DNA of 64,000 bases from an uncultured cyanobacterium (GCA_963706595.1 OY970166.1:3776001-3840000); one strand, 5' to 3'. Positions 1 through 64,000 are shown, numbered from the stretch's first letter. Notes: generated by a model from the letters alone, not told the origin. Numbers and translations are program-made.

Positions 1-875
<875 letters not shown>

Positions 876-906
876 TCAGGGAGTAAGTCAATTTGATTTG
901 GAATTA

Positions 907-974
907 GGCGTTGGGCGTTGGGCGTTGGGCGTTGGGCGTTTTTCTTCCCCACTCCCTACTCCCTACTCCCTATT
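907..974. repeat. Heptamer tandem repeats (STRR-type; GGCGTTG and CCCTACT units) in the groES-groEL spacer
   Basis: 7-bp tandem units are directly visible. Confidence 0.85.
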
Positions 975-979
975 CCCCA

Positions 980-1291
980 TTACATGACGACTGCTAAGAT
1001 GTCTTTTTCTGAAAGCAGTACGTATTCTTCTGTTCCGAGCTTGATATCAGTGCCAGCGTACTTGGAGTACAACACTTTATCGCCGGTTTTGATGTCTAAT
1101 TCTTGACGGCTACCGTCATCATTACGCTTGCCAGGTCCAAGAGCGACTACTTCGCCTACTTGGGGTTTTTCCTGGGCATTATCGGGTAAAAACAGTCCAC
1201 CTGCGGTCTTTTCTTCGGGGGCGCTCACTTTTACGAAAACGCGATCGCCTAGGGGTTTAACTGTGGAAACGCTTAAAGTTACAGCTGCCAT
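980..1291 (-). CDS. groES: Co-chaperonin GroES
   Basis: [10 protein letters not shown]...[11 protein letters not shown]...[10 protein letters not shown]; 103 aa. Confidence 0.98.
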
Positions 1292-1334
1292 AAATATTTA
1301 TTTTCTTTTCTCTTCTCTTAGAGTTTTCTTAGAG

Positions 1335-1361
1335 TTAGCACTCTCAACTCCTGAGTGCTAA
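1335..1361. promoter_or_regulatory. CIRCE operator (HrcA site), overlapping the putative -10 of the groESL promoter
   Basis: Perfect TTAGCACTC-N9-GAGTGCTAA. The minus strand has TTGCCA-N18-TAGATT at 1389..1360. Confidence 0.95.
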
Positions 1362-1400
1362 TCTACCTAAAATCAACAGACAATGGCAACGAGGACTTGA

Positions 1401-1416
1401 GTACGGGTTCCCGCAC
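1401..1416 (-). promoter_or_regulatory. K-box, cyanobacterial groE positive element
   Basis: Minus strand GTGCGG-GAAC-CCGTAC has one mismatch to the consensus GTTCGG-NNAN-CCNNAC and lies just upstream of the -35. Confidence 0.7.
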
Positions 1417-1560
1417 TAGGCGATCGCTCAATTACTTAAGTACAAATACTCAAATATTTTTATCTATCGGGTTTTGCTCGGTAAGTTACGAATATTCTTT
1501 TATCGCTAAATTTATTTGCAAAGCCGGGAAATTGTTATAGAACTGTAATCAGGGTGCTTC

Positions 1561-2068
1561 GTGATGAGTAAGATTACAGTGATCCAGTGCCGCCGTCAAA
1601 TCCCCAAAATCACTCAGCCTCTGGACGACAAAGCCTTAAGTAATTGTGTAGAAACTTTAGGACTGGCAAAAATTCAGCGACACATTTTGATCTTTGCTGA
1701 CGAGACAGTTGCTAACTTATGTGCAAAACAAGTTAGTCTGGGATCTTGGGAATACCTAAGAAAAACGGCGAATTCAAGAATTAAAACTTGATCAGCACCA
1801 AGACAGTTTCCCATTTGCATCGTTAGGACTAAAGCCAATTGCTTGCGAGTTTGTGGTTCTAGACCGATAATGGTGTTCTACCCAGATGGTGCCTGGTATT
1901 GCCTTTGCAAAACCAGAAGTTATTGAGCAAATCATCCCAGAACACTTGATAGGCATGATGATGGTGGAAGAATATACATTTTTAACCCATCTTTTGCCGA
2001 AAATCTCCCTACTTGCTTGTAAACCTTTGATAAAGGCTGAACATCCGCAGGATATGATAAAGCAGTAA
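1561..2068 (+). pseudogene. Thioredoxin-like (2Fe-2S) ferredoxin family protein, frameshifted
   Basis: Family-like segments fall in different frames: LGLAKIQRHILIFAD...SWEYL / RTKANCLRVCGSRPIMVFYPDGAWY / PEVIEQIIPEHLIG. Confidence 0.7.
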
Positions 2069-2364
2069 GCATCTGAAAGCGCGGGTTGTTTTGAAGTTAG
2101 GGTCATCTTGAGCCAATACGTACCTCATGAATCGGAAAGATGATATTTAATCAGTGTTTTTTCACCCGCCCCTTTCAAAGCGATATATAATAGCGCATTA
2201 TAAATACTATTGCTCTACGTATCCTTACCGGAGTCTACCAATGAGATGGAAGTTTCATAGAAAGTGTTCACCACTTTTGAAATTTCCCGCAAAACAAAGG
2301 CAAGTTAAGTAGGATAAAGGACAACATCTCAATGATCCACCATAAAGGATAACCATTCAAGACC

Positions 2365-3045
2365 TTGATGGACCGAAGCGCGACAAGTGCCACTGCTATG
2401 AAAGAACCCAGCATGAAAGATCATAAAAGACTGCTACTGATTGATGACGACCCTAACCTCATCTTGCTGGTGAAGGATTACCTGGAATTCAGAGGCTATG
2501 AAGTCAACACTGCCGAAAATGGAAGAGAAGCCCTGGATATTCTTGAACAAGATATTCCAGATATGATCATCTGTGACGTAATGATGCCGGAAATGGACGG
2601 ATACACTTTTGTAGAACAAGTCCGACAAAATGAACGCACCGGCTGGATTCCCGTACTTTTCCTCTCAGCCAAAGGACAAAGTGCAGACCGAGTTAAAGGT
2701 CTGAATAAAGGGGCTGACGTATATATGGTCAAGCCCTTTGAACCAGAAGAACTCGTAGCACAAGTAGAATCTTCCCTGAAGCAAACTACTCGTTGGAAAG
2801 AACACCAAGCCAAAGGAGGCGAAAACGGTTCCCGTATTCAGGTTCCCTTTGATGTCCAGTTAACCCCAACAGAACTGAAAGTAGTACAGTTTGTGGCTAG
2901 GGGTTTAGCTAATCGGGAAATTGCTGAAGAATTAAACGTTAGTCAGCGTACAGTTGAAAGCCATGTGTCCAATATGTTGGGTAAAACCAACCTCCACAAC
3001 CGCACCGAACTAGCGCGTTGGGCGATTGAAAATCAAATGGCTTAA
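2365..3045 (+). CDS. NarL/LuxR-family response regulator (REC + HTH); start may be downstream (ATG 2368, 2398 or 2413)
   Basis: LLLIDDD...ICDVMMP...KPF receiver; LTPTE...GLANREIAEELNVSQRTVESH LuxR HTH. Confidence 0.92.
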   Translation: MMDRSATSATAMKEPSMKDHKRLLLIDDDPNLILLVKDYLEFRGYEVNTAENGREALDILEQDIPDMIICDVMMPEMDGYTFVEQVRQNERTGWIPVLFLSAKGQSADRVKGLNKGADVYMVKPFEPEELVAQVESSLKQTTRWKEHQAKGGENGSRIQVPFDVQLTPTELKVVQFVARGLANREIAEELNVSQRTVESHVSNMLGKTNLHNRTELARWAIENQMA

Positions 3046-3331
3046 ACCCTCAGCTAATTTCTGAAGTTCAGAGTTTTGAGTTAGAACACAGTAGCCCAAA
3101 ACTCAAGCTGGTTATGGCATTTTGACTTCAGGTTGAAAGCTAATAGATTATGAATTGTGAAGCTAAATTTGGATTTTTTTAATTCAAACTTCATAATTCA
3201 TAATTCATCATACAGTCCTCAACTGCGATGTTCCAACCCGGATATCACCTAAAATTATCACTACATCACCCCACGCAAATCTTCCATCTGGGCAACTGGA
3301 AATAACCGTGTGGCTTTTGCCTCTTACCTGA

Positions 3332-3625
3332 CTAAGTAACTAAAACATACGGTTTAATACTTTCTCGAATCGCTTTACCGTTTGTTTGTTCAGCTACCTT
3401 AAGTTCATAATTCTTTTGAAGATTCATCCAAAGTTCAGCACCAGTGCCAAAATAATAACCTAACCTTAAAGCTGTATCGGCTGTTATCCCTCTTTGTCCA
3501 TTAATGATTTCAGTGATTCTATTTTTTGGGACATTGAGTTTACCAGCTAATTCACTAGCAGTTATGCCCAGTTGATTAATTTCATCAGCCAGAATTTCCC
3601 CAGGGTGAATAGGCGGACGTGCCAT
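3332..3625 (-). CDS. higA: HigA-family antitoxin (HTH)
   Basis: PIHPGEIL...RGITADTALRL...WMNLQ signature. Confidence 0.9.
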   Translation of the reverse strand: MARPPIHPGEILADEINQLGITASELAGKLNVPKNRITEIINGQRGITADTALRLGYYFGTGAELWMNLQKNYELKVAEQTNGKAIRESIKPYVLVT

Positions 3626-3636
3626 AAAATTCTCCT

Positions 3637-3873
3637 TTAGTGATAATCTACGATTTCAATGTTGAAGGGTGTAGGAGAATCATCAGGCCAATTAAAACAA
3701 ATGCGCCATTTATTATTTATTCGGATACTCTACTGACCCTTTCTGTCTCCTGATAAAGCTTCAAAACGATTACTTGGCAGTTGCATTAATGCTTCCTTGT
3801 TAGGGGCAGCTTCTAAAATGTCTAGACGTTTATACGCCTGCCTTTCAAAAGCCTGAAACTCTGACGGAGACAT
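3637..3873 (-). pseudogene. higB: HigB/RelE-family toxin with an internal nonsense codon and a probably truncated N-terminus
   Basis: ...LPSNRFEALSGDRKGQ*SIRINNKWRICFNW...IEIVDYH. TAG at 3730..3732 replaces the Tyr of GQYSIRIN. Upstream of higA. Confidence 0.85.
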
Positions 3874-4001
3874 ATCAAAACCAACAGCACAGCAATAAAA
3901 AGAAACCAGAGTTATGGGTTACGTAACTTGTAACTCATCCAATCATAACAAGGGATAAATCTTGGTTTTGCTGCACAAACTTAGCCTAACCTTTTATTTG
4001 G

Positions 4002-4081
4002 GTAGGGTGCGTTATGGACTTTAGTCCTAACGCACCGATAATCTAGAATGGTGCGTTGCGCTACGCGACAACACACCCTAC
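4002..4081. repeat. 80-bp dispersed palindromic element (GTAGGGTG...CACCCTAC); second copy at 54689..54768
   Basis: Near-identical 80-bp copies with inverted termini and internal hairpins. Confidence 0.9.
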
Positions 4082-4213
4082 AAAACATAATTTTGACTTA
4101 CCGAATCATTTGTGTTTACACCGTAGCCTTGCAGGGGAGAAGAATGGAAGCGGGGTTTTCCAGATCCCTTGAAAAGTAAGGACAATCCCCGACAATACTA
4201 CAATGCTACATTA

Positions 4214-5605
4214 CTAAAACTCGGCGCTTTGGGGTGTGCGAGGGAACGGTATGACATCACGGATATTCGCCATACCTGTCATAAATTGCACGAGTCTTTC
4301 AAAACCTAAGCCGAAACCAGCATGGGGAACACTACCATAACGGCGCAAATCCATATACCACCATAAGTCTTCTGGCTGCATTCCTTGGGCTAAAATGCGG
4401 CGTTCTAACACTTCTAGGCGTTCTTCTCTTTGGGAACCGCCAATAATTTCGCCAATTTTAGGTGCAAGAATATCCATTGCGCGCACGGTTTTTTCGTCAT
4501 CGTTCACACGCATATAAAAGGCTTTGATTTGCGCCGGGTAATCTGTGACAATTACGGGTTTTTTAAACAGTTGTTCGGCTAGATAGCGTTCGTGTTCTGA
4601 TTGCAAATCTAAGCCCCAACTGACTGGATATTCAAATTTAACATCGGCTTTTTCTAATAATTTGACGGCTTCTGTATAAGTTAAGCGCTCAAATTGATTA
4701 TTAATAATATTGTCGGCTGTTTCTAAGACGGTTTTATCAATGCGCTGGTTGAAAAATTCCATGTCTTCTGGGCATTTTTCTAAGACATATTTAAAAACGT
4801 GTTTCAGAAATGCTTCGGCTAAATCCATGTTCCCTTCTAGGTCACAAAATGCCATTTCTGGCTCGACCATCCAAAATTCGGCGAGGTGGCGGGAGGTGTT
4901 AGAATTTTCTGCACGGAAGGTGGGGGCGAAGGTGTAGACGTTAGAAAAGGCCATGGCCATGACTTCTGCTTCTAACTGTCCGCTAACTGTTAAATATGTG
5001 GGTTTTCCGAAAAAGTCTTGTGTGTAATCTACTGCTTCGCTTTTTGTGCGGGGAATGTTTTTTAAATCTAAGCTGGTAACGCTGAATAGTTCTCCTGCGC
5101 CTTCGCAGTCGTTAGCTGTAATGATGGGTGTATGTACCCATAAAAAGCCTCTTTGTTGGAAAAATTCGTGAATGGCCGCAGAACAGGCGTTTCTGACTCG
5201 GAAAACTGCACCAAAGGAATTAGTGCGCGATCGCAAGTGTCCAATTGTGCGTAAAAATTCAAAGGAGTGGCGTTTTTTTTGCAGAGGATAAGTTTCGGGA
5301 TCAGCTTCTCCGTAGACCTTCACGGCTTGGGCTTGTAATTCAATGCGCTGTCCCTTACCTTGAGAAGCTACCAGTACCCCACTGACTTCTACAGCCGCAC
5401 CTGTATTCAGTTTTTTGATGATTTCTTCGTAGTCTGGCAAATCCTGATTAATGACGGCTTGCAAATTAGCTAGAGATGAACCGTCGTTGACTTCGATAAA
5501 AGCAAATCCTTTTAACTCGCGTTTTGTTCTTACCCAGCCTTGAATGATGAGAGAATCATCAGGTTCACCACTCCGCAATACTTCGGCAATTCGTCGGTTT
5601 AACAT
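4214..5605 (-). CDS. asnS: Asparagine--tRNA ligase
   Basis: [38 protein letters not shown] class II motifs. Confidence 0.97.
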
Positions 5606-5689
5606 ATTATATAACTAGTATTTTGTCAAGTCAGATCAGACAGATATTAAATAATATTAACATTTAACTTAATCCTGCCAAGATTGGGA

Positions 5690-6058
5690 TTACCCGGCAC
5701 AGGATTTTAATATCCAGCCTATGATAACGCCCATACCACCAAAGCGGACAGCTTGCCAGAAAGGTTTTTTCAGACTGCGCCAAGAAAATAACTGGCTTTC
5801 TAAGTTAATTTCTAGGGCTTCTAACTGCTGTTGAATCTGCTGTAATTCTGCTTTGATTTCTGGTGTCTGGTGTTTATTTTGTTGTAATTCGTGACGATGC
5901 TGTTGCCATTGTGCCTTTTTTTGGCGATCGCTCTGCACTTGATTGTAACGTTCCTTTAAGGCGACAAGCGATCGCTCAACATCCTCTAGTTCTTCCTCAA
6001 AATCCGGTTCCTGATTTGACCCTGACGGCTGTGATTGTTTAGGCGGCTTCATTTTCAA
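5690..6058 (-). CDS. Conserved cyanobacterial coiled-coil protein with a C-terminal membrane anchor
   Basis: Q/E-rich helix followed by FWQAVRFGGMGVIIGW. Confidence 0.75.
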   Translation of the reverse strand: MKMKPPKQSQPSGSNQEPDFEEELEDVERSLVALKERYNQVQSDRQKKAQWQQHRHELQQNKHQTPEIKAELQQIQQQLEALEINLESQLFSWRSLKKPFWQAVRFGGMGVIIGWILKSCAG

Positions 6059-6139
6059 GTAGTAAACTATGATTAAATGCTAGTCAATACTCAAAATTTT
6101 AACTTTTGACTCAGCACTCAGCACTCACCAATTAAAATC

Positions 6140-6436
6140 ATGTCGAAATCTACCCAGCTTCCTAAAACCAGTCAACTGAATGAAGTTAGCACCTTAGAAC
6201 TAGCCCAAGCTCTGATGGAAAGGCTAAGTATCTCACCTAACGATTGGCATCGCCTCAAGTCTAACCGCAATTCTCGCGCTAGTGAACAAGCAGCCGCAGC
6301 AGTTTTGTATCTCGTCCAAAATCAGCCACAAGAAGCCATAGTTAGATTAGAACAAGCCGTTGGCTGGTTAGATAAGTCAATTTCCGCGCCTCCCTGTGAA
6401 AGTCACGGGAATAAGGGAGTGGGGAGTAGGGAGTAG
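6140..6436 (+). CDS. Conserved cyanobacterial hypothetical protein
   Basis: LAQAL...DWHRLK...PPCESHG; the 3' end runs into STRR repeats. Confidence 0.75.
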   Translation: MSKSTQLPKTSQLNEVSTLELAQALMERLSISPNDWHRLKSNRNSRASEQAAAAVLYLVQNQPQEAIVRLEQAVGWLDKSISAPPCESHGNKGVGSRE

Positions 6437-6521
6437 GGGGAAGAAGCAGGGGAGCAGGGAGCAGGGGAGAAGAAGCAGGGGAGCAGGGAGCAGGGAGCAG
6501 GGGGGAAGGAATTTCTCAATC

Positions 6522-6660
6522 CTAGTTCCCGGTTCCGCACAGCATAAATAAACCAACCATTCCCAATCAATCAAAAGCCTATAGATTAAGTTTTTTGACT
6601 TTTGACCCTTCGACTGCGCTCAGGGTAAACTTTTGACTTTTGACTTCCGCTCTGCGGCCT
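6522..6660. mobile_element. Degenerate MITE-like repeat (TTTTGAC-containing family; relatives at 27192..27302 and from 34156)
   Basis: Shared TAAATAAAC..CCATT start and TTTTGACTTTTGACTTCCGC..GCGG end. Confidence 0.6.
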
Positions 6661-7109
6661 TAGCGTCTCAAAGACAAACGAGGGCGATTTGCCATTTCTT
6701 TACAAAGTCTCAATTCTGTACCTTTACGATTCCACTCTACTTGATCGAAAATTTGGTGCAGAAGACATAAACCACGACCATTTTCTGACTCATCGGGTGG
6801 TAAATAATCGGTTGGTTCTTCATCGTTAGTAGATGCGGGAATAAAACCTTGTCCTTGGTCTGATATTACCCACCAATACTGATTATCTATTAAGGAAAAC
6901 CGGACTACAACTGTTTTACTAGGATCAAGATTATTACCGTGTTTGGCTGCATTGACTAAGGCTTCTTGGAGTCCTAGCCTGAGTTCTGCTTGTAGTTTGG
7001 CGGGAATTTCCGCCAACAGTAAATCTAAAATTGGGCATAGATAAAGAGTTGAGGCGAAACTAATCGTACCCCAATTACGTCCAACCGGACGAAGGGAAAT
7101 GGTAATCAC
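6660..7109 (-). CDS. pmgA: Anti-sigma-factor-like HATPase protein (PmgA)
   Basis: GLQEALVNAAKHGN, SDQGQGF, GRGL RsbW-like motifs; N-terminus typical of cyanobacterial PmgA. Confidence 0.85.
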   Translation of the reverse strand: MITISLRPVGRNWGTISFASTLYLCPILDLLLAEIPAKLQAELRLGLQEALVNAAKHGNNLDPSKTVVVRFSLIDNQYWWVISDQGQGFIPASTNDEEPTDYLPPDESENGRGLCLLHQIFDQVEWNRKGTELRLCKEMANRPRLSLRR

Positions 7110-7533
7110 TAGAGAAACCCCGTAGCTTTCAGTTAGCTAGACATCAGTTTGCTAATACAGGCACCCTGATAAAAATTGAGGTGATCGTGCTGCCTTCAAA
7201 CTTGCGTCTTTAAATACTAAATTTTGAAAATGCTAGGGAGCATTGACTCTATTTAACAAATGAGATTGCTGATACATAAAACGGCTATAAAAAAGTTTTC
7301 ATACAGTTAGCAACTCAAAGCTCTGTAAATTTTTGGCAAGAGTAACAGGATGGTTTTGGGATTAGCGATTTTTGCTTTAGACTGCTTTAGACAATCTGAT
7401 TCATCTTGTTTAGAGTTGATGCTACTTGAGTTTTTGTCACAAAATCATTTTTATTTTGACCTTAATTTAATTTTAGCATTTTTGGTATGCAGTAGGCTAG
7501 GAATTTGAAATTTGAGTTTTTGTCCAAGACTCA

Positions 7534-8904
7534 CTAATCCTCTGTCAATGTGAGAGCATCTAGAAAGGCGACAGCTTCTACATGGGCTGTTTGAGGAAAG
7601 AAATCAGCCGGTTGTATCCGTGTAATGGTATATTGCCCATCTTGGCATAACAATTTCAAATCACGCGCCAGAGTGCTTACTTTACAGCTGACGTAAACGA
7701 TGCGTGAAGGTTTCGATCGCAATAAAGAATCGATCACGGCGCGATCGCATCCTTTGCGAGGCGGGTCAAGTAACACTACATCTGGTATAATTCCCATTTC
7801 TGGCAGCAATTTCTCTACTGCGCCTACTTGGAATGTGACATTATTAATGCCATTGATCTGGGCATTCAAAATTGCCTGCTGCACAGCTTCAGGTTGTAAT
7901 TCTATGCCTATGGCTTGGCGGACTTGTTTGGCTAAAGGCAATGTTAAAGTCCCAATACCACAATAAGCATCAACTAGCAACTCATGTCCTTGAAGATTGA
8001 GTTCGGATTGAATTACCTGTAATAGCGCTTCTGCGGTTTCTGTATAAACCTGGAAAAAGGTATCTGGAAGGATTTGAAATTCTAAATCAGCAAATTTTTC
8101 TCGCAGGTAGGGAACGCCAGCAATACAACGAGTTTCAGAACCAAAAATAGCATTTGTGCGATCGCTATTGCGATTTAACGACACACCCATTAATTGGGGA
8201 TAGCGCTTTAACCATTCCTGGGCTTGGGTTTCAATTCCTGATAAATTCCAATCCTTGACTACCAAAGTCAACAACATTTCCCCAGTCCGTCGTCCAATGC
8301 GTAAACCCAGATGGCGGATTTGTCCTTGGTGTTTGCGTTCATCGTAAATTCGCCATCCACGCTGTTGGATGTCTTGTTTGACTTCAGCCAATAAAGGATT
8401 TAAGCGTGAATCTTGAACAGGACATTGATTCAAATTCACTAATTGATGGCTACCTTTTTGGTAGTAACCAGCCTGTACTTGACCTGTGGCGGAAATTCCC
8501 AGAGGATAAGTAGATTTATTGCGATAGCCCAAAGGTGCAGATGCAGTCAGCATCGGATCTACTGGGGGATTGACAAAACCACCAATACGTTGTACAGCTT
8601 GAATAACTTGATTATGCTTTGCTAAAAGCTGATATTCATAATCAATATGTTGCCACTGACAACCTCCACACTTATCAGCCACAATGCAACTCGGACGCAC
8701 CCGATGAGGAGAGGCTTCTAATAGCTCATGCAGTTTGCCGTGAGCATATTTAGGCTTAACGTATACCAAGCGTACTATAGCGCGATCGCCTGGAACCGTA
8801 TCGGGAACAAAAACCACCTGTTCCTCAAAGCGTCCCACACCTTCACCTGTATTACTCAGGTCTGCGATCGCAATTTCAATTAAATCACCCTGTTGTTTAG
8901 TCAT
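7534..8904 (-). CDS. rlmD: 23S rRNA (uracil-1939-C5)-methyltransferase
   Basis: TRAM domain, CGGCQWQH Fe-S motif, DAYCGIG, LDPPRKG, YVSC, DFFPQTAHVE. Confidence 0.93.
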   Translation of the reverse strand: MTKQQGDLIEIAIADLSNTGEGVGRFEEQVVFVPDTVPGDRAIVRLVYVKPKYAHGKLHELLEASPHRVRPSCIVADKCGGCQWQHIDYEYQLLAKHNQVIQAVQRIGGFVNPPVDPMLTASAPLGYRNKSTYPLGISATGQVQAGYYQKGSHQLVNLNQCPVQDSRLNPLLAEVKQDIQQRGWRIYDERKHQGQIRHLGLRIGRRTGEMLLTLVVKDWNLSGIETQAQEWLKRYPQLMGVSLNRNSDRTNAIFGSETRCIAGVPYLREKFADLEFQILPDTFFQVYTETAEALLQVIQSELNLQGHELLVDAYCGIGTLTLPLAKQVRQAIGIELQPEAVQQAILNAQINGINNVTFQVGAVEKLLPEMGIIPDVVLLDPPRKGCDRAVIDSLLRSKPSRIVYVSCKVSTLARDLKLLCQDGQYTITRIQPADFFPQTAHVEAVAFLDALTLTED

Positions 8905-9095
8905 TAGTCATTAGTTATTAGTCATTGGTCATTAGTCATTAGTCATTGGGAAGTTACCGTCTTCTCCCCCCTGCTCCCTGCTCCCTGCTCCCCTGCCTCT
9001 TCCCCCCCCACTCTTCATATTTGTAATTTTCCTTTCTTTGTGTACCTCCAACTCGTTAAACTAGCAAATAATATTTCGTGTGATTGTATATAGCT

Positions 9096-9581
9096 ATGAC
9101 TGTCATTAGCCAAGTTATTCTCAAAGCCGACGACCAACTGCGTTATCCCAGCAGTGGCGAACTCAAAAACATCAAAGACTATTTGCAAACTGGTGTACAA
9201 CGGACGCGCATTGCTGCGACTTTAGCTGAGAACGAAAAAAAGATTGTTCAAGAAGCCACCAAAAAGCTTTGGCAAAAACGCCCAGACTTTATCGCCCCCG
9301 GCGGTAATGCTTATGGTGAACGTCAACGTTCCCTGTGTATCCGTGACTTTGGCTGGTACTTGCGCCTCATTACCTATGGCGTACTCGCTGGCGACAAAGA
9401 TCCAATTGAAAAAATTGGTTTAATTGGCGTGCGAGAAATGTACAATTCGTTAGGTGTTCCGGTTCCAGGTATGGTAGAAGCTATCACTGCCTTGAAAACA
9501 GCCTCTCTTGACTTACTAAGTGCGGAAGATGCAGCCGAAGCAGCACCCTACTTTGATTACATCATCCAAGCGATGTCTTAA
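9096..9581 (+). CDS. apcD: Allophycocyanin-B alpha subunit
   Basis: [23 protein letters not shown]...[16 protein letters not shown]; 161 aa. Confidence 0.95.
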
Positions 9582-9664
9582 TCAAGTTGGTGTTGGTTTT
9601 TGGATTGTAATTCCAATCGACTCAAGTTAATTAGATCCATAAGATTCATCATTTGATCATAACC

Positions 9665-9725
9665 TCCCCACATTTGGTAATAGCTTTGGCAAAATCTCTG
9701 TCAAGTTATTAACTGGATGTGGGGA
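9665..9725 (+). other. Long imperfect stem-loop downstream of apcD
   Basis: TCCCCACAT...ATGTGGGGA outer arms and TAATAGCTT/AAGTTATTA inner arms; mismatches resolve as G-U pairs on the + strand. Confidence 0.55.
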
Positions 9726-9974
9726 AATTTTAACAGATGCTCATCGTGATATAGAAGTCCTAAATCATTTGTGAACCTCTTTCCTTCTTCTCTTGGCGCT
9801 CTTGGCGGCTTGGCGGTTCAATAATTTTGACAATTGGTATCAGCACTCAGCAACTGATAATTTCAGTAGTTCAACAAAACATATCCAAAAAAATATGAAT
9901 TGCATCGAGAAAACTGCACATATAGGTAACTAAATCGATACAATAATTCTCTGTACTCTTGGTGCATTATTTCC

Positions 9975-12356
9975 ATGACCGCCACATCCCCGACTCCCTT
10001 TTCCCCGCAAGAAATCGCCGCCGAAGGTTTAAAACCAGAAGAATATGCAGAAATTGTCAACCGCTTAGGGCGACATCCCAACAAAGCTGAACTGGGAATG
10101 TTTGGGGTGATGTGGTCTGAACATTGCTGTTATAAAAATTCCCGCCCATTACTCAAACAATTTCCCACCACAGGTCCCCGCATCCTCGTTGGCCCTGGTG
10201 AAAATGCTGGAGTTGTGGACATAGGCGACGGACGACAATTAGCATTTAAAATTGAATCTCATAACCACCCCTCAGCCGTTGAACCTTTCCAAGGCGCAGC
10301 TACTGGTGTGGGCGGGATTCTCAGAGATATCTTTACAATGGGGGCGCGTCCCATTGCTTTATTAAATTCTTTACGTTTCGGTGATTTAGACGACCCCAAA
10401 ACCCAAAGATTGTTTACAGGTGTTGTCGCGGGAATCTCCCATTATGGTAATTGCGTTGGGGTTCCTACTGTGGGCGGTGAAGTTTACTTTGACAAAGCTT
10501 ACTCCGGAAATCCCTTAGTCAACGTGATGGCGCTGGGATTGATGGAAACGCCAGAAATTGTTAAATCGGGGGCTTCTGGTTTCGGGAATCCGGTGCTGTA
10601 TGTCGGTTCTACCACCGGACGCGATGGCATGGGAGGGGCAAGTTTTGCTAGTACCGAATTAAGTGAACAGTCACTAGATAACCGTCCCGCAGTGCAAGTA
10701 GGCGACCCATTTATAGAAAAGTCTTTAATTGAAGCTTGTTTAGAAGCGTTTAAAACTGGTGCTGTGGTCGCCGCCCAAGATATGGGTGCTGCTGGTATCA
10801 CCTGTTCGACATCAGAGATGGCGGCTAAAGGTGGTGTGGGGATTGAATTCGATTTAGATAAAATTCCGGTGCGGGAAACAGGAATGGTTCCCTATGAATA
10901 CTTGCTTTCGGAATCTCAAGAAAGAATGCTATTTGTCGCCCACAAGGGGCGCGAACAAGAGCTAATTGATATTTTTGAACGTTGGGGACTTCATGCTGTG
11001 GTTGCGGGTACGGTGATTGCTGAACCCATTGTGCGGATTTTCTTCCAGGGTAAAATAGCCGCAGAAATTCCGGCTGAGGCTTTGGCGGAAAATACCCCCC
11101 TTTATGAACGGGAATTGTTGGCGGAACCACCAGAATATGCCCGTGAAGCTTGGAAATGGTCGCCTGATTCTTTACCTGTTTGCACAACCTCTGGGATTGA
11201 AATTCAAGGAAAATTGCAATCTTGGGATGATATTCTGTTAACTTTGCTCGATACGCCGACAATCGCTTCTAAAAGTTGGGTCTATCGCCAATATGACCAT
11301 CAAGTTCAGAATAATACTGTGATTTTACCCGGTGGTGCTGATGCGGCGGTGGTGCGGTTACGTCCCTTGGAAAAAAATCAAAATGAAACTTCAGAACCTG
11401 AAACTTTTACAACAGGGGTGGCGGCGACTGTAGACTGTAATCCTCGTTATGTTTATCTTGACCCTTATGAGGGAGCAAAAGCAGTTGTAGCAGAAGCGGC
11501 TCGCAATCTCAGCTGTGTTGGTGCTGAACCTTTAGCAGTGACGGATAATCTCAATTTTGGCAGTCCAGAAAAACCCATTGGTTATTGGCAATTAGCTGAG
11601 GCTTGTCGGGGTTTGTCTGAAGGTTGTTTGGAATTGGCTACACCAGTTACAGGCGGGAATGTCTCTCTGTACAATGAAACTTTTGATTCTGAAGGTAATC
11701 CCCAACCAATTTATCCGACTCCGGTTGTGGGGATGGTGGGATTGATTCCCGATTTAACCAAAATTTGTGGTCAAGGTTGGCAAGCCGCAGGTGATTTAAT
11801 TTATCTTTTGGGTTTACCTCTGTCATCCCCCCTTAGTTTGGGTGCATCTGAGTATTTAGCCACTATCCACAATACTGTGGCTGGTAAGCCTCCACGGGTA
11901 GATTTTGATTTGGAACGTCGTGTACAGCAAGTTTGCCGTGACGGGATTCGTGCGGGTTGGATACGTTCCGCCCATGATTCTGCTGAGGGAGGAATAGCTG
12001 TTGCTTTGGCGGAATCTTGCCTTTCTGGTCAGTTAGGCGCGGAAATTAACATAGAAATTTCTGAAAACCAGTTAAATCGTCTGGATGAGGTGCTGTTTGG
12101 TGAGGGTGGGGCGAGAATTTTAGTTTCTGTTACACCATCAGAACAGAAAAATTGGGAATCCTACTTACAGGAGCATTTGGCAGAAAATTGGCAAAAGCTG
12201 GGTATGGTGGGGAATTCGGGCAATTCTGAAGCAGGTCTGGCAATTTTAACTTCCGATAACCAAACCTTAATCAAAGTTAGTATAGAACAAATGAGCGATC
12301 GCTATTTCCACGCGATCTCCAACCGTCTTGCGAACCCAACTAATACTCCCAATTAA
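9975..12356 (+). CDS. purL: Phosphoribosylformylglycinamidine synthase subunit PurL
   Basis: [41 protein letters not shown]. Confidence 0.98.
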
Positions 12357-12612
12357 TTTTTTCCATCCCCTATACCGGGATAATTAACATCTCTGAGCAT
12401 AATTACGGTAATGTTTTAATAGATGGTTAACGATTCGTTAAGAATTCGGCAACTATCGAGCGACATATCCCTAGTGACCAAATAATTACTAATTCGTAGT
12501 TTGTCATTCGTAATTAATTCCAGATCAGAATGTCGCACAACTCACTCAATTTATTGATGGGTAAAAATTACGGTTTATTCTGACTTGACACCCAAACCAG
12601 GAGCAATAGCTA

Positions 12613-14133
12613 ATGATTCCCATCCATTCCGTCACTACGGCTACGCCACTCAAGCTATCGGATGAATACCCCAATCAGGAGACCAACCCAATTAATAGTC
12701 ATGAACATCGCTCAGACAAGCCTGAAGAAGCTTGTGGTGTTTTTGGCATCTACGCACCAGAAGCAGATGTTGCAAAAATGACCTACTTTGGATTGTATGC
12801 CCTCCAACATCGGGGTCAAGAATCAGCTGGAATTGCGACGTTTGAGGATGCAAAAGTACATCTGCATAAAGACATGGGTTTGGTGTCTCAAGTCTTTAAT
12901 GAATCGGTTTTGGAGCATTTGCCGGGAAATATCGCTGTTGGCCACACTCGTTATTCCACCACTGGTTCCAGCCGCAGAGATAATGCCCAACCTGCTGTGG
13001 TGGAAACTCGACTTGGTTCATTAGCTCTAGCACACAATGGTAATTTAGTCAATACTCTCCAATTACGCGAAGAGTTAGTGGAGACCAAAGTTAGTTTAGT
13101 CACCACTACAGACTCAGAAATGATTGCGTTTGCGATCGCGGAAGCTGTCAACGCTGGTGCAGATTGGCTAGAAGGTTCTATTCAAGCGTTTCATCGTTGC
13201 GAAGGCGCTTTTAGTTTAGTGATTGGTACTCCCGCAGGCGTGATGGGTGTCCGCGATCCTAATGGTATCCGCCCCTTAGTCATTGGGACTTTACCCGGTA
13301 ATCCAATTCGTTACGTCTTGGCTTCAGAAACTTGTGGTTTAGATATCATTGGAGCCGAATACTTACGAGATGTAGAACCAGGAGAGTTAGTTTGGATTAC
13401 TGAAGCAGGTTTAGCTTCCTACCATTGGATTCAAAAGCCTGAGCGCAAGTTGTGTATTTTTGAGATGATTTACTTTGCTCGTCCTGATAGCATCATGCAC
13501 AATGAAAGTTTATACACCTATCGCATGAGATTAGGGCGACGCATAGCCGCAGAATCGGCTGTAGATGCTGATATTGTCTTTGGTGTTCCTGATTCGGGAA
13601 TCCCGGCGGCCATTGGCTTTTCTCAAGCTTCTGGTATACCTTACGCAGAAGGATTGATTAAAAATCGCTATGTAGGGCGAACTTTTATTCAGCCGACACA
13701 ATCCATGCGCGAAACTGGGATTCGGATGAAACTCAACCCCCTCAAAGATGTGCTGCTGGGTAAACGCGTGATTATTGTGGATGATTCCATTGTTCGGGGT
13801 ACAACGAGCCGAAAGCTGGTTAAAGCCTTGCGTGAAGCTGGTGCGACAGAAGTACACATGAGAATTTCTTCTCCTCCAGTTACACACCCCTGCTTTTACG
13901 GTATCGATACAGATAGTCAAGATCATCTAATAGCTGCTACCAAGTCAGTTGCAGAAATTGCCGAGCAGTTGGAAGTAGATAGTCTTGCTTATCTCAGTTG
14001 GGAAGGAATGCTACAAGAAACGCAGGAAGATACTAATAGTTTCTGTTCAGCTTGCTTTACTGGGGATTATCCTGTAGCTATTCCTGAACAAGTGAAGCGT
14101 TCTAAGCTGATTTTGGAAAAGGTTGTGGTTTAG
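12613..14133 (+). CDS. purF: Amidophosphoribosyltransferase
   Basis: EEACGVFG, LQHRGQE, GHTRYSTTG, VDDSIVRGTT. Confidence 0.98.
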   Translation: MIPIHSVTTATPLKLSDEYPNQETNPINSHEHRSDKPEEACGVFGIYAPEADVAKMTYFGLYALQHRGQESAGIATFEDAKVHLHKDMGLVSQVFNESVLEHLPGNIAVGHTRYSTTGSSRRDNAQPAVVETRLGSLALAHNGNLVNTLQLREELVETKVSLVTTTDSEMIAFAIAEAVNAGADWLEGSIQAFHRCEGAFSLVIGTPAGVMGVRDPNGIRPLVIGTLPGNPIRYVLASETCGLDIIGAEYLRDVEPGELVWITEAGLASYHWIQKPERKLCIFEMIYFARPDSIMHNESLYTYRMRLGRRIAAESAVDADIVFGVPDSGIPAAIGFSQASGIPYAEGLIKNRYVGRTFIQPTQSMRETGIRMKLNPLKDVLLGKRVIIVDDSIVRGTTSRKLVKALREAGATEVHMRISSPPVTHPCFYGIDTDSQDHLIAATKSVAEIAEQLEVDSLAYLSWEGMLQETQEDTNSFCSACFTGDYPVAIPEQVKRSKLILEKVVV

Positions 14134-14396
14134 TAATTAGAAAAATTTTAATTCAGGGGCGGGCAAGATGTCCACCCCTGATAAATAGCAGTCAAGATGT
14201 CTAGCCTTTGAATTTGGGATTTTAGCTTGACCAAATAATTACCAATCACAGCACGTCTCATCTGAACCAAAACCAAAAGGGTGGGAATCTTGACCCACCC
14301 CAGAAAAATCAAAATATTAAGATGTGTACTTCATGTACTTGCAAAGGTTGTAAATAGAACTGTTATAGTAATTTAATCCTATTTCATCCAGCAATT

Positions 14397-15383
14397 ATGG
14401 TAGTTAATAAATTTTTTAAAGATATCATTGTTAAACTACTTACTGGAATTTCAGAACCTGACTATGCTAGGCTGGCTAGTCAATTAACTTTAGCAGATGC
14501 GATCGCTAAAATTGACTCGCTTTTTGGTTGCGATCTTGTATTACAAGAATTCAATTCAGATTTCACCATACCTTACTATACCCAGAGTGAGCGGGGTTAT
14601 CAAATCTATCACTCTGGGGATGCTATGCACATGGCATTGAATCCTGATGGTGTATTTCATCCAGATGGTTACTATGGTCAACCGCGAGTAGTTGCCGAAC
14701 AAATGCGTCAAATTGATGCCAAAAATGTTTTAGAATTAGGATGTGGCAAAGGATTTAATAGTCGTTTTTTAGCGGAACAGTATCCAGAAGTAAACTTCAC
14801 TGGAATTGATTTAACTCCATCGCATATTAAAATAGCAGGTCGCAAAGCAAATAAATTCTCTAACCTATGTTTTGAAGAAGGTAACTTTAATAAATTAAAC
14901 TTTTCAGACCAATCTTTTGATATTGTTTTTGGTTTTGAGTGTTTATGTCATGCTTCTCAAGCGGAAATTCCACTGGCAGAAATTTTTCGTGTGCTGCGTC
15001 CTGGTGGACAATTAATTGTATTCGACGGCTATCGTCAAATCGAGCTTGAAAAACTCCCTGAGTTACTTCAAACCGCAGCTCAACTTGTAGAAGTATCAAT
15101 GGCAGTTCGTCATGGATTTTCAGAGATTGATGATTGGCAGAAAATCGCACAATCAATTGGTTTTCGATTTCAAACTATTGAAGATATTTCCTTTGCAGTT
15201 AAGCCTAGTTTATCAAGATTACAAAAATTGTCTTTGCAAGTTTTTTCCTTACCTTGGAAGCTAAAAATACTTACTTATCTGTTGCCTAAATATTTAGTGA
15301 GAAATTCAATTGCTGGTCTTTTAATGCCTTTGACTGAAGACGCTCTGGGATATTACAAAATGATTTTAGAGCGTCCCTTATAA
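14397..15383 (+). CDS. Class I SAM-dependent methyltransferase, substrate unknown
   Basis: VLELGCGKG motif I, GIDL, SFDIVFGFE, LRPGG. Confidence 0.88.
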   Translation: MVVNKFFKDIIVKLLTGISEPDYARLASQLTLADAIAKIDSLFGCDLVLQEFNSDFTIPYYTQSERGYQIYHSGDAMHMALNPDGVFHPDGYYGQPRVVAEQMRQIDAKNVLELGCGKGFNSRFLAEQYPEVNFTGIDLTPSHIKIAGRKANKFSNLCFEEGNFNKLNFSDQSFDIVFGFECLCHASQAEIPLAEIFRVLRPGGQLIVFDGYRQIELEKLPELLQTAAQLVEVSMAVRHGFSEIDDWQKIAQSIGFRFQTIEDISFAVKPSLSRLQKLSLQVFSLPWKLKILTYLLPKYLVRNSIAGLLMPLTEDALGYYKMILERPL

Positions 15384-15390
15384 GCATAAA

Positions 15391-15560
15391 AACAATGTCA
15401 ACTATGCTGCTTGACATCCTCCCCACCCTACTTCGTAGAGGGTGGGGATTCCAAGAATCACTCCTTGGGTTTCCTCTTTCCACGACCCGACTTACTTGAA
15501 GGAGTTTCCCCACCCAAGCAGAGGTCGATGTCTCCAGAGGCGTTAGTTCCGACGTGACCC
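15391..15560 (-). ncRNA. Predicted TnpB omegaRNA/reRNA (scaffold over the tnpB 3' end and right end, guide from the flank); 5' boundary approximate
   Basis: Inferred from known TnpB biology. The right-end hairpin and TCAA terminus are followed by GCAGCATAGTTGACATTGTT. Confidence 0.6.
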
Positions 15561-16858
15561 GCCGTACTTAATGCTTTTTCTAATATGTTCCGCGCCGCGT
15601 TCCAGTCACGATCTTGGGTATGCCCACAGTGAGGACATATATGAGTTCTGGTACTAAGAGTCTTCTTGACAACCTCGCCACAGTTAGAGCAATTCTGCGA
15701 AGTGTAATGAGGTGGAACTGCAACTGTTACCACACCAAACACTTTGCCAAAATACTCAACCCATTCACGAAACAGCGACCACGAAACGTCACTAATAGAC
15801 TTAGCCAAGCGATGATTCTTGACCATATTCCGCACCATCAAATCTTCATACGCCACGAGGTCGTTAGACCTCACCACGCACCTTGCTGTCTTAACAGCAA
15901 AGTCTTTACGCTGGCGACTTACTTTGAGGTGTTTACGAGCAAGTTTATTTCTAAACTTAACTCTGTTTTTAGAACCTTTTTTGGTCTTAGAGAAACGACG
16001 TTGCAACCGTTTCAAAGACTTCTCGCTTTTACGCAGGTGTCTAGGATTAGCGATTGTTTCCCCGTTACTATCGGTGTAGAAGTGGTTCAGTCCAACATCA
16101 ATACCAATAGTTTTACCCGTTGGTTCTCGCCTTTCTACTCGTTCATGGTCAATGCAAAATTGGGCATAGTACCCATCGGCACGCCGCACAACCCGCACTC
16201 TTTTGAACTGTTTAAGTTGGTAGAAATGCAGGTCACGGGTTCCCCAAAGTTTGAAGGTTCCTGCTTTAAATCCGTCACTAAAGGTGATGTACCTGCGGTC
16301 ATCAGAAAGTTTCCATCCACAGGTTTTGTACTCAACAGAACCGTGGGTAAGTTCTTTCTTAAACTTTGGAAATCCTTTTTTCCCTGGTCTACCTTTTTTA
16401 CAGTTGTCAAAAAATCGAGCGATTGCAGACCACGCTCTTTCAGCACTAGCTTGTCTTGCCATTGAATTGAGCTTGGATACCCAAGGAAACTCAATATTAT
16501 TTGCAAGTACAGCGCAAAATTTATTTAGGTCATAGCGTCCAATGCCCTTATTATCCATCCAGTATCTCAGGCAACTATTACGAACAAAACGCGCAGTTCT
16601 AATTGCTTCATCAAGCAATCGATACTGCTCGTCAAGTCCTTCAAGTTTTGCCTCAAATACAATCATTTATGTCTAGTATTGGTACATAAATAATATATCA
16701 TGATTGTCAAAAACTCAACTACCTTCTTCCCTAATTTCGCTTACGCTCAATTTTGGTCAGAAGGTGTTTCGTTTTTGACCGCTTTACATCCCCTGCCTAC
16801 GTTCGCGTAGCGTCTCCCCTTGGGAGAAGCGTTGAGGCAGGGGTATTACAGCGATTTG
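15411..16858 (-). mobile_element. Non-autonomous IS200/IS605-family element (tnpB only)
   Basis: Subterminal hairpins at both ends (CCCCACCCT..AGGGTGGGG; CCCCTGCCT..AGGCAGGGG). The right end terminates in TCAA and the left end follows TTTAT. No tnpA ORF. Confidence 0.88.
15458..16666 (-). CDS. tnpB: RNA-guided endonuclease TnpB
   Basis: RuvC-I IGIDVG, RuvC-II YEDL, zinc ribbon CSNC..CPHC and RuvC-III DRDWNAARN are all intact. Confidence 0.95.
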   Translation of the reverse strand: MIVFEAKLEGLDEQYRLLDEAIRTARFVRNSCLRYWMDNKGIGRYDLNKFCAVLANNIEFPWVSKLNSMARQASAERAWSAIARFFDNCKKGRPGKKGFPKFKKELTHGSVEYKTCGWKLSDDRRYITFSDGFKAGTFKLWGTRDLHFYQLKQFKRVRVVRRADGYYAQFCIDHERVERREPTGKTIGIDVGLNHFYTDSNGETIANPRHLRKSEKSLKRLQRRFSKTKKGSKNRVKFRNKLARKHLKVSRQRKDFAVKTARCVVRSNDLVAYEDLMVRNMVKNHRLAKSISDVSWSLFREWVEYFGKVFGVVTVAVPPHYTSQNCSNCGEVVKKTLSTRTHICPHCGHTQDRDWNAARNILEKALSTAGHVGTNASGDIDLCLGGETPSSKSGRGKRKPKE

Positions 16859-17133
16859 ATAAACTCTACTTTGGGCAATAAAGGATCTGTAACAACTCCT
16901 ACACCACTAAAACCCCAACGTTTGAGCAAGTTTCCCAACTGTGTACCGGGAATTGATTCTACAGCGAAGCGGTTGGCTAATTCACCTGCATGAGTGTTGA
17001 GATAACTTAAAGCATCAAAGTTTTCCCGAAACAGCAATAAATAACCGGAAGTTTCAGGATTAGGATGGGCTAGGAGATAACGACCGTCAGCTTGCGATCG
17101 CACTATATAATAAATTTCAGAAAACATACTCAA
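16846..17133 (-). CDS. Conserved cyanobacterial hypothetical protein; last codons and stop supplied by the IS
   Basis: 95-aa ORF abutting the upstream permease; overlaps the IS left end. Confidence 0.75.
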   Translation of the reverse strand: MSMFSEIYYIVRSQADGRYLLAHPNPETSGYLLLFRENFDALSYLNTHAGELANRFAVESIPGTQLGNLLKRWGFSGVGVVTDPLLPKVEFIKSL

Positions 17134-18174
17134 TTAAGAATCCAAACGAATTCGGGGGTCGGCGACCTTCAACAGCAAGTCTGCTAATAAATTACCGATA
17201 TTTAGCAACACGGCACTCATTACGAGGCTAGCCATGACTAAATACTGGTCTTTTGCCATTACCGCCTGCAAAGTCAATCTGCCTAAACCAGGCCAATTAA
17301 AAAATTGTTCAGCGATGAATGCACCACCAAATAAACCCGCCAATTCAAAGCCTAACAAAGTAATTAATGGATTTATAGCATTGCGGAGCGCGTGAAGGTA
17401 AATCACCCGATTTTCTGGTAGTCCCTTAGCACGAGCCGTTTGGATATAATCTTGACGCAGAACATCCAACAATTCACCGCGAGTAATTCTTTGCAAACCA
17501 GCAAAGCTAGTGATGCTTAAGGCAATCGTGGGTAAAATCATGTGCCAGCCGACATCAATAATTTTACCAAACCAAGAGAAATCAGCATGATTGATGCTTG
17601 TCATCCCACCCACCGGGAATAAAGGTGAGGTGATTTGAGCAAATATGAGCAGAAATAAGGCAGTGATGAAACTGGGAAATCCTTGTCCGGTGTAGCTAAT
17701 CACCTGTAAAATCCGGTCAGTGGCTTGATTTTGTTTCACAGCCGCGAGAATTCCCAAGGGAATGGCGATCGCCCAGGTGCAAAATAAAGAGGCGATCGCT
17801 AAAAGCAAAGTTGCTGGTATCCGTTCCCACAACAGAGAAGCTACTGAACGTTGGTAAACAAAACTCGTGCCGAAATCTCCGTGTCTCAAAATTCGCCATA
17901 ACCATAGCCCAAATTGTTCTGGCCAAGATTTAGTCAGACCAAACTGTTCCCTTAATTCCTCAATTCGTTCTGGCGAAATTGTCGGATTTTGCCGCAGGGT
18001 ATCTACATAATCCCCTGGAGATAGTTTCATGATAAAAAACGACAGCGCCGTTGCCAATAACAAAGTGAACAGTGCTTGGAATATCCGTTTCACCACATAA
18101 AAAAACGTTTCGTTCGTGACTAGCCCGATCAGCCAATCTCGACCTGTCTCCAAGGAAATTTTCGTAGAAGTCAT
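17134..18174 (-). CDS. Peptide/nickel ABC transporter permease (DppB/OppB family)
   Basis: GDFGTS...RIPATLLL, DYIQTARAKGL EAA loop, HALRNA, FFNWPGLG. Confidence 0.92.
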   Translation of the reverse strand: MTSTKISLETGRDWLIGLVTNETFFYVVKRIFQALFTLLLATALSFFIMKLSPGDYVDTLRQNPTISPERIEELREQFGLTKSWPEQFGLWLWRILRHGDFGTSFVYQRSVASLLWERIPATLLLAIASLFCTWAIAIPLGILAAVKQNQATDRILQVISYTGQGFPSFITALFLLIFAQITSPLFPVGGMTSINHADFSWFGKIIDVGWHMILPTIALSITSFAGLQRITRGELLDVLRQDYIQTARAKGLPENRVIYLHALRNAINPLITLLGFELAGLFGGAFIAEQFFNWPGLGRLTLQAVMAKDQYLVMASLVMSAVLLNIGNLLADLLLKVADPRIRLDS

Positions 18175-18428
18175 AGCAGTTTAGTCATTAGTCATTAGTC
18201 ATTGGTCATTAGTCATTAGTCATTTGATCAATATAATCAGCTAAAACACATCTACTTTGCTCCCATCAGATTCAGTAAATATCTTGTGGGATGGGCATAC
18301 TATGGCTAACGCCACGCTACGCTGTAAGCGCAGCTATGCCGTAGGCTTTACGACAAGCTTAGTACAAGTCTTGCCCGTCTTCATGATAAAAGTTAAATGA
18401 GGAACAGCCGAAAATAAAGCCCGCCTGA

Positions 18429-18947
18429 CTAGTATTCAATTAAGGAAATAATCGGCACATCTGGTAAACGTTTACGTCCTTGTAAATCCTGTAGCTCGAT
18501 AATAAACCCAAACCCTACAAGTTCGCAGCCAATGTTCTGCACCAACTTTGCCGTTGCATTGGCTGTACCACCTGTAGCAATCAAATCATCCACGATTAAA
18601 ACCCGGCTATTTGGATGTAAAGCGTCTTGATGCATTTCCAAACAGTCTGTACCATACTCTAATTCATATTCAATTGAATGCACTGCTGCTGGTAATTTTC
18701 CCCGTTTCCGAACAGGAATAAAACCTGCGCCTAATTTGTAAGCTAAGGGAGGTCCAAAAATGAACCCACGGGATTCCATACCCACAACATAATCCGGCTG
18801 GAATCCAGATTCGATGCATTTTTCGGTGAAAAAGTCAATAGTGTAGCGTAATCCCTCTGGATCGCGCAGTAAAGTAGTTATATCCCGAAATAAAATGCCG
18901 GGTTTGGGAAAATCTGGGATGTCGCGAATGAGAGACTTTAAATCCAT
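18429..18947 (-). CDS. apt: Adenine phosphoribosyltransferase
   Basis: [35 protein letters not shown]. Confidence 0.97.
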
Positions 18948-19351
18948 AAATATGAGGGAATAGGAGTAAGGAGTAGGCTTGCCGTGAGCGTAGCCGAATG
19001 GGAGTAGGGCAAAAAAACTACGAAATCCCCAGTCCTGAGTAACTGAGAAATCCTACACTATAATGTCATACGCTGGGGATTAAGGCTCAAATTTAACAAT
19101 CCATTGACGATACCTAAAATCTACACCAATCTAAAGATAAGCTTGTATTTACAACCCACAGAAGGTAAACAGATGCTGTGAAAATTTAAATTTAAGTATA
19201 CGTAACCATTTGAGTAGAACAAGTAATTAATGTATATATTAGGTAGTATTACTACTGCCACCAGTCTCATTTTCTTGTTTAATTACTTATCTTAAATTAG
19301 TTTTACTAGTTTTATTTAGTCTGTTTAGAACTGCACAAGGTATTTTATAGA

Positions 19352-19978
19352 ATGAATGTCTCAGCCAGCTTAAAGCCATTGAATAGTCCAATCCCCCCAT
19401 CCTTGCCGATGATTCTGGATAGTTTACCAGACCCTGCGATCGCCGCACAGGGTTGTCCCGCTAGAACCCGGCTGCAAGTTGATCTAATTTTACTGGCGAT
19501 TGAAGCTTTAGAGCTTGGCGGTTCTGAAGCTATTCTGGCTTTTGCGGACGAGTTGGAACTCAAAGGAATTATTAAAAACCGGGTAAACTTATGGCGAATG
19601 CGTAGCTCTAACCCCATGCGAAGAGCGCATATCCGCCGTCCCTTAACTATCATGGAGGCAAAAGCCTTAGTCGTAATTGCTAGCTACATAGCCCGGCGTT
19701 TAACCGTTGTCATCCGCCAGATGTTGATGACCTATCAGCAAATGAGTGATAAGCAGATCCCTTTAGCTCAAAATTTGCGCCTATCTAATTATCTAGAGCG
19801 ATTTCGAGTCCATTTCAAAAGTCGGATGAATTCCCGACGTTCTAGTGTAATCGCCTTAAGTTCGGATGAAAAATTAGATGAGCTAGCAATGAATTTGTTG
19901 GGACAATTACTATTTTGTACCGGCACATCTGGAATGCAGCGCTTTTGGATTAGTCTTTTTGACGGTGAAGTAGAATGA
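19352..19978 (+). CDS. DUF3038-like cyanobacterial protein
   Basis: DLILLAIEAL...LWRMRSSNP...LLFCTGTSGMQRFWISLFDGE; ATGA overlap with the next gene. Confidence 0.8.
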   Translation: MNVSASLKPLNSPIPPSLPMILDSLPDPAIAAQGCPARTRLQVDLILLAIEALELGGSEAILAFADELELKGIIKNRVNLWRMRSSNPMRRAHIRRPLTIMEAKALVVIASYIARRLTVVIRQMLMTYQQMSDKQIPLAQNLRLSNYLERFRVHFKSRMNSRRSSVIALSSDEKLDELAMNLLGQLLFCTGTSGMQRFWISLFDGEVE

Positions 19979-21075
19979 ATATTCAACGTAAATACAGTTT
20001 ACCTAATTGTACGCTGCTATTAGAGGGTTTAAGTGATGCTGCCAAAGCTGCACACTACCAAGAAATGCGGCCAGAATTATCAATATTGGTCAATGCTGAA
20101 TGCCATGTATCTGGCTATAATCAGCCTCTAGAGGGCGGGCGGGAATTTTTTGAAAGCTTGGTGAGGGCTGTGAGTGGCTATGCTCAAGAATTTTTGAGTA
20201 ATGTGTCAAACCCACAAGCGCATAATCAAAACTCAGAATTAGTGGAGTTACAAAAAATAGCCACTAACCGACACAGGTTAATTATGCATCCTGAAATAGC
20301 TCCAGATGGTTTTGAGTCTAACCCCAACTCTCATAAATCATTGATTCAAATGGAATTGAACACGGTGCAGTTATTTGATCTAGTGGAAGCTGTGGATCAA
20401 TTTTTTGCTGACACCCAAACCTTACCAGAGTTGTCACTAGAATTACAGCCCGTTGCTAGACGTTACGGAGGTACTAGTCAAGCCTTACTCAAACAGGCAG
20501 TACCAGCAGGTATAGGAGTTTCAACTGTAGCAGTGGCCGCGATCGCTTTTAGCTTAATTCCACCCCCAGAAGTCCGCCCACCAGAGCCAAAGGTAGAAGA
20601 AGAGACTAGCTCGACAGCACCTAGTAGCAATTCTGCTGCACCAAAGACGATAACACCCCCAGAGGTAGAGAATTCCGCACCAACGCCTGTAGATTTGGTC
20701 ACTCCCGCCGCCGAGACAGGACCCAGAATTACAGATTTAGAGGCACTTTTAAATACAGTTACAGAAATTACTGATCGGGAGCAACTACGTGTTCTAAACA
20801 CCCTAGTTTATGAAAAAATTAATCCAGTTTGGAGTAATCGCTCAGGATTAACCCAAGATTTAGTCTATCGTGTGGGTGTAACCGCCGATGGTGCGATCGT
20901 TGGTTACAGAGCAGTGAATGAAGGCGCAAATAAAGAAATAGAATTAACTCCTCTGCCCAAACTGCTTTACAATCCTGCTAATCGTTCTCCCATCGCCAAT
21001 GAACCGATAGGTCAATTTAAAGTAGTTTTTACTGGAAACGGTGTCTTGCAAGTTAGCCCTTGGTGGGGATATTAG
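19975..21075 (+). CDS. DUF4335-like membrane-anchored protein
   Basis: YSLPNCTLLLEG N-terminus, QLFDLVEAVDQF, one TM segment, Pro-rich linker, FKVVF..GVLQVSPW end. Confidence 0.8.
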   Translation: MNIQRKYSLPNCTLLLEGLSDAAKAAHYQEMRPELSILVNAECHVSGYNQPLEGGREFFESLVRAVSGYAQEFLSNVSNPQAHNQNSELVELQKIATNRHRLIMHPEIAPDGFESNPNSHKSLIQMELNTVQLFDLVEAVDQFFADTQTLPELSLELQPVARRYGGTSQALLKQAVPAGIGVSTVAVAAIAFSLIPPPEVRPPEPKVEEETSSTAPSSNSAAPKTITPPEVENSAPTPVDLVTPAAETGPRITDLEALLNTVTEITDREQLRVLNTLVYEKINPVWSNRSGLTQDLVYRVGVTADGAIVGYRAVNEGANKEIELTPLPKLLYNPANRSPIANEPIGQFKVVFTGNGVLQVSPWWGY

Positions 21076-21265
21076 TAATTGGAGACTAGGAGAACAGGCA
21101 GGGGAGAAGAGGAACGGGGGCAGGGGGCAGGGTGCAGGGGAGAAGAGGAATGATTGCTAAGTAACCGGAAGTTTAAAGTAATTTCTTACTCCCCCTTGCT
21201 CCCTGCACCCCTGCCTCTTAACTCCCCCTTGCACCCTGCACCCTGCACCCCTACCTCTTCTTCCC

Positions 21266-23536
21266 TTATCTGGCAATTTGCCTCATATAATTACCCCACA
21301 GTTGAGCAGCTTGACCGCTACTACCGGATGTAGGCGAATTATTATCATTACCTAGCCAAATCCCAGTTACCAGCCGCCGATTGGGGATAGAACCAATAAA
21401 CCAGAGGTCAACGTTTTTATCAGTTGTGCCGGTTTTACCACCTTCCCCTAATCCAATCGCGGCAGCACGACCAGTACCGCTAGTGACTGCTTGACGCATC
21501 ATCCGGGTGATTTCGTCAGCTACACCTGTGGGTAAGACTTGCTGGTTGGCGTTGCGATTTTGGTCAAAGGAATAAACAACACGGCAGGTTGTTAAGTTAT
21601 CACGATCTGAACAATCACTACTGTCTAAAATCCGGCTAATTGCATGAGGTGGATTCCATACACCACGATTAGTAATAGCGCCAAAAGCCCCGGTCATTTC
21701 TAAAACATTAACTACACTTTGACCCAGGACTAAGCCGGGAACTGCTTCGAGTGATGACTTGACTCCTAAGCGCTTGGCCGTGGATACGACTTGATTTAGC
21801 CCTACTTCTCTAGCAATTCTCAGAGCAATAGGATTTTCCGACTGGGCAAACCCAACGGTCATATTTAAGAAATTCCCCGCACCACTTCTACAGGGTCTGT
21901 AGGTAAAACCTTGCCAAGGTAGGGCAGCACAGGAATAAGTTTTGGAGGCTGGTATCCCCTTCTCTAGCGCCGCAGCGAAGGCGAAAACTTTGAAGGTGGA
22001 ACCTGGTTGTCTTTGGGCTTGGACAGCGCGGTTAAACTGGCTTTGTCTAAAATCAGTCCCGCCTACCATAGACAAAATACTTCCAGTGCTAGTGTCTAGG
22101 GTAACGATCGCGCCTTGAGAAAAACGAAAGGTTGAGCCAGCAGTGTTAACTGAATTACGCAACGCTGTTTCTGCTTGGTTTTGGATTCTGGGGTCGAGCT
22201 GGGTTTCGATGATATAGTTACCTTCTCTAGCAGCTCCTGCTCCCAAAATTGATTCTAGTTCTTGAAAAACATAACTGTAAAAGTAAGGAGCAATGGTACT
22301 AGCTTGGCGATCGCAAACTTTGGGGCTAATTTGAACTGGGGAACGTCTGGCTCGATTAGCTTCTGCTTCTGATACTTTCCCCAGGTCTAACATTCGCCTA
22401 ATCACGCGATTGCGATATTCATCTACTGGTAGGCGATTCGAGCTATCTCCACAAAAATTGAACGCGTTGGGAGCAGGTAAAATTCCCACTAATGTTGCAG
22501 CTTCGGAAAGGGTTAATTCTTTGGCTGGCTTCTCAAAGTAATAACGAGCCGCATCCTCAAAGCCGGATGTATCCACGCCCAAAAATACTCGATTTAAGTA
22601 AGTCAGCAAGATGTCATCTTTACTGTAAAAAGTTTCCAGTTTGAAGGAAACAACAGCCTCCCGCAGTTTGCGTCCCAAGGAGTCCTGAGCGCCCACATAG
22701 TCCCGGAATAAACTCCGCGCTACTTGCTGGGTTACAGTGCTGGCTCCCTGCTGCACACCTCCACTGCGAGTATTGATTAGCACGGCTCGCAAAATTCCCA
22801 AAGGGTCAATCCCAAAGTGCCAATTGTAACGGCTATCTTCTGAGGACACTACGGCTGCGGCTAAATAAGGACCAAAATCATCCAAGCGCTGCATATCCAC
22901 GTGGGAGGTACTCCGAGGTTCGCGCAGGGGAGTCGAGCCATCACGGGCATAAATGACGATGGGAGCGCTAGTAGCAGTGGGTAGAGGTCTCACAGAGAAT
23001 TTGAGCCATTCCACGCCGATGACTAACCCCACTAAGGCGCTAACACCAGTAATCCCGTAAGCAGCCCAAGTTGCTGCTTTAATATGCAGGGGTGGTGGAT
23101 CGACATATTGCAGGCGGACTGAAGCTGCTAGTTCTGGTGGCCCTAAAGTAAAAATATCACCGTGACGCAGTTCTAAGGTATTAACCCGGCGTTTACCACG
23201 ATAAATACCGTTAGTGGAGTTTTCATCTTTGATCACAAAAACGGGGGTGCGTTGAGCCGAATCCCGCGACAGTGACAGGTGAATTTGGCTGACAACTGGG
23301 TTGCGAATGACTATATCACAGGATTTGGAACTACGACCGAGGATGTAGCGATCGCCTAACAACGGATAGACCTCCGCCTTATCCGCCCCCGCATCCTGCA
23401 CCCATATCTCTGGTACTTTGGCATTAGGCTTGAGCGCCAATTTGGAAAAATCGACTCTCGCTTGAATAGTCTGTACGGCTTGAGTCAGTTGACCAAGTAA
23501 AGTTTGTGGCTTGTGAGGAGGTTGGGGGGAACTCAT
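21266..23536 (-). CDS. Class A penicillin-binding protein with an N-terminal FHA domain
   Basis: FHA (ILGRS..VSQIH..STNG), transglycosylase (EDSRY..H.GID, GASTVTQQ, RKLRE), transpeptidase (STFK, SEN, KTG). Confidence 0.93.
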   Translation of the reverse strand: MSSPQPPHKPQTLLGQLTQAVQTIQARVDFSKLALKPNAKVPEIWVQDAGADKAEVYPLLGDRYILGRSSKSCDIVIRNPVVSQIHLSLSRDSAQRTPVFVIKDENSTNGIYRGKRRVNTLELRHGDIFTLGPPELAASVRLQYVDPPPLHIKAATWAAYGITGVSALVGLVIGVEWLKFSVRPLPTATSAPIVIYARDGSTPLREPRSTSHVDMQRLDDFGPYLAAAVVSSEDSRYNWHFGIDPLGILRAVLINTRSGGVQQGASTVTQQVARSLFRDYVGAQDSLGRKLREAVVSFKLETFYSKDDILLTYLNRVFLGVDTSGFEDAARYYFEKPAKELTLSEAATLVGILPAPNAFNFCGDSSNRLPVDEYRNRVIRRMLDLGKVSEAEANRARRSPVQISPKVCDRQASTIAPYFYSYVFQELESILGAGAAREGNYIIETQLDPRIQNQAETALRNSVNTAGSTFRFSQGAIVTLDTSTGSILSMVGGTDFRQSQFNRAVQAQRQPGSTFKVFAFAAALEKGIPASKTYSCAALPWQGFTYRPCRSGAGNFLNMTVGFAQSENPIALRIAREVGLNQVVSTAKRLGVKSSLEAVPGLVLGQSVVNVLEMTGAFGAITNRGVWNPPHAISRILDSSDCSDRDNLTTCRVVYSFDQNRNANQQVLPTGVADEITRMMRQAVTSGTGRAAAIGLGEGGKTGTTDKNVDLWFIGSIPNRRLVTGIWLGNDNNSPTSGSSGQAAQLWGNYMRQIAR

Positions 23537-23975
23537 CGGCTATTTACATCACAATTGTTGGCAAAGAATCAGGCAATGACAATCTGGATACAGATATTCC
23601 ACCATTTTACTCATAAGCCAAAGCAGAAATTGGCTATACGGAATTCTTACCGATTCAATCTTACACTAAGATAATATCCACTCAGAAAACTTACTCTATT
23701 GGGTTTGTTACTTTTCCACTGCTACCAAATTTAGGTTCTATAGTCTGTTGTCTTGATTTCTCTGACTATTATTTATCTCATCATCAGGGTTAATACTTTG
23801 ACTTGGGTGCTGCTAAAAACCAACTTTTAATTTACAGTCAATTTAAAGTTTACACCCCAAAATTCATATATATCTTGTCCCTGATTTATACATCCTCATT
23901 TAGACAGATTTTCTCAAATTAGTTGTTTGATTTAATTGGCGGAGTGTTCTGTTTCCGTTGAGGTTAATTTCACAA

Positions 23976-24371
23976 ATGTTGGGAAAATATCTGACCCTGA
24001 TTGGTACAGCTTTGACTTTGGCTCTGACTACCAATGTTGCTGTTGCCGAATCAAGTAAATCCCCAGTCGCCGAATCCGATAGCTTATCCATGAATGCGCC
24101 CACGGAAATCAAGCTCTCACCCGAAGGGATGAAAATTCTGTGTGAGCGATCGCCTCTTAATTCCCGTTGTCCAGGAGGGACTGCACTTGTACCTCCTACC
24201 TCTGGTACTATTCCTGTACCAGCTTTGGATGGTAACACCACTCCTGACACCATAACTACACCAGAAACTTTGATGCCGGAAGGAGCTGAACCGAATAGTA
24301 GCTCAACTCCAGCACCAGAAACTTTGATGAAGAATGAGTTGGAGTTTCAGCGTGAACCCAACCCCCAATAA
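23976..24371 (+). CDS. Secreted hypothetical protein (signal peptide, Cys pair, Pro/Thr-rich tail)
   Basis: Hydrophobic N-terminus ending AVA; LCERSPLNSRC. Confidence 0.7.
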   Translation: MLGKYLTLIGTALTLALTTNVAVAESSKSPVAESDSLSMNAPTEIKLSPEGMKILCERSPLNSRCPGGTALVPPTSGTIPVPALDGNTTPDTITTPETLMPEGAEPNSSSTPAPETLMKNELEFQREPNPQ

Positions 24372-24515
24372 ATTAGCAAAATACAAGATGCCCAAAACTC
24401 TAACTGCGAGTAGTTAAAATTTAGGGATAAATGCTCGTTTTAATAATCCCATGACTGTAAAAATTTGGCTATGTTTATGCTCAAACAAAAGTCGTGGGAT
24501 TATTAAGTCTTAACA

Positions 24516-24992
24516 TTAGCTTGACCTGTCGGTAGAACTTGGTGTTTTTTGGAAAGAAGCAATTAACAAACAAACAATACCAATACTAATAAATGAATCT
24601 GCCAAATTAAATACAGCAAAATTAATCAAGCGAAAATCGAGAAAATCAACGACATAGCCTAAAACGAAGCGATCAATCCCATTGCCCAAGGCTCCACCTA
24701 AAATTAAACCATAGCCTAACTGATCCCAAGAATTTAACTCCTGACCAAACCAAGCCAATGCTATCAATACCAGACTCACACCCAAAGATAGCCAGCGTAA
24801 CCACTCTACTTTCCCACTGAATAGACTAAAAGCTGCACCAGTATTAGTGACATAGGTCAGATGAAATATATTAGGTAGTATTGGTAGTGTCTGTCCCAAG
24901 CTAAAGGTCTGCACTACCCAGTATTTTGTCAATTGATCTAAGAAAAAAGTGATGAAGGCCGCAATCCAAAAGAGATGATTTTTTAAACGCAT
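24516..24992 (-). CDS. lspA: Lipoprotein signal peptidase II
   Basis: DQLTK, NTGAAFS, GGALGNGIDR, VVDF, FNLAD. Confidence 0.96.
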   Translation of the reverse strand: MRLKNHLFWIAAFITFFLDQLTKYWVVQTFSLGQTLPILPNIFHLTYVTNTGAAFSLFSGKVEWLRWLSLGVSLVLIALAWFGQELNSWDQLGYGLILGGALGNGIDRFVLGYVVDFLDFRLINFAVFNLADSFISIGIVCLLIASFQKTPSSTDRSS

Positions 24993-24997
24993 GAAAT

Positions 24998-25118
24998 TAG
25001 GGAGTAGGGAGTAGGGAGTAGGGAGTAGGGAGTAGGGAGTGGGGAGTAGGGAGTGGGGAGTAGGGAGTAGGGAGTAGGGAGTAGGGAGTAGGGAGTAGGG
25101 AGTAGGGAGTAGGGAGTA
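24998..25118. repeat. STRR heptamer array (about 17 x TAGGGAG/TGGGGAG)
   Basis: Directly visible. Confidence 0.95.
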
Positions 25119-25237
25119 GGAAGTGAGAGCTATTACAGCATGGGGTAACTAGGCATACCATTTCAAAAAGTTCAAAATCCCAAAATAAAAGTCTTTTGAC
25201 TTTTGACGAACGCGTAGCCGCAGTAACCCCGCCATAA

Positions 25238-25821
25238 CTAATAAAACATGAGATGACGTAATACATAAGCTATTAAGGTGACAGCGCACACTACAGCTAG
25301 TTGACCGGGTAGTGCAAACCAAGAATATCTGAGAATTGCTGGCATTAGAGCCAAATTTTCTGTGCCTTTCCACTGAAAAAGATAACTGATGAGCAAATAA
25401 GTAACGCCGCAGAGGTGGACAGTTAACAAGCCCGACATACAACTAAAAGCCAGGGTTTCTAATTTAGGTCTGGCTTTAAAGGCTAAATAGCCACAAATCC
25501 ATGCTCCAGGAATAAAGCCTAGTAGATACCCAAACTGAGATAGCTTAACATAACCAATACCGCCACCATCAGCAAATACAGGCAGCAAGGTTAAACCCAT
25601 GACTAAATAAGCGATTTGCGATAGTGCGCCAGCATTTTTACCTCCTAAGCAACCTACTAATAACACTGCACCAACTTGACAGGTAACACCTAGAGAAAAA
25701 GTCTGAATTCCTTGCTTACTCCAACTCCAAGGGCCAGGCAATACCATAAGCTTCTAGGAAGGTCACCGCCCATTGTCAAGAGCAAGCCAACCATAGACCA
25801 CAGTAATTGAACAGTTCCCAC
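25238..25821 (-). pseudogene. bioY: Biotin transporter BioY with two apparent +1 insertions near the 5' end (or sequencing errors)
   Basis: QLLWSMVGLLLTMGG / TFLEAYGIA / PWSWSKQG...SQIAYL.MGL..LPVFADGGG lie in three frames; extra bases at about 25764 and 25732. Confidence 0.75.
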
Positions 25822-26022
25822 ATTTCCAACACTTTCAGCCATTTTACTTTTACAAATGCTCAAACAATGTTTAAAAGGATGATCACCTGTGTTTGAGATT
25901 CTGTTTTGAGCATAATTTTATACACATTCTTGTGATCGACTCATGCTTATTTTTCATTATGACAAGTGAATCATATTTTTAGTTTATTGTGTACCTAGTA
26001 TTCAGGATTAATCTTCCTATGT

Positions 26023-26702
26023 CTGCTATATAAATGTTAGACAAAGCTAGACATTTACTTCTTGCGTCAAAGGGAGCATGGGAGCGGTTATCCCTCAGCA
26101 AGCTTTCAAGGTTTAGCCAACCTTGATAAAACTATTGCTGCGTTTAAATCTCTGTCCATCGAATGCCCACAATTTTGGCAATTGTAGACTCTTTCCGAAA
26201 GTGGCATATCTTGAATATGCCCACAATTAGAACAGGTTTTGGTTGATGGAAACCAACGGTCAGCAATAATTATTTCACAACCAAACTTTTGAGCTTTATA
26301 TTCTAGCTGACGCGTGAATTCATGAAATCCGCAATCAGCAATTACTTGAGCTAATTTATGATTAGATAGCATTCCCAAAACATTCAAATTCTCTACTACT
26401 ATTTTTGCGTGGTTTTTGCATAAGTAAGTAGTGATTTTGTGAAGGGTATTTTTTCTCAAGTTAGCTATCTTAGCATGATGCCTAGCTAATATAATTCTAA
26501 ATGATTCTTGATTAGCTACAATTATTTCGCAACCAACAGAGTTGGATAACTCCTGTATAAATTCAAAAGCAAAACGACACATTCTATCTTTATGAGCTAT
26601 TACAATAATTGCGATTTCGCCTTGAAGCATAGACATCATAATTGATAAGAACTTCTTTCTTTTAAAGTTTAAGCCTCCGCCAATCTCCGATACCCATTCG
26701 TC
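26023..26702 (-). mobile_element. Internally deleted IS607-family remnant (tnpA fragment fused in frame to the tnpB C-terminus, right end retained)
   Basis: EIGGGLNFKRKKF...HKDRMCRFAFE (serine recombinase) joined to RKNTLHKITT...STKTCSNCG...DRDLNAA (TnpB); ends ...TTTATATAGCAG. Confidence 0.8.
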
Positions 26703-27166
26703 ATGTTACCCATAGCCCCAACTCCGGTGCTGACTCGGTAACGATTGGTTTGAGCAAATCACAGGAAATGAGTTGACCAAGTAAAAGAGTTATCACACTC
26801 CGCCATAACTACTGCATCGCTACTCTCAAAGATGATTTTTTGAATTGCAGCCATTAAAAATTCTGGTCGCACGGGATAGTCTACATCTGCAAGCGGTGCA
26901 ATGACTTGGTATTGGGGATGAGGTAGACAGATATCTCTGCAAGTAGGTTGAGTATCTGGCCATTTCGGCGAATTGCCGAATCTCCTCTGCGGCGTGACGA
27001 GCGCCAAAACCTACCCAGATGGCCAAATTACCGGCTGATATTAATTCTACAGATTTAGCGATCGCCTCCCCTTGAGAGGTCTTATGAAAACTCGGTACAG
27101 TTGGTAATCCCTGGAGCATCTGTGGTGAAAACCACCGTTGGGCGCTCGCAGTTATTATTTTCCCAT
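26703..27166 (-). pseudogene. scyA: Fragments of a ScyA-like thiamine-pyrophosphate enzyme
   Basis: FTTDAPGITN, AIWVGFGARHAAEEIRQFAE, VRPEFLMAAIQK...MAECDNSFTWSTHFL*F...RYRVSTGVGAMG, collapsed by deletions. Confidence 0.7.
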
Positions 27167-27191
27167 AATTGTCTTGCTGATCACAAACAAT

Positions 27192-27302
27192 CTAGTACAA
27201 GTCGGCGTAAATAAACAGACCATTCAAAATCCATGAAAAGCCCATTTTATAAGCTTTTTGACTTTTGACTTTTGACTTTTGACTTCCGCCTTGCGGTACT
27301 AG
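27192..27302. mobile_element. MITE-like element with CTAGTAC...GTACTAG termini
   Basis: Inverted termini and TTTTGAC tandem units; relatives elsewhere in the window. Confidence 0.7.
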
Positions 27303-28164
27303 TGTTAAATTATTTTTCTTTTATGACATATATTTCTCAAGACAGATGACTAAGCAACCTATCATATAGTTAAATCTTTAACAATACATGAGAGGCTAAG
27401 AAAAATTACCAATCTCAGTTTATCCGCCAAAATTTATTCATGATGTTAGCAAAATTTAGTCTTTATGCACTGTAAAAATCCGATATTTTATGAATTAATA
27501 CAATGATGTAGTTTCAGATTTGTAGTCACATCCTTAGAGCGAAAAAATAAGCGCTATGCTGCTGATTATAGATATAGCTTCTCTTGCAACAATTAACCGT
27601 TTATATTTAAATATTTCTCAAAACTTGCATTTATCAATTAAGTGGTTACATGGAAATTAAGATTATTTTTATCAGTGCATCATTCTTAGAGAATGTTTTC
27701 AAAGTTTTGGGCGAATATAATCGGGCTACGCTTCGCGTTAGCGATACGCTACTACACAGGTAAATTCCACCTGCTTGGACTAATACAAAATCAAGGTTTT
27801 CAAAGTCACCTGCGTGGGTTTCGTTTGGGTGGTTCCGTGACTTCCAGTCACCAGGGCTGGAATAAATTAGACTTTTCCAACACCCTCTTAGACTAATAGA
27901 ATAGATACATTTGCATTATACAACTTTCTTTGTGACTGATTTATATGATTTAGAATCAATAAATTTAAAATCCTAGTTTGGTCACAAGATTAAAATAATA
28001 ATGAGATTTATTGATCTAAATATTGTTAATTTAATAATGGAGATTTACGAAATAAATTCATCCTATTTTAATTAATTTATGTTAATTTATTAGCAGAAAA
28101 TTCACAAGTAATTGCAGGTATTTTCGATTCTATTACTGACTTATCATCAGGAGAAAGTAAAGTC

Positions 28165-29280
28165 ATGAACTCTAGTGAACATACATTAGTTTTCTCCAAT
28201 TTTCAATGGAATCTACAGCCAGAAATAAATTTAAAATTCGCTTACTTTTTGATAAATCAAGCTGTAAATGCCGCTTTCTGTGTAGGAGAAAATGAGCAAT
28301 TTATTTATGTTAATGATGCTACTTGCCAAATGACTGAGTATTCTCGTGAAGAATTACTTTCTATGAAACATAATGAAAATACAGCAGCTAACTTGGAATA
28401 CCAAGAAATGAATCTTTTAACAAAAGACGGTACAGAACGCTGGCTAGCTTGTGCGGTTGTAAAACTCGATGGTATGCTAGATTTCGGGGAAAAACCAGTC
28501 GAATTGATTACAGGGATTGATATTACAAATTATAAAAATGTCGAATCAGACCTGAACCAGGCTTTAGAACAAGCAAAACAACTCGGCAAACTCAGAGCGC
28601 AGTTTCTGGCTATGGTTTGTCATCAATTTCGGACTCCATTGAATATTGTTTCATTCTCCAATAGCTTACTTAAACAACAAGTAGACAAACAGACGCAGCA
28701 GAAAATTCAACCATTAATTGAACATATTGAAACAGCCATTACACAAATCAGCCAGATGTTGGATGATATTTTGTTATTTGCAAAGGCAGAAACAGCCAAA
28801 ATAACTTTTGAGCCTCAACCGCTTGATTTAATCCAGTTGTGCAATAATTTGGTGGCACAAATGCATAGAAGCATGAGCCAAAAACCAATAAATTTTGTTA
28901 GTCAATTTGACTGCCTAACAGCCTGTATTGATCCCAAATTGCTAGAACCTATTTTGAAGAATTTGCTCGAAAATGCCATTAAATATTCTCCTTCTTCCAT
29001 GATGGTTGATTTTATTCTGGCTTGCGAAAATAGTCAGTTAATTTTCCAGGTCAAAGACCAGGGAATTGGTATTCCACTAGAAGATCAACAAAAGTTATTT
29101 GAACCATTTTATCGGGGAAGTAATATCCAAAATATACCCGGTAATGGACTGGGATTATCGATTATCAAAACCTTTGTAGATTTACATTGCGGTCAAGTAG
29201 CGCTGGAAAGTCAGTTAGGTGTAGGCACTACCTTTACTGTGATGTTGCCATTAATAAAATCAGAAGTTCTCCTTCCCTAG
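28165..29280 (+). CDS. PAS sensor histidine kinase, scytonemin-locus type, apparently internally deleted
   Basis: FIYVNDATCQMTEYSREELLSM half-PAS, HQFRTPL H-box, NAIKYS, DQGIG, GLGL; divergent from the scyA remnant. Confidence 0.8.
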   Translation: MNSSEHTLVFSNFQWNLQPEINLKFAYFLINQAVNAAFCVGENEQFIYVNDATCQMTEYSREELLSMKHNENTAANLEYQEMNLLTKDGTERWLACAVVKLDGMLDFGEKPVELITGIDITNYKNVESDLNQALEQAKQLGKLRAQFLAMVCHQFRTPLNIVSFSNSLLKQQVDKQTQQKIQPLIEHIETAITQISQMLDDILLFAKAETAKITFEPQPLDLIQLCNNLVAQMHRSMSQKPINFVSQFDCLTACIDPKLLEPILKNLLENAIKYSPSSMMVDFILACENSQLIFQVKDQGIGIPLEDQQKLFEPFYRGSNIQNIPGNGLGLSIIKTFVDLHCGQVALESQLGVGTTFTVMLPLIKSEVLLP

Positions 29281-29324
29281 TGATAAGTGTTGAATGAACA
29301 TGGTTATTAATTAACTAATTAATA

Positions 29325-29645
29325 TTTATTGAAGTCCATGATCACGAAGGAATTACACTATGTGCTGTGGCTGAAGCAGTTGGTTACTCACCTGCTTACT
29401 TAACTAACCAAGTGGGAAAACAGACAGGTGAGACGATCAATAGTTGGATTGTTAAGCGCCGGATGCAAGGAGCGCGTTTTTTACTGCAAAATGATCACCA
29501 AACAGTCGAGCAAATTTCCAGAGCATTGGGTTATGAAGATGTTTCCCATTTCTCCCGCCAGTTTCGTCAACATTATGATTTACCTCCCCATGCTTGGCGC
29601 AAAGAACACCAAGTGGGATATTACAAAGTCAAAGTCAGTAGTTAG
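29325..29645 (+). pseudogene. AraC-type DNA-binding domain of a response regulator whose receiver domain is missing
   Basis: FIEVH..EGITLCAVAEAVGYSPAYLT...LGYEDVSHFSRQFRQHYDLPP; only about 45 bp separate it from the kinase stop. Confidence 0.75.
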
Positions 29646-29884
29646 GAAATAAAATCAATAAATCTCCAAAATATTCTTTTGAGAATTCTTTTGAGATGAA
29701 GGAGAGAATTTGACAATCTCCCGCCACAGTTTACAACTTGGCGGGAGATTCCTGCTGTATATTAACTTGCTTTTTAGTGATGATCGGACTGAGTTTGATT
29801 CAGGATAATTCTGTGTAAATTTTAGCGATAAAATAAAATTTCCATGTAACAAATTGATCTGAAAAAGTATATTTTTTTGCCTTT

Positions 29885-29903
29885 GTTAACCTTTTGTTTA
29901 CCT
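29885..29903 (+). promoter_or_regulatory. Putative Pho box (SphR site)
   Basis: GTTAACCT-ttt-GTTTACCT direct repeats with an 11-bp period upstream of pstS; resembles the PyTTAAPyPy(T/A) consensus. Confidence 0.65.
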
Positions 29904-30002
29904 TTGGATGTATCTACTAAGGGTATCCTTATTCACTGTACATACATAAATGCACGAAGAATTGACAGTGATGCTTGTGTCATCGAGCAAGCCTCAGACC
30001 TG

Positions 30003-30059
30003 TCCAGTGGTACTGCTACAACTGTAGACTTTGGTGCCAGTGATGTTGCCATGACCGAT
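30003..30059 (+). pseudogene. Small remnant of another pstS
   Basis: Encodes SSGTAT-TVDFGASDVAMTD, a PstS signature that differs from the intact copy (TVDFGASEAPITD). Confidence 0.7.
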
Positions 30060-30102
30060 AAAGCAAGGTCTTTTTGATCTGAATCCGTAGTCGTTTCGCA
30101 AA

Positions 30103-31227
30103 GTGAATATATTTTTCATGGTTCTCAATCGCAAAGTCCTTTTAGCAATCGCCACTCTACCCATGATGTTGGTAGCAACAGCCTGTGCGCCTAGCCCAGA
30201 AGCTGGTAATGATGCTAGCCCAGATGGTACAAATGTTAGTAGTGGTAGCGGGCAGAAGATCACCATTAGTGGAGCTGGGGCAACCTTCCCTGCACCTATT
30301 TTTCAACGGTGGTTTGATGCCTATAATCGCCAAGTTGACCCTAATGTACAGGTGAGCTATCAGTCCATAGGAAGTGGCGCAGGTTTGGAGCAGTACATCA
30401 ATGATACCGTAGACTTTGGAGCCAGTGAAGCACCCATTACTGACTCTCCTGATCGGCTAAAGTCCTTCAAAGCAACTCACCCTTACGAGCCGATCCAAAT
30501 TCCCATGACTGGAGGTTTTTTATCTTTTTCCTACAACTTGCCAGGAATTAAAGATCAAGAACTGAGACTTTCCCGTACAACCTATTGTGGCATCGTTACA
30601 GGCAAAATTACTCGCTGGAGTGATCCTGCGATCGCCAAGGATAACCCCGGTTTAAAGATCCCCGACTTAGCCTTGACCTTTGCTCACCGTTCTGATGGTA
30701 GTGGTACTACTTTTGTGTTCACCAACCACATTCAAACTGTCTGCCCAGACTGGAAGTCTGGCGCGGGAACATCAGTAGACTGGCCCGTGGGTATTGGCGG
30801 TCAAGGTAACGAAGGAGTAGCCGCCACCATTCAGCAGAATGAAGGAGCCATTGGTTATTTATCCTATGCCTACGCTGCCTTGAACGACATTAGTTCCGCC
30901 GTAATTCAAAACAAAGCCGGAACCTTTATCGCCCCATCCCCGGAAGCAGCCGGCAAAGCTTTACTAGATGAACCAGTACCGGAAAACTTCGCCCTTTTAG
31001 TCCCCGATCCGTCTGGTGTTGATTCCTACCCCATAGTCGGTCTAGCTTGGGTGATGATCTATCGCGAGTATGAAGACGATGCCAAATGGCAAGCTATGCG
31101 TAAGGTCTTTGAATGGTCTTTAGGCCCCGAAGGCAAGAAAATAGCAGAAGAACTGCTTTATGTTCCCATTCCTGATGCTTTAGTAGAACGGATTAAAAAG
31201 CAGTTTGATACTGTGAACGCCAAGTAA
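30103..31227 (+). CDS. pstS: Phosphate ABC transporter substrate-binding lipoprotein (alternative start ATG 30118)
   Basis: Lipobox ATAC, GAGATFPAP, SIGSGAG, HRSDGSGTT. Confidence 0.95.
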   Translation: MNIFFMVLNRKVLLAIATLPMMLVATACAPSPEAGNDASPDGTNVSSGSGQKITISGAGATFPAPIFQRWFDAYNRQVDPNVQVSYQSIGSGAGLEQYINDTVDFGASEAPITDSPDRLKSFKATHPYEPIQIPMTGGFLSFSYNLPGIKDQELRLSRTTYCGIVTGKITRWSDPAIAKDNPGLKIPDLALTFAHRSDGSGTTFVFTNHIQTVCPDWKSGAGTSVDWPVGIGGQGNEGVAATIQQNEGAIGYLSYAYAALNDISSAVIQNKAGTFIAPSPEAAGKALLDEPVPENFALLVPDPSGVDSYPIVGLAWVMIYREYEDDAKWQAMRKVFEWSLGPEGKKIAEELLYVPIPDALVERIKKQFDTVNAK

Positions 31228-31240
31228 GGATCTGAGATTA

Positions 31241-31273
31241 TTGGGAGTGTGCTTGATCATCAAACACTCCCAA
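31241..31273 (+). other. Intercistronic stem-loop after pstS (probable mRNA-stabilising or attenuating hairpin)
   Basis: TTGGGAGTGT...ACACTCCCAA perfect 10-bp arms. Confidence 0.65.
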
Positions 31274-31337
31274 AATTTATCCAGGACACCTGAGTTGGGA
31301 CATGACCATGTAACAATATTATGGAGGGGAAAAAGTC

Positions 31338-32303
31338 ATGACATCGGCTGATCAATCAACTCGATTAACCCACAATAGCCTGGAAAAACAAACCAGTCCA
31401 GCTAGGGTTCTGGATGTCGGTTTTTGGGGACTAACCCTGTTACTAGCCATTGGTTCTGGAGCAGTTTTACTCTGGGTAATCGCCCAGACTGCGATCGCAG
31501 CTACACCAGCCATTCAAGAATTTGGCCTCGGTTTTTTATGGGGTACAACCTGGAACCCTGTCACGAACGTCTACGGCGTGCTACCTCAGATATATGGAAC
31601 CATAGTCACCGCCTTTATTGCCCTGTTAATTGCAGTTCCTCTGGGCATTGGAGTAGCAATATTTTTAACCGAAGGATTTGCTCCCACTTGGGTGACAACT
31701 CCCATTGCCTTTGCCATTGAGCTAATTGTTGCTATTCCCAGTGTCGTTTTAGGAATTTGGGGGATTTTTATCCTCATTCCCGCTATTAAACCTGTTTTCA
31801 GCTTTCTCAATACTTACTTCGGCTGGATTCCTATTTTTAGTGGCAATGCGGCTCCAGGCAATAGCCTCTTGATTGTGGGCTTGGTATTGGCAATTATGAT
31901 TGTGCCTATTATTATCTCTATTACCCGTAGCACCTTTGAAGTCCTACCCCCATATCTCCGCAATGGTTCCTTAGCTTTGGGCGCAACTCGTTGGGAAACA
32001 ATCCTCAGAGTGCTGATTCCGGCTGGCTTGTCTGGCATTGTCAGTTCTGTGATGTTGGCTATGGGTCGAGCCATGGGGGAAACTATGGTGGCCGCTATGC
32101 TAGTTGGTAACGCCAACCGCATTAACATTTCATGGCTTCGTCCCGGATCGACTATTACAGGTTTGATTGCCTCCCAGTTCGGAGAAGCCGGACGCACCCA
32201 AGTGGCGGCGCTGATGTACGCTGGCGTAGTGTTAATGATCTTGTCGCTGGTGGTGAACATTTTAGCTGAGATGATTATTCGTCGATTCCAGAATATTGAG
32301 TAA
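31338..32303 (+). CDS. pstC: Phosphate ABC transporter permease PstC
   Basis: WNP...IYGT, AIPSVVLGIWG, LGATRWET, GRAMGETM. Confidence 0.95.
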   Translation: MTSADQSTRLTHNSLEKQTSPARVLDVGFWGLTLLLAIGSGAVLLWVIAQTAIAATPAIQEFGLGFLWGTTWNPVTNVYGVLPQIYGTIVTAFIALLIAVPLGIGVAIFLTEGFAPTWVTTPIAFAIELIVAIPSVVLGIWGIFILIPAIKPVFSFLNTYFGWIPIFSGNAAPGNSLLIVGLVLAIMIVPIIISITRSTFEVLPPYLRNGSLALGATRWETILRVLIPAGLSGIVSSVMLAMGRAMGETMVAAMLVGNANRINISWLRPGSTITGLIASQFGEAGRTQVAALMYAGVVLMILSLVVNILAEMIIRRFQNIE

Positions 32304-32369
32304 CGTTTCCGGCTTTTAACTCAGCTTTGATTCAGAGTAGATGCAAAATTAAGTTTACAAAGATTAATT

Positions 32370-33275
32370 ATGGATAATCTCAGTCATCAGCCTAACCTTG
32401 GGTATAAAGGCAATGATTTCGATATCAGTGAGAAGACTATGGCTCCCCATCGCCGCCTCACTGGGCAGGTGTTGACGATTTTAACTATGGTCTTTGCCGC
32501 CACGGTAGTTATCCCTCTGATTTGGGTTCTGGTGAGCGTATTTCAAAAGGGTGTTAGTTCCCTGGTATTTCCAGATATTTTTACTAAGCTCCCCCCACCA
32601 CCTGGTTTATCTGAGGGGGGCTTTGGTCATGCCATTGTCGGGACTTTAATGACTCTGGGAATTGGTACAATGATTTCAGTTCCCTTTGGTGTAATTGCTG
32701 CGATTTACCTGGCTGAGTTTGGTCGGGGGAGTAAGTTAGCTTATTTGGTGAAATTTTCCTGCAATGTCCTCACTGGAGTCCCGGCTATTCTGTGTGGTTT
32801 ATTTGCTTATTCCATTGTGGTTACGCCTTTAAAGTCGTTTTCGGCTTTTTCTGGTGGTGTAGCCTTGGCTGTGTTAATGCTGCCCATTATTATTCGGTCT
32901 ACGGAAGAGGCTTTGTTGCTAGTACCGAATGAGTTGCGGTTGGCTGCAACTGGTCTGGGGGCTACCAGATTTGAAACCGTTGTCCAGATTGTGTTACCCG
33001 CCGCGCTAACTTCAATTGTTACAGGTGTTGTTTTATCTGTTGCCCGCGCATCGGGGGAAGCGGCTCCCTTGCTGTTCACCTCCTTTAATAATAATTTCTG
33101 GGCTACGAATATTTGGGAACCTGTGGCAACTCTGCCAGTGTTGATTTACTTTTTCTCGATTATTCCCTATAAAGCTTCCCAGAGTTTGGCTTGGGCTGCT
33201 GCCTTAATATTATTGGCAATTGTGCTGTTGTTTAGTATTGTGTCTCGGTACTTTAGTCGGAAGAGGACGTTCTAG
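32370..33275 (+). CDS. pstA: Phosphate ABC transporter permease PstA
   Basis: GGFGHAIVGT, AIYLAEF, ARASGEAAPLLFT. Confidence 0.95.
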   Translation: MDNLSHQPNLGYKGNDFDISEKTMAPHRRLTGQVLTILTMVFAATVVIPLIWVLVSVFQKGVSSLVFPDIFTKLPPPPGLSEGGFGHAIVGTLMTLGIGTMISVPFGVIAAIYLAEFGRGSKLAYLVKFSCNVLTGVPAILCGLFAYSIVVTPLKSFSAFSGGVALAVLMLPIIIRSTEEALLLVPNELRLAATGLGATRFETVVQIVLPAALTSIVTGVVLSVARASGEAAPLLFTSFNNNFWATNIWEPVATLPVLIYFFSIIPYKASQSLAWAAALILLAIVLLFSIVSRYFSRKRTF

Positions 33276-33342
33276 CATCAGGGAGTTGGCATCAATTTTG
33301 GTGCTAGAAACTCATCTAGGTTCTATTTAAATTGGAGATATC

Positions 33343-34152
33343 ATGGAACAAAAAATGAGTAGTGCAACCGTAGATACTAAGCATATTTTTCAAGTCAACA
33401 ATCTATCGGTTTACTATGGCGGTGCGATCGCGCTTCGGGATGTGACAATGGATATCCAGAAGGATAAAATTACCGCTTTCATTGGTCCTTCGGGATGTGG
33501 TAAAAGCACTCTGCTGCGTTGCTTCAATCGCACTAATGACTTGATTGCAGGCGCTCAGGTCAAGGGACAACTAAATTACCGGGGCCAAAACTTTTATGCG
33601 CCTGGGGTTGATCCGGTGGTAGTCCGTCGTCGGATTGGAATGGTGTTTCAGCAGCCTAACCCTTTCCCGAAGACAATTTATGACAATGTAGCCTATGGCT
33701 TGCGGGTGAATGGCATTAAGAACAACATGGATGAGATTGTGGAAAATTCTCTCCGCCGTGCCGCCCTCTGGGATGAGGTGAAAGACAGTCTCCAGAAGTT
33801 GGGAACTTCCCTTTCAGGGGGACAACAGCAGCGTCTGTGTATTGCCCGCGCTATTGCAATTCAGCCAGATGTAATTCTGATGGATGAACCTTGCTCTGCC
33901 CTTGATCCTGTTTCGACGATGCGGATTGAGGAGTTGATGCTTGATCTCAAACAGCAATACACCATTGTCATTGTCACCCACAATATGCAGCAGGCTTCTA
34001 GGGTAGCCGATTATACGGCTTTCTTTAATGCTGAAGCCATGGAAGGAGGTAAGCGAGTGGGTTATTTGGTAGAGGTAGATACCACCGACAAGATTTTTTC
34101 GAGTCCTCAAAATCAAAGCACTCGCGATTATGTGAGTGGTCGTTTTGGTTAA
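33343..34152 (+). CDS. pstB: Phosphate ABC transporter ATPase
   Basis: [33 protein letters not shown]. Confidence 0.95.
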
Positions 34153-34155
34153 GGC

Positions 34156-34465
34156 TAGTACAGTACGGCGTAAATAGGCAGACTTTTTCCAAAAGTTCAA
34201 AATCCCAAAAAAAACCTTTGACTTTTGACCTATACTTCCTTCGTGGTACAAGCCCCCAGATTTATCCGTGGAATCAATCGAAAATCCGAAATCTAAAATT
34301 CTTCAGCCCCGATATATAGCAGCCGCCAAGGAGATTAGGACATCGGAAAAGTCTAAAACCCAGTCAAAGCAAGTCTTTCACTTTTGACTTTTGATTTTCG
34401 ACTTTTGACTTTTGCTATATCTGTGGGATAAACCCAAAATCCCAAATCCCAAATTCAAAATCCGC
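34156..34465. repeat. Composite of nested dispersed repeats and MITEs between the two pstB genes
   Basis: CTAGTACAG..GGCGTAAAT start, AGCCCC..GAT.TATC.GTGG twice, and a TATAGCA...TGCTATA element at 34315..34419. Confidence 0.65.
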
Positions 34466-34551
34466 AGTTATATGACTTTTGAGCCGTCCCAGACCTACTA
34501 TGTCGCAAGTCAGTTATCTATCGCCAAATTTCAAACTACACTATATTAATT

Positions 34552-35355
34552 ATGGCTACTAACACTAGTACCGTGAATGACACTGAAACCGCTTTACGCA
34601 CAGAGAACCTGAATGTTTACTACGGCAAGTTCTTAGCTTTGCAGAATATTTGGTTGGATATCCCGAAAAATCAGGTGACATCCTTTATTGGACCTTCTGG
34701 CTGTGGTAAAAGTACATTGCTGCGATGCTATAACCGTCTTAACGACTTGATTAATTCGTTTCGGGCTGAAGGTAAGGTTTATTTTTACAATAGTAATTTG
34801 TATGCACCAAATATTGATCCTGTAGAGGTGCGCCGCAGAATTGGGATGGTATTTCAAAGACCAAATCCGTTTCCGAAATCAATTTATGACAATATTACTT
34901 TTGGAGCCAAAATCAACGGTTATAAAGGTAATTTAGATGAATTGGTAGAACAAAGTCTGCGACAAGCTGCTTTGTGGGATGAAGTTAAAGATAAACTGCG
35001 GCAAAGTGGTACATCTTTATCTGGGGGACAACAGCAACGCTTGTGTATTGCCAGAGCGATCGCAGTACAACCAGAAATTATACTCATGGATGAACCTTGT
35101 TCTGCCCTAGACCCCATTTCGACTTTGCGGGTGGAAGAACTCATTCACGAACTCAAAGAAAAATATACTATTGTCATCGTTACCCACAATATGCAACAAG
35201 CTGCGCGAGTGTCTGATAAGACAGCATTTTTCAATGTGAAGCTTTCCGAAGGTGGGCGCAGTGGTTATCTCGTGGAATACAATTCCACAGAAATGATTTT
35301 CAATGATCCTCAGCAAGAAGATACCCGAGATTATGTCAGTGGCAGATTTGGTTGA
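34552..35355 (+). CDS. pstB: Second phosphate ABC transporter ATPase
   Basis: Same motifs as the first copy; divergent paralog. Confidence 0.95.
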
Positions 35356-35383
35356 GCGCACAGATTGATCACTGTTTTTACTC

Positions 35384-35420
35384 CCCACCCGGCAAAACTT
35401 TGAAGGTGGGCATTTTTTTT
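35384..35420 (+). terminator. Putative intrinsic terminator of the pst operon
   Basis: CCCACC...GGTGGG stem followed by a T8 run. Confidence 0.55.
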
Positions 35421-35471
35421 GATCATTTTACCAGTTATTGCAAAAATAATTAACCGAAACTTAGTAATTGA

Positions 35472-39521
<4,050 letters not shown>

Positions 39522-39672
39522 GGGTGTCTATCCCTACTCAGATTATTTTGAGTGATATTAATAATGACACAGGAAATTCAGTATGTGCGAAACATGAATT
39601 AATTGTAATAAATCTGACACACAATTAGCTGGCTTTGATGGCTTGACTTCTGCAACAACACATATAAACCCA

Positions 39673-39706
39673 AAGATCCCCGACTTCTTGAAGAAGTCGG
39701 GGATCT
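39673..39706. repeat. REP-like palindrome AGATCCCCGACTTCT-tga-AGAAGTCGGGGATCT
   Basis: Perfect inverted arms. Confidence 0.8.
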
Positions 39707-39734
39707 GAACCTCTACTAGCAATACTGATTCGGT

Positions 39735-42257
39735 TTACAGGTTTGATTTTAACATTCGCGTCTCGATTTCTTGCCACCAAGAAGGGGAAGTTTCGCCAAT
39801 TGCTGCTTTTTTGCAATCAATCATGAACCTAGTTGTATAGAGATATTGCGCCTTTAGTGTTTCTAGCTCTTCTTCAGATAAATCAATAATTTCTGGTGTT
39901 AAATTTAAAGCATCTAGCAAAATTATTCGGAATTCTTCAGCCCATTTATTAAGTTCTTTAAGTGGTTGTTGATTGGGAATATTAGATTTAAGTTTATCTA
40001 GGTTTTCAGATAGTTTAGTAAGTTTTTCATAATTAAATATTTGCAATATTTCAAGTTCACGCGTGGCCTCAATAGCTTGGTTAATGAAGTCGAAGTTGGC
40101 AATGGTGTAAGCGCAGGCATAGGCACTTACGATTAAGAATGGATTGGCGATGCCGTAGGTTTTAGCGATCAAGACGTAGGTCGTGTCGTAGTAGGTGTAG
40201 GCATTAGTGATGGCTATGCTGTAGACGTTTCCAATAGCAATTGCACGTTTACCCACAGGCTGAATAGCTCCTCCTGTTCCTGATGTAATCTCATCTGCCC
40301 AATTTAATAAAGCTTGCAATTTAGGCGTATTGATATAGTTTTGGGATTCTTCTTGCATCAAAGATAACAAATCACATGCATTATCACCCATCAATTCTGC
40401 TACCAATAAAAACACTTCTCGCCAGCGAGGATCTGTCAGGTGTCCTTTAACTAATTGCTCAATTCGCTCATTTTCAATAATGTATTGAGCAGTAAAATAT
40501 TCCTGAAATGTCAGATGAGAGAATGAGTAAATACCCGCCGAGTCAAAACCCTGCGCTCGTTTAATTAATAAGCCATGTTGCGCCTCTATAGCTTTTAGAA
40601 CTTCTAGACTCTCATTAGTTGAAATATCTTTGAGATATTCAGCAATATATGTTTGAATTTCAGTTTCCTCAAATAAAGCATATTGCTCTTGATTAAACTT
40701 ACGATTAGCCACATAACTCAGAAGTTTCTGCTTGTCATCTAGTGACAAATTACGATAACGTTCAACACCTAAATCTCGCTGGATATCGCTGTCTTTATGC
40801 CACTGTTCTAACAGCAGCTTGATTCCACTTTTATATAGTTTAGAACGTTGAAAGGGTAAATTTTTAGACTCACCGAAAATCCAGCAAGTCAAACTCAATA
40901 GGATGGGAGTTACAGCTAAATCAGCAATTTGCTTATTTTCCGGTAATCTGAGTGTTGCTAAAAATTTCGCTGTAAGTTCTTCACACTGCTGAGGTGTTAA
41001 TGTAGCAAACCAATTTTCAGCAAATTTTTCAACTTGTTGTGGTTTAAATTCAGCAACTTCAACATAATCGAAATTTTCTAAGGTGTATTCTGTTGTTTGC
41101 GTTCTACAAGTCAGGATAAAATGATTTTTGTAATACTGGGTTTCGCGAGAAAATTCCTCAATTTTCTTTTGAACATTTCGCCGTGAATCACTAGGAACTT
41201 CATCCAATCCATCCAGAAAAATCAAGACTTTACCTTGCTTGAGAATTTGCTTTGTCTGTTCCTGATCTGGCAAGTCAAATTCTTGATGGATCTCGTTTAA
41301 TAAATTGAACTGACTAGCATTTTTGATGGATCTAAGTTCAATCAAAATTGGGATGTGTTCAGATTTAAACTCACCCTGACAACAAGCAATAGCTAAATGT
41401 CGTAAAAATGTAGTTTTACCTGCACCGGTTTGACCCAAAATCATTAATTTATTGTATTTTTTTGCTACTGCAAATCCATCGTCTCTATCTCCACGCTGCC
41501 CTAATGCAACACGGTCAAAGTTATCTCCCAAATTCGAGTCTTGAAGTAGACTTTCCATTGTTGCAAAAGTCTCACTAGAAATACTTTTTAAAAGGTAAAC
41601 ATCCACATAAAGCTGGTCAACGTCAATCCGCTTACCATTCAATAACTTTATTTTGCTGTATAGGTTTTGAATCTTATCACAACATTGCGATCGCACTTGC
41701 TGAACTAGATCATCAATGGACATAATACCCTTTGAGTGAATGATACTGTCCTTTTCTTGGCGAAGCTTCACTTTCTCCTCATCATCAGCTACATATATCT
41801 CCTCTCCGTCTTTACGTCTAATCAGAAGATTGTTTCGTCGATATCCCCCTTGTAAATCTCTTGTCAGCGTGTGCAAAAATGGGCTTGGTGGAATAGAAAT
41901 AACAAATAAATATTTCCCATCTAGTGAGACTAATTCACAATTTATTTCTGCAATACGTGGATTGCAAGCTGAGTTAACTTTATCAAGTATTTGCTTTTTA
42001 TTAATTGTTATTTCGCCAACATCTCGTAAATCTCTTGTTCCGTCAAGCTTTAATTTATTTCCAGCACCAATAATGAGATATCCTGTTTCCGTTGCTGTCC
42101 CAATGTTTCCATTAGTTATAGATAATATATCCTTGATGAATTCATCCCATTCTTTATTTTCTACCTTGCCGCCATAGATTACCTTGGACTCGCTTTTAAA
42201 ATCAAGCTTTGCGCCTTCTTCCCTTCCAATCAAGCACCGGAGTTCTTCACTATCCAT
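39735..42257 (-). CDS. Schlafen/AlbA_2-domain NACHT NTPase
   Basis: N-terminal EEGAKLDFK..IKDILSITN..GYLIIG; Walker A GQTGAGKT; Walker B IFLDGLDE; TPILL; FSHLTFQEYF; PRWREVF. Confidence 0.85.
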   Translation of the reverse strand: MDSEELRCLIGREEGAKLDFKSESKVIYGGKVENKEWDEFIKDILSITNGNIGTATETGYLIIGAGNKLKLDGTRDLRDVGEITINKKQILDKVNSACNPRIAEINCELVSLDGKYLFVISIPPSPFLHTLTRDLQGGYRRNNLLIRRKDGEEIYVADDEEKVKLRQEKDSIIHSKGIMSIDDLVQQVRSQCCDKIQNLYSKIKLLNGKRIDVDQLYVDVYLLKSISSETFATMESLLQDSNLGDNFDRVALGQRGDRDDGFAVAKKYNKLMILGQTGAGKTTFLRHLAIACCQGEFKSEHIPILIELRSIKNASQFNLLNEIHQEFDLPDQEQTKQILKQGKVLIFLDGLDEVPSDSRRNVQKKIEEFSRETQYYKNHFILTCRTQTTEYTLENFDYVEVAEFKPQQVEKFAENWFATLTPQQCEELTAKFLATLRLPENKQIADLAVTPILLSLTCWIFGESKNLPFQRSKLYKSGIKLLLEQWHKDSDIQRDLGVERYRNLSLDDKQKLLSYVANRKFNQEQYALFEETEIQTYIAEYLKDISTNESLEVLKAIEAQHGLLIKRAQGFDSAGIYSFSHLTFQEYFTAQYIIENERIEQLVKGHLTDPRWREVFLLVAELMGDNACDLLSLMQEESQNYINTPKLQALLNWADEITSGTGGAIQPVGKRAIAIGNVYSIAITNAYTYYDTTYVLIAKTYGIANPFLIVSAYACAYTIANFDFINQAIEATRELEILQIFNYEKLTKLSENLDKLKSNIPNQQPLKELNKWAEEFRIILLDALNLTPEIIDLSEEELETLKAQYLYTTRFMIDCKKAAIGETSPSWWQEIETRMLKSNL

Positions 42258-42340
42258 AACTTAAACTAAATAGCTAACTCCTAGTATAGAAACATCTGTG
42301 TTATTTTTTACCCAAATAATCGCGAACGAAGTTTTTTATC

Positions 42341-42598
42341 TCATTTGCCGATACGCTCAAGTTCTTCTCGCAAAACTCGCCTTAATGTATCTTCTAATGG
42401 TTCTCGATGCTGCTGAATATATTCACGCAAAACATCGTTAATCAAAGTTTGGTAATTTCCCCCACCTGCTAGGTGAACTTGCTCACGAAACCATGCCAGT
42501 ATTTCATCATCTAGGCGAATTGTAATTCGAGTTTTGCCAGATGGCGTTGGCTCAATTGCTCCTCGCTTACCTTGGCTAAAATGATACTCAGTTTCCAT
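42341..42598 (-). CDS. brnA: BrnA-family antitoxin (orphan)
   Basis: EYHFSQGKRG..KTRITIRLDDEILAWF..GGGNYQTLIN. Confidence 0.85.
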   Translation of the reverse strand: METEYHFSQGKRGAIEPTPSGKTRITIRLDDEILAWFREQVHLAGGGNYQTLINDVLREYIQQHREPLEDTLRRVLREELERIGK

Positions 42599-42614
42599 AA
42601 ATTATCCCTTTTCA

Positions 42615-42682
42615 TAACGAACCACACCAGACGCAGAGAACACAGAGGAATCAGGGTTTGAGAGAGTTTTTGCGTAAGTCCT
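42615..42682. mobile_element. Partial MITE (TGCGTAAGTCCT end); related copy in the opposite orientation at 61354..61444
   Basis: Shared AGGACTTACGCA terminus and GGTTCGTTA core. Confidence 0.65.
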
Positions 42683-42687
42683 GTTGT

Positions 42688-42966
42688 TTAAAAATCTTCA
42701 TCATCAACAAAAAACTCAGCATCGTCATCAAATCGAGACTTACTCGAACCTGAACCAACAAGACCCCAAAGAGGTTGCAGTAAAGCCATACCAATTAAAC
42801 CCACGCCAGCGCTAAAAGCCAGCACTAAACCGACTGGGATTTGAATTGTTTGAAAAGTTAAGAATTTTAAAGATACAGGTGTGGCATTTTGAACTGAGAT
42901 AATCGCGATCGCGACTACCCAAATAGCCACAACTAGAGATATAAAAATAGGAATCAAAGTTTTCAT
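42688..42966 (-). CDS. LapA/DUF1049-family small membrane protein
   Basis: Two TM segments around SVQNATPVSLKFL. Confidence 0.8.
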   Translation of the reverse strand: MKTLIPIFISLVVAIWVVAIAIISVQNATPVSLKFLTFQTIQIPVGLVLAFSAGVGLIGMALLQPLWGLVGSGSSKSRFDDDAEFFVDDEDF

Positions 42967-43027
42967 AATAATTAAAATTCATACTCCCCTCTCCTTACCA
43001 AGGAGAGGGGCTGGGGGTGAGGTTTGA

Positions 43028-44467
43028 TTAAACTGCTACTGCTTCTAGTTTAGCTATGGAACTTTGCATTTCCTGAGCAACCTTGGCTAGTTTCTCAGCC
43101 GAATTGGTTTCCAGGTAAACGCGTACCAGAGGTTCTGTACCAGAAGGACGCAGCAAAATCCAGCTACCTTCTTCTAAATACAATTTAATTCCGTCTTTGC
43201 GTCCAACTTCTTTGACTTTAATCCCGGCTACCTCCGAAGGGGGATTTTTAGTAAAGGAATCAATGACAGCAGTTTTGTGTGCCTCTGTCAAGTGCAAATC
43301 CAGACGGTCATTGTAAAGCGGACCATCAGCTTCGGCGATCGCTTCCTTCACCAATTGACTCAAGGGTTTACCTTCATAGGCGATCGCTTCTGCCACCAGC
43401 ATATCGGCTAAAATCCCGTCTTTTTCGGGAATATGCCCAATTACACTTAAACCGCCTGATTCTTCACCCCCAATCAGCACGGCAGTTTCCCGCATTTTCT
43501 CACCAATGAATTTAAAACCAACGGCTGTTTCATAAATTGGCAAACCATGTTTAGCTGCGAAATTATCCAGCAGGTGAGTTGTGGCCACAGTACGGACTAT
43601 CGCGCCACTTTGACCTTTGTTTTTAATTAAATGACGTGCTAGTAATAACAGCACAGTATTGGGGGTGAGAAAATTTCCTAATTCATCAACAATACCAAAG
43701 CGATCGGCATCGCCATCTGTAGCCAAGCCCAAATCGGCTTTATCGGCACGTACTGCCTCCACTAACCCAACGAGTTGTTCACCCTTGGGTTCGGGCATTC
43801 CGCCGCCAAATAGCACATCACGAGTCGTGTTAAAGCTTTCTAACTGACAGCCACAGTGTTGCAAAACTTCATCTAAATAACCGCGAGAAGTCGAATAAAG
43901 GGCATCGTACTTCACCTTTAAATTCGCACCCTTGATGCGTTCTACATCCAGTAGGGTGTAGATAAACTTGAGATACTCTGGTTTGGGGTTAAACATAGAA
44001 ATTGCCCCAGCCGGAACACTTCCAGGCAGCGCATCAGAGGCACTTTCAATGTTCGCCACAATAGTATCAGTAATTTCTGGAGTGGCAGGTCCAGCATAAT
44101 CAGGGATATATTTAATTCCACAGTAAGGTGCTGGATTATGGCTGGCAGTAAACATCAAAGCGCCTGCGGAATTTAACAGCCGGGCGTTGTAGGCAATTAC
44201 TGGTGTAGGGCAGTCCCGGTCAGTAATTTTCACAGTCCAACCCAAGTCTGCCAAGACTTCAGCTGCTGTTTGAGCGAACTGGTCAGCTAAAAATCTAGTA
44301 TCGTAGGCAATAAGAACTGGTCTATCTTTTGTATAGGCTGTTTCGAGGTAACTTGCGATCGCCCTTGTTACTTTCCGCACATTGGGAAAAGTAAAATCAT
44401 CAGCTATAATTCCTCTCCAACCGTCAGTACCAAATTTTATTTTGTTTGAATTGCTACTAGCGCTCAT
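43028..44467 (-). CDS. Phosphoglucomutase/phosphomannomutase family protein
   Basis: FGTDGWRG, TASHNP, DGDADR, GGEESGG, RPSGTEP. Confidence 0.95.
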   Translation of the reverse strand: MSASSNSNKIKFGTDGWRGIIADDFTFPNVRKVTRAIASYLETAYTKDRPVLIAYDTRFLADQFAQTAAEVLADLGWTVKITDRDCPTPVIAYNARLLNSAGALMFTASHNPAPYCGIKYIPDYAGPATPEITDTIVANIESASDALPGSVPAGAISMFNPKPEYLKFIYTLLDVERIKGANLKVKYDALYSTSRGYLDEVLQHCGCQLESFNTTRDVLFGGGMPEPKGEQLVGLVEAVRADKADLGLATDGDADRFGIVDELGNFLTPNTVLLLLARHLIKNKGQSGAIVRTVATTHLLDNFAAKHGLPIYETAVGFKFIGEKMRETAVLIGGEESGGLSVIGHIPEKDGILADMLVAEAIAYEGKPLSQLVKEAIAEADGPLYNDRLDLHLTEAHKTAVIDSFTKNPPSEVAGIKVKEVGRKDGIKLYLEEGSWILLRPSGTEPLVRVYLETNSAEKLAKVAQEMQSSIAKLEAVAV

Positions 44468-44573
44468 TGTTGCCCCTTTCTCCCGAATATCTTGAATACT
44501 ATAGGAAGCTTCCCCTAAAGCGTGCGTAGCCGCAAGTCTCCCCCAACGTATTTTTTCTCACTGATATTGAGCA

Positions 44574-45437
44574 ATGTCATTTACTAATCGACCTTTTGCC
44601 AGTTATCACCTTTGGTCTTTAGTCGCCCCAGCCACAGGACAAGAACGTTGGCATTGCCAGATGAGAAGGGGGTTTATTAAAGCGCGTCAACATGAACCGC
44701 AAGTTAAAGCGCTGTTAGGTAAGGCTACAGCACCCCAGAGGATTGGTATCCTCGCCCAAAAAGGCGTTTATGAATTCCATCATAATAGACATCTGTTACA
44801 CCAATCAGACGGTGTAGACCAAGTTGCCCAGTTACTCAAATTAAGCAACTCAACTGAACAAGTACAACAGCGCGTACGGCAAATTCTGCAAAAATATCAT
44901 GATGCCCCATTACTGTTAAATAAACAGATTGTCCAATTAACACGGGGAGATGAAGGCTTTCCCAAGCCCATTTTTGTGGAACAGGAAGATGTGCATTTCC
45001 GCTTATATGCAGCTATGGACTGTGTTTTTCAAGAGTCTGATTGTACGTTGCATATTTTAGACTTTAAAACTGGCAAATCTGCCTTTGACAGACGACAAGC
45101 ATTAGTTTATCTCCTAGCTGCGCGTTATCTTTACCCTGAACTACAAGCAGTAGCATCATTTTATAATCTGGAGATGTCTCAAAAATCCGATTTAATTAGC
45201 CTGAATAACCGGGAATTAGATTCTTTAAAGTTAGATTTAGCAAATATTGCCAACAAGCATCAATCCGATATCCGAAAATATCACGAAAAAGCCAGTAATT
45301 TTAGTCAAATATTTCCTCCCAACCCAGGTAAACACTGCCGTTTTTGTCCCTTTAACTCAATTTGTGATTTTTCTGAAAAGACATCTTATTCACACCCATT
45401 GCCTAATTTGAGAACTAATGGCAGAGGAGGGGGTTGA
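44574..45437 (+). CDS. PD-(D/E)XK nuclease, Cas4/AddB-like with four Cys
   Basis: WHCQ..., MD, LDFKTG, QALVY, CRFCPFNSIC. Confidence 0.8.
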   Translation: MSFTNRPFASYHLWSLVAPATGQERWHCQMRRGFIKARQHEPQVKALLGKATAPQRIGILAQKGVYEFHHNRHLLHQSDGVDQVAQLLKLSNSTEQVQQRVRQILQKYHDAPLLLNKQIVQLTRGDEGFPKPIFVEQEDVHFRLYAAMDCVFQESDCTLHILDFKTGKSAFDRRQALVYLLAARYLYPELQAVASFYNLEMSQKSDLISLNNRELDSLKLDLANIANKHQSDIRKYHEKASNFSQIFPPNPGKHCRFCPFNSICDFSEKTSYSHPLPNLRTNGRGGG

Positions 45438-45619
45438 AAAAGAGGCAAGGGAGCAGGGAGCAGGGAGTAGGGGGGAAAGTCCAGATGGGGATTCGACCCC
45501 ACCAGGAAGAGAACCACTTTGTAGAAGTGGGGGACTCAGACCCATGTTCTGCTCCGCTTCACGGCAGGAGGAAGGGGTCATTTCCCCCTGCTAGAAAGCC
45601 CACTTCCCCCTGCCTCTTC
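45438..45619. repeat. GC-rich element with inverted termini (AAGAGGCA...TGCCTCTT), flanked by GTTGA direct repeats
   Basis: Inverted ends, GGGAGCA units and internal hairpins. Confidence 0.55.
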
Positions 45620-45724
45620 GTTGAGGAAGATGGGGGGACAAAAGGATTTGCCAGAAATCAATTATCCATATTGTGCTGTGGGCATGGATAGGGGACGGGT
45701 GGGGACACCCATCCCACAACAAAA

Positions 45725-45801
45725 TTGGTCATTGGTCAGTTGACCAATGACCAATGACTAATGACTAATGACCAATGACCAATGACCAATGACTAATGAC
45801 T
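45725..45801. repeat. STRR heptamer array (TGACCAA/TGACTAA) with inverted units
   Basis: Directly visible; similar arrays at about 8897..8948 and 18181..18223. Confidence 0.9.
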
Positions 45802-47485
45802 AATCACCAAACGGCGGTAATTCATTAAGAATTGTAAAGCGGATGTGATTAATTGCCAAGTCACCTAGAGAGATGTCATCTTTCGTCAGCCTTGTACCTT
45901 GACTGCTTAAGGTTTCAAAGGTGATACCTTTGCCAATTTCAATGTGATACCAGGATAAACCCATGAAAAAGCGTGTGGGGTATGGTCCATTGTTACCCAC
46001 ATCATCAGGATTGGATTCCATTGGTAACCAACCAAAACCGGGAATGTAAAACTCTAACCACACATGGTTAAAGTCTGGTTGCAAGGGGACTCCTTGATGT
46101 TCGCTATGGGGAGGACATTTATATCTACCCACTGTACGGCAGGGAATGCCATTTAAACGGCATAAAGCTAGTAAAACGCCTACATACTCGCCGCAGGAGC
46201 CAACACCCCGTTCTAAGACCAAATCTGGGGTGTCAATGTAGGGTTTAATGCCATAGGATAATTCATCGTAAACGTAGTTGCGGATATTGTACATTTTCCG
46301 CAGGATATTGGTTTCTGAACCAATGGCTTCGCTGGCTGCATCGCGAACAATGGGAGTATCCATTGCCAAATCGTCGTCATCGACTAGGTAGCGTCGTTGA
46401 AATTCTGGTGATAGTTCGGGAGCATTATCTACATCTTTGGGGGTGATGCGATACTTAATTCCGCGAACTTCTAACAGTGCTTTCCAGCCAAATATATGTC
46501 TTTCGCCGGGAGTGAGGGCATCAAATTTAAACACTGCTACACGTTCCCCATCTATGACTTCTTCGGTAAAAGGAATACCAATGGGTTCAATGTGTTTTAA
46601 CTTTTGGCGTTCAGTGTCTGAAGGTAGGGCGATGCGCCATTCTACATCTGGCAAATACACCTCGTCTAAGGGAGCAATTTCCTCAGCATAGGACATGGAA
46701 ATCAGATAGCCGTTAGATAGGGCGTATTGTTTATCTGGCTCGTGATGGTAATGTAGGGGGTGAATAAATGTGCGATCGCGGTACGTGAGTTCATGACAGG
46801 GATCAGCATTGGGGTTATCCCGGATATAAGGCTCTTCTGAGGCATAGGAGACGAATAGGGTTTCTTTACCTGTTTCTTCATTTTTATGTATGGCAATGCC
46901 TGTGGGACATTCAAAGGGTGTTAACACGCTGAATTGAAGTTCTCCAGTGCCTCTGTCCATAGCATAGACTGTTTGCTCTGTGCGATCGCAAACCCAAAGA
47001 GTATCAAGGCTGACTGCCAAATTTTCCACCCCTACCCCAGGTGCATAAAACCTGGTGATTTCTTTGCGCGTATTACCATCAAAAATCAGAATACAGCCCA
47101 GCTTTTGGCAGCTAACGTAAATTGTGGTTTCCCACACAGCAACGCCATCAGCAGGATAAGGCAACGTCACAAAATGCTCTAGACCCAAAGACGAGAGTTT
47201 GGACAGATAAACACTGTTTTCACGCGTTAGCCATAGAGAATCGCCCCACACTGCAAGACCTTTAACATCGCGAAACTCCCTGATTTGATGGGGATTTCGG
47301 ATTGTACTGTTGTCAGAGATTGGATCAATCTCCAGCAAATGTCCTTTAATACTGTCAATCGCGATCAGTGTATCTTTGATGAAAGCAATGCCACAAAGAG
47401 TGGCAGCTGTTAACGGTCGAATTGTTCTTTGACCAAACATTTGGCTGGCAATCAAACTAGGAAGTGCAAAACTTATATTAAGCAT
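45800..47485 (-). CDS. Transglutaminase-like domain protein with an N-terminal beta-propeller-like region
   Basis: GVGSCGEY, NHVWLEFYIPGFGW. Confidence 0.85.
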   Translation of the reverse strand: MLNISFALPSLIASQMFGQRTIRPLTAATLCGIAFIKDTLIAIDSIKGHLLEIDPISDNSTIRNPHQIREFRDVKGLAVWGDSLWLTRENSVYLSKLSSLGLEHFVTLPYPADGVAVWETTIYVSCQKLGCILIFDGNTRKEITRFYAPGVGVENLAVSLDTLWVCDRTEQTVYAMDRGTGELQFSVLTPFECPTGIAIHKNEETGKETLFVSYASEEPYIRDNPNADPCHELTYRDRTFIHPLHYHHEPDKQYALSNGYLISMSYAEEIAPLDEVYLPDVEWRIALPSDTERQKLKHIEPIGIPFTEEVIDGERVAVFKFDALTPGERHIFGWKALLEVRGIKYRITPKDVDNAPELSPEFQRRYLVDDDDLAMDTPIVRDAASEAIGSETNILRKMYNIRNYVYDELSYGIKPYIDTPDLVLERGVGSCGEYVGVLLALCRLNGIPCRTVGRYKCPPHSEHQGVPLQPDFNHVWLEFYIPGFGWLPMESNPDDVGNNGPYPTRFFMGLSWYHIEIGKGITFETLSSQGTRLTKDDISLGDLAINHIRFTILNELPPFGD

Positions 47486-47771
47486 ATTTATTCAACGGTT
47501 TAGCACGCCTAGAATTAATTTTGGTATATCTGGGATGACCAAAATGGTAGCTTTTAGAGCTGCTGTCAATTGATGAAATGTCTTCGTTACTGTTTTTCTT
47601 TGCGTAAAAATACATAAAGTTTTAGTCAAAAAACTAGTAGATTTCACCGAATTACATCTACATTCAAGTTACATATTACGAAGAAAATTTTGAATGTGAC
47701 TTTAATTGATGCTTTAACAGTCATCCCTAAATTATGATCGAATTCTATAACCATTTCCCGTAACATACACA

Positions 47772-50654
47772 ATGTCTGCTAATTCTTTCCCTGTTCGCGT
47801 AGCGTTGACCTCAGAAGAAGGTACTGTGGCTTGGCATGGTTTGGACGTTAATGAAGCGCTAAACCTGCTTGATAGCAATGCAGACAGTGGTTTAACATCC
47901 GAAGAGGTGCAACAAAGGTTGCAAAAATACGGTGATAACGAACTCAAAGAAAATAACGGTCGCAGTTCTTGGGAAATTCTGCTAGATCAGTTCAAAAACA
48001 TTATGTTATTGATGCTGATTGCTGTAGCTTTGATTTCTGGGTTTTTAGACCTGATGGCTTGGCAAGCTGGAGAATTAAAGCCTGGGGAAGTGCCGTTCAA
48101 AGACACGATCGCCATTATGGCAATTGTGGTTCTCAATGGCATACTGGGCTATGTCCAAGAAACCCGTGCCGAACAAGCTTTAGCCGCGCTGAAAAAAATG
48201 ACCTCTCCTTTAGTGCGAGTCCTGCGTAGCCGCAAGTTGATGGAAATAGCCGGGAAGGAACTTGTACCAGGAGATGTGATGCTACTGGAAGCGGGGATGC
48301 AGATAGCCGCAGATGGACGCTTGATTGAACAGTCTAATTTACAAGTGCGGGAATCGGCACTCACAGGTGAAGCTGAAGCTGTGAGCAAGCAGGCTAATTT
48401 AATCTTACCTGAAGAAACATCATTGGGCGATCGCCTGAATTTAGTCTTTCAAGGTACGGAAGTCGTCCAAGGACGCGCCAAGGTGCTAGTCACTAGCACG
48501 GGGATGGAAACGGAACTTGGTAAAATCGCTACCATGTTGCAGGGAGTGGAAAATGAGCCGACACCTTTGCAGCAGCGCATGACTCAGCTAGGTAACGTCC
48601 TCGTGACAGGTTCCTTGGTTCTCGTCGCCATTGTCGTCGTCGGCGGAATTATTCAAGCCAGAGGTTTCGACAACATCCGAGAACTTTTAGAAGTTTCCTT
48701 GAGTATGGCGGTGGCTGTAGTTCCAGAGGGTTTACCTGCTGTGATTACCGTGACTTTGGCACTGGGAACTCAGCGCATGGTCCGCCACAATGCCTTGATT
48801 CGCAAGCTACCAGCTGTAGAAACCTTGGGTTCTGTAACTACGATCTGTTCTGATAAAACTGGCACTTTGACCCAAAACAAAATGGTGGTGCAGTCAGTTT
48901 ATAGCAATAACAATGTGTTTCGGGTGACGGGCGAAGGTTATAATCCTATAGGGGATTTTCTATTAGATAGTCAAACAATTGATGTTGAAGATTATCCCGA
49001 AATTTCCGCTTTATTGCTGGCATCTGCCGTTTGTAATGATGCGGTGCTGCAAAAAGAAAAAGGCGAATGGGCAATTTTAGGAGACCCCACCGAAGGCGCT
49101 TTGGTGACAGTGGCGGGAAAAGCTGGTATTGAAAAAGATCAATGGAATAGCAAGTTACCCCGCATTGGTGAGTTTCCCTTTGACTCAGAACGCAAGCGGA
49201 TGAGCGTTATTTGTCAGGTGGAGGAAGTAGCCACAGGTGAAGCATCTGTCAGGGCTGTTGACCCAGTAATTGCTAGTTTGATCGAATCTGAACCTTATTT
49301 AATGTTTACCAAGGGTTCGCCAGAGTTGACCTTAGCCCGTTGTACTCAGGTTCTGATGGGGAATAACTCAGCTTCCTTGACAGATGAACAACGCGCTCAA
49401 ATTTTGGCGGAAAATGACCAGATGGCGAGTCAAGGTTTGCGGGTACTAGGCTTGGCTTATAAACCCCTGCTAGAAATCCCCAAAGAAGGTTCGCAGGAGA
49501 TATCTGAGGTAAATTTGGTTTGGCTGGGGTTAATAGGGATGCTGGATGCCCCTCGTCCAGAAGTGAAGGCGGCAGTCGAAGAGTCTCGAAATGCCGGAAT
49601 TCGCCCCATTATGATTACAGGCGACCATCAGCTAACTGCACGAGCGATCGCCATTGATTTGGGAATCGCCCAAGCAGGTGATAGAGTTCTTACAGGTCAA
49701 GAATTGCAGCATCTAAGTGACCAGGAATTAGAGCAACAAGTTGACTTAGTGAGTATCTACGCCAGAGTCTCGCCAGAACACAAACTGCGAATCGTCAAAG
49801 CCTTACAACGTCGCGGTAAATGTGTAGCTATGACCGGCGATGGTGTCAACGATGCGCCAGCTTTGAAACAAGCTGATATTGGGATTGCAATGGGTATTAC
49901 TGGTACTGATGTCAGTAAAGAAGCCAGTGATATGGTGCTACTCGATGACAACTTTACTACTATTGTCGCGGCGACGAAAGAAGGTAGAGTGGTTTATACC
50001 AATATTCGCCGCTTTATTAAATACATTCTCGGTAGTAACGTGGGCGAAGTTCTCACCATAGCCGCAGCACCACTGTTGGGACTAGGAGGCGTTCCCCTGA
50101 CACCATTACAAATTCTCTGGATGAACTTGGTGACAGACGGTTTACCAGCTTTGGCTTTAGCTGTGGAACCCCCGGAACCTGACGTAATGAAGCGTCCGCC
50201 TTTTAGTCCCCGCGAAAGTATTTTTGCTAGAGGATTAGGTTCCTACATCATTCGCATAGGCATCATTTTCGCCATTATTACGATTGTTTTAATGTTGTGG
50301 GCATACAATCATTGCCAGATCCCGGTGGAAGGACTTGATCCACAACGGTGGAAGACAATGGTATTTACTTCCTTGTGTCTAGCACAAATGGGTCATGCGA
50401 TCGCCATTCGTTCTAATAACAAACTCACTATAGAGATGAATCCCTTATCTAATAAGTTTGTCTTGGGGGCTGTAGTTGTCACCACGATTTTGCAGTTAAT
50501 GCTAATTTACGTCCCACCCATACGCGCTTTCTTTGGAACTCATTGGCTACCTCCCACTGAGTTGGCTATTTGTTGTGGTTTCAGTGCTTTGATGTTTGTC
50601 TGGATTGAAATGGAGAAGCTTTTCTTGCGCTTTACAGGTAGAAGAAGTGTTTGA
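47772..50654 (+). CDS. Cation-transporting P-type ATPase (type IIA, Ca2+-like)
   Basis: [34 protein letters not shown]. Confidence 0.95.
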
Positions 50655-50757
50655 GGAGTGGAGAGTAAAGAATTTTGGATTTTGGAGAAAGCGATTTTAG
50701 ATTGCAGTCTAATCCAAAATCTAAAATCTAAAATCTAAAATTGATTGACCATTATTT

Positions 50758-52008
50758 ATGTACCTGAAAAATCTACACCTGAGACAATTTCGGAATTACC
50801 AAGACCAGAAGGTTGAGTTTACTGCTGCTAAAACAATTCTGGTGGGTAATAATGCTCAGGGAAAATCTAATTTGTTGGAGGCGGTGGAGTTGCTGGCGAC
50901 GTTGCGATCGCATCGGATGGGACGCGATCGCGATTTTATTCAAGAAGGGCAGGATATAGCTCAAATTAATGCCACTCTGGAGCGAGAAAATGGTACTAGC
51001 GATTTGGCTTTAACTCTCCGCCGCAATGGTCGCCGCAGCGTGGCGATTAATGGCGAATCCGTGCGCCGACAAATGGATTTTTTAGGTGTACTAAATGCTG
51101 TACAGTTTTCTAGTTTGGATTTAGATTTGGTACGCGGTGGTCCCGATATTCGTCGTAATTGGCTAGATACATTATTAATTCAACTGGAACCAATTTATGC
51201 TCACATTTTGCAGCAATACAACCAAGTATTACGCCAACGCAACGCTTTTTTAAGGAAATCCCTAGATTCAGCAGGCGCGATGAATCGGAATCAAGCAGGC
51301 GTGATGAATCGGAATCAAGCAGACGCGATGAATCGGAATCAAGAAGACGCGATGAATCGGAATCAAGAAGACGCGATGAATCGGAATCAAGAAGACGCGA
51401 TGAATCGCGTCTCTACAAGGGATTCAACGCTGGCTATATGGGATGCTCAGTTAGTTAATACTGGTACTAAGGTAATTAGAAGACGCGATCGCGCAATTCA
51501 AAGACTAGCACCCATCGCTGCTGCTTGGCACTCTAGTATTAGTGGTAGTACAGAAGTTCTGAAAATCAATTATCTCCCTAGTGTGTCTTTGGCAGAAACC
51601 CCCCCAGAAGAAATACAGGCAGCTTTTTTAGCTAAAATTCAACAACGGTCTGCGGCTGAATTCTACCGAGGTACTACCCTAGTTGGACCTCATCGAGACG
51701 AAGTAGAATTAATGATTAATCAAACACCTGCTCGTCAATATGGTTCTCAAGGGCAACAACGAACTTTAGTCTTAGCTCTCAAATTAGCCGAATTAGAACT
51801 CATTGAACAAGTTGTCCAAGAACCCCCCTTGCTCTTACTAGATGATGTTCTCGCTGAATTAGACCCATTTCGCCAAAATCAATTACTTGATGCCATTCAA
51901 GACCGTTTTCAAACGCTAATTACTACTACACACCTCAGTTCTTTTGATGCCCAGTGGCTAAATTCCTCGCAAATTCTTTATGTGAAATCAGGAGAAATAG
52001 TATCGTGA
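50758..52008 (+). CDS. recF: DNA replication/repair protein RecF carrying an in-frame tandem repeat
   Basis: [36 protein letters not shown]. Confidence 0.95.
51271..51417 (+). repeat. 5 x 24-bp tandem repeat plus a terminal palindrome inside recF
   Basis: G(C/A)AG(G/A)CG(C/T)GATGAATCGGAATCAA units ending in AGACGCGATGAATCGCGTCT. Confidence 0.95.
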
Positions 52009-52179
52009 GTGGGGAGTGGGGAGTGGGGAGTGGGGAGTGGGGAGTGGGGAATAGGGAATAGGGAATGGGGGGGGAGAAGACAGTAACTTCCCAATGACTA
52101 ATGACCAATGACCAATGACTAATGACTAATGACTAATGACTAATGACTAATGACTAATGACTAATGACTAATGACTAAT
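52007..52179. repeat. STRR heptamer arrays (GAGTGGG/GAATAGG and ATGACTA)
   Basis: Directly visible. Confidence 0.92.
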
Positions 52180-52189
52180 AATAAATTGA

Positions 52190-54562
52190 GTGGATAAACT
52201 CTACTGGCTTGACCAAATTAAACTGCAAGACCGCGCTCAGGTAGGTGACAAGGCATTCTACTTGAGTAAAATTATGCAGCGTGGCTATCCCGTAGTACCT
52301 GGTTTTGTCGTTTCCGCACAAGTATTAACACAATTTCTCACGACTCTCAATAGTACATCCGCTTTAGTCGCAGATTTACCCTATTCTTCTTTACACTTAG
52401 ATGTAGCTAATTGGCGACAACTTCAGCAAGTAGCTGGCCGCCTACGTCAGGAAATCATCACAGGTACAGTACCAGCGCAATGGGTGAATAAAATTTGCGC
52501 CGCAGCCAGAGAATGGCAAAGTAGTTATCTAATTTTGCGCCCCAGCTTGGCTTTATCGTCCATCGCACCTGGGGTAGGAAATACGTCTGGGTTGTTGGAT
52601 GCAATTTTTTGTCGCTGCGATGAGGAAGCGATCGCCTTAGCATTGAAACGCACTTGGAGTCAGTTATTTCGGGCTAGGAGTCTATTGTATTGGCGGCGGG
52701 TAGGAGTTAACCTGCAACAAGTTAATTTAGCGGTGTTGGTACAACCGGTGGAGAATGCGATCGCTAGTGGTCTTCTCTATGCTCATTCTCTGACCACGCC
52801 ACGCCAGCTATCAGGGTGGACAATAGAAGCCATTAAGGGATTAGGAATAGCGCTTTCCCAAGGCGATGTGCAACCGGATGTCTATTACATCCAACAAGAA
52901 ACAGGGGTAGTAATAGAGCGACATCTAGGCAATAAAATGCTGGCTTATGGTTTTGCTCATGACGCAACTGTGAATTCACACAAGTTAGTTGCAACAGTAG
53001 ATAATACTGATATAGTGACTTATGTACTTGAAGAAGCCCAACAAAAGCAATACGCTTTATCAGAAGAATATCTGCAACAAGTCATCACTCTAGGAAATCA
53101 ACTCGTGAGTGAAATAGGTAGCAACTTTACCATTAAATGGACGATCTCTGATAAAAACCCAGATCCCACTCTCCACTTAACTCAAGTTAGTTCGCCTCAA
53201 TCTGCAAATCCTAATTTACATTATGGCTACGCCACGCCAGCTATCATCAAAGGTCTAGGAGCATCTGGGGGACGTGTAACAGCAACAGCTTACGTAATTA
53301 CTGATGTCCACAAGAAACCAGAACCAATACACAAAGGAGTAATTTTAGTAGCACCAACTATTACACCAGATTGGTTGCCTTTTTTACAAGAAGTTGCTGG
53401 TATTATCACACAGAGGGGAGGATTAACTAGTCATGCGGCAATTCTGTCCAGAGAATTGGGTATCCCCGCCGTAGTTAGTGCCGCAGATGCTACAGTCTTG
53501 ATTCAAAGCGGTGAGAGGTTGCTTGTAGATGGCGATCGCGGGGAAGTTTATCGGACTAGAGGAGAAAAAGCAGCCCAGGGAGAAACTCCAGCACTCAAGT
53601 CCCCAGAGCCAACTGTTCCCCCATCTCCTCATTCTCATGTTGTTTCTCAGTTACCGCTCATTTCTACCCAGTTGCTAGTTAATCTGAGTCAGCCCAGGTT
53701 AATCGAGCCAGCCCAAAGTTTACCTGTGGATGGAGTGGGATTGTTACGCTCAGAATTAATGTTACTCAACATCCTCGAAGGACAACATCCCCAAAGTTGG
53801 CTGATCAGTGGTCGTCAAGCAGAATTGTTGGAAAAATGGACTGAGCAGATTATCCAGTTTGCTCGTGCTTTTGCGCCTCGACCCGTTTTTTATCGTTCTT
53901 TGGATTGGCGAGTCAATGAGTTACCATCGGGGCTGCATCATCAACATTCGATGCAGAATTCACTTCTGGGCGAGCGCGGTACATTCAGCTATGTATGCAA
54001 TCCCGCCGTTTTTGAGTTGGAATTAACAGCTTTGGCAAATGTGCAGAAGGCTGGATACAGCAATATTAATTTATTATTGCCTTTTGTTCGCAGTGTGGCA
54101 GAGTTTTCTTTTTGTCGGGGTAAAGTTGAGCAAGCTGGTTTAAACCAAGTACCGCAGTTTCAACTGTGGATGATGGCGGAAGTGCCAAGTGTGCTGTTTT
54201 TGCTCCCAGAATATGTCAAAGCAGGTGTAGCAGGGATTTCTATTGGGACCAATGACTTAACTCAATTACTGTTAGGTGTAGACCGAGAACAAGGAGAGAT
54301 TACCAGAGTTTTAAATGAACGTCATCCAGCAGTCATGGGTGCGATCGCGCAACTAATCCAAATGGCGAAAACTGCGGGGATACCTTGTTCAATCTGCGGT
54401 CAAGCCCCAGCGATTTATCCAGAAATCATTGATCAACTGGTACAATGGGGGATCACTTCTATTTCCGTGGAACCCGAAGCCGTGGAAAGGACTTATAAAG
54501 CGATCGCCCGTGCTGAACAACGCCTAATTTTAGCAGCAGCCAGAAAGCAACTTCAAGATTAG
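52190..54562 (+). CDS. PEP-utilising enzyme (PEP synthase/PPDK-like)
   Basis: VGDKA..VPGF, GGLTSHAAI phospho-His motif, DGVGLLRSE, SIGTNDLTQ. Confidence 0.88.
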   Translation: MDKLYWLDQIKLQDRAQVGDKAFYLSKIMQRGYPVVPGFVVSAQVLTQFLTTLNSTSALVADLPYSSLHLDVANWRQLQQVAGRLRQEIITGTVPAQWVNKICAAAREWQSSYLILRPSLALSSIAPGVGNTSGLLDAIFCRCDEEAIALALKRTWSQLFRARSLLYWRRVGVNLQQVNLAVLVQPVENAIASGLLYAHSLTTPRQLSGWTIEAIKGLGIALSQGDVQPDVYYIQQETGVVIERHLGNKMLAYGFAHDATVNSHKLVATVDNTDIVTYVLEEAQQKQYALSEEYLQQVITLGNQLVSEIGSNFTIKWTISDKNPDPTLHLTQVSSPQSANPNLHYGYATPAIIKGLGASGGRVTATAYVITDVHKKPEPIHKGVILVAPTITPDWLPFLQEVAGIITQRGGLTSHAAILSRELGIPAVVSAADATVLIQSGERLLVDGDRGEVYRTRGEKAAQGETPALKSPEPTVPPSPHSHVVSQLPLISTQLLVNLSQPRLIEPAQSLPVDGVGLLRSELMLLNILEGQHPQSWLISGRQAELLEKWTEQIIQFARAFAPRPVFYRSLDWRVNELPSGLHHQHSMQNSLLGERGTFSYVCNPAVFELELTALANVQKAGYSNINLLLPFVRSVAEFSFCRGKVEQAGLNQVPQFQLWMMAEVPSVLFLLPEYVKAGVAGISIGTNDLTQLLLGVDREQGEITRVLNERHPAVMGAIAQLIQMAKTAGIPCSICGQAPAIYPEIIDQLVQWGITSISVEPEAVERTYKAIARAEQRLILAAARKQLQD

Positions 54563-54651
54563 TAACCTGTTGCAGTCTATAATCGAGACAAGAAAAAACT
54601 ATAGCCTTTACTAATCATATATAAGTACATCATAGCCCCCTCCCCGCAAGC

Positions 54652-54807
54652 CTACGGTGTACACACAAATCTAAAACCCTTGATTTGGGTAGGGTGCATT
54701 ATGGACTTTAGTCCTAACGCACCGAGAATCTAAAATGGTGCGTTGCGCTACGCGACAACACACCCTACATAAATGGAGTAATTCAATCATTTGTGTGTAC
54801 ACGGTAG
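54652..54807. mobile_element. MITE with CTACGGTGTACACACAA termini and a 10-bp target duplication CCCCGCAAGC
   Basis: Inverted termini; direct repeats at 54642..54651 and 54808..54817. Confidence 0.85.
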
Positions 54808-54817
54808 CCCCGCAAGC

Positions 54818-54971
54818 CTACCGTGTACACACATCCTGAGCCAAAGAGAGTTTCCAGCCCTAAAAACAAGATTTCTGATTAAATCTTGTTCCCCTCCTCG
54901 CTTGCGGGGAGGGGCTAGGGGTGGGGTTTTATGACGCAAAAGAGAATTTCCTGACTTGTGTGTACACCGTA
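54818..54971. mobile_element. Second MITE of the same terminal family with a different core
   Basis: CTACCGTGTACACACA...TGTGTGTACACCGTA(G). Confidence 0.8.
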
Positions 54972-55506
54972 GTGGCGTGGCAAGCTTAAAGTAGTGCATT
55001 AGGCAAAAGCAGAAAACATTGATTTATCTCAATTTTCTCAAAAATCTATTGCAACATTTTAGCCTTGTCACGCCAGTAGTAGCGTGGCAAGCTTAAAATA
55101 GTGCATTAGGAAAAAGCAGAAAACATAGATTTATCTCAATTTTCTCAAAAATCTATTGCAACATTTTAGCCTTGCCATGCCAGTAGTGGACTGACAAGCT
55201 TAAAATAGTGCATTAGATAAAAGCAGAAAACATTGATTTATCTCAATTTTCTCAAAAATCTATTGCAACATTTTAGCCTTGTCACCCCAGTAGTAGTAGC
55301 GTGGCAAGCTTAAAATAGTGCATTAGGTAAAAAGCAGAAAACATTGATTTATCTCGATTTTCTCAAAAATCTATTGCAACATTTTAGCCTTGTCACGCCA
55401 GTAGCGTGGCAAGCTTAAAATAGTGCATTAGGTAAAAAGCAGAAAACATTGATTTATCTCGATTTTCTCAAAAATCTATTGCAACATTTTAGCCTTGTCA
55501 CGCCAG
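54972..55506. repeat. Five tandem 105-106 bp MITE copies
   Basis: Units at 54972, 55079, 55186, 55296 and 55401; each has imperfect inverted termini GT(G/A)GCGTGGCAAG...CTTGTCACGCCAG, mostly with TA junctions. Confidence 0.92.
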
Positions 55507-55668
55507 TAGGCTTGCGAGGAGGGGGCTATGATGTATTTCATTTAGGTTGTTGACATCTATGTTGGGTGGCGCTGGGCTTCACCCAACCTACGTTTAATGC
55601 ACTATTTTAGGCTTGTCAGTCCAGTAGTCCTATAGTTAATTTCACCTGATACAACACCCCCAAAACTA

Positions 55669-56832
55669 TCAATAGCGGAAAATAGCTGCTACTGGTGCGT
55701 CATTTGGCATTTGTTCTGATTCAACCGTGTACACTTTCCCACCGTTGATAAATGTTTGAATAGCAGCCAAATCTAACATATCTTCATCATCTGGCTCAGG
55801 TTCTGAATGTACATCGACAGTCATTGCCTCTGGATCAAATTTACCCCAAATTTGCATATCTATTGGCACAAACATCGAGTCAACCCTTTGACAATAAGTA
55901 GCTGAGACAATTTCTTTAATATCACTAGAAGTTGTCCCAGTCCCAGATAGTTGCTGATAAAGTGCCATTGCTGACTGCTGATTTTCATCAAACAAAGGTT
56001 CCACAATAGGCCAAGCCTGTTTATGCAACTCTTCGGGCTTCGTCACTTCGGGATTACCCGTAATACCTGATTCAACAAAATGAGGATAAGTATTTGCCTC
56101 TTGGTAAATTGGGAACAGATACTCAACCCCTGCTAACACTAAAGGCGCATTGTCACCCCGGATTTTTTCGTGTACTGCCCTATCAATAATGTGACAAAAT
56201 TGTAAAATATCTGCTTGACGTTTATCTCTGTCAGGACTTCCCTGACCATGAACATCACCCGGCTGTTGAAACGAATTAGCAGTTCCCCCTCTAGGTGTAC
56301 CAATCCGATGCTGTACCCCTTTTTGAATATCATCCTCTAACAAAGCAGCATCCATACTTTGAGGCATATTTGCTACTTCCATCTCATTGAGACTGTAGCC
56401 CGTTCCCTCAAAAAACTTGATATCCTTTTGGCTAAGAGCTAACAGATAAAACTTGCCATCACTATTAATTAAATGCAGCAATGGCTTAAGATGGAAGCGG
56501 TGGCTCACAACTACCAGTTCTTGAAACGCCATGGGCAGACGGTAATAGCGAAACATTTGGGGAGAGATAAAAATTGCCAGTCCGTTATTTTGGTTTTGCC
56601 AGAAATCCGTTGTATCAAGTTCCTTCGCTGGTTGGAGAAAATCAATCGCCTCAGTGTGGCGCATCCCCATAGCATACAAACGTTCCTCAGCTTCACGGAT
56701 TAAGTTTTTAAACCGAATGGGGTTTTGGCGAATTTCCGGCCCAGCCTTTTGCGTATGCATATATAAAGAAACACAAGGGCTTTGGGAATTATCAACTAAA
56801 ATTTTGAGTTCATCATGGGATAATAGCATCAT
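55669..56832 (-). CDS. Bacterial archaeo-eukaryotic release factor-like (baeRF3/7) protein
   Basis: PCVSLYM, IRFKNL, GLAIF, FHLKPLL, PLVLAGV, AAIFRY pattern. Confidence 0.75.
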   Translation of the reverse strand: MMLLSHDELKILVDNSQSPCVSLYMHTQKAGPEIRQNPIRFKNLIREAEERLYAMGMRHTEAIDFLQPAKELDTTDFWQNQNNGLAIFISPQMFRYYRLPMAFQELVVVSHRFHLKPLLHLINSDGKFYLLALSQKDIKFFEGTGYSLNEMEVANMPQSMDAALLEDDIQKGVQHRIGTPRGGTANSFQQPGDVHGQGSPDRDKRQADILQFCHIIDRAVHEKIRGDNAPLVLAGVEYLFPIYQEANTYPHFVESGITGNPEVTKPEELHKQAWPIVEPLFDENQQSAMALYQQLSGTGTTSSDIKEIVSATYCQRVDSMFVPIDMQIWGKFDPEAMTVDVHSEPEPDDEDMLDLAAIQTFINGGKVYTVESEQMPNDAPVAAIFRY

Positions 56833-57107
56833 ATTATTGAACTCCTATCAATTAAAATTAAACAAGCTAACTTCATTGCACAGCAGGTTTAATTTAATTT
56901 CATCTTGCTTTTGATAAGAAACTACCTGCTATATACACCATTCTTTAGATAGATAAACCAGTGCTTCTAAATATGAATAGCTGCTAATTTTTCTATAATA
57001 AATAGCCCCCTGTCCCTGATGAAGGTTGGAGGTGACATGGGCTATGGTGATTTCAAAACCATGAAAATTTTTCAACTTGACTGAAAATAGCGGATGAAGC
57101 GGAACAA

Positions 57108-57761
57108 TTAAGATATATCAGTATGAGTTCGTTCTCTGTGAATATCTGTGCCATTTTGTGGCTGCATCACAAAACTTAAAGATGCTCGTTTCATAATCCA
57201 ATACAAACTTAGCAGAATCACAAAGGTGAGAGCAATAATTACTAAAGGCTGTCTACCAAGTAACTCCTCGATACCTGTAGTTAGTAAAGCATCAGGTTGA
57301 GTCACGAAATCCCAACTGTTGAAACGTAAGAACCTACCCCAGTACACACCAACCGCACAAAGCGCATGGGTAATCATTTCAGCCACTAAAATCCATTGAC
57401 TTTTACCTATGCGGTGTAAATAGTAACCTAAATTAATTAAAGATATGACGTAAGCTTCAAAGCCAGCCAAAATTACTACTAGATAAATCGGAATTAGCAC
57501 TAAGGTAATCATCCATACAGATTGAATCCGACGGATATCTTCTATAAAGTGAATTACATCAGTCAATAAATAAGGTGCATTCGGTAGAAATGCCAAGAAA
57601 ACCAGGAATCCTAGCCACCAAACCCCAGAACGTTGGCGTTTAATGCGAAATAACCAAACACTCAAAGCTAAAGGGATAAAAGCCAAAAATAAATTCCAAG
57701 TCATCCAACGCATATTAAAGCGTAAAATTTGTAAAAATGTAGCGATCAATTCCTCTTTCAT
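57108..57761 (-). CDS. DUF1361-family membrane protein
   Basis: WNLFLAFIP, FLPNAPYLLTD, GRFLRFNSWD. Confidence 0.88.
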   Translation of the reverse strand: MKEELIATFLQILRFNMRWMTWNLFLAFIPLALSVWLFRIKRQRSGVWWLGFLVFLAFLPNAPYLLTDVIHFIEDIRRIQSVWMITLVLIPIYLVVILAGFEAYVISLINLGYYLHRIGKSQWILVAEMITHALCAVGVYWGRFLRFNSWDFVTQPDALLTTGIEELLGRQPLVIIALTFVILLSLYWIMKRASLSFVMQPQNGTDIHRERTHTDIS

Positions 57762-58200
57762 AGTTGCTGACTCACAGGACTAAAAAGGATAATGGTTGAC
57801 TATGTAAATTTGACGCTAAAACCGTGCAAAAGGTTACTACTATTTTTTGTAGATTTAGACCAATTGACTATTATAGCGGGAAAATCAATAAAGCAAGTTC
57901 TCAGCAGGTTTTTCCACCACTGAGAACTGATGCTAGAAATTCTAAATTCCAGATTGTACACGCCATAAACTGGCATACATCCCATCAAACTCTAGTAAGT
58001 CCTCATGCTGACCCTGTTCCAGAATTTGACCATGATCTATCAAATCAATATAATGACTGTGGCGAATTTTGGAAAGACGGTGTGCGGTAAGCGTATCGCT
58101 AAAGCGTTTACGTACTATGCCGTAGGCTTTACGCGGTAGCGTGCCGGAGGCTCTAGCTATGCCGTTAGGCTTATCGCTATGGTAGTCAGAATCATTGTTA

Positions 58201-61200
58201 TTAGTTTGACCATTTTTGGTTAAGCAAAACGGTTTTCGGTTTAGGCATCAATTGTTTGCCAAATTTGGCGTAGAGAGCCGGAATAACCAATAAAGTCAAA
58301 GCTGTAGAAGTAAATAAACCGCCCAAAACTACAATTGCTAAGGGTTGCAGAATTTCATTTCCAGCCCCACTGGCGATCGCCAAAGGCAGCATCCCTAGTG
58401 CGGAAGTGAGTGCAGTCATCAGAATAGCATTAACTCGTTCTAGAGAACCGTTAACAATCACATCTTTGAGGGGCATTCCCTGAGCAAACTTATTGTTATA
58501 GTTGTCTACCAACAACAAGCCATTGCGGACAGCAACACCAAATAGGGTAATAAATCCAATCAAAGAAGCGATCGACATCACACCGCCACTCAAGGCAATG
58601 GAGATAATACCACCCACCAACGCCAAAGGCAGATTAAGCATGATGGCGATTGTCGCGGAGAGCGATTTAACGGAGAAGAACATCAACACCGCAATGGCGA
58701 TCGCTGCCAAAATACTAAATACCAGTAGATTATTAGTAGCACGCTGCTCCGATTCAAACTGTCCACCGTACTGGATGAAGTAGCCATTGGGGAGTTTGAT
58801 TTTCTGTTGAATTTGGGATTGAATATCGCCGACGACACTGCCCAAATCACGCTCGGCCACGTTTGCCGAAACAACAATCAGCCGTGATACATCTTCCCGA
58901 TTTACAACATTCGCCCCCATACCGTATTCTACTTTCGCAACCACACCCAATTGGATAGTTTGCCCAGTTGGGGTAGTGATGGGAATAGCGCGAATGGCAT
59001 CTAAACTATTGCGGGCTTTCTCCGTCAAAGAGATAGAAATATCAATAAGCTGCTGATTTTCTGCCACTTGCGATACTACACGACCATTTAAAGCAGTTTC
59101 CACCACATTTGATAACTGCTCCATACTCAATCCATAGGTAGCGGCGGCTGGGCGATCTAATGAATTTGTACCTGACGAATGGGCAGTTGGGGTTCAAGCT
59201 GCAAATCTACAACCCCAGCAATGGGCTGAATCACATCTCGCACTTGTTCGCCAATCTTTCGCAGTTCAATTAAATCAGGGCCAAAGATTTTCACAGCGAT
59301 CGCACTTCTCACCCCCGACAGCACTTCATCCATACGGTGAGAAATAAATCCACCAATGTTAGATGCTACACCAGGCAGTTTATTGAACTCTTGCCGCAAT
59401 TGTTTAATACTGGCTTCCCGGTCTTCGAGGGCGCGATCGCTCAATTCTACGTCCACATGAGCCATACTCACTCCCGCCCCATCTGCATCTCCTGGAGTGC
59501 GTCCTGCCCGTATCTGCACCCACTCATACAAAGGATTATCTTGAAGCGCACTAGACAGTGCTATCCCAGCCCGATTGGTCATATCAAGGGAAACACCCGG
59601 AAATAAAACCATTGAATTGACCAATGATTTCTCCTGAAATTCGGGCAGAAACACCCGTCCCAGGGAGGGAATAATCGCAAAAGCCGCAACCAAGGCTGCA
59701 AGTGCTACACCCAGAATGATTTGAGGCGATCGCAGCGACAGATTTAACAATGGACGATATAACCGTTCTGCCCAACGGGAGATAAATGTACCTTCTTGCG
59801 GTAGGGTTTGATTTGCCAGCAGAATGGCACACAAGGCAGGCGAAAGGGTCATAGCCACCAAAGTAGACGCACAGATTGAGAGCAAATATGCAAAACCCAT
59901 CGGTGCAAAAATATTGCCCTCAACACCCGTCAAACTAAAAATTGGTGCAAACACGACCACAATAATCACCGTGGAAAAAATCACGGCTAACCGCACCTGT
60001 ACAGAGGTTTCATACACCACCTCGAAAGGATGCTTCAGATTGCCTTGCGCCTGATTGGTTCGCAGTCCGCGATAGCAGTTTTCCATGTCCACGATTGAGT
60101 CATCCACAACTGAACCAATGGCTACGACTAAACCGCCCAAGGTCATGGTATTAATGCCCAAGCCAAAAGCTTTCATGAACATTAAGCCAATCAACAGTGA
60201 CAGAGGAATTGCACTGAGAGTAATTACAGCAGTACGCCAATTCATCAGAAATAACAGCATAATCACCGATACGATGATGATGCCTTGAATTAGGGAACTG
60301 CTGACATTGGCAATGGCAGTATCAATAAAGTTAGACTGTCGGAATGTTCGCGCCACTTGCACATCAGAGGGAAATGTGTCCTGCAAAGATTGCAGCATCG
60401 CTTCTACTGCTTTTGTCACCGTGGGAGTATCAACATCAGGCTGTTTGTTAATCATCATCACCACAGCCGGCTGACCATTAAAACTAGCATCTCCCCGCTT
60501 CAGTGCTGCACCCGTTTTGACTTCCGCCACATCTTTGAGTAAAATCGGTTTCCCATCTTGCACCTTCACCACAGATTGCTGCAAGTCTGCAATTGATTTC
60601 ACCTGTCCAATACCGCGTACTAACAGTTCTTGACCACCACCAATGAGAAATCCACCAGGAGCGTTAGAATTTGCGCTTTTAGCAGCATTAGTCACTTCGG
60701 TCAGGGAAACATTAAGCGATCGCAATTTTTCTGGATCAACTAGCACCTGTTCCTGTCGTTCATCCCCACCGTAAACAGTAACTTGGGTAACTCCCGGCAC
60801 AGATAAAATTTGGTTGCTCAGGGTGCTATCAACAAGACGACGCAAATCCATCAGCGAGGTTTTTCCCTGCCCATTCACAGTAAAGGCATACTGTAAAATC
60901 GTACCCAAGGGCGATGCTAACGGTGAAATTTCCGGTGGATGCACCCCTTCAGGTAACTGATTTGTCACCTGCTGGAGTCGTTCTGTCACTGATTGCCGGG
61001 CTTTATAAATGTCGGCTTCCTGGTCAAACACCACCTGCACCATCGACAGCCCAACTTTGGAGGAAGATCGTACCGTAGTCACCCCCGGCAAACCATTCAC
61101 CGCGCTTTCAATCGGCACAGTAATTTGTGATTCCACTTCCTCTGGTGCTAGTCCAGTCGCTTCGGTGTGAATATCCACTTGGGGGGGCGCAAATTCAGGA

Positions 61201-61328
61201 AAAACGTCCAGTGGCATTTGTGTGACAGTGAAGACTCCCCAAACCGTCACTAAAATCGCACAGATAACTATAAACCAACGTTGGGCAATTGAGTTTTTGA
61301 GAATCTGATTCAGAATGGAACTCAACAT
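58201..61328 (-). pseudogene. CusA/CzcA-family heavy-metal RND permease (NrsA-like) split by a 1-bp deletion at about 59157
   Basis: 723-aa and 309-aa halves; CAT TA(-) GAT CGC CCA restores QVQIHYDRPAAATYGLSME. Confidence 0.85.
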
Positions 61329-61353
61329 TTCAATTAAAAATCTCCTTTCTTAT

Positions 61354-61444
61354 AGGACTTACGCAATAACTCTCCGAAACTCTTATTTCTCTGTGTCATC
61401 TGCGCCTCTGCGGTTCGTTAGATAATTTATTTCTTGGAAGTCCC
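61354..61444. mobile_element. MITE-like repeat between the adaptor and RND genes
   Basis: AGGACTTACGCA...GGAAGTCCC termini; relative at 42615. Confidence 0.6.
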
Positions 61445-62122
61445 TTATTCAGATAAATCGCTTTTCTTTTTACCCATACCTACAACAACAGCGATCGCTC
61501 CACCCACAAGCACAACTCCACCACCGACTCCTGCTAAAATACCCATCGGCAATCCACCACTTGCTTGCTGAGTTGTTTCACCAGCCTGTGAGACGAGATT
61601 ACCGCTTGCATCATGGCTATGAGGTATTCCTTGAGCATCTGCCTGAGCATGGGCTGTATCAGTTTTAGGAGTGGCGATCGCATCTGGACTGGGTGCTGTA
61701 TCGGCGGTTTGAGTTTTACGCGATTCGGCATAGAGCGACAAACTACCTTGGGTAACAAGTTTTTCCCCAACTGACAATCCTTTGGTAATAGCGATTAATT
61801 CGCCTTTGGTCTCACCTGTGCTAACTTCCACTGGCTCATAAAAATTCTCATACTGCACAAAGACTAGCTGCTTGCCATCAGCATCAACCAATGCCGTCAC
61901 CGGAATCATCACAGCAGATCCACCATCCGCAGAGGAGGCGATCGGCGTTACCACAATACCTAATAGTTCATCGGTTTGGGAATTGACTTTCACCCGATCA
62001 ATGCCGCCCGTTGCTTGAAATTCATCACCATGCCCAACGTGAGCAAATACAACTGTGGGCGCACTGATAATTAAACTGGCTGCCAGAATGGAACTCATTA
62101 GCATAAAAGGTTTCATAATCAC
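61445..62122 (-). CDS. Short periplasmic adaptor-like metal efflux protein (NrsB-like)
   Basis: Signal peptide, HVGHGDEF, MFP C-terminal motif GLSVGEKLVTQG, HSH, C-terminal TM segment. Confidence 0.8.
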   Translation of the reverse strand: MIMKPFMLMSSILAASLIISAPTVVFAHVGHGDEFQATGGIDRVKVNSQTDELLGIVVTPIASSADGGSAVMIPVTALVDADGKQLVFVQYENFYEPVEVSTGETKGELIAITKGLSVGEKLVTQGSLSLYAESRKTQTADTAPSPDAIATPKTDTAHAQADAQGIPHSHDASGNLVSQAGETTQQASGGLPMGILAGVGGGVVLVGGAIAVVVGMGKKKSDLSE

Positions 62123-62179
62123 TCCTCACAATGGATAGGGGGTTAAACAAAAGTTCTCCATAGTTTGCCAAAGGTCAGA

Positions 62180-62196
62180 TGAAATCCAGGTGAAAT
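62180..62196. promoter_or_regulatory. Putative NrsR/RppA binding direct repeat
   Basis: TGAAAT-N5-TGAAAT (ATTTCA on the minus strand, 11-bp period), similar to the GA(A/T)TTTCA repeats of the Synechocystis nrs promoter. Confidence 0.55.
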
Positions 62197-62217
62197 GGCA
62201 AAAGTTTTTGTAAGATC

Positions 62218-62369
62218 ACGTGAGTTCGACAAATTTAAAAAACCCCTCTCCAAACCTCTCCCCTGCAAGGAGAGAGGCTTCAAAGCCTTTATTTAGTGTT
62301 GAGTTTTAGAAATATTTAAGCCCCTCTCCGCGTCGGAGAGGGGTTGGGGAGAGGTTATCGAACTCACGT
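62218..62369. mobile_element. MITE with 12-bp TIR ACGTGAGTTCGA in the divergent promoter region
   Basis: Perfect TIRs and internal CCTCTCC..GGAGAG hairpins. Confidence 0.85.
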
Positions 62370-62403
62370 TAAAATCAAGCTCGTGGTTGATTTCCCTGAA
62401 GTG

Positions 62404-63099
62404 ATGCGAATTTTACTGGTGGAAGATGAAGCAGATTTGGGACTGGCAATTAAGCAAGTCCTAATTAGCGAAAGATATGTTGTGGATTGGGTGACAGATG
62501 GCACTGAAGCATGGCTGTGCTTGGAAAGCCAGTGGACAGACTACACAGTTGCTATTGTTGATTGGCTACTGCCGGAAATGTCGGGATTACAGTTATGTCA
62601 GAAGCTCAGACTACACCAAAATCCTTTACCAGTGCTGATGCTGACTGCTTTAGGGCAGCCGGAAAATCGTGTAGCAGGGCTGGATGCGGGGGCTGATGAT
62701 TATTTAGTCAAACCGTTTGTAATGGAAGAATTGCTGGCACGGTTGCGGGCGCTTCAAAGGCGATCGCCTCAACTACAATCATCTACTCTGACTGTTGCAG
62801 GTTTTACTCTGGATACAGCAAATAATGTCCTTCAAGTAAATTCCGATGGATCTACACCCTTAGTCATTCCCTTAACCACCAAAGAATTTCAGCTGCTCAT
62901 GTATTTGATGCAGAACCCCAATCGCATCATTCCCGGTAGTAAATTGCGTCATCAACTTTGGGATATGGATGAAGAGCCGATTAGTAATGTAGTTGCGGCG
63001 CAAATGCGCTTATTACGTCGCAAGTTAGCAAATCATGGCTGTCTCTGCCCGATTGAAACTGTTCCTGGTGCTGGCTATCGCTTTACAGCACTCAGGTAA
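62404..63099 (+). CDS. rppA: OmpR-family response regulator RppA/NrsR
   Basis: MRILLVEDE, DWLLP, KPF, SNVVAAQMRLLRRKL, IETVPGAGYRF. Confidence 0.85.
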   Translation: MRILLVEDEADLGLAIKQVLISERYVVDWVTDGTEAWLCLESQWTDYTVAIVDWLLPEMSGLQLCQKLRLHQNPLPVLMLTALGQPENRVAGLDAGADDYLVKPFVMEELLARLRALQRRSPQLQSSTLTVAGFTLDTANNVLQVNSDGSTPLVIPLTTKEFQLLMYLMQNPNRIIPGSKLRHQLWDMDEEPISNVVAAQMRLLRRKLANHGCLCPIETVPGAGYRFTALR

Positions 63100-63194
63100 A
63101 TGAACTACATTCTCACATCACGCAAAGGCGCAAAGGCGCAAAGGAAGAAGAAAGAATATATATTGCTGTGGTCTAAATAGTATGAAAACTGCTG
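63086..63194. mobile_element. MITE (CAGCA...TGCTG, TA duplication) inserted in the 3' end of rppA
   Basis: TA at 63084-5 and 63195-6; removal restores an ATGA overlap with rppB. Confidence 0.75.
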
Positions 63195-63215
63195 TAATTC
63201 TCAAGTTGAATTCTC

Positions 63216-64000
63216 ATGAATAGCTACTCTCTTTTTCGGCGCAGTCGTCTACGGTTAGCCCTCTGGTATGCGGGAGTTATGGGTGTGATTTTGAGTGTTT
63301 CTGGCTTGGGGATGTATCGCGCAATGGTACAAACAAAGTGGGCAGGAATGGAGCGCGAAATTGAATCAATTGCTGGAACTTTACACGATAGCGTTGAACC
63401 ACTGTTACCGCCTTCTGAAGAACCGACTGCGGTTTTGCAACAAATTTTTCCCGATCTTTGTGTAAGTGGACAACCTTGTAAGGCTACCCCAACGCTGATT
63501 CAACGGCACACTATCGGTATCAGCGATCGCACTACATATTATATTCGTCTGTTCAATCATCAAGGGAAACTCCTGGCTTTTTCACCCAATCAACCGTTAT
63601 CTCTGCCGCCAACTCTCAACCGCAGTTCATGGCAAACTTTTCGCACTGCTAAAGGCATTCGCTATCACCAATTCACTACAATTTTGCATAGTGCCAATGC
63701 TGATTCATCCTGGGGCTATTTGCAAATTGGCCGCACTTTAGAACATTTTGATGGGGAAATCAGGCGGATTCGATGGATTATGGCGATTGGGTTGCCTATT
63801 GCTCTGAGTTTGGTCGTTACTTCCAGTTGGTGGCTTTCAGGATTAGCCATGCAGCCGATTTATCAGTCCTATCAGCAACAGCAACAGTTTACTGCAAATG
63901 CTGCCCATGAATTGCGATCGCCTCTGGCTAGTCTGTTGGCGACTGTGGAAGCTATTCTCCGTATACCGCAATCCAATCAACAAGATATACAAATCATGCT
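63216..64000 (+). CDS. rppB: Sensor histidine kinase RppB/NrsS (partial; runs off the window end)
   Basis: LFRRSRLRLALWYAGVMG...IESIAGTLHD...FTANAAHELRSPL. Confidence 0.88.
   Translation, partial: MNSYSLFRRSRLRLALWYAGVMGVILSVSGLGMYRAMVQTKWAGMEREIESIAGTLHDSVEPLLPPSEEPTAVLQQIFPDLCVSGQPCKATPTLIQRHTIGISDRTTYYIRLFNHQGKLLAFSPNQPLSLPPTLNRSSWQTFRTAKGIRYHQFTTILHSANADSSWGYLQIGRTLEHFDGEIRRIRWIMAIGLPIALSLVVTSSWWLSGLAMQPIYQSYQQQQQFTANAAHELRSPLASLLATVEAILRIPQSNQQDIQIM

Follow-up and report, generated by a model that had tools for sequence, protein, structure and literature searches.

A Schlafen-NACHT-NCH2 fusion gene with a predicted antiphage role at a toxin-antitoxin hotspot in a cyanobacterium

Introduction

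Diverse bacterial NLR-related NACHT proteins (bNACHTs) are antiphage, and the preprint text of Kibby et al. indicates that they can be hyperactivated at a WHD His (bioRxiv 10.1101/2022.07.19.500537). They are single-gene proteins in which an N-terminal enzymatic effector precedes a central NACHT with the WHD His and a C-terminal helical domain. Species belonging to one genus differ in the effector, and Schlafen is among those listed, being named as the N-terminal effector of bNACHT34.

The catalytic motif of prokaryotic Schlafens is Ex4(E/D)xK (PMC13056530), represented by E17/D22/K24 in CbCash (PMC13462974) and including D32 in RzAgo, a Schlafen-Argonaute (SLFN-pAgo) protein (bioRxiv 10.64898/2026.05.29.728809). 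In the available text of these three sources, the motif is essential in RorSlfn5, CbCash, and RzAgo, and the Schlafen domains of the latter two are activated by a change in oligomeric state, which in RzAgo is a rearrangement of the oligomer. RorSlfn5, EcoSlfn7 (PMC13056530), and Cash (PMC13462974) also combine the Schlafen domain and a sensor in one polypeptide, with sensors that are Ig-like, DUF262, or Csx15 and that have no NTPase switch.

Schlafen-NACHT proteins have themselves been described, with “clade II” Schlafen domains that are common with SLFN-pAgos (bioRxiv 10.64898/2026.05.29.728809) and, as “Cluster 5,” in association with type III CRISPR (PMC13462974). The Pfam table for pSlfn proteins has a single SLFN_AlbA_2.NACHT row, which is not among the systems tested in the available text of that study (PMC13056530), and the accessible portion of PMC13581612 does not mention Schlafen. 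The architecture had been put forward as uncharacterized in cyanobacteria. This stands insofar as we found no experimental study of a cyanobacterial Schlafen-NACHT fusion in the literature searched, which included Kibby et al. as preprint text, but the novelty that it implies is lower because such fusions are already in print. The fusion is thus published as a prediction, and the finding is correct but expected by specialists. What is new here is the toxin-antitoxin (TA) hotspot slot after a lapA-like gene, the swapping of effectors at the level of that slot, the relics found there, and the frameshifted sister alleles.

Results

The window, a 64,000-nt stretch of the genome of an uncultured cyanobacterium (GCA_963706595.1 OY970166.1:3776001-3840000), contains a single gene on the minus strand (39735 to 42257) that encodes 840 aa without an internal stop: a Schlafen RNase domain, a NACHT NTPase module, a helical linker, a low-complexity variable segment, and an NCH2 domain. 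The gene is real in that the open reading frame carries every motif quoted in the original prediction, and the three domains named there all score above their Pfam cut-offs. The AlbA_2-like N terminus matches SLFN_AlbA_2 (PF04326) at aa 14 to 137 with 31.6 bits against a cut-off of 25.3 and includes EEGAKLDFK and GYLIIG; the NACHT module (PF05729; aa 271 to 418; 68.7 bits against 26.7) is intact, with GQTGAGKT, LDGLDE, and FSHLTFQEYF present; and the helical C terminus is an NCH2 domain (aa 749 to 836; 38.6 bits against 27). NCBIfam has no family for the protein, and PADLOC gives it only a weak match, to the NACHT region (PDC-S60; E = 4e-14). An AlphaFold model of the full-length protein (93-row alignment; pLDDT 78) matches NLRC4, NLRP3, and NOD2. 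The layout is therefore that of a bNACHT, i.e., effector, NACHT, and a C-terminal region that is putatively the sensor, although the NCH2-type C terminus, which is cyanobacterial, and the low-complexity variable segment set it apart. No test of an NCH2 protein was found in the preprint text of Kibby et al. (bioRxiv 10.1101/2022.07.19.500537).

The genome to which the window belongs (G000; 5.57 Mb) has no SLFN_AlbA_2 match besides this gene and has five more NACHT-like genes. A Pfam scan found neither a pAgo core nor a GHKL ATPase in the protein, which is thus not an SLFN-pAgo, and the genome (94% complete) has no PIWI match. The gene had also been called AT-rich. Its GC content of 36.7% is indeed below the mean of 42.4% for 1,153 genome ORFs of 400 or more aa and places the gene among the lowest 9.5% of these ORFs, but the difference is modest and uninformative, since the conserved kinase adjoining the gene has 37.6%, and low GC is thus no sign of recent import. 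Recent horizontal import was rejected as unsupported on these grounds and because the DNA identity to the orthologue in another genus (G576), 79%, is similar to that of the flanks, 77%.

The Schlafen effector domain (aa 1 to 172; 41742 to 42257, minus strand) belongs to a clade that is also fused to pAgo, NB-ARC-TPR, NACHT-WD40/HEAT, and TIR modules. A PDB sequence search with this domain returned nothing useful, and the link to solved structures comes through fold comparison, the solved Schlafen-fold chains being only 11 to 20% identical to it. The AlphaFold model of aa 1 to 175 (28-row alignment; pLDDT 94) aligns with DIP2311 over 142 residues (Z 10.2; rmsd 3.5); the SAMD9 effector domain is among the top fold matches (Z 8.8), and mammalian SLFN11 (Z 5.7) and SLFN5/12/13/14 match as well. 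A viral fold library gave only distant Schlafen-like matches. In the model, the N-terminal domain is a Schlafen/SAMD9-type RNase by fold; it is a probable tRNA cleaver. SAMD9/SAMD9L and the bacterial Avs-type STANDs likewise have an AlbA_2-fold RNase ahead of a STAND NTPase, and SAMD9 includes a TPR/OB sensor; the protein in the window differs in having an NTPase of the NACHT clade and no TPR/OB sensor.

The catalytic motif E14-x4-D19-x-K21 (42195 to 42218, minus strand) is of the Ex4DxK form found in RorSlfn5, EcoSlfn7, and Cash. In a set of 165 homologous Schlafen domains (28 plus 137 more), 161 span the motif region, and 160 of these have E-x4-[DE]-x-K intact. The structural check proposed for an acidic triad bears out the Schlafen fold and intact E14/D19/K21, but the probable third acid position is occupied by N67 (42057 to 42059), in the column after G-x-L-I-I-G, where the 165 homologues have D in 133, N in 27, and E in 5 cases. 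By spacing, N67 is the likely counterpart of SLFN11 D252 and RzAgo D72, at which mutation raises activity (available text of bioRxiv 10.64898/2026.05.29.728809). Because this acid is dispensable for activity in RzAgo, Asn in its place need not be a lesion. Residues E39, D43, R147, and K169 are also invariant in the clade, and the basic K-T-P-K-K loop of the protein has a small deletion relative to the clade consensus.

The nucleotide-binding domain of the NACHT module (aa 271 to 418; 41004 to 41447, minus strand) includes Walker A (G275-T283), Walker B (D349/D352/E353), and the sensor R385, and the winged-helix motif FSHLTFQEYF lies at 40494 to 40523. In the 93-row alignment, G275-T283, D349, R385, P451 of the GxP motif, and H581 are conserved, and by motif H581 appears to be the counterpart of the His of NLRC4 (H443) that latches ADP. 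The C-terminal part comprises an Ala/Ile/Tyr/Asn-rich hypervariable segment (aa 661 to 735; 40053 to 40277), which is a putative sensor surface and within which model confidence is low at aa 684 to 707, and the NCH2 domain (39750 to 40013). It is a short helical domain and not a repeat solenoid, no tandem DNA repeat underlies the low-complexity segment, and a search of the ESM Atlas with aa 600 to 840 yielded NCH2 and unnamed clusters but no clue to a ligand.

The NTPase core is under purifying selection, and the C terminus changes rapidly. Against the orthologue in a congener (G006), dN/dS is 0.33 for the NBD, 0.46 for HD1/WHD, and 0.27 for aa 601 to 660 (core range overall, 0.27 to 0.48), versus 0.91 for aa 661 to 735 and 0.82 for aa 736 to 840. 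These are Nei-Gojobori values for single pairs, with an uncertain alignment in the low-complexity part, and they never exceed 1 in any segment, so that the high C-terminal values fit relaxed constraint as well as they fit diversifying selection.

The gene lies in a variable slot whose left edge is a conserved lapA-like gene (42688 to 42966, minus strand) and whose other edge is the kinase. A 15-bp terminator-like hairpin just 3′ of the stop codon (39674 to 39706, minus strand) is also a dispersed genomic repeat. On the other side, 83 nt upstream and on the same strand, is an orphan brnA antitoxin gene (42341 to 42598; 85 aa; PF14384 at 46 bits). The adjoining TA locus had been described as decayed, which applies to brnT, lost and with a dispersed genomic repeat of about 70 bp in the place that it has in relatives (42614 to 42685), but not to brnA, which is intact; at the same slot G474 has an intact brnT-brnA pair. 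Promoter-like sites at the gene numbered 8 against a background of 11.3 ± 3.6. PADLOC analysis of the 15 ORFs of the window within 10 kb on either side recognized no defense system and gave only ATPase cross-matches and a genus-conserved Cas4-like nuclease. An Argonaute link via this nuclease was considered and rejected, as G000 lacks PIWI and the nuclease is also found in congeners without the gene. Within these 10 kb, then, there is no classical defense island, and the slot is a hotspot for TA and cargo genes in the family.

The Schlafen version is kept in none of 10 congeneric genomes, in keeping with the patchy, not universally syntenic distribution that had been anticipated. Among these congeners, the slot is empty in G002 and G003, holds a DUF5615-type TA gene in G004 and G010, and is rearranged in G008 and G009; G007 is uninformative because the contig ends there. 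In G001 it holds brnA and a deletion relic of aa 707 to 840, in G005 relic fragments of aa 454 to 574 and 798 to 840, and in G006 an alpha/beta-hydrolase ORF followed by a NACHT-NCH2 that is complete (71% identity). In a metagenome copy (L063), aa 376 to 594 are missing, possibly through assembly error. The Schlafen-NACHT-NCH2 gene is intact in G576, from another genus (68% aa identity), where it comes immediately after lapA and is followed by HigB. Among 20 further family genomes, chosen by hand from 119 lapA matches, none has a NACHT within 6 kb of lapA, and most have small TA-like genes there (ORFs judged by eye). The gene in the window is a hotspot allele of long standing, maintained by vertical descent and frequently deleted or rearmed.

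The Schlafen clade comprises 396 representatives at E ≤ 0.001, and its domain is rare: across the phylum, 6 of 400 sampled genomes have it, and within the family it occurs in 13 of 388 other genomes. NACHT-NCH2 is common, with some match in 55 of 60 relatives and 2,968 proteins matching aa 560 to 840. Fusion partners among 28 proteins of similar length are NACHT-NCH2 (5, including the query), NB-ARC-TPR, NACHT-WD40/HEAT, Argonaute, TIR, and pentapeptide repeats, and the Schlafen domain in the window is 45 to 49% identical to those of clade members fused to pAgo, NB-ARC-TPR, WD40, HEAT, and TIR. The closest homologues carry the names Aphanizomenon, Dolichospermum, and Nostoc, which suggests a cyanobacterium of Nostocales type. 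A single-protein scan of named genomes found only two distant AlbA_2 genes, four metagenome contig sets held only fragments of relatives, and viral contigs had one locus of the clade.

Segment identities reveal that both ends of the protein have been exchanged independently. The homologue P0002 is 74% identical in the Schlafen domain and 74 to 78% in the core but only 9 to 17% in the C terminus; G006 and P0029 have the core and C terminus in common with the gene in the window, with a different N terminus. More generally, Schlafen, hydrolase, EAD1, and other N termini are found on cores that are 57 to 82% identical. In a quick maximum-likelihood tree of 39 NACHT cores, these N termini are interleaved, and the core in the window is sister to the G006 hydrolase allele (SH-aLRT 97). 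Effector swapping and repeated loss amount to the turnover that is typical of conflict genes.

Clear defense neighbors were found at 7 of 22 scanned loci of the Schlafen clade and weak ones at 3, a frequency that stands without a control set and is based upon ORFs picked by eye (69 of 133 ORFs from 16 of 18 metagenome or viral loci and selected ORFs of 6 genome loci, all scanned with PADLOC). The clear neighbors are two type III-D cas operons (at L078 and at L088), DISARM (L044), HEC-01 (L107), PDC-S41 (L061), PDC-M26A (L089), and a CBASS-type endonuclease (L074), and a plasmid copy lies among VapC, DNA methyltransferase, DUF3883, and TIR genes. In the available text of Perez Taboada et al. 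(PMC13056530), about 30% of pSlfn genes are outside defense islands, and only two of seven prokaryotic Schlafen systems tested protected Escherichia coli.

In G006, the hydrolase and NACHT ORFs overlap, the latter lying in the −1 frame relative to the former. Hydrolase matches number 44 in 39 of 251 family genomes; among the best 30 of these 44 loci, 17 have longer in-frame ORFs, 1 runs off the locus, and 12 terminate shortly past the hydrolase domain. Each of these 12 short-stop loci has an in-frame A_AAC_CCT (10 loci) or A_GAC_CCT (2 loci) within 10 codons of the stop, versus none of the 17 longer ORFs, with a motif filter that was set after the first loci had been inspected. At 11 of the 12, a hairpin follows the heptamer at a distance of about 5 nt (z, −2.2 to −6.6), and the −1 frame stays open for 111 to more than 500 codons, against 5 to 70 codons in the +1 frame; the twelfth, G474 (at the same lapA slot), has lost half of the hairpin and the downstream ORF. 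According to Pfam, the −1 ORFs at the 11 loci encode NB-ARC (6), NACHT (2), GUN4 (1), or no Pfam domain (2). Pairing in the 11-bp stem holds in 95.9% of cells, and 6 of the 11 pairs show two-sided changes; this pairing and covariation exceed those of every slid control and of each of 500 shuffles, in a test that uses the sequences from which the structure was drawn. At 9 of 10 checked loci, the overlap has no start codon, the first in-frame ATG being 24 to 230 codons on or absent (GTG and TTG after the stop were left out of the count); G006 has an ATG within the overlap.

The strict pattern occurs in 3 of 201 genomes, all at hydrolase loci, and the reversed control gave 0. T_TTA_AAT was rejected as the slip site in G006, being not conserved, unlike A_AAC_CCT. 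Frameshifting was likewise rejected for the gene in the window, where the fusion is in frame, and for its genome, where a scan found no such signal and one weak candidate similar to the control heptamers. We did not find this signal in the literature searched, including the available text of PMC3711429 and PMC5009743. In the relatives, then, a conserved signal with covariation appears to join hydrolase effectors to NACHT/NB-ARC modules, and the cassette of a slippery A_AAC_CCU, a 5-nt spacer, and an 11-bp hairpin is probably a real programmed −1 frameshift. With the hydrolase attached in this way, one mRNA could give rise to free effector and a minority of effector-NLR fusion.

Discussion

We propose, with a probability of roughly 0.7, that the gene encodes a single-gene bNACHT protein whose oligomerization leads to tRNA cleavage and abortive phage infection. 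Its domains, folds, motifs, and evolutionary pattern are those observed above; the trigger, oligomerization, substrate, and protection are what we infer. In the resting state, the NACHT module would keep the protein as an ADP-bound, closed monomer, with H581 as the latch. A phage product, or a host protein disturbed by phage, would be sensed by the fast-evolving C terminus (aa 661 to 840, including NCH2), leading to nucleotide exchange and NACHT oligomerization. The oligomer would gather several single-lobed Schlafen domains, which together would form an active RNase. With E14/D19/K21 and a divalent metal, this RNase may cut tRNAs, whereupon translation would stop and the infected cell, probably of a filamentous cyanobacterium, would die or arrest before phage maturation. 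Counting against a role in defense are the result that the 10 kb on either side of the gene hold no recognized defense system apart from the Cas4-like nuclease, the weak PADLOC match, the lack of an NCBIfam family, and the protection of E. coli by only two of the seven prokaryotic Schlafen systems tested by Perez Taboada et al. (PMC13056530).

Control of a Schlafen domain by NACHT is plausible because NACHT would supply the kind of change in oligomeric state that activates the Schlafens of RzAgo and CbCash. Like RzAgo (available text of bioRxiv 10.64898/2026.05.29.728809), the protein has a single-lobed Schlafen domain with Ex4(D/E)xK, and its proposed activation resembles the oligomer rearrangement described there. 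It differs in that its sensor would be NACHT-NCH2 and not a guide-loaded Argonaute, in having no GHKL ATPase, and in the Asn at the probable D72 position. In RorSlfn5, EcoSlfn7, and Cash, the shared Schlafen-plus-sensor polypeptide comes without the NTPase switch that is present here.

The same biochemistry could instead serve as a stress- or development-triggered switch for cell death or translation arrest in a multicellular cyanobacterium, with the C terminus reading a host signal. Cyanobacterial NACHT paralogues are many and are enriched in multicellular forms (preprint text of Kibby et al., bioRxiv 10.1101/2022.07.19.500537), the window's genome has five besides this gene, and the gene sits among housekeeping genes and TA modules. 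We nevertheless consider a physiological role unlikely, since an arms race accounts better for effector swapping and for the fact that all 10 congeners have lost or replaced the gene. The deletion relics in G001, G005, and L063 could also be read as the fate awaiting a silent or decaying conflict gene, inherited without selection; brnT has already been lost upstream, the K-T-P-K-K loop has a small deletion, and promoter-like sites do not rise above background. Such decay is distinctly unlikely for a 2.5-kb ORF that is still open with all catalytic motifs, has dN/dS of 0.27 to 0.48 over the NTPase core, and has an intact orthologue (68% identity) that occupies this slot in a different genus.

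Where the Schlafen domain is concerned, its target might be phage or plasmid RNA or rRNA, it might be a nucleic-acid-binding adaptor, or the protein might restrict plasmids or mobile elements and not phage. The extra invariant residues (E39, D43, R147, and K169), the 11 to 20% identity to solved chains, the plasmid-borne members of the clade, and the depletion of phage transcripts as well by RzAgo (available text of bioRxiv 10.64898/2026.05.29.728809) would all accommodate this. These options are very unlikely in light of the characterized prokaryotic Schlafens with the motif, all of which cut tRNA in the available text of the reports (PMC13056530; bioRxiv 10.64898/2026.05.29.728809; PMC13462974).

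Beyond the abortive-infection reading, the domain calls, the intact catalytic residues, and the patchy distribution of the original prediction hold, none of its sequence-level grounds for refutation applied, and overall it is partly supported. With about even odds, the locus represents a NACHT-NCH2 chassis that is kept at one slot across genera and on which the effector is exchanged at about aa 178. In this scheme, the Schlafen would be hard-fused, with N67 perhaps conferring naturally high activity, and the sister alleles would have the hydrolase joined by a programmed −1 frameshift that sets an inflammasome-like effector:sensor stoichiometry, an arrangement that would recur on NACHT, NB-ARC/Apaf-1-like, and GUN4 partners.

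A Schlafen RNase under NACHT control would be a bacterial counterpart of an NLR switch coupled to an SLFN/SAMD9-type tRNase. The question is directly testable because the allele is intact and could be switched by WHD His mutation without a known phage, and the natural alleles on one chassis would allow swaps of effector and sensor with which to map what the NCH2 region senses. If real, the frameshifted hydrolase alleles would represent recoding-based control of effector dosage in bacterial NLR immunity.

Genomic neighborhood of the Schlafen-NACHT-NCH2 gene

The variable slot between the lapA-like gene and the kinase, which holds the Schlafen-NACHT-NCH2 gene, is flanked by dispersed palindromic or short repeats of three different kinds (window positions 39674-39706, 42614-42685, and 42981-43024), each with dozens of genomic copies. 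These repeats may drive deletions in the slot. Across the family, the site immediately downstream of the lapA-like gene (42600-42690 in the window; L158-L177 in relatives) is a hotspot for toxin-antitoxin modules and other cargo, including BrnTA, DUF5615-type, HigB, and restriction-like genes, and some genomes also carry partial lapA duplicates there.

The window also encodes a PD-(D/E)XK nuclease (44574-45437, plus strand) that matches the PADLOC model Aga_Cas4-like_Nuc with an E value of 1.5e-125, and the synteny of this gene is kept throughout the genus and also in G576, a genome of another genus. The nuclease is a Cas4 of the Argonaute-associated type without an Argonaute: a search for PIWI gave no match in the genome. 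A RecF-like protein (50758-52008, plus strand) contains an inserted run of 7-amino-acid, MNRNQED-like repeats, the source of which is a tandem DNA repeat.

Schlafen-clade members and hydrolase loci in relatives

Elsewhere, the Schlafen clade includes a 1,216-amino-acid tandem double-STAND protein (Schlafen-NB-ARC-NACHT-NCH2; L062:7579-11226, minus strand, in G167) and a SLFN-pAgo (L044:5215-8763, minus strand, in G036) situated immediately upstream of DISARM drmA/drmB. Two further members are enclosed by type III-D CRISPR-Cas operons (L078:1574-2743 and L088:7998-11024), and one of these two proteins has WD40 repeats. The member in G527 (L157) is apparently interrupted near residue 58 by an insertion of ~1.2 kb.

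Among the best 30 of 44 alpha/beta-hydrolase matches (L109-L138), 11 of the 12 short hydrolase genes carry a candidate programmed -1 frameshift signal, mostly A_AAC_CCT, followed by a spacer of ~5 nt and a covarying 11-bp hairpin. Examples are found in the congener G006 (L031:11130-11190) and in G520 (L110); none was found in the window's own genome. The candidate role of such frameshifting is to join hydrolase open reading frames to NACHT-NCH2, NB-ARC/Apaf-1-like, or GUN4 modules.
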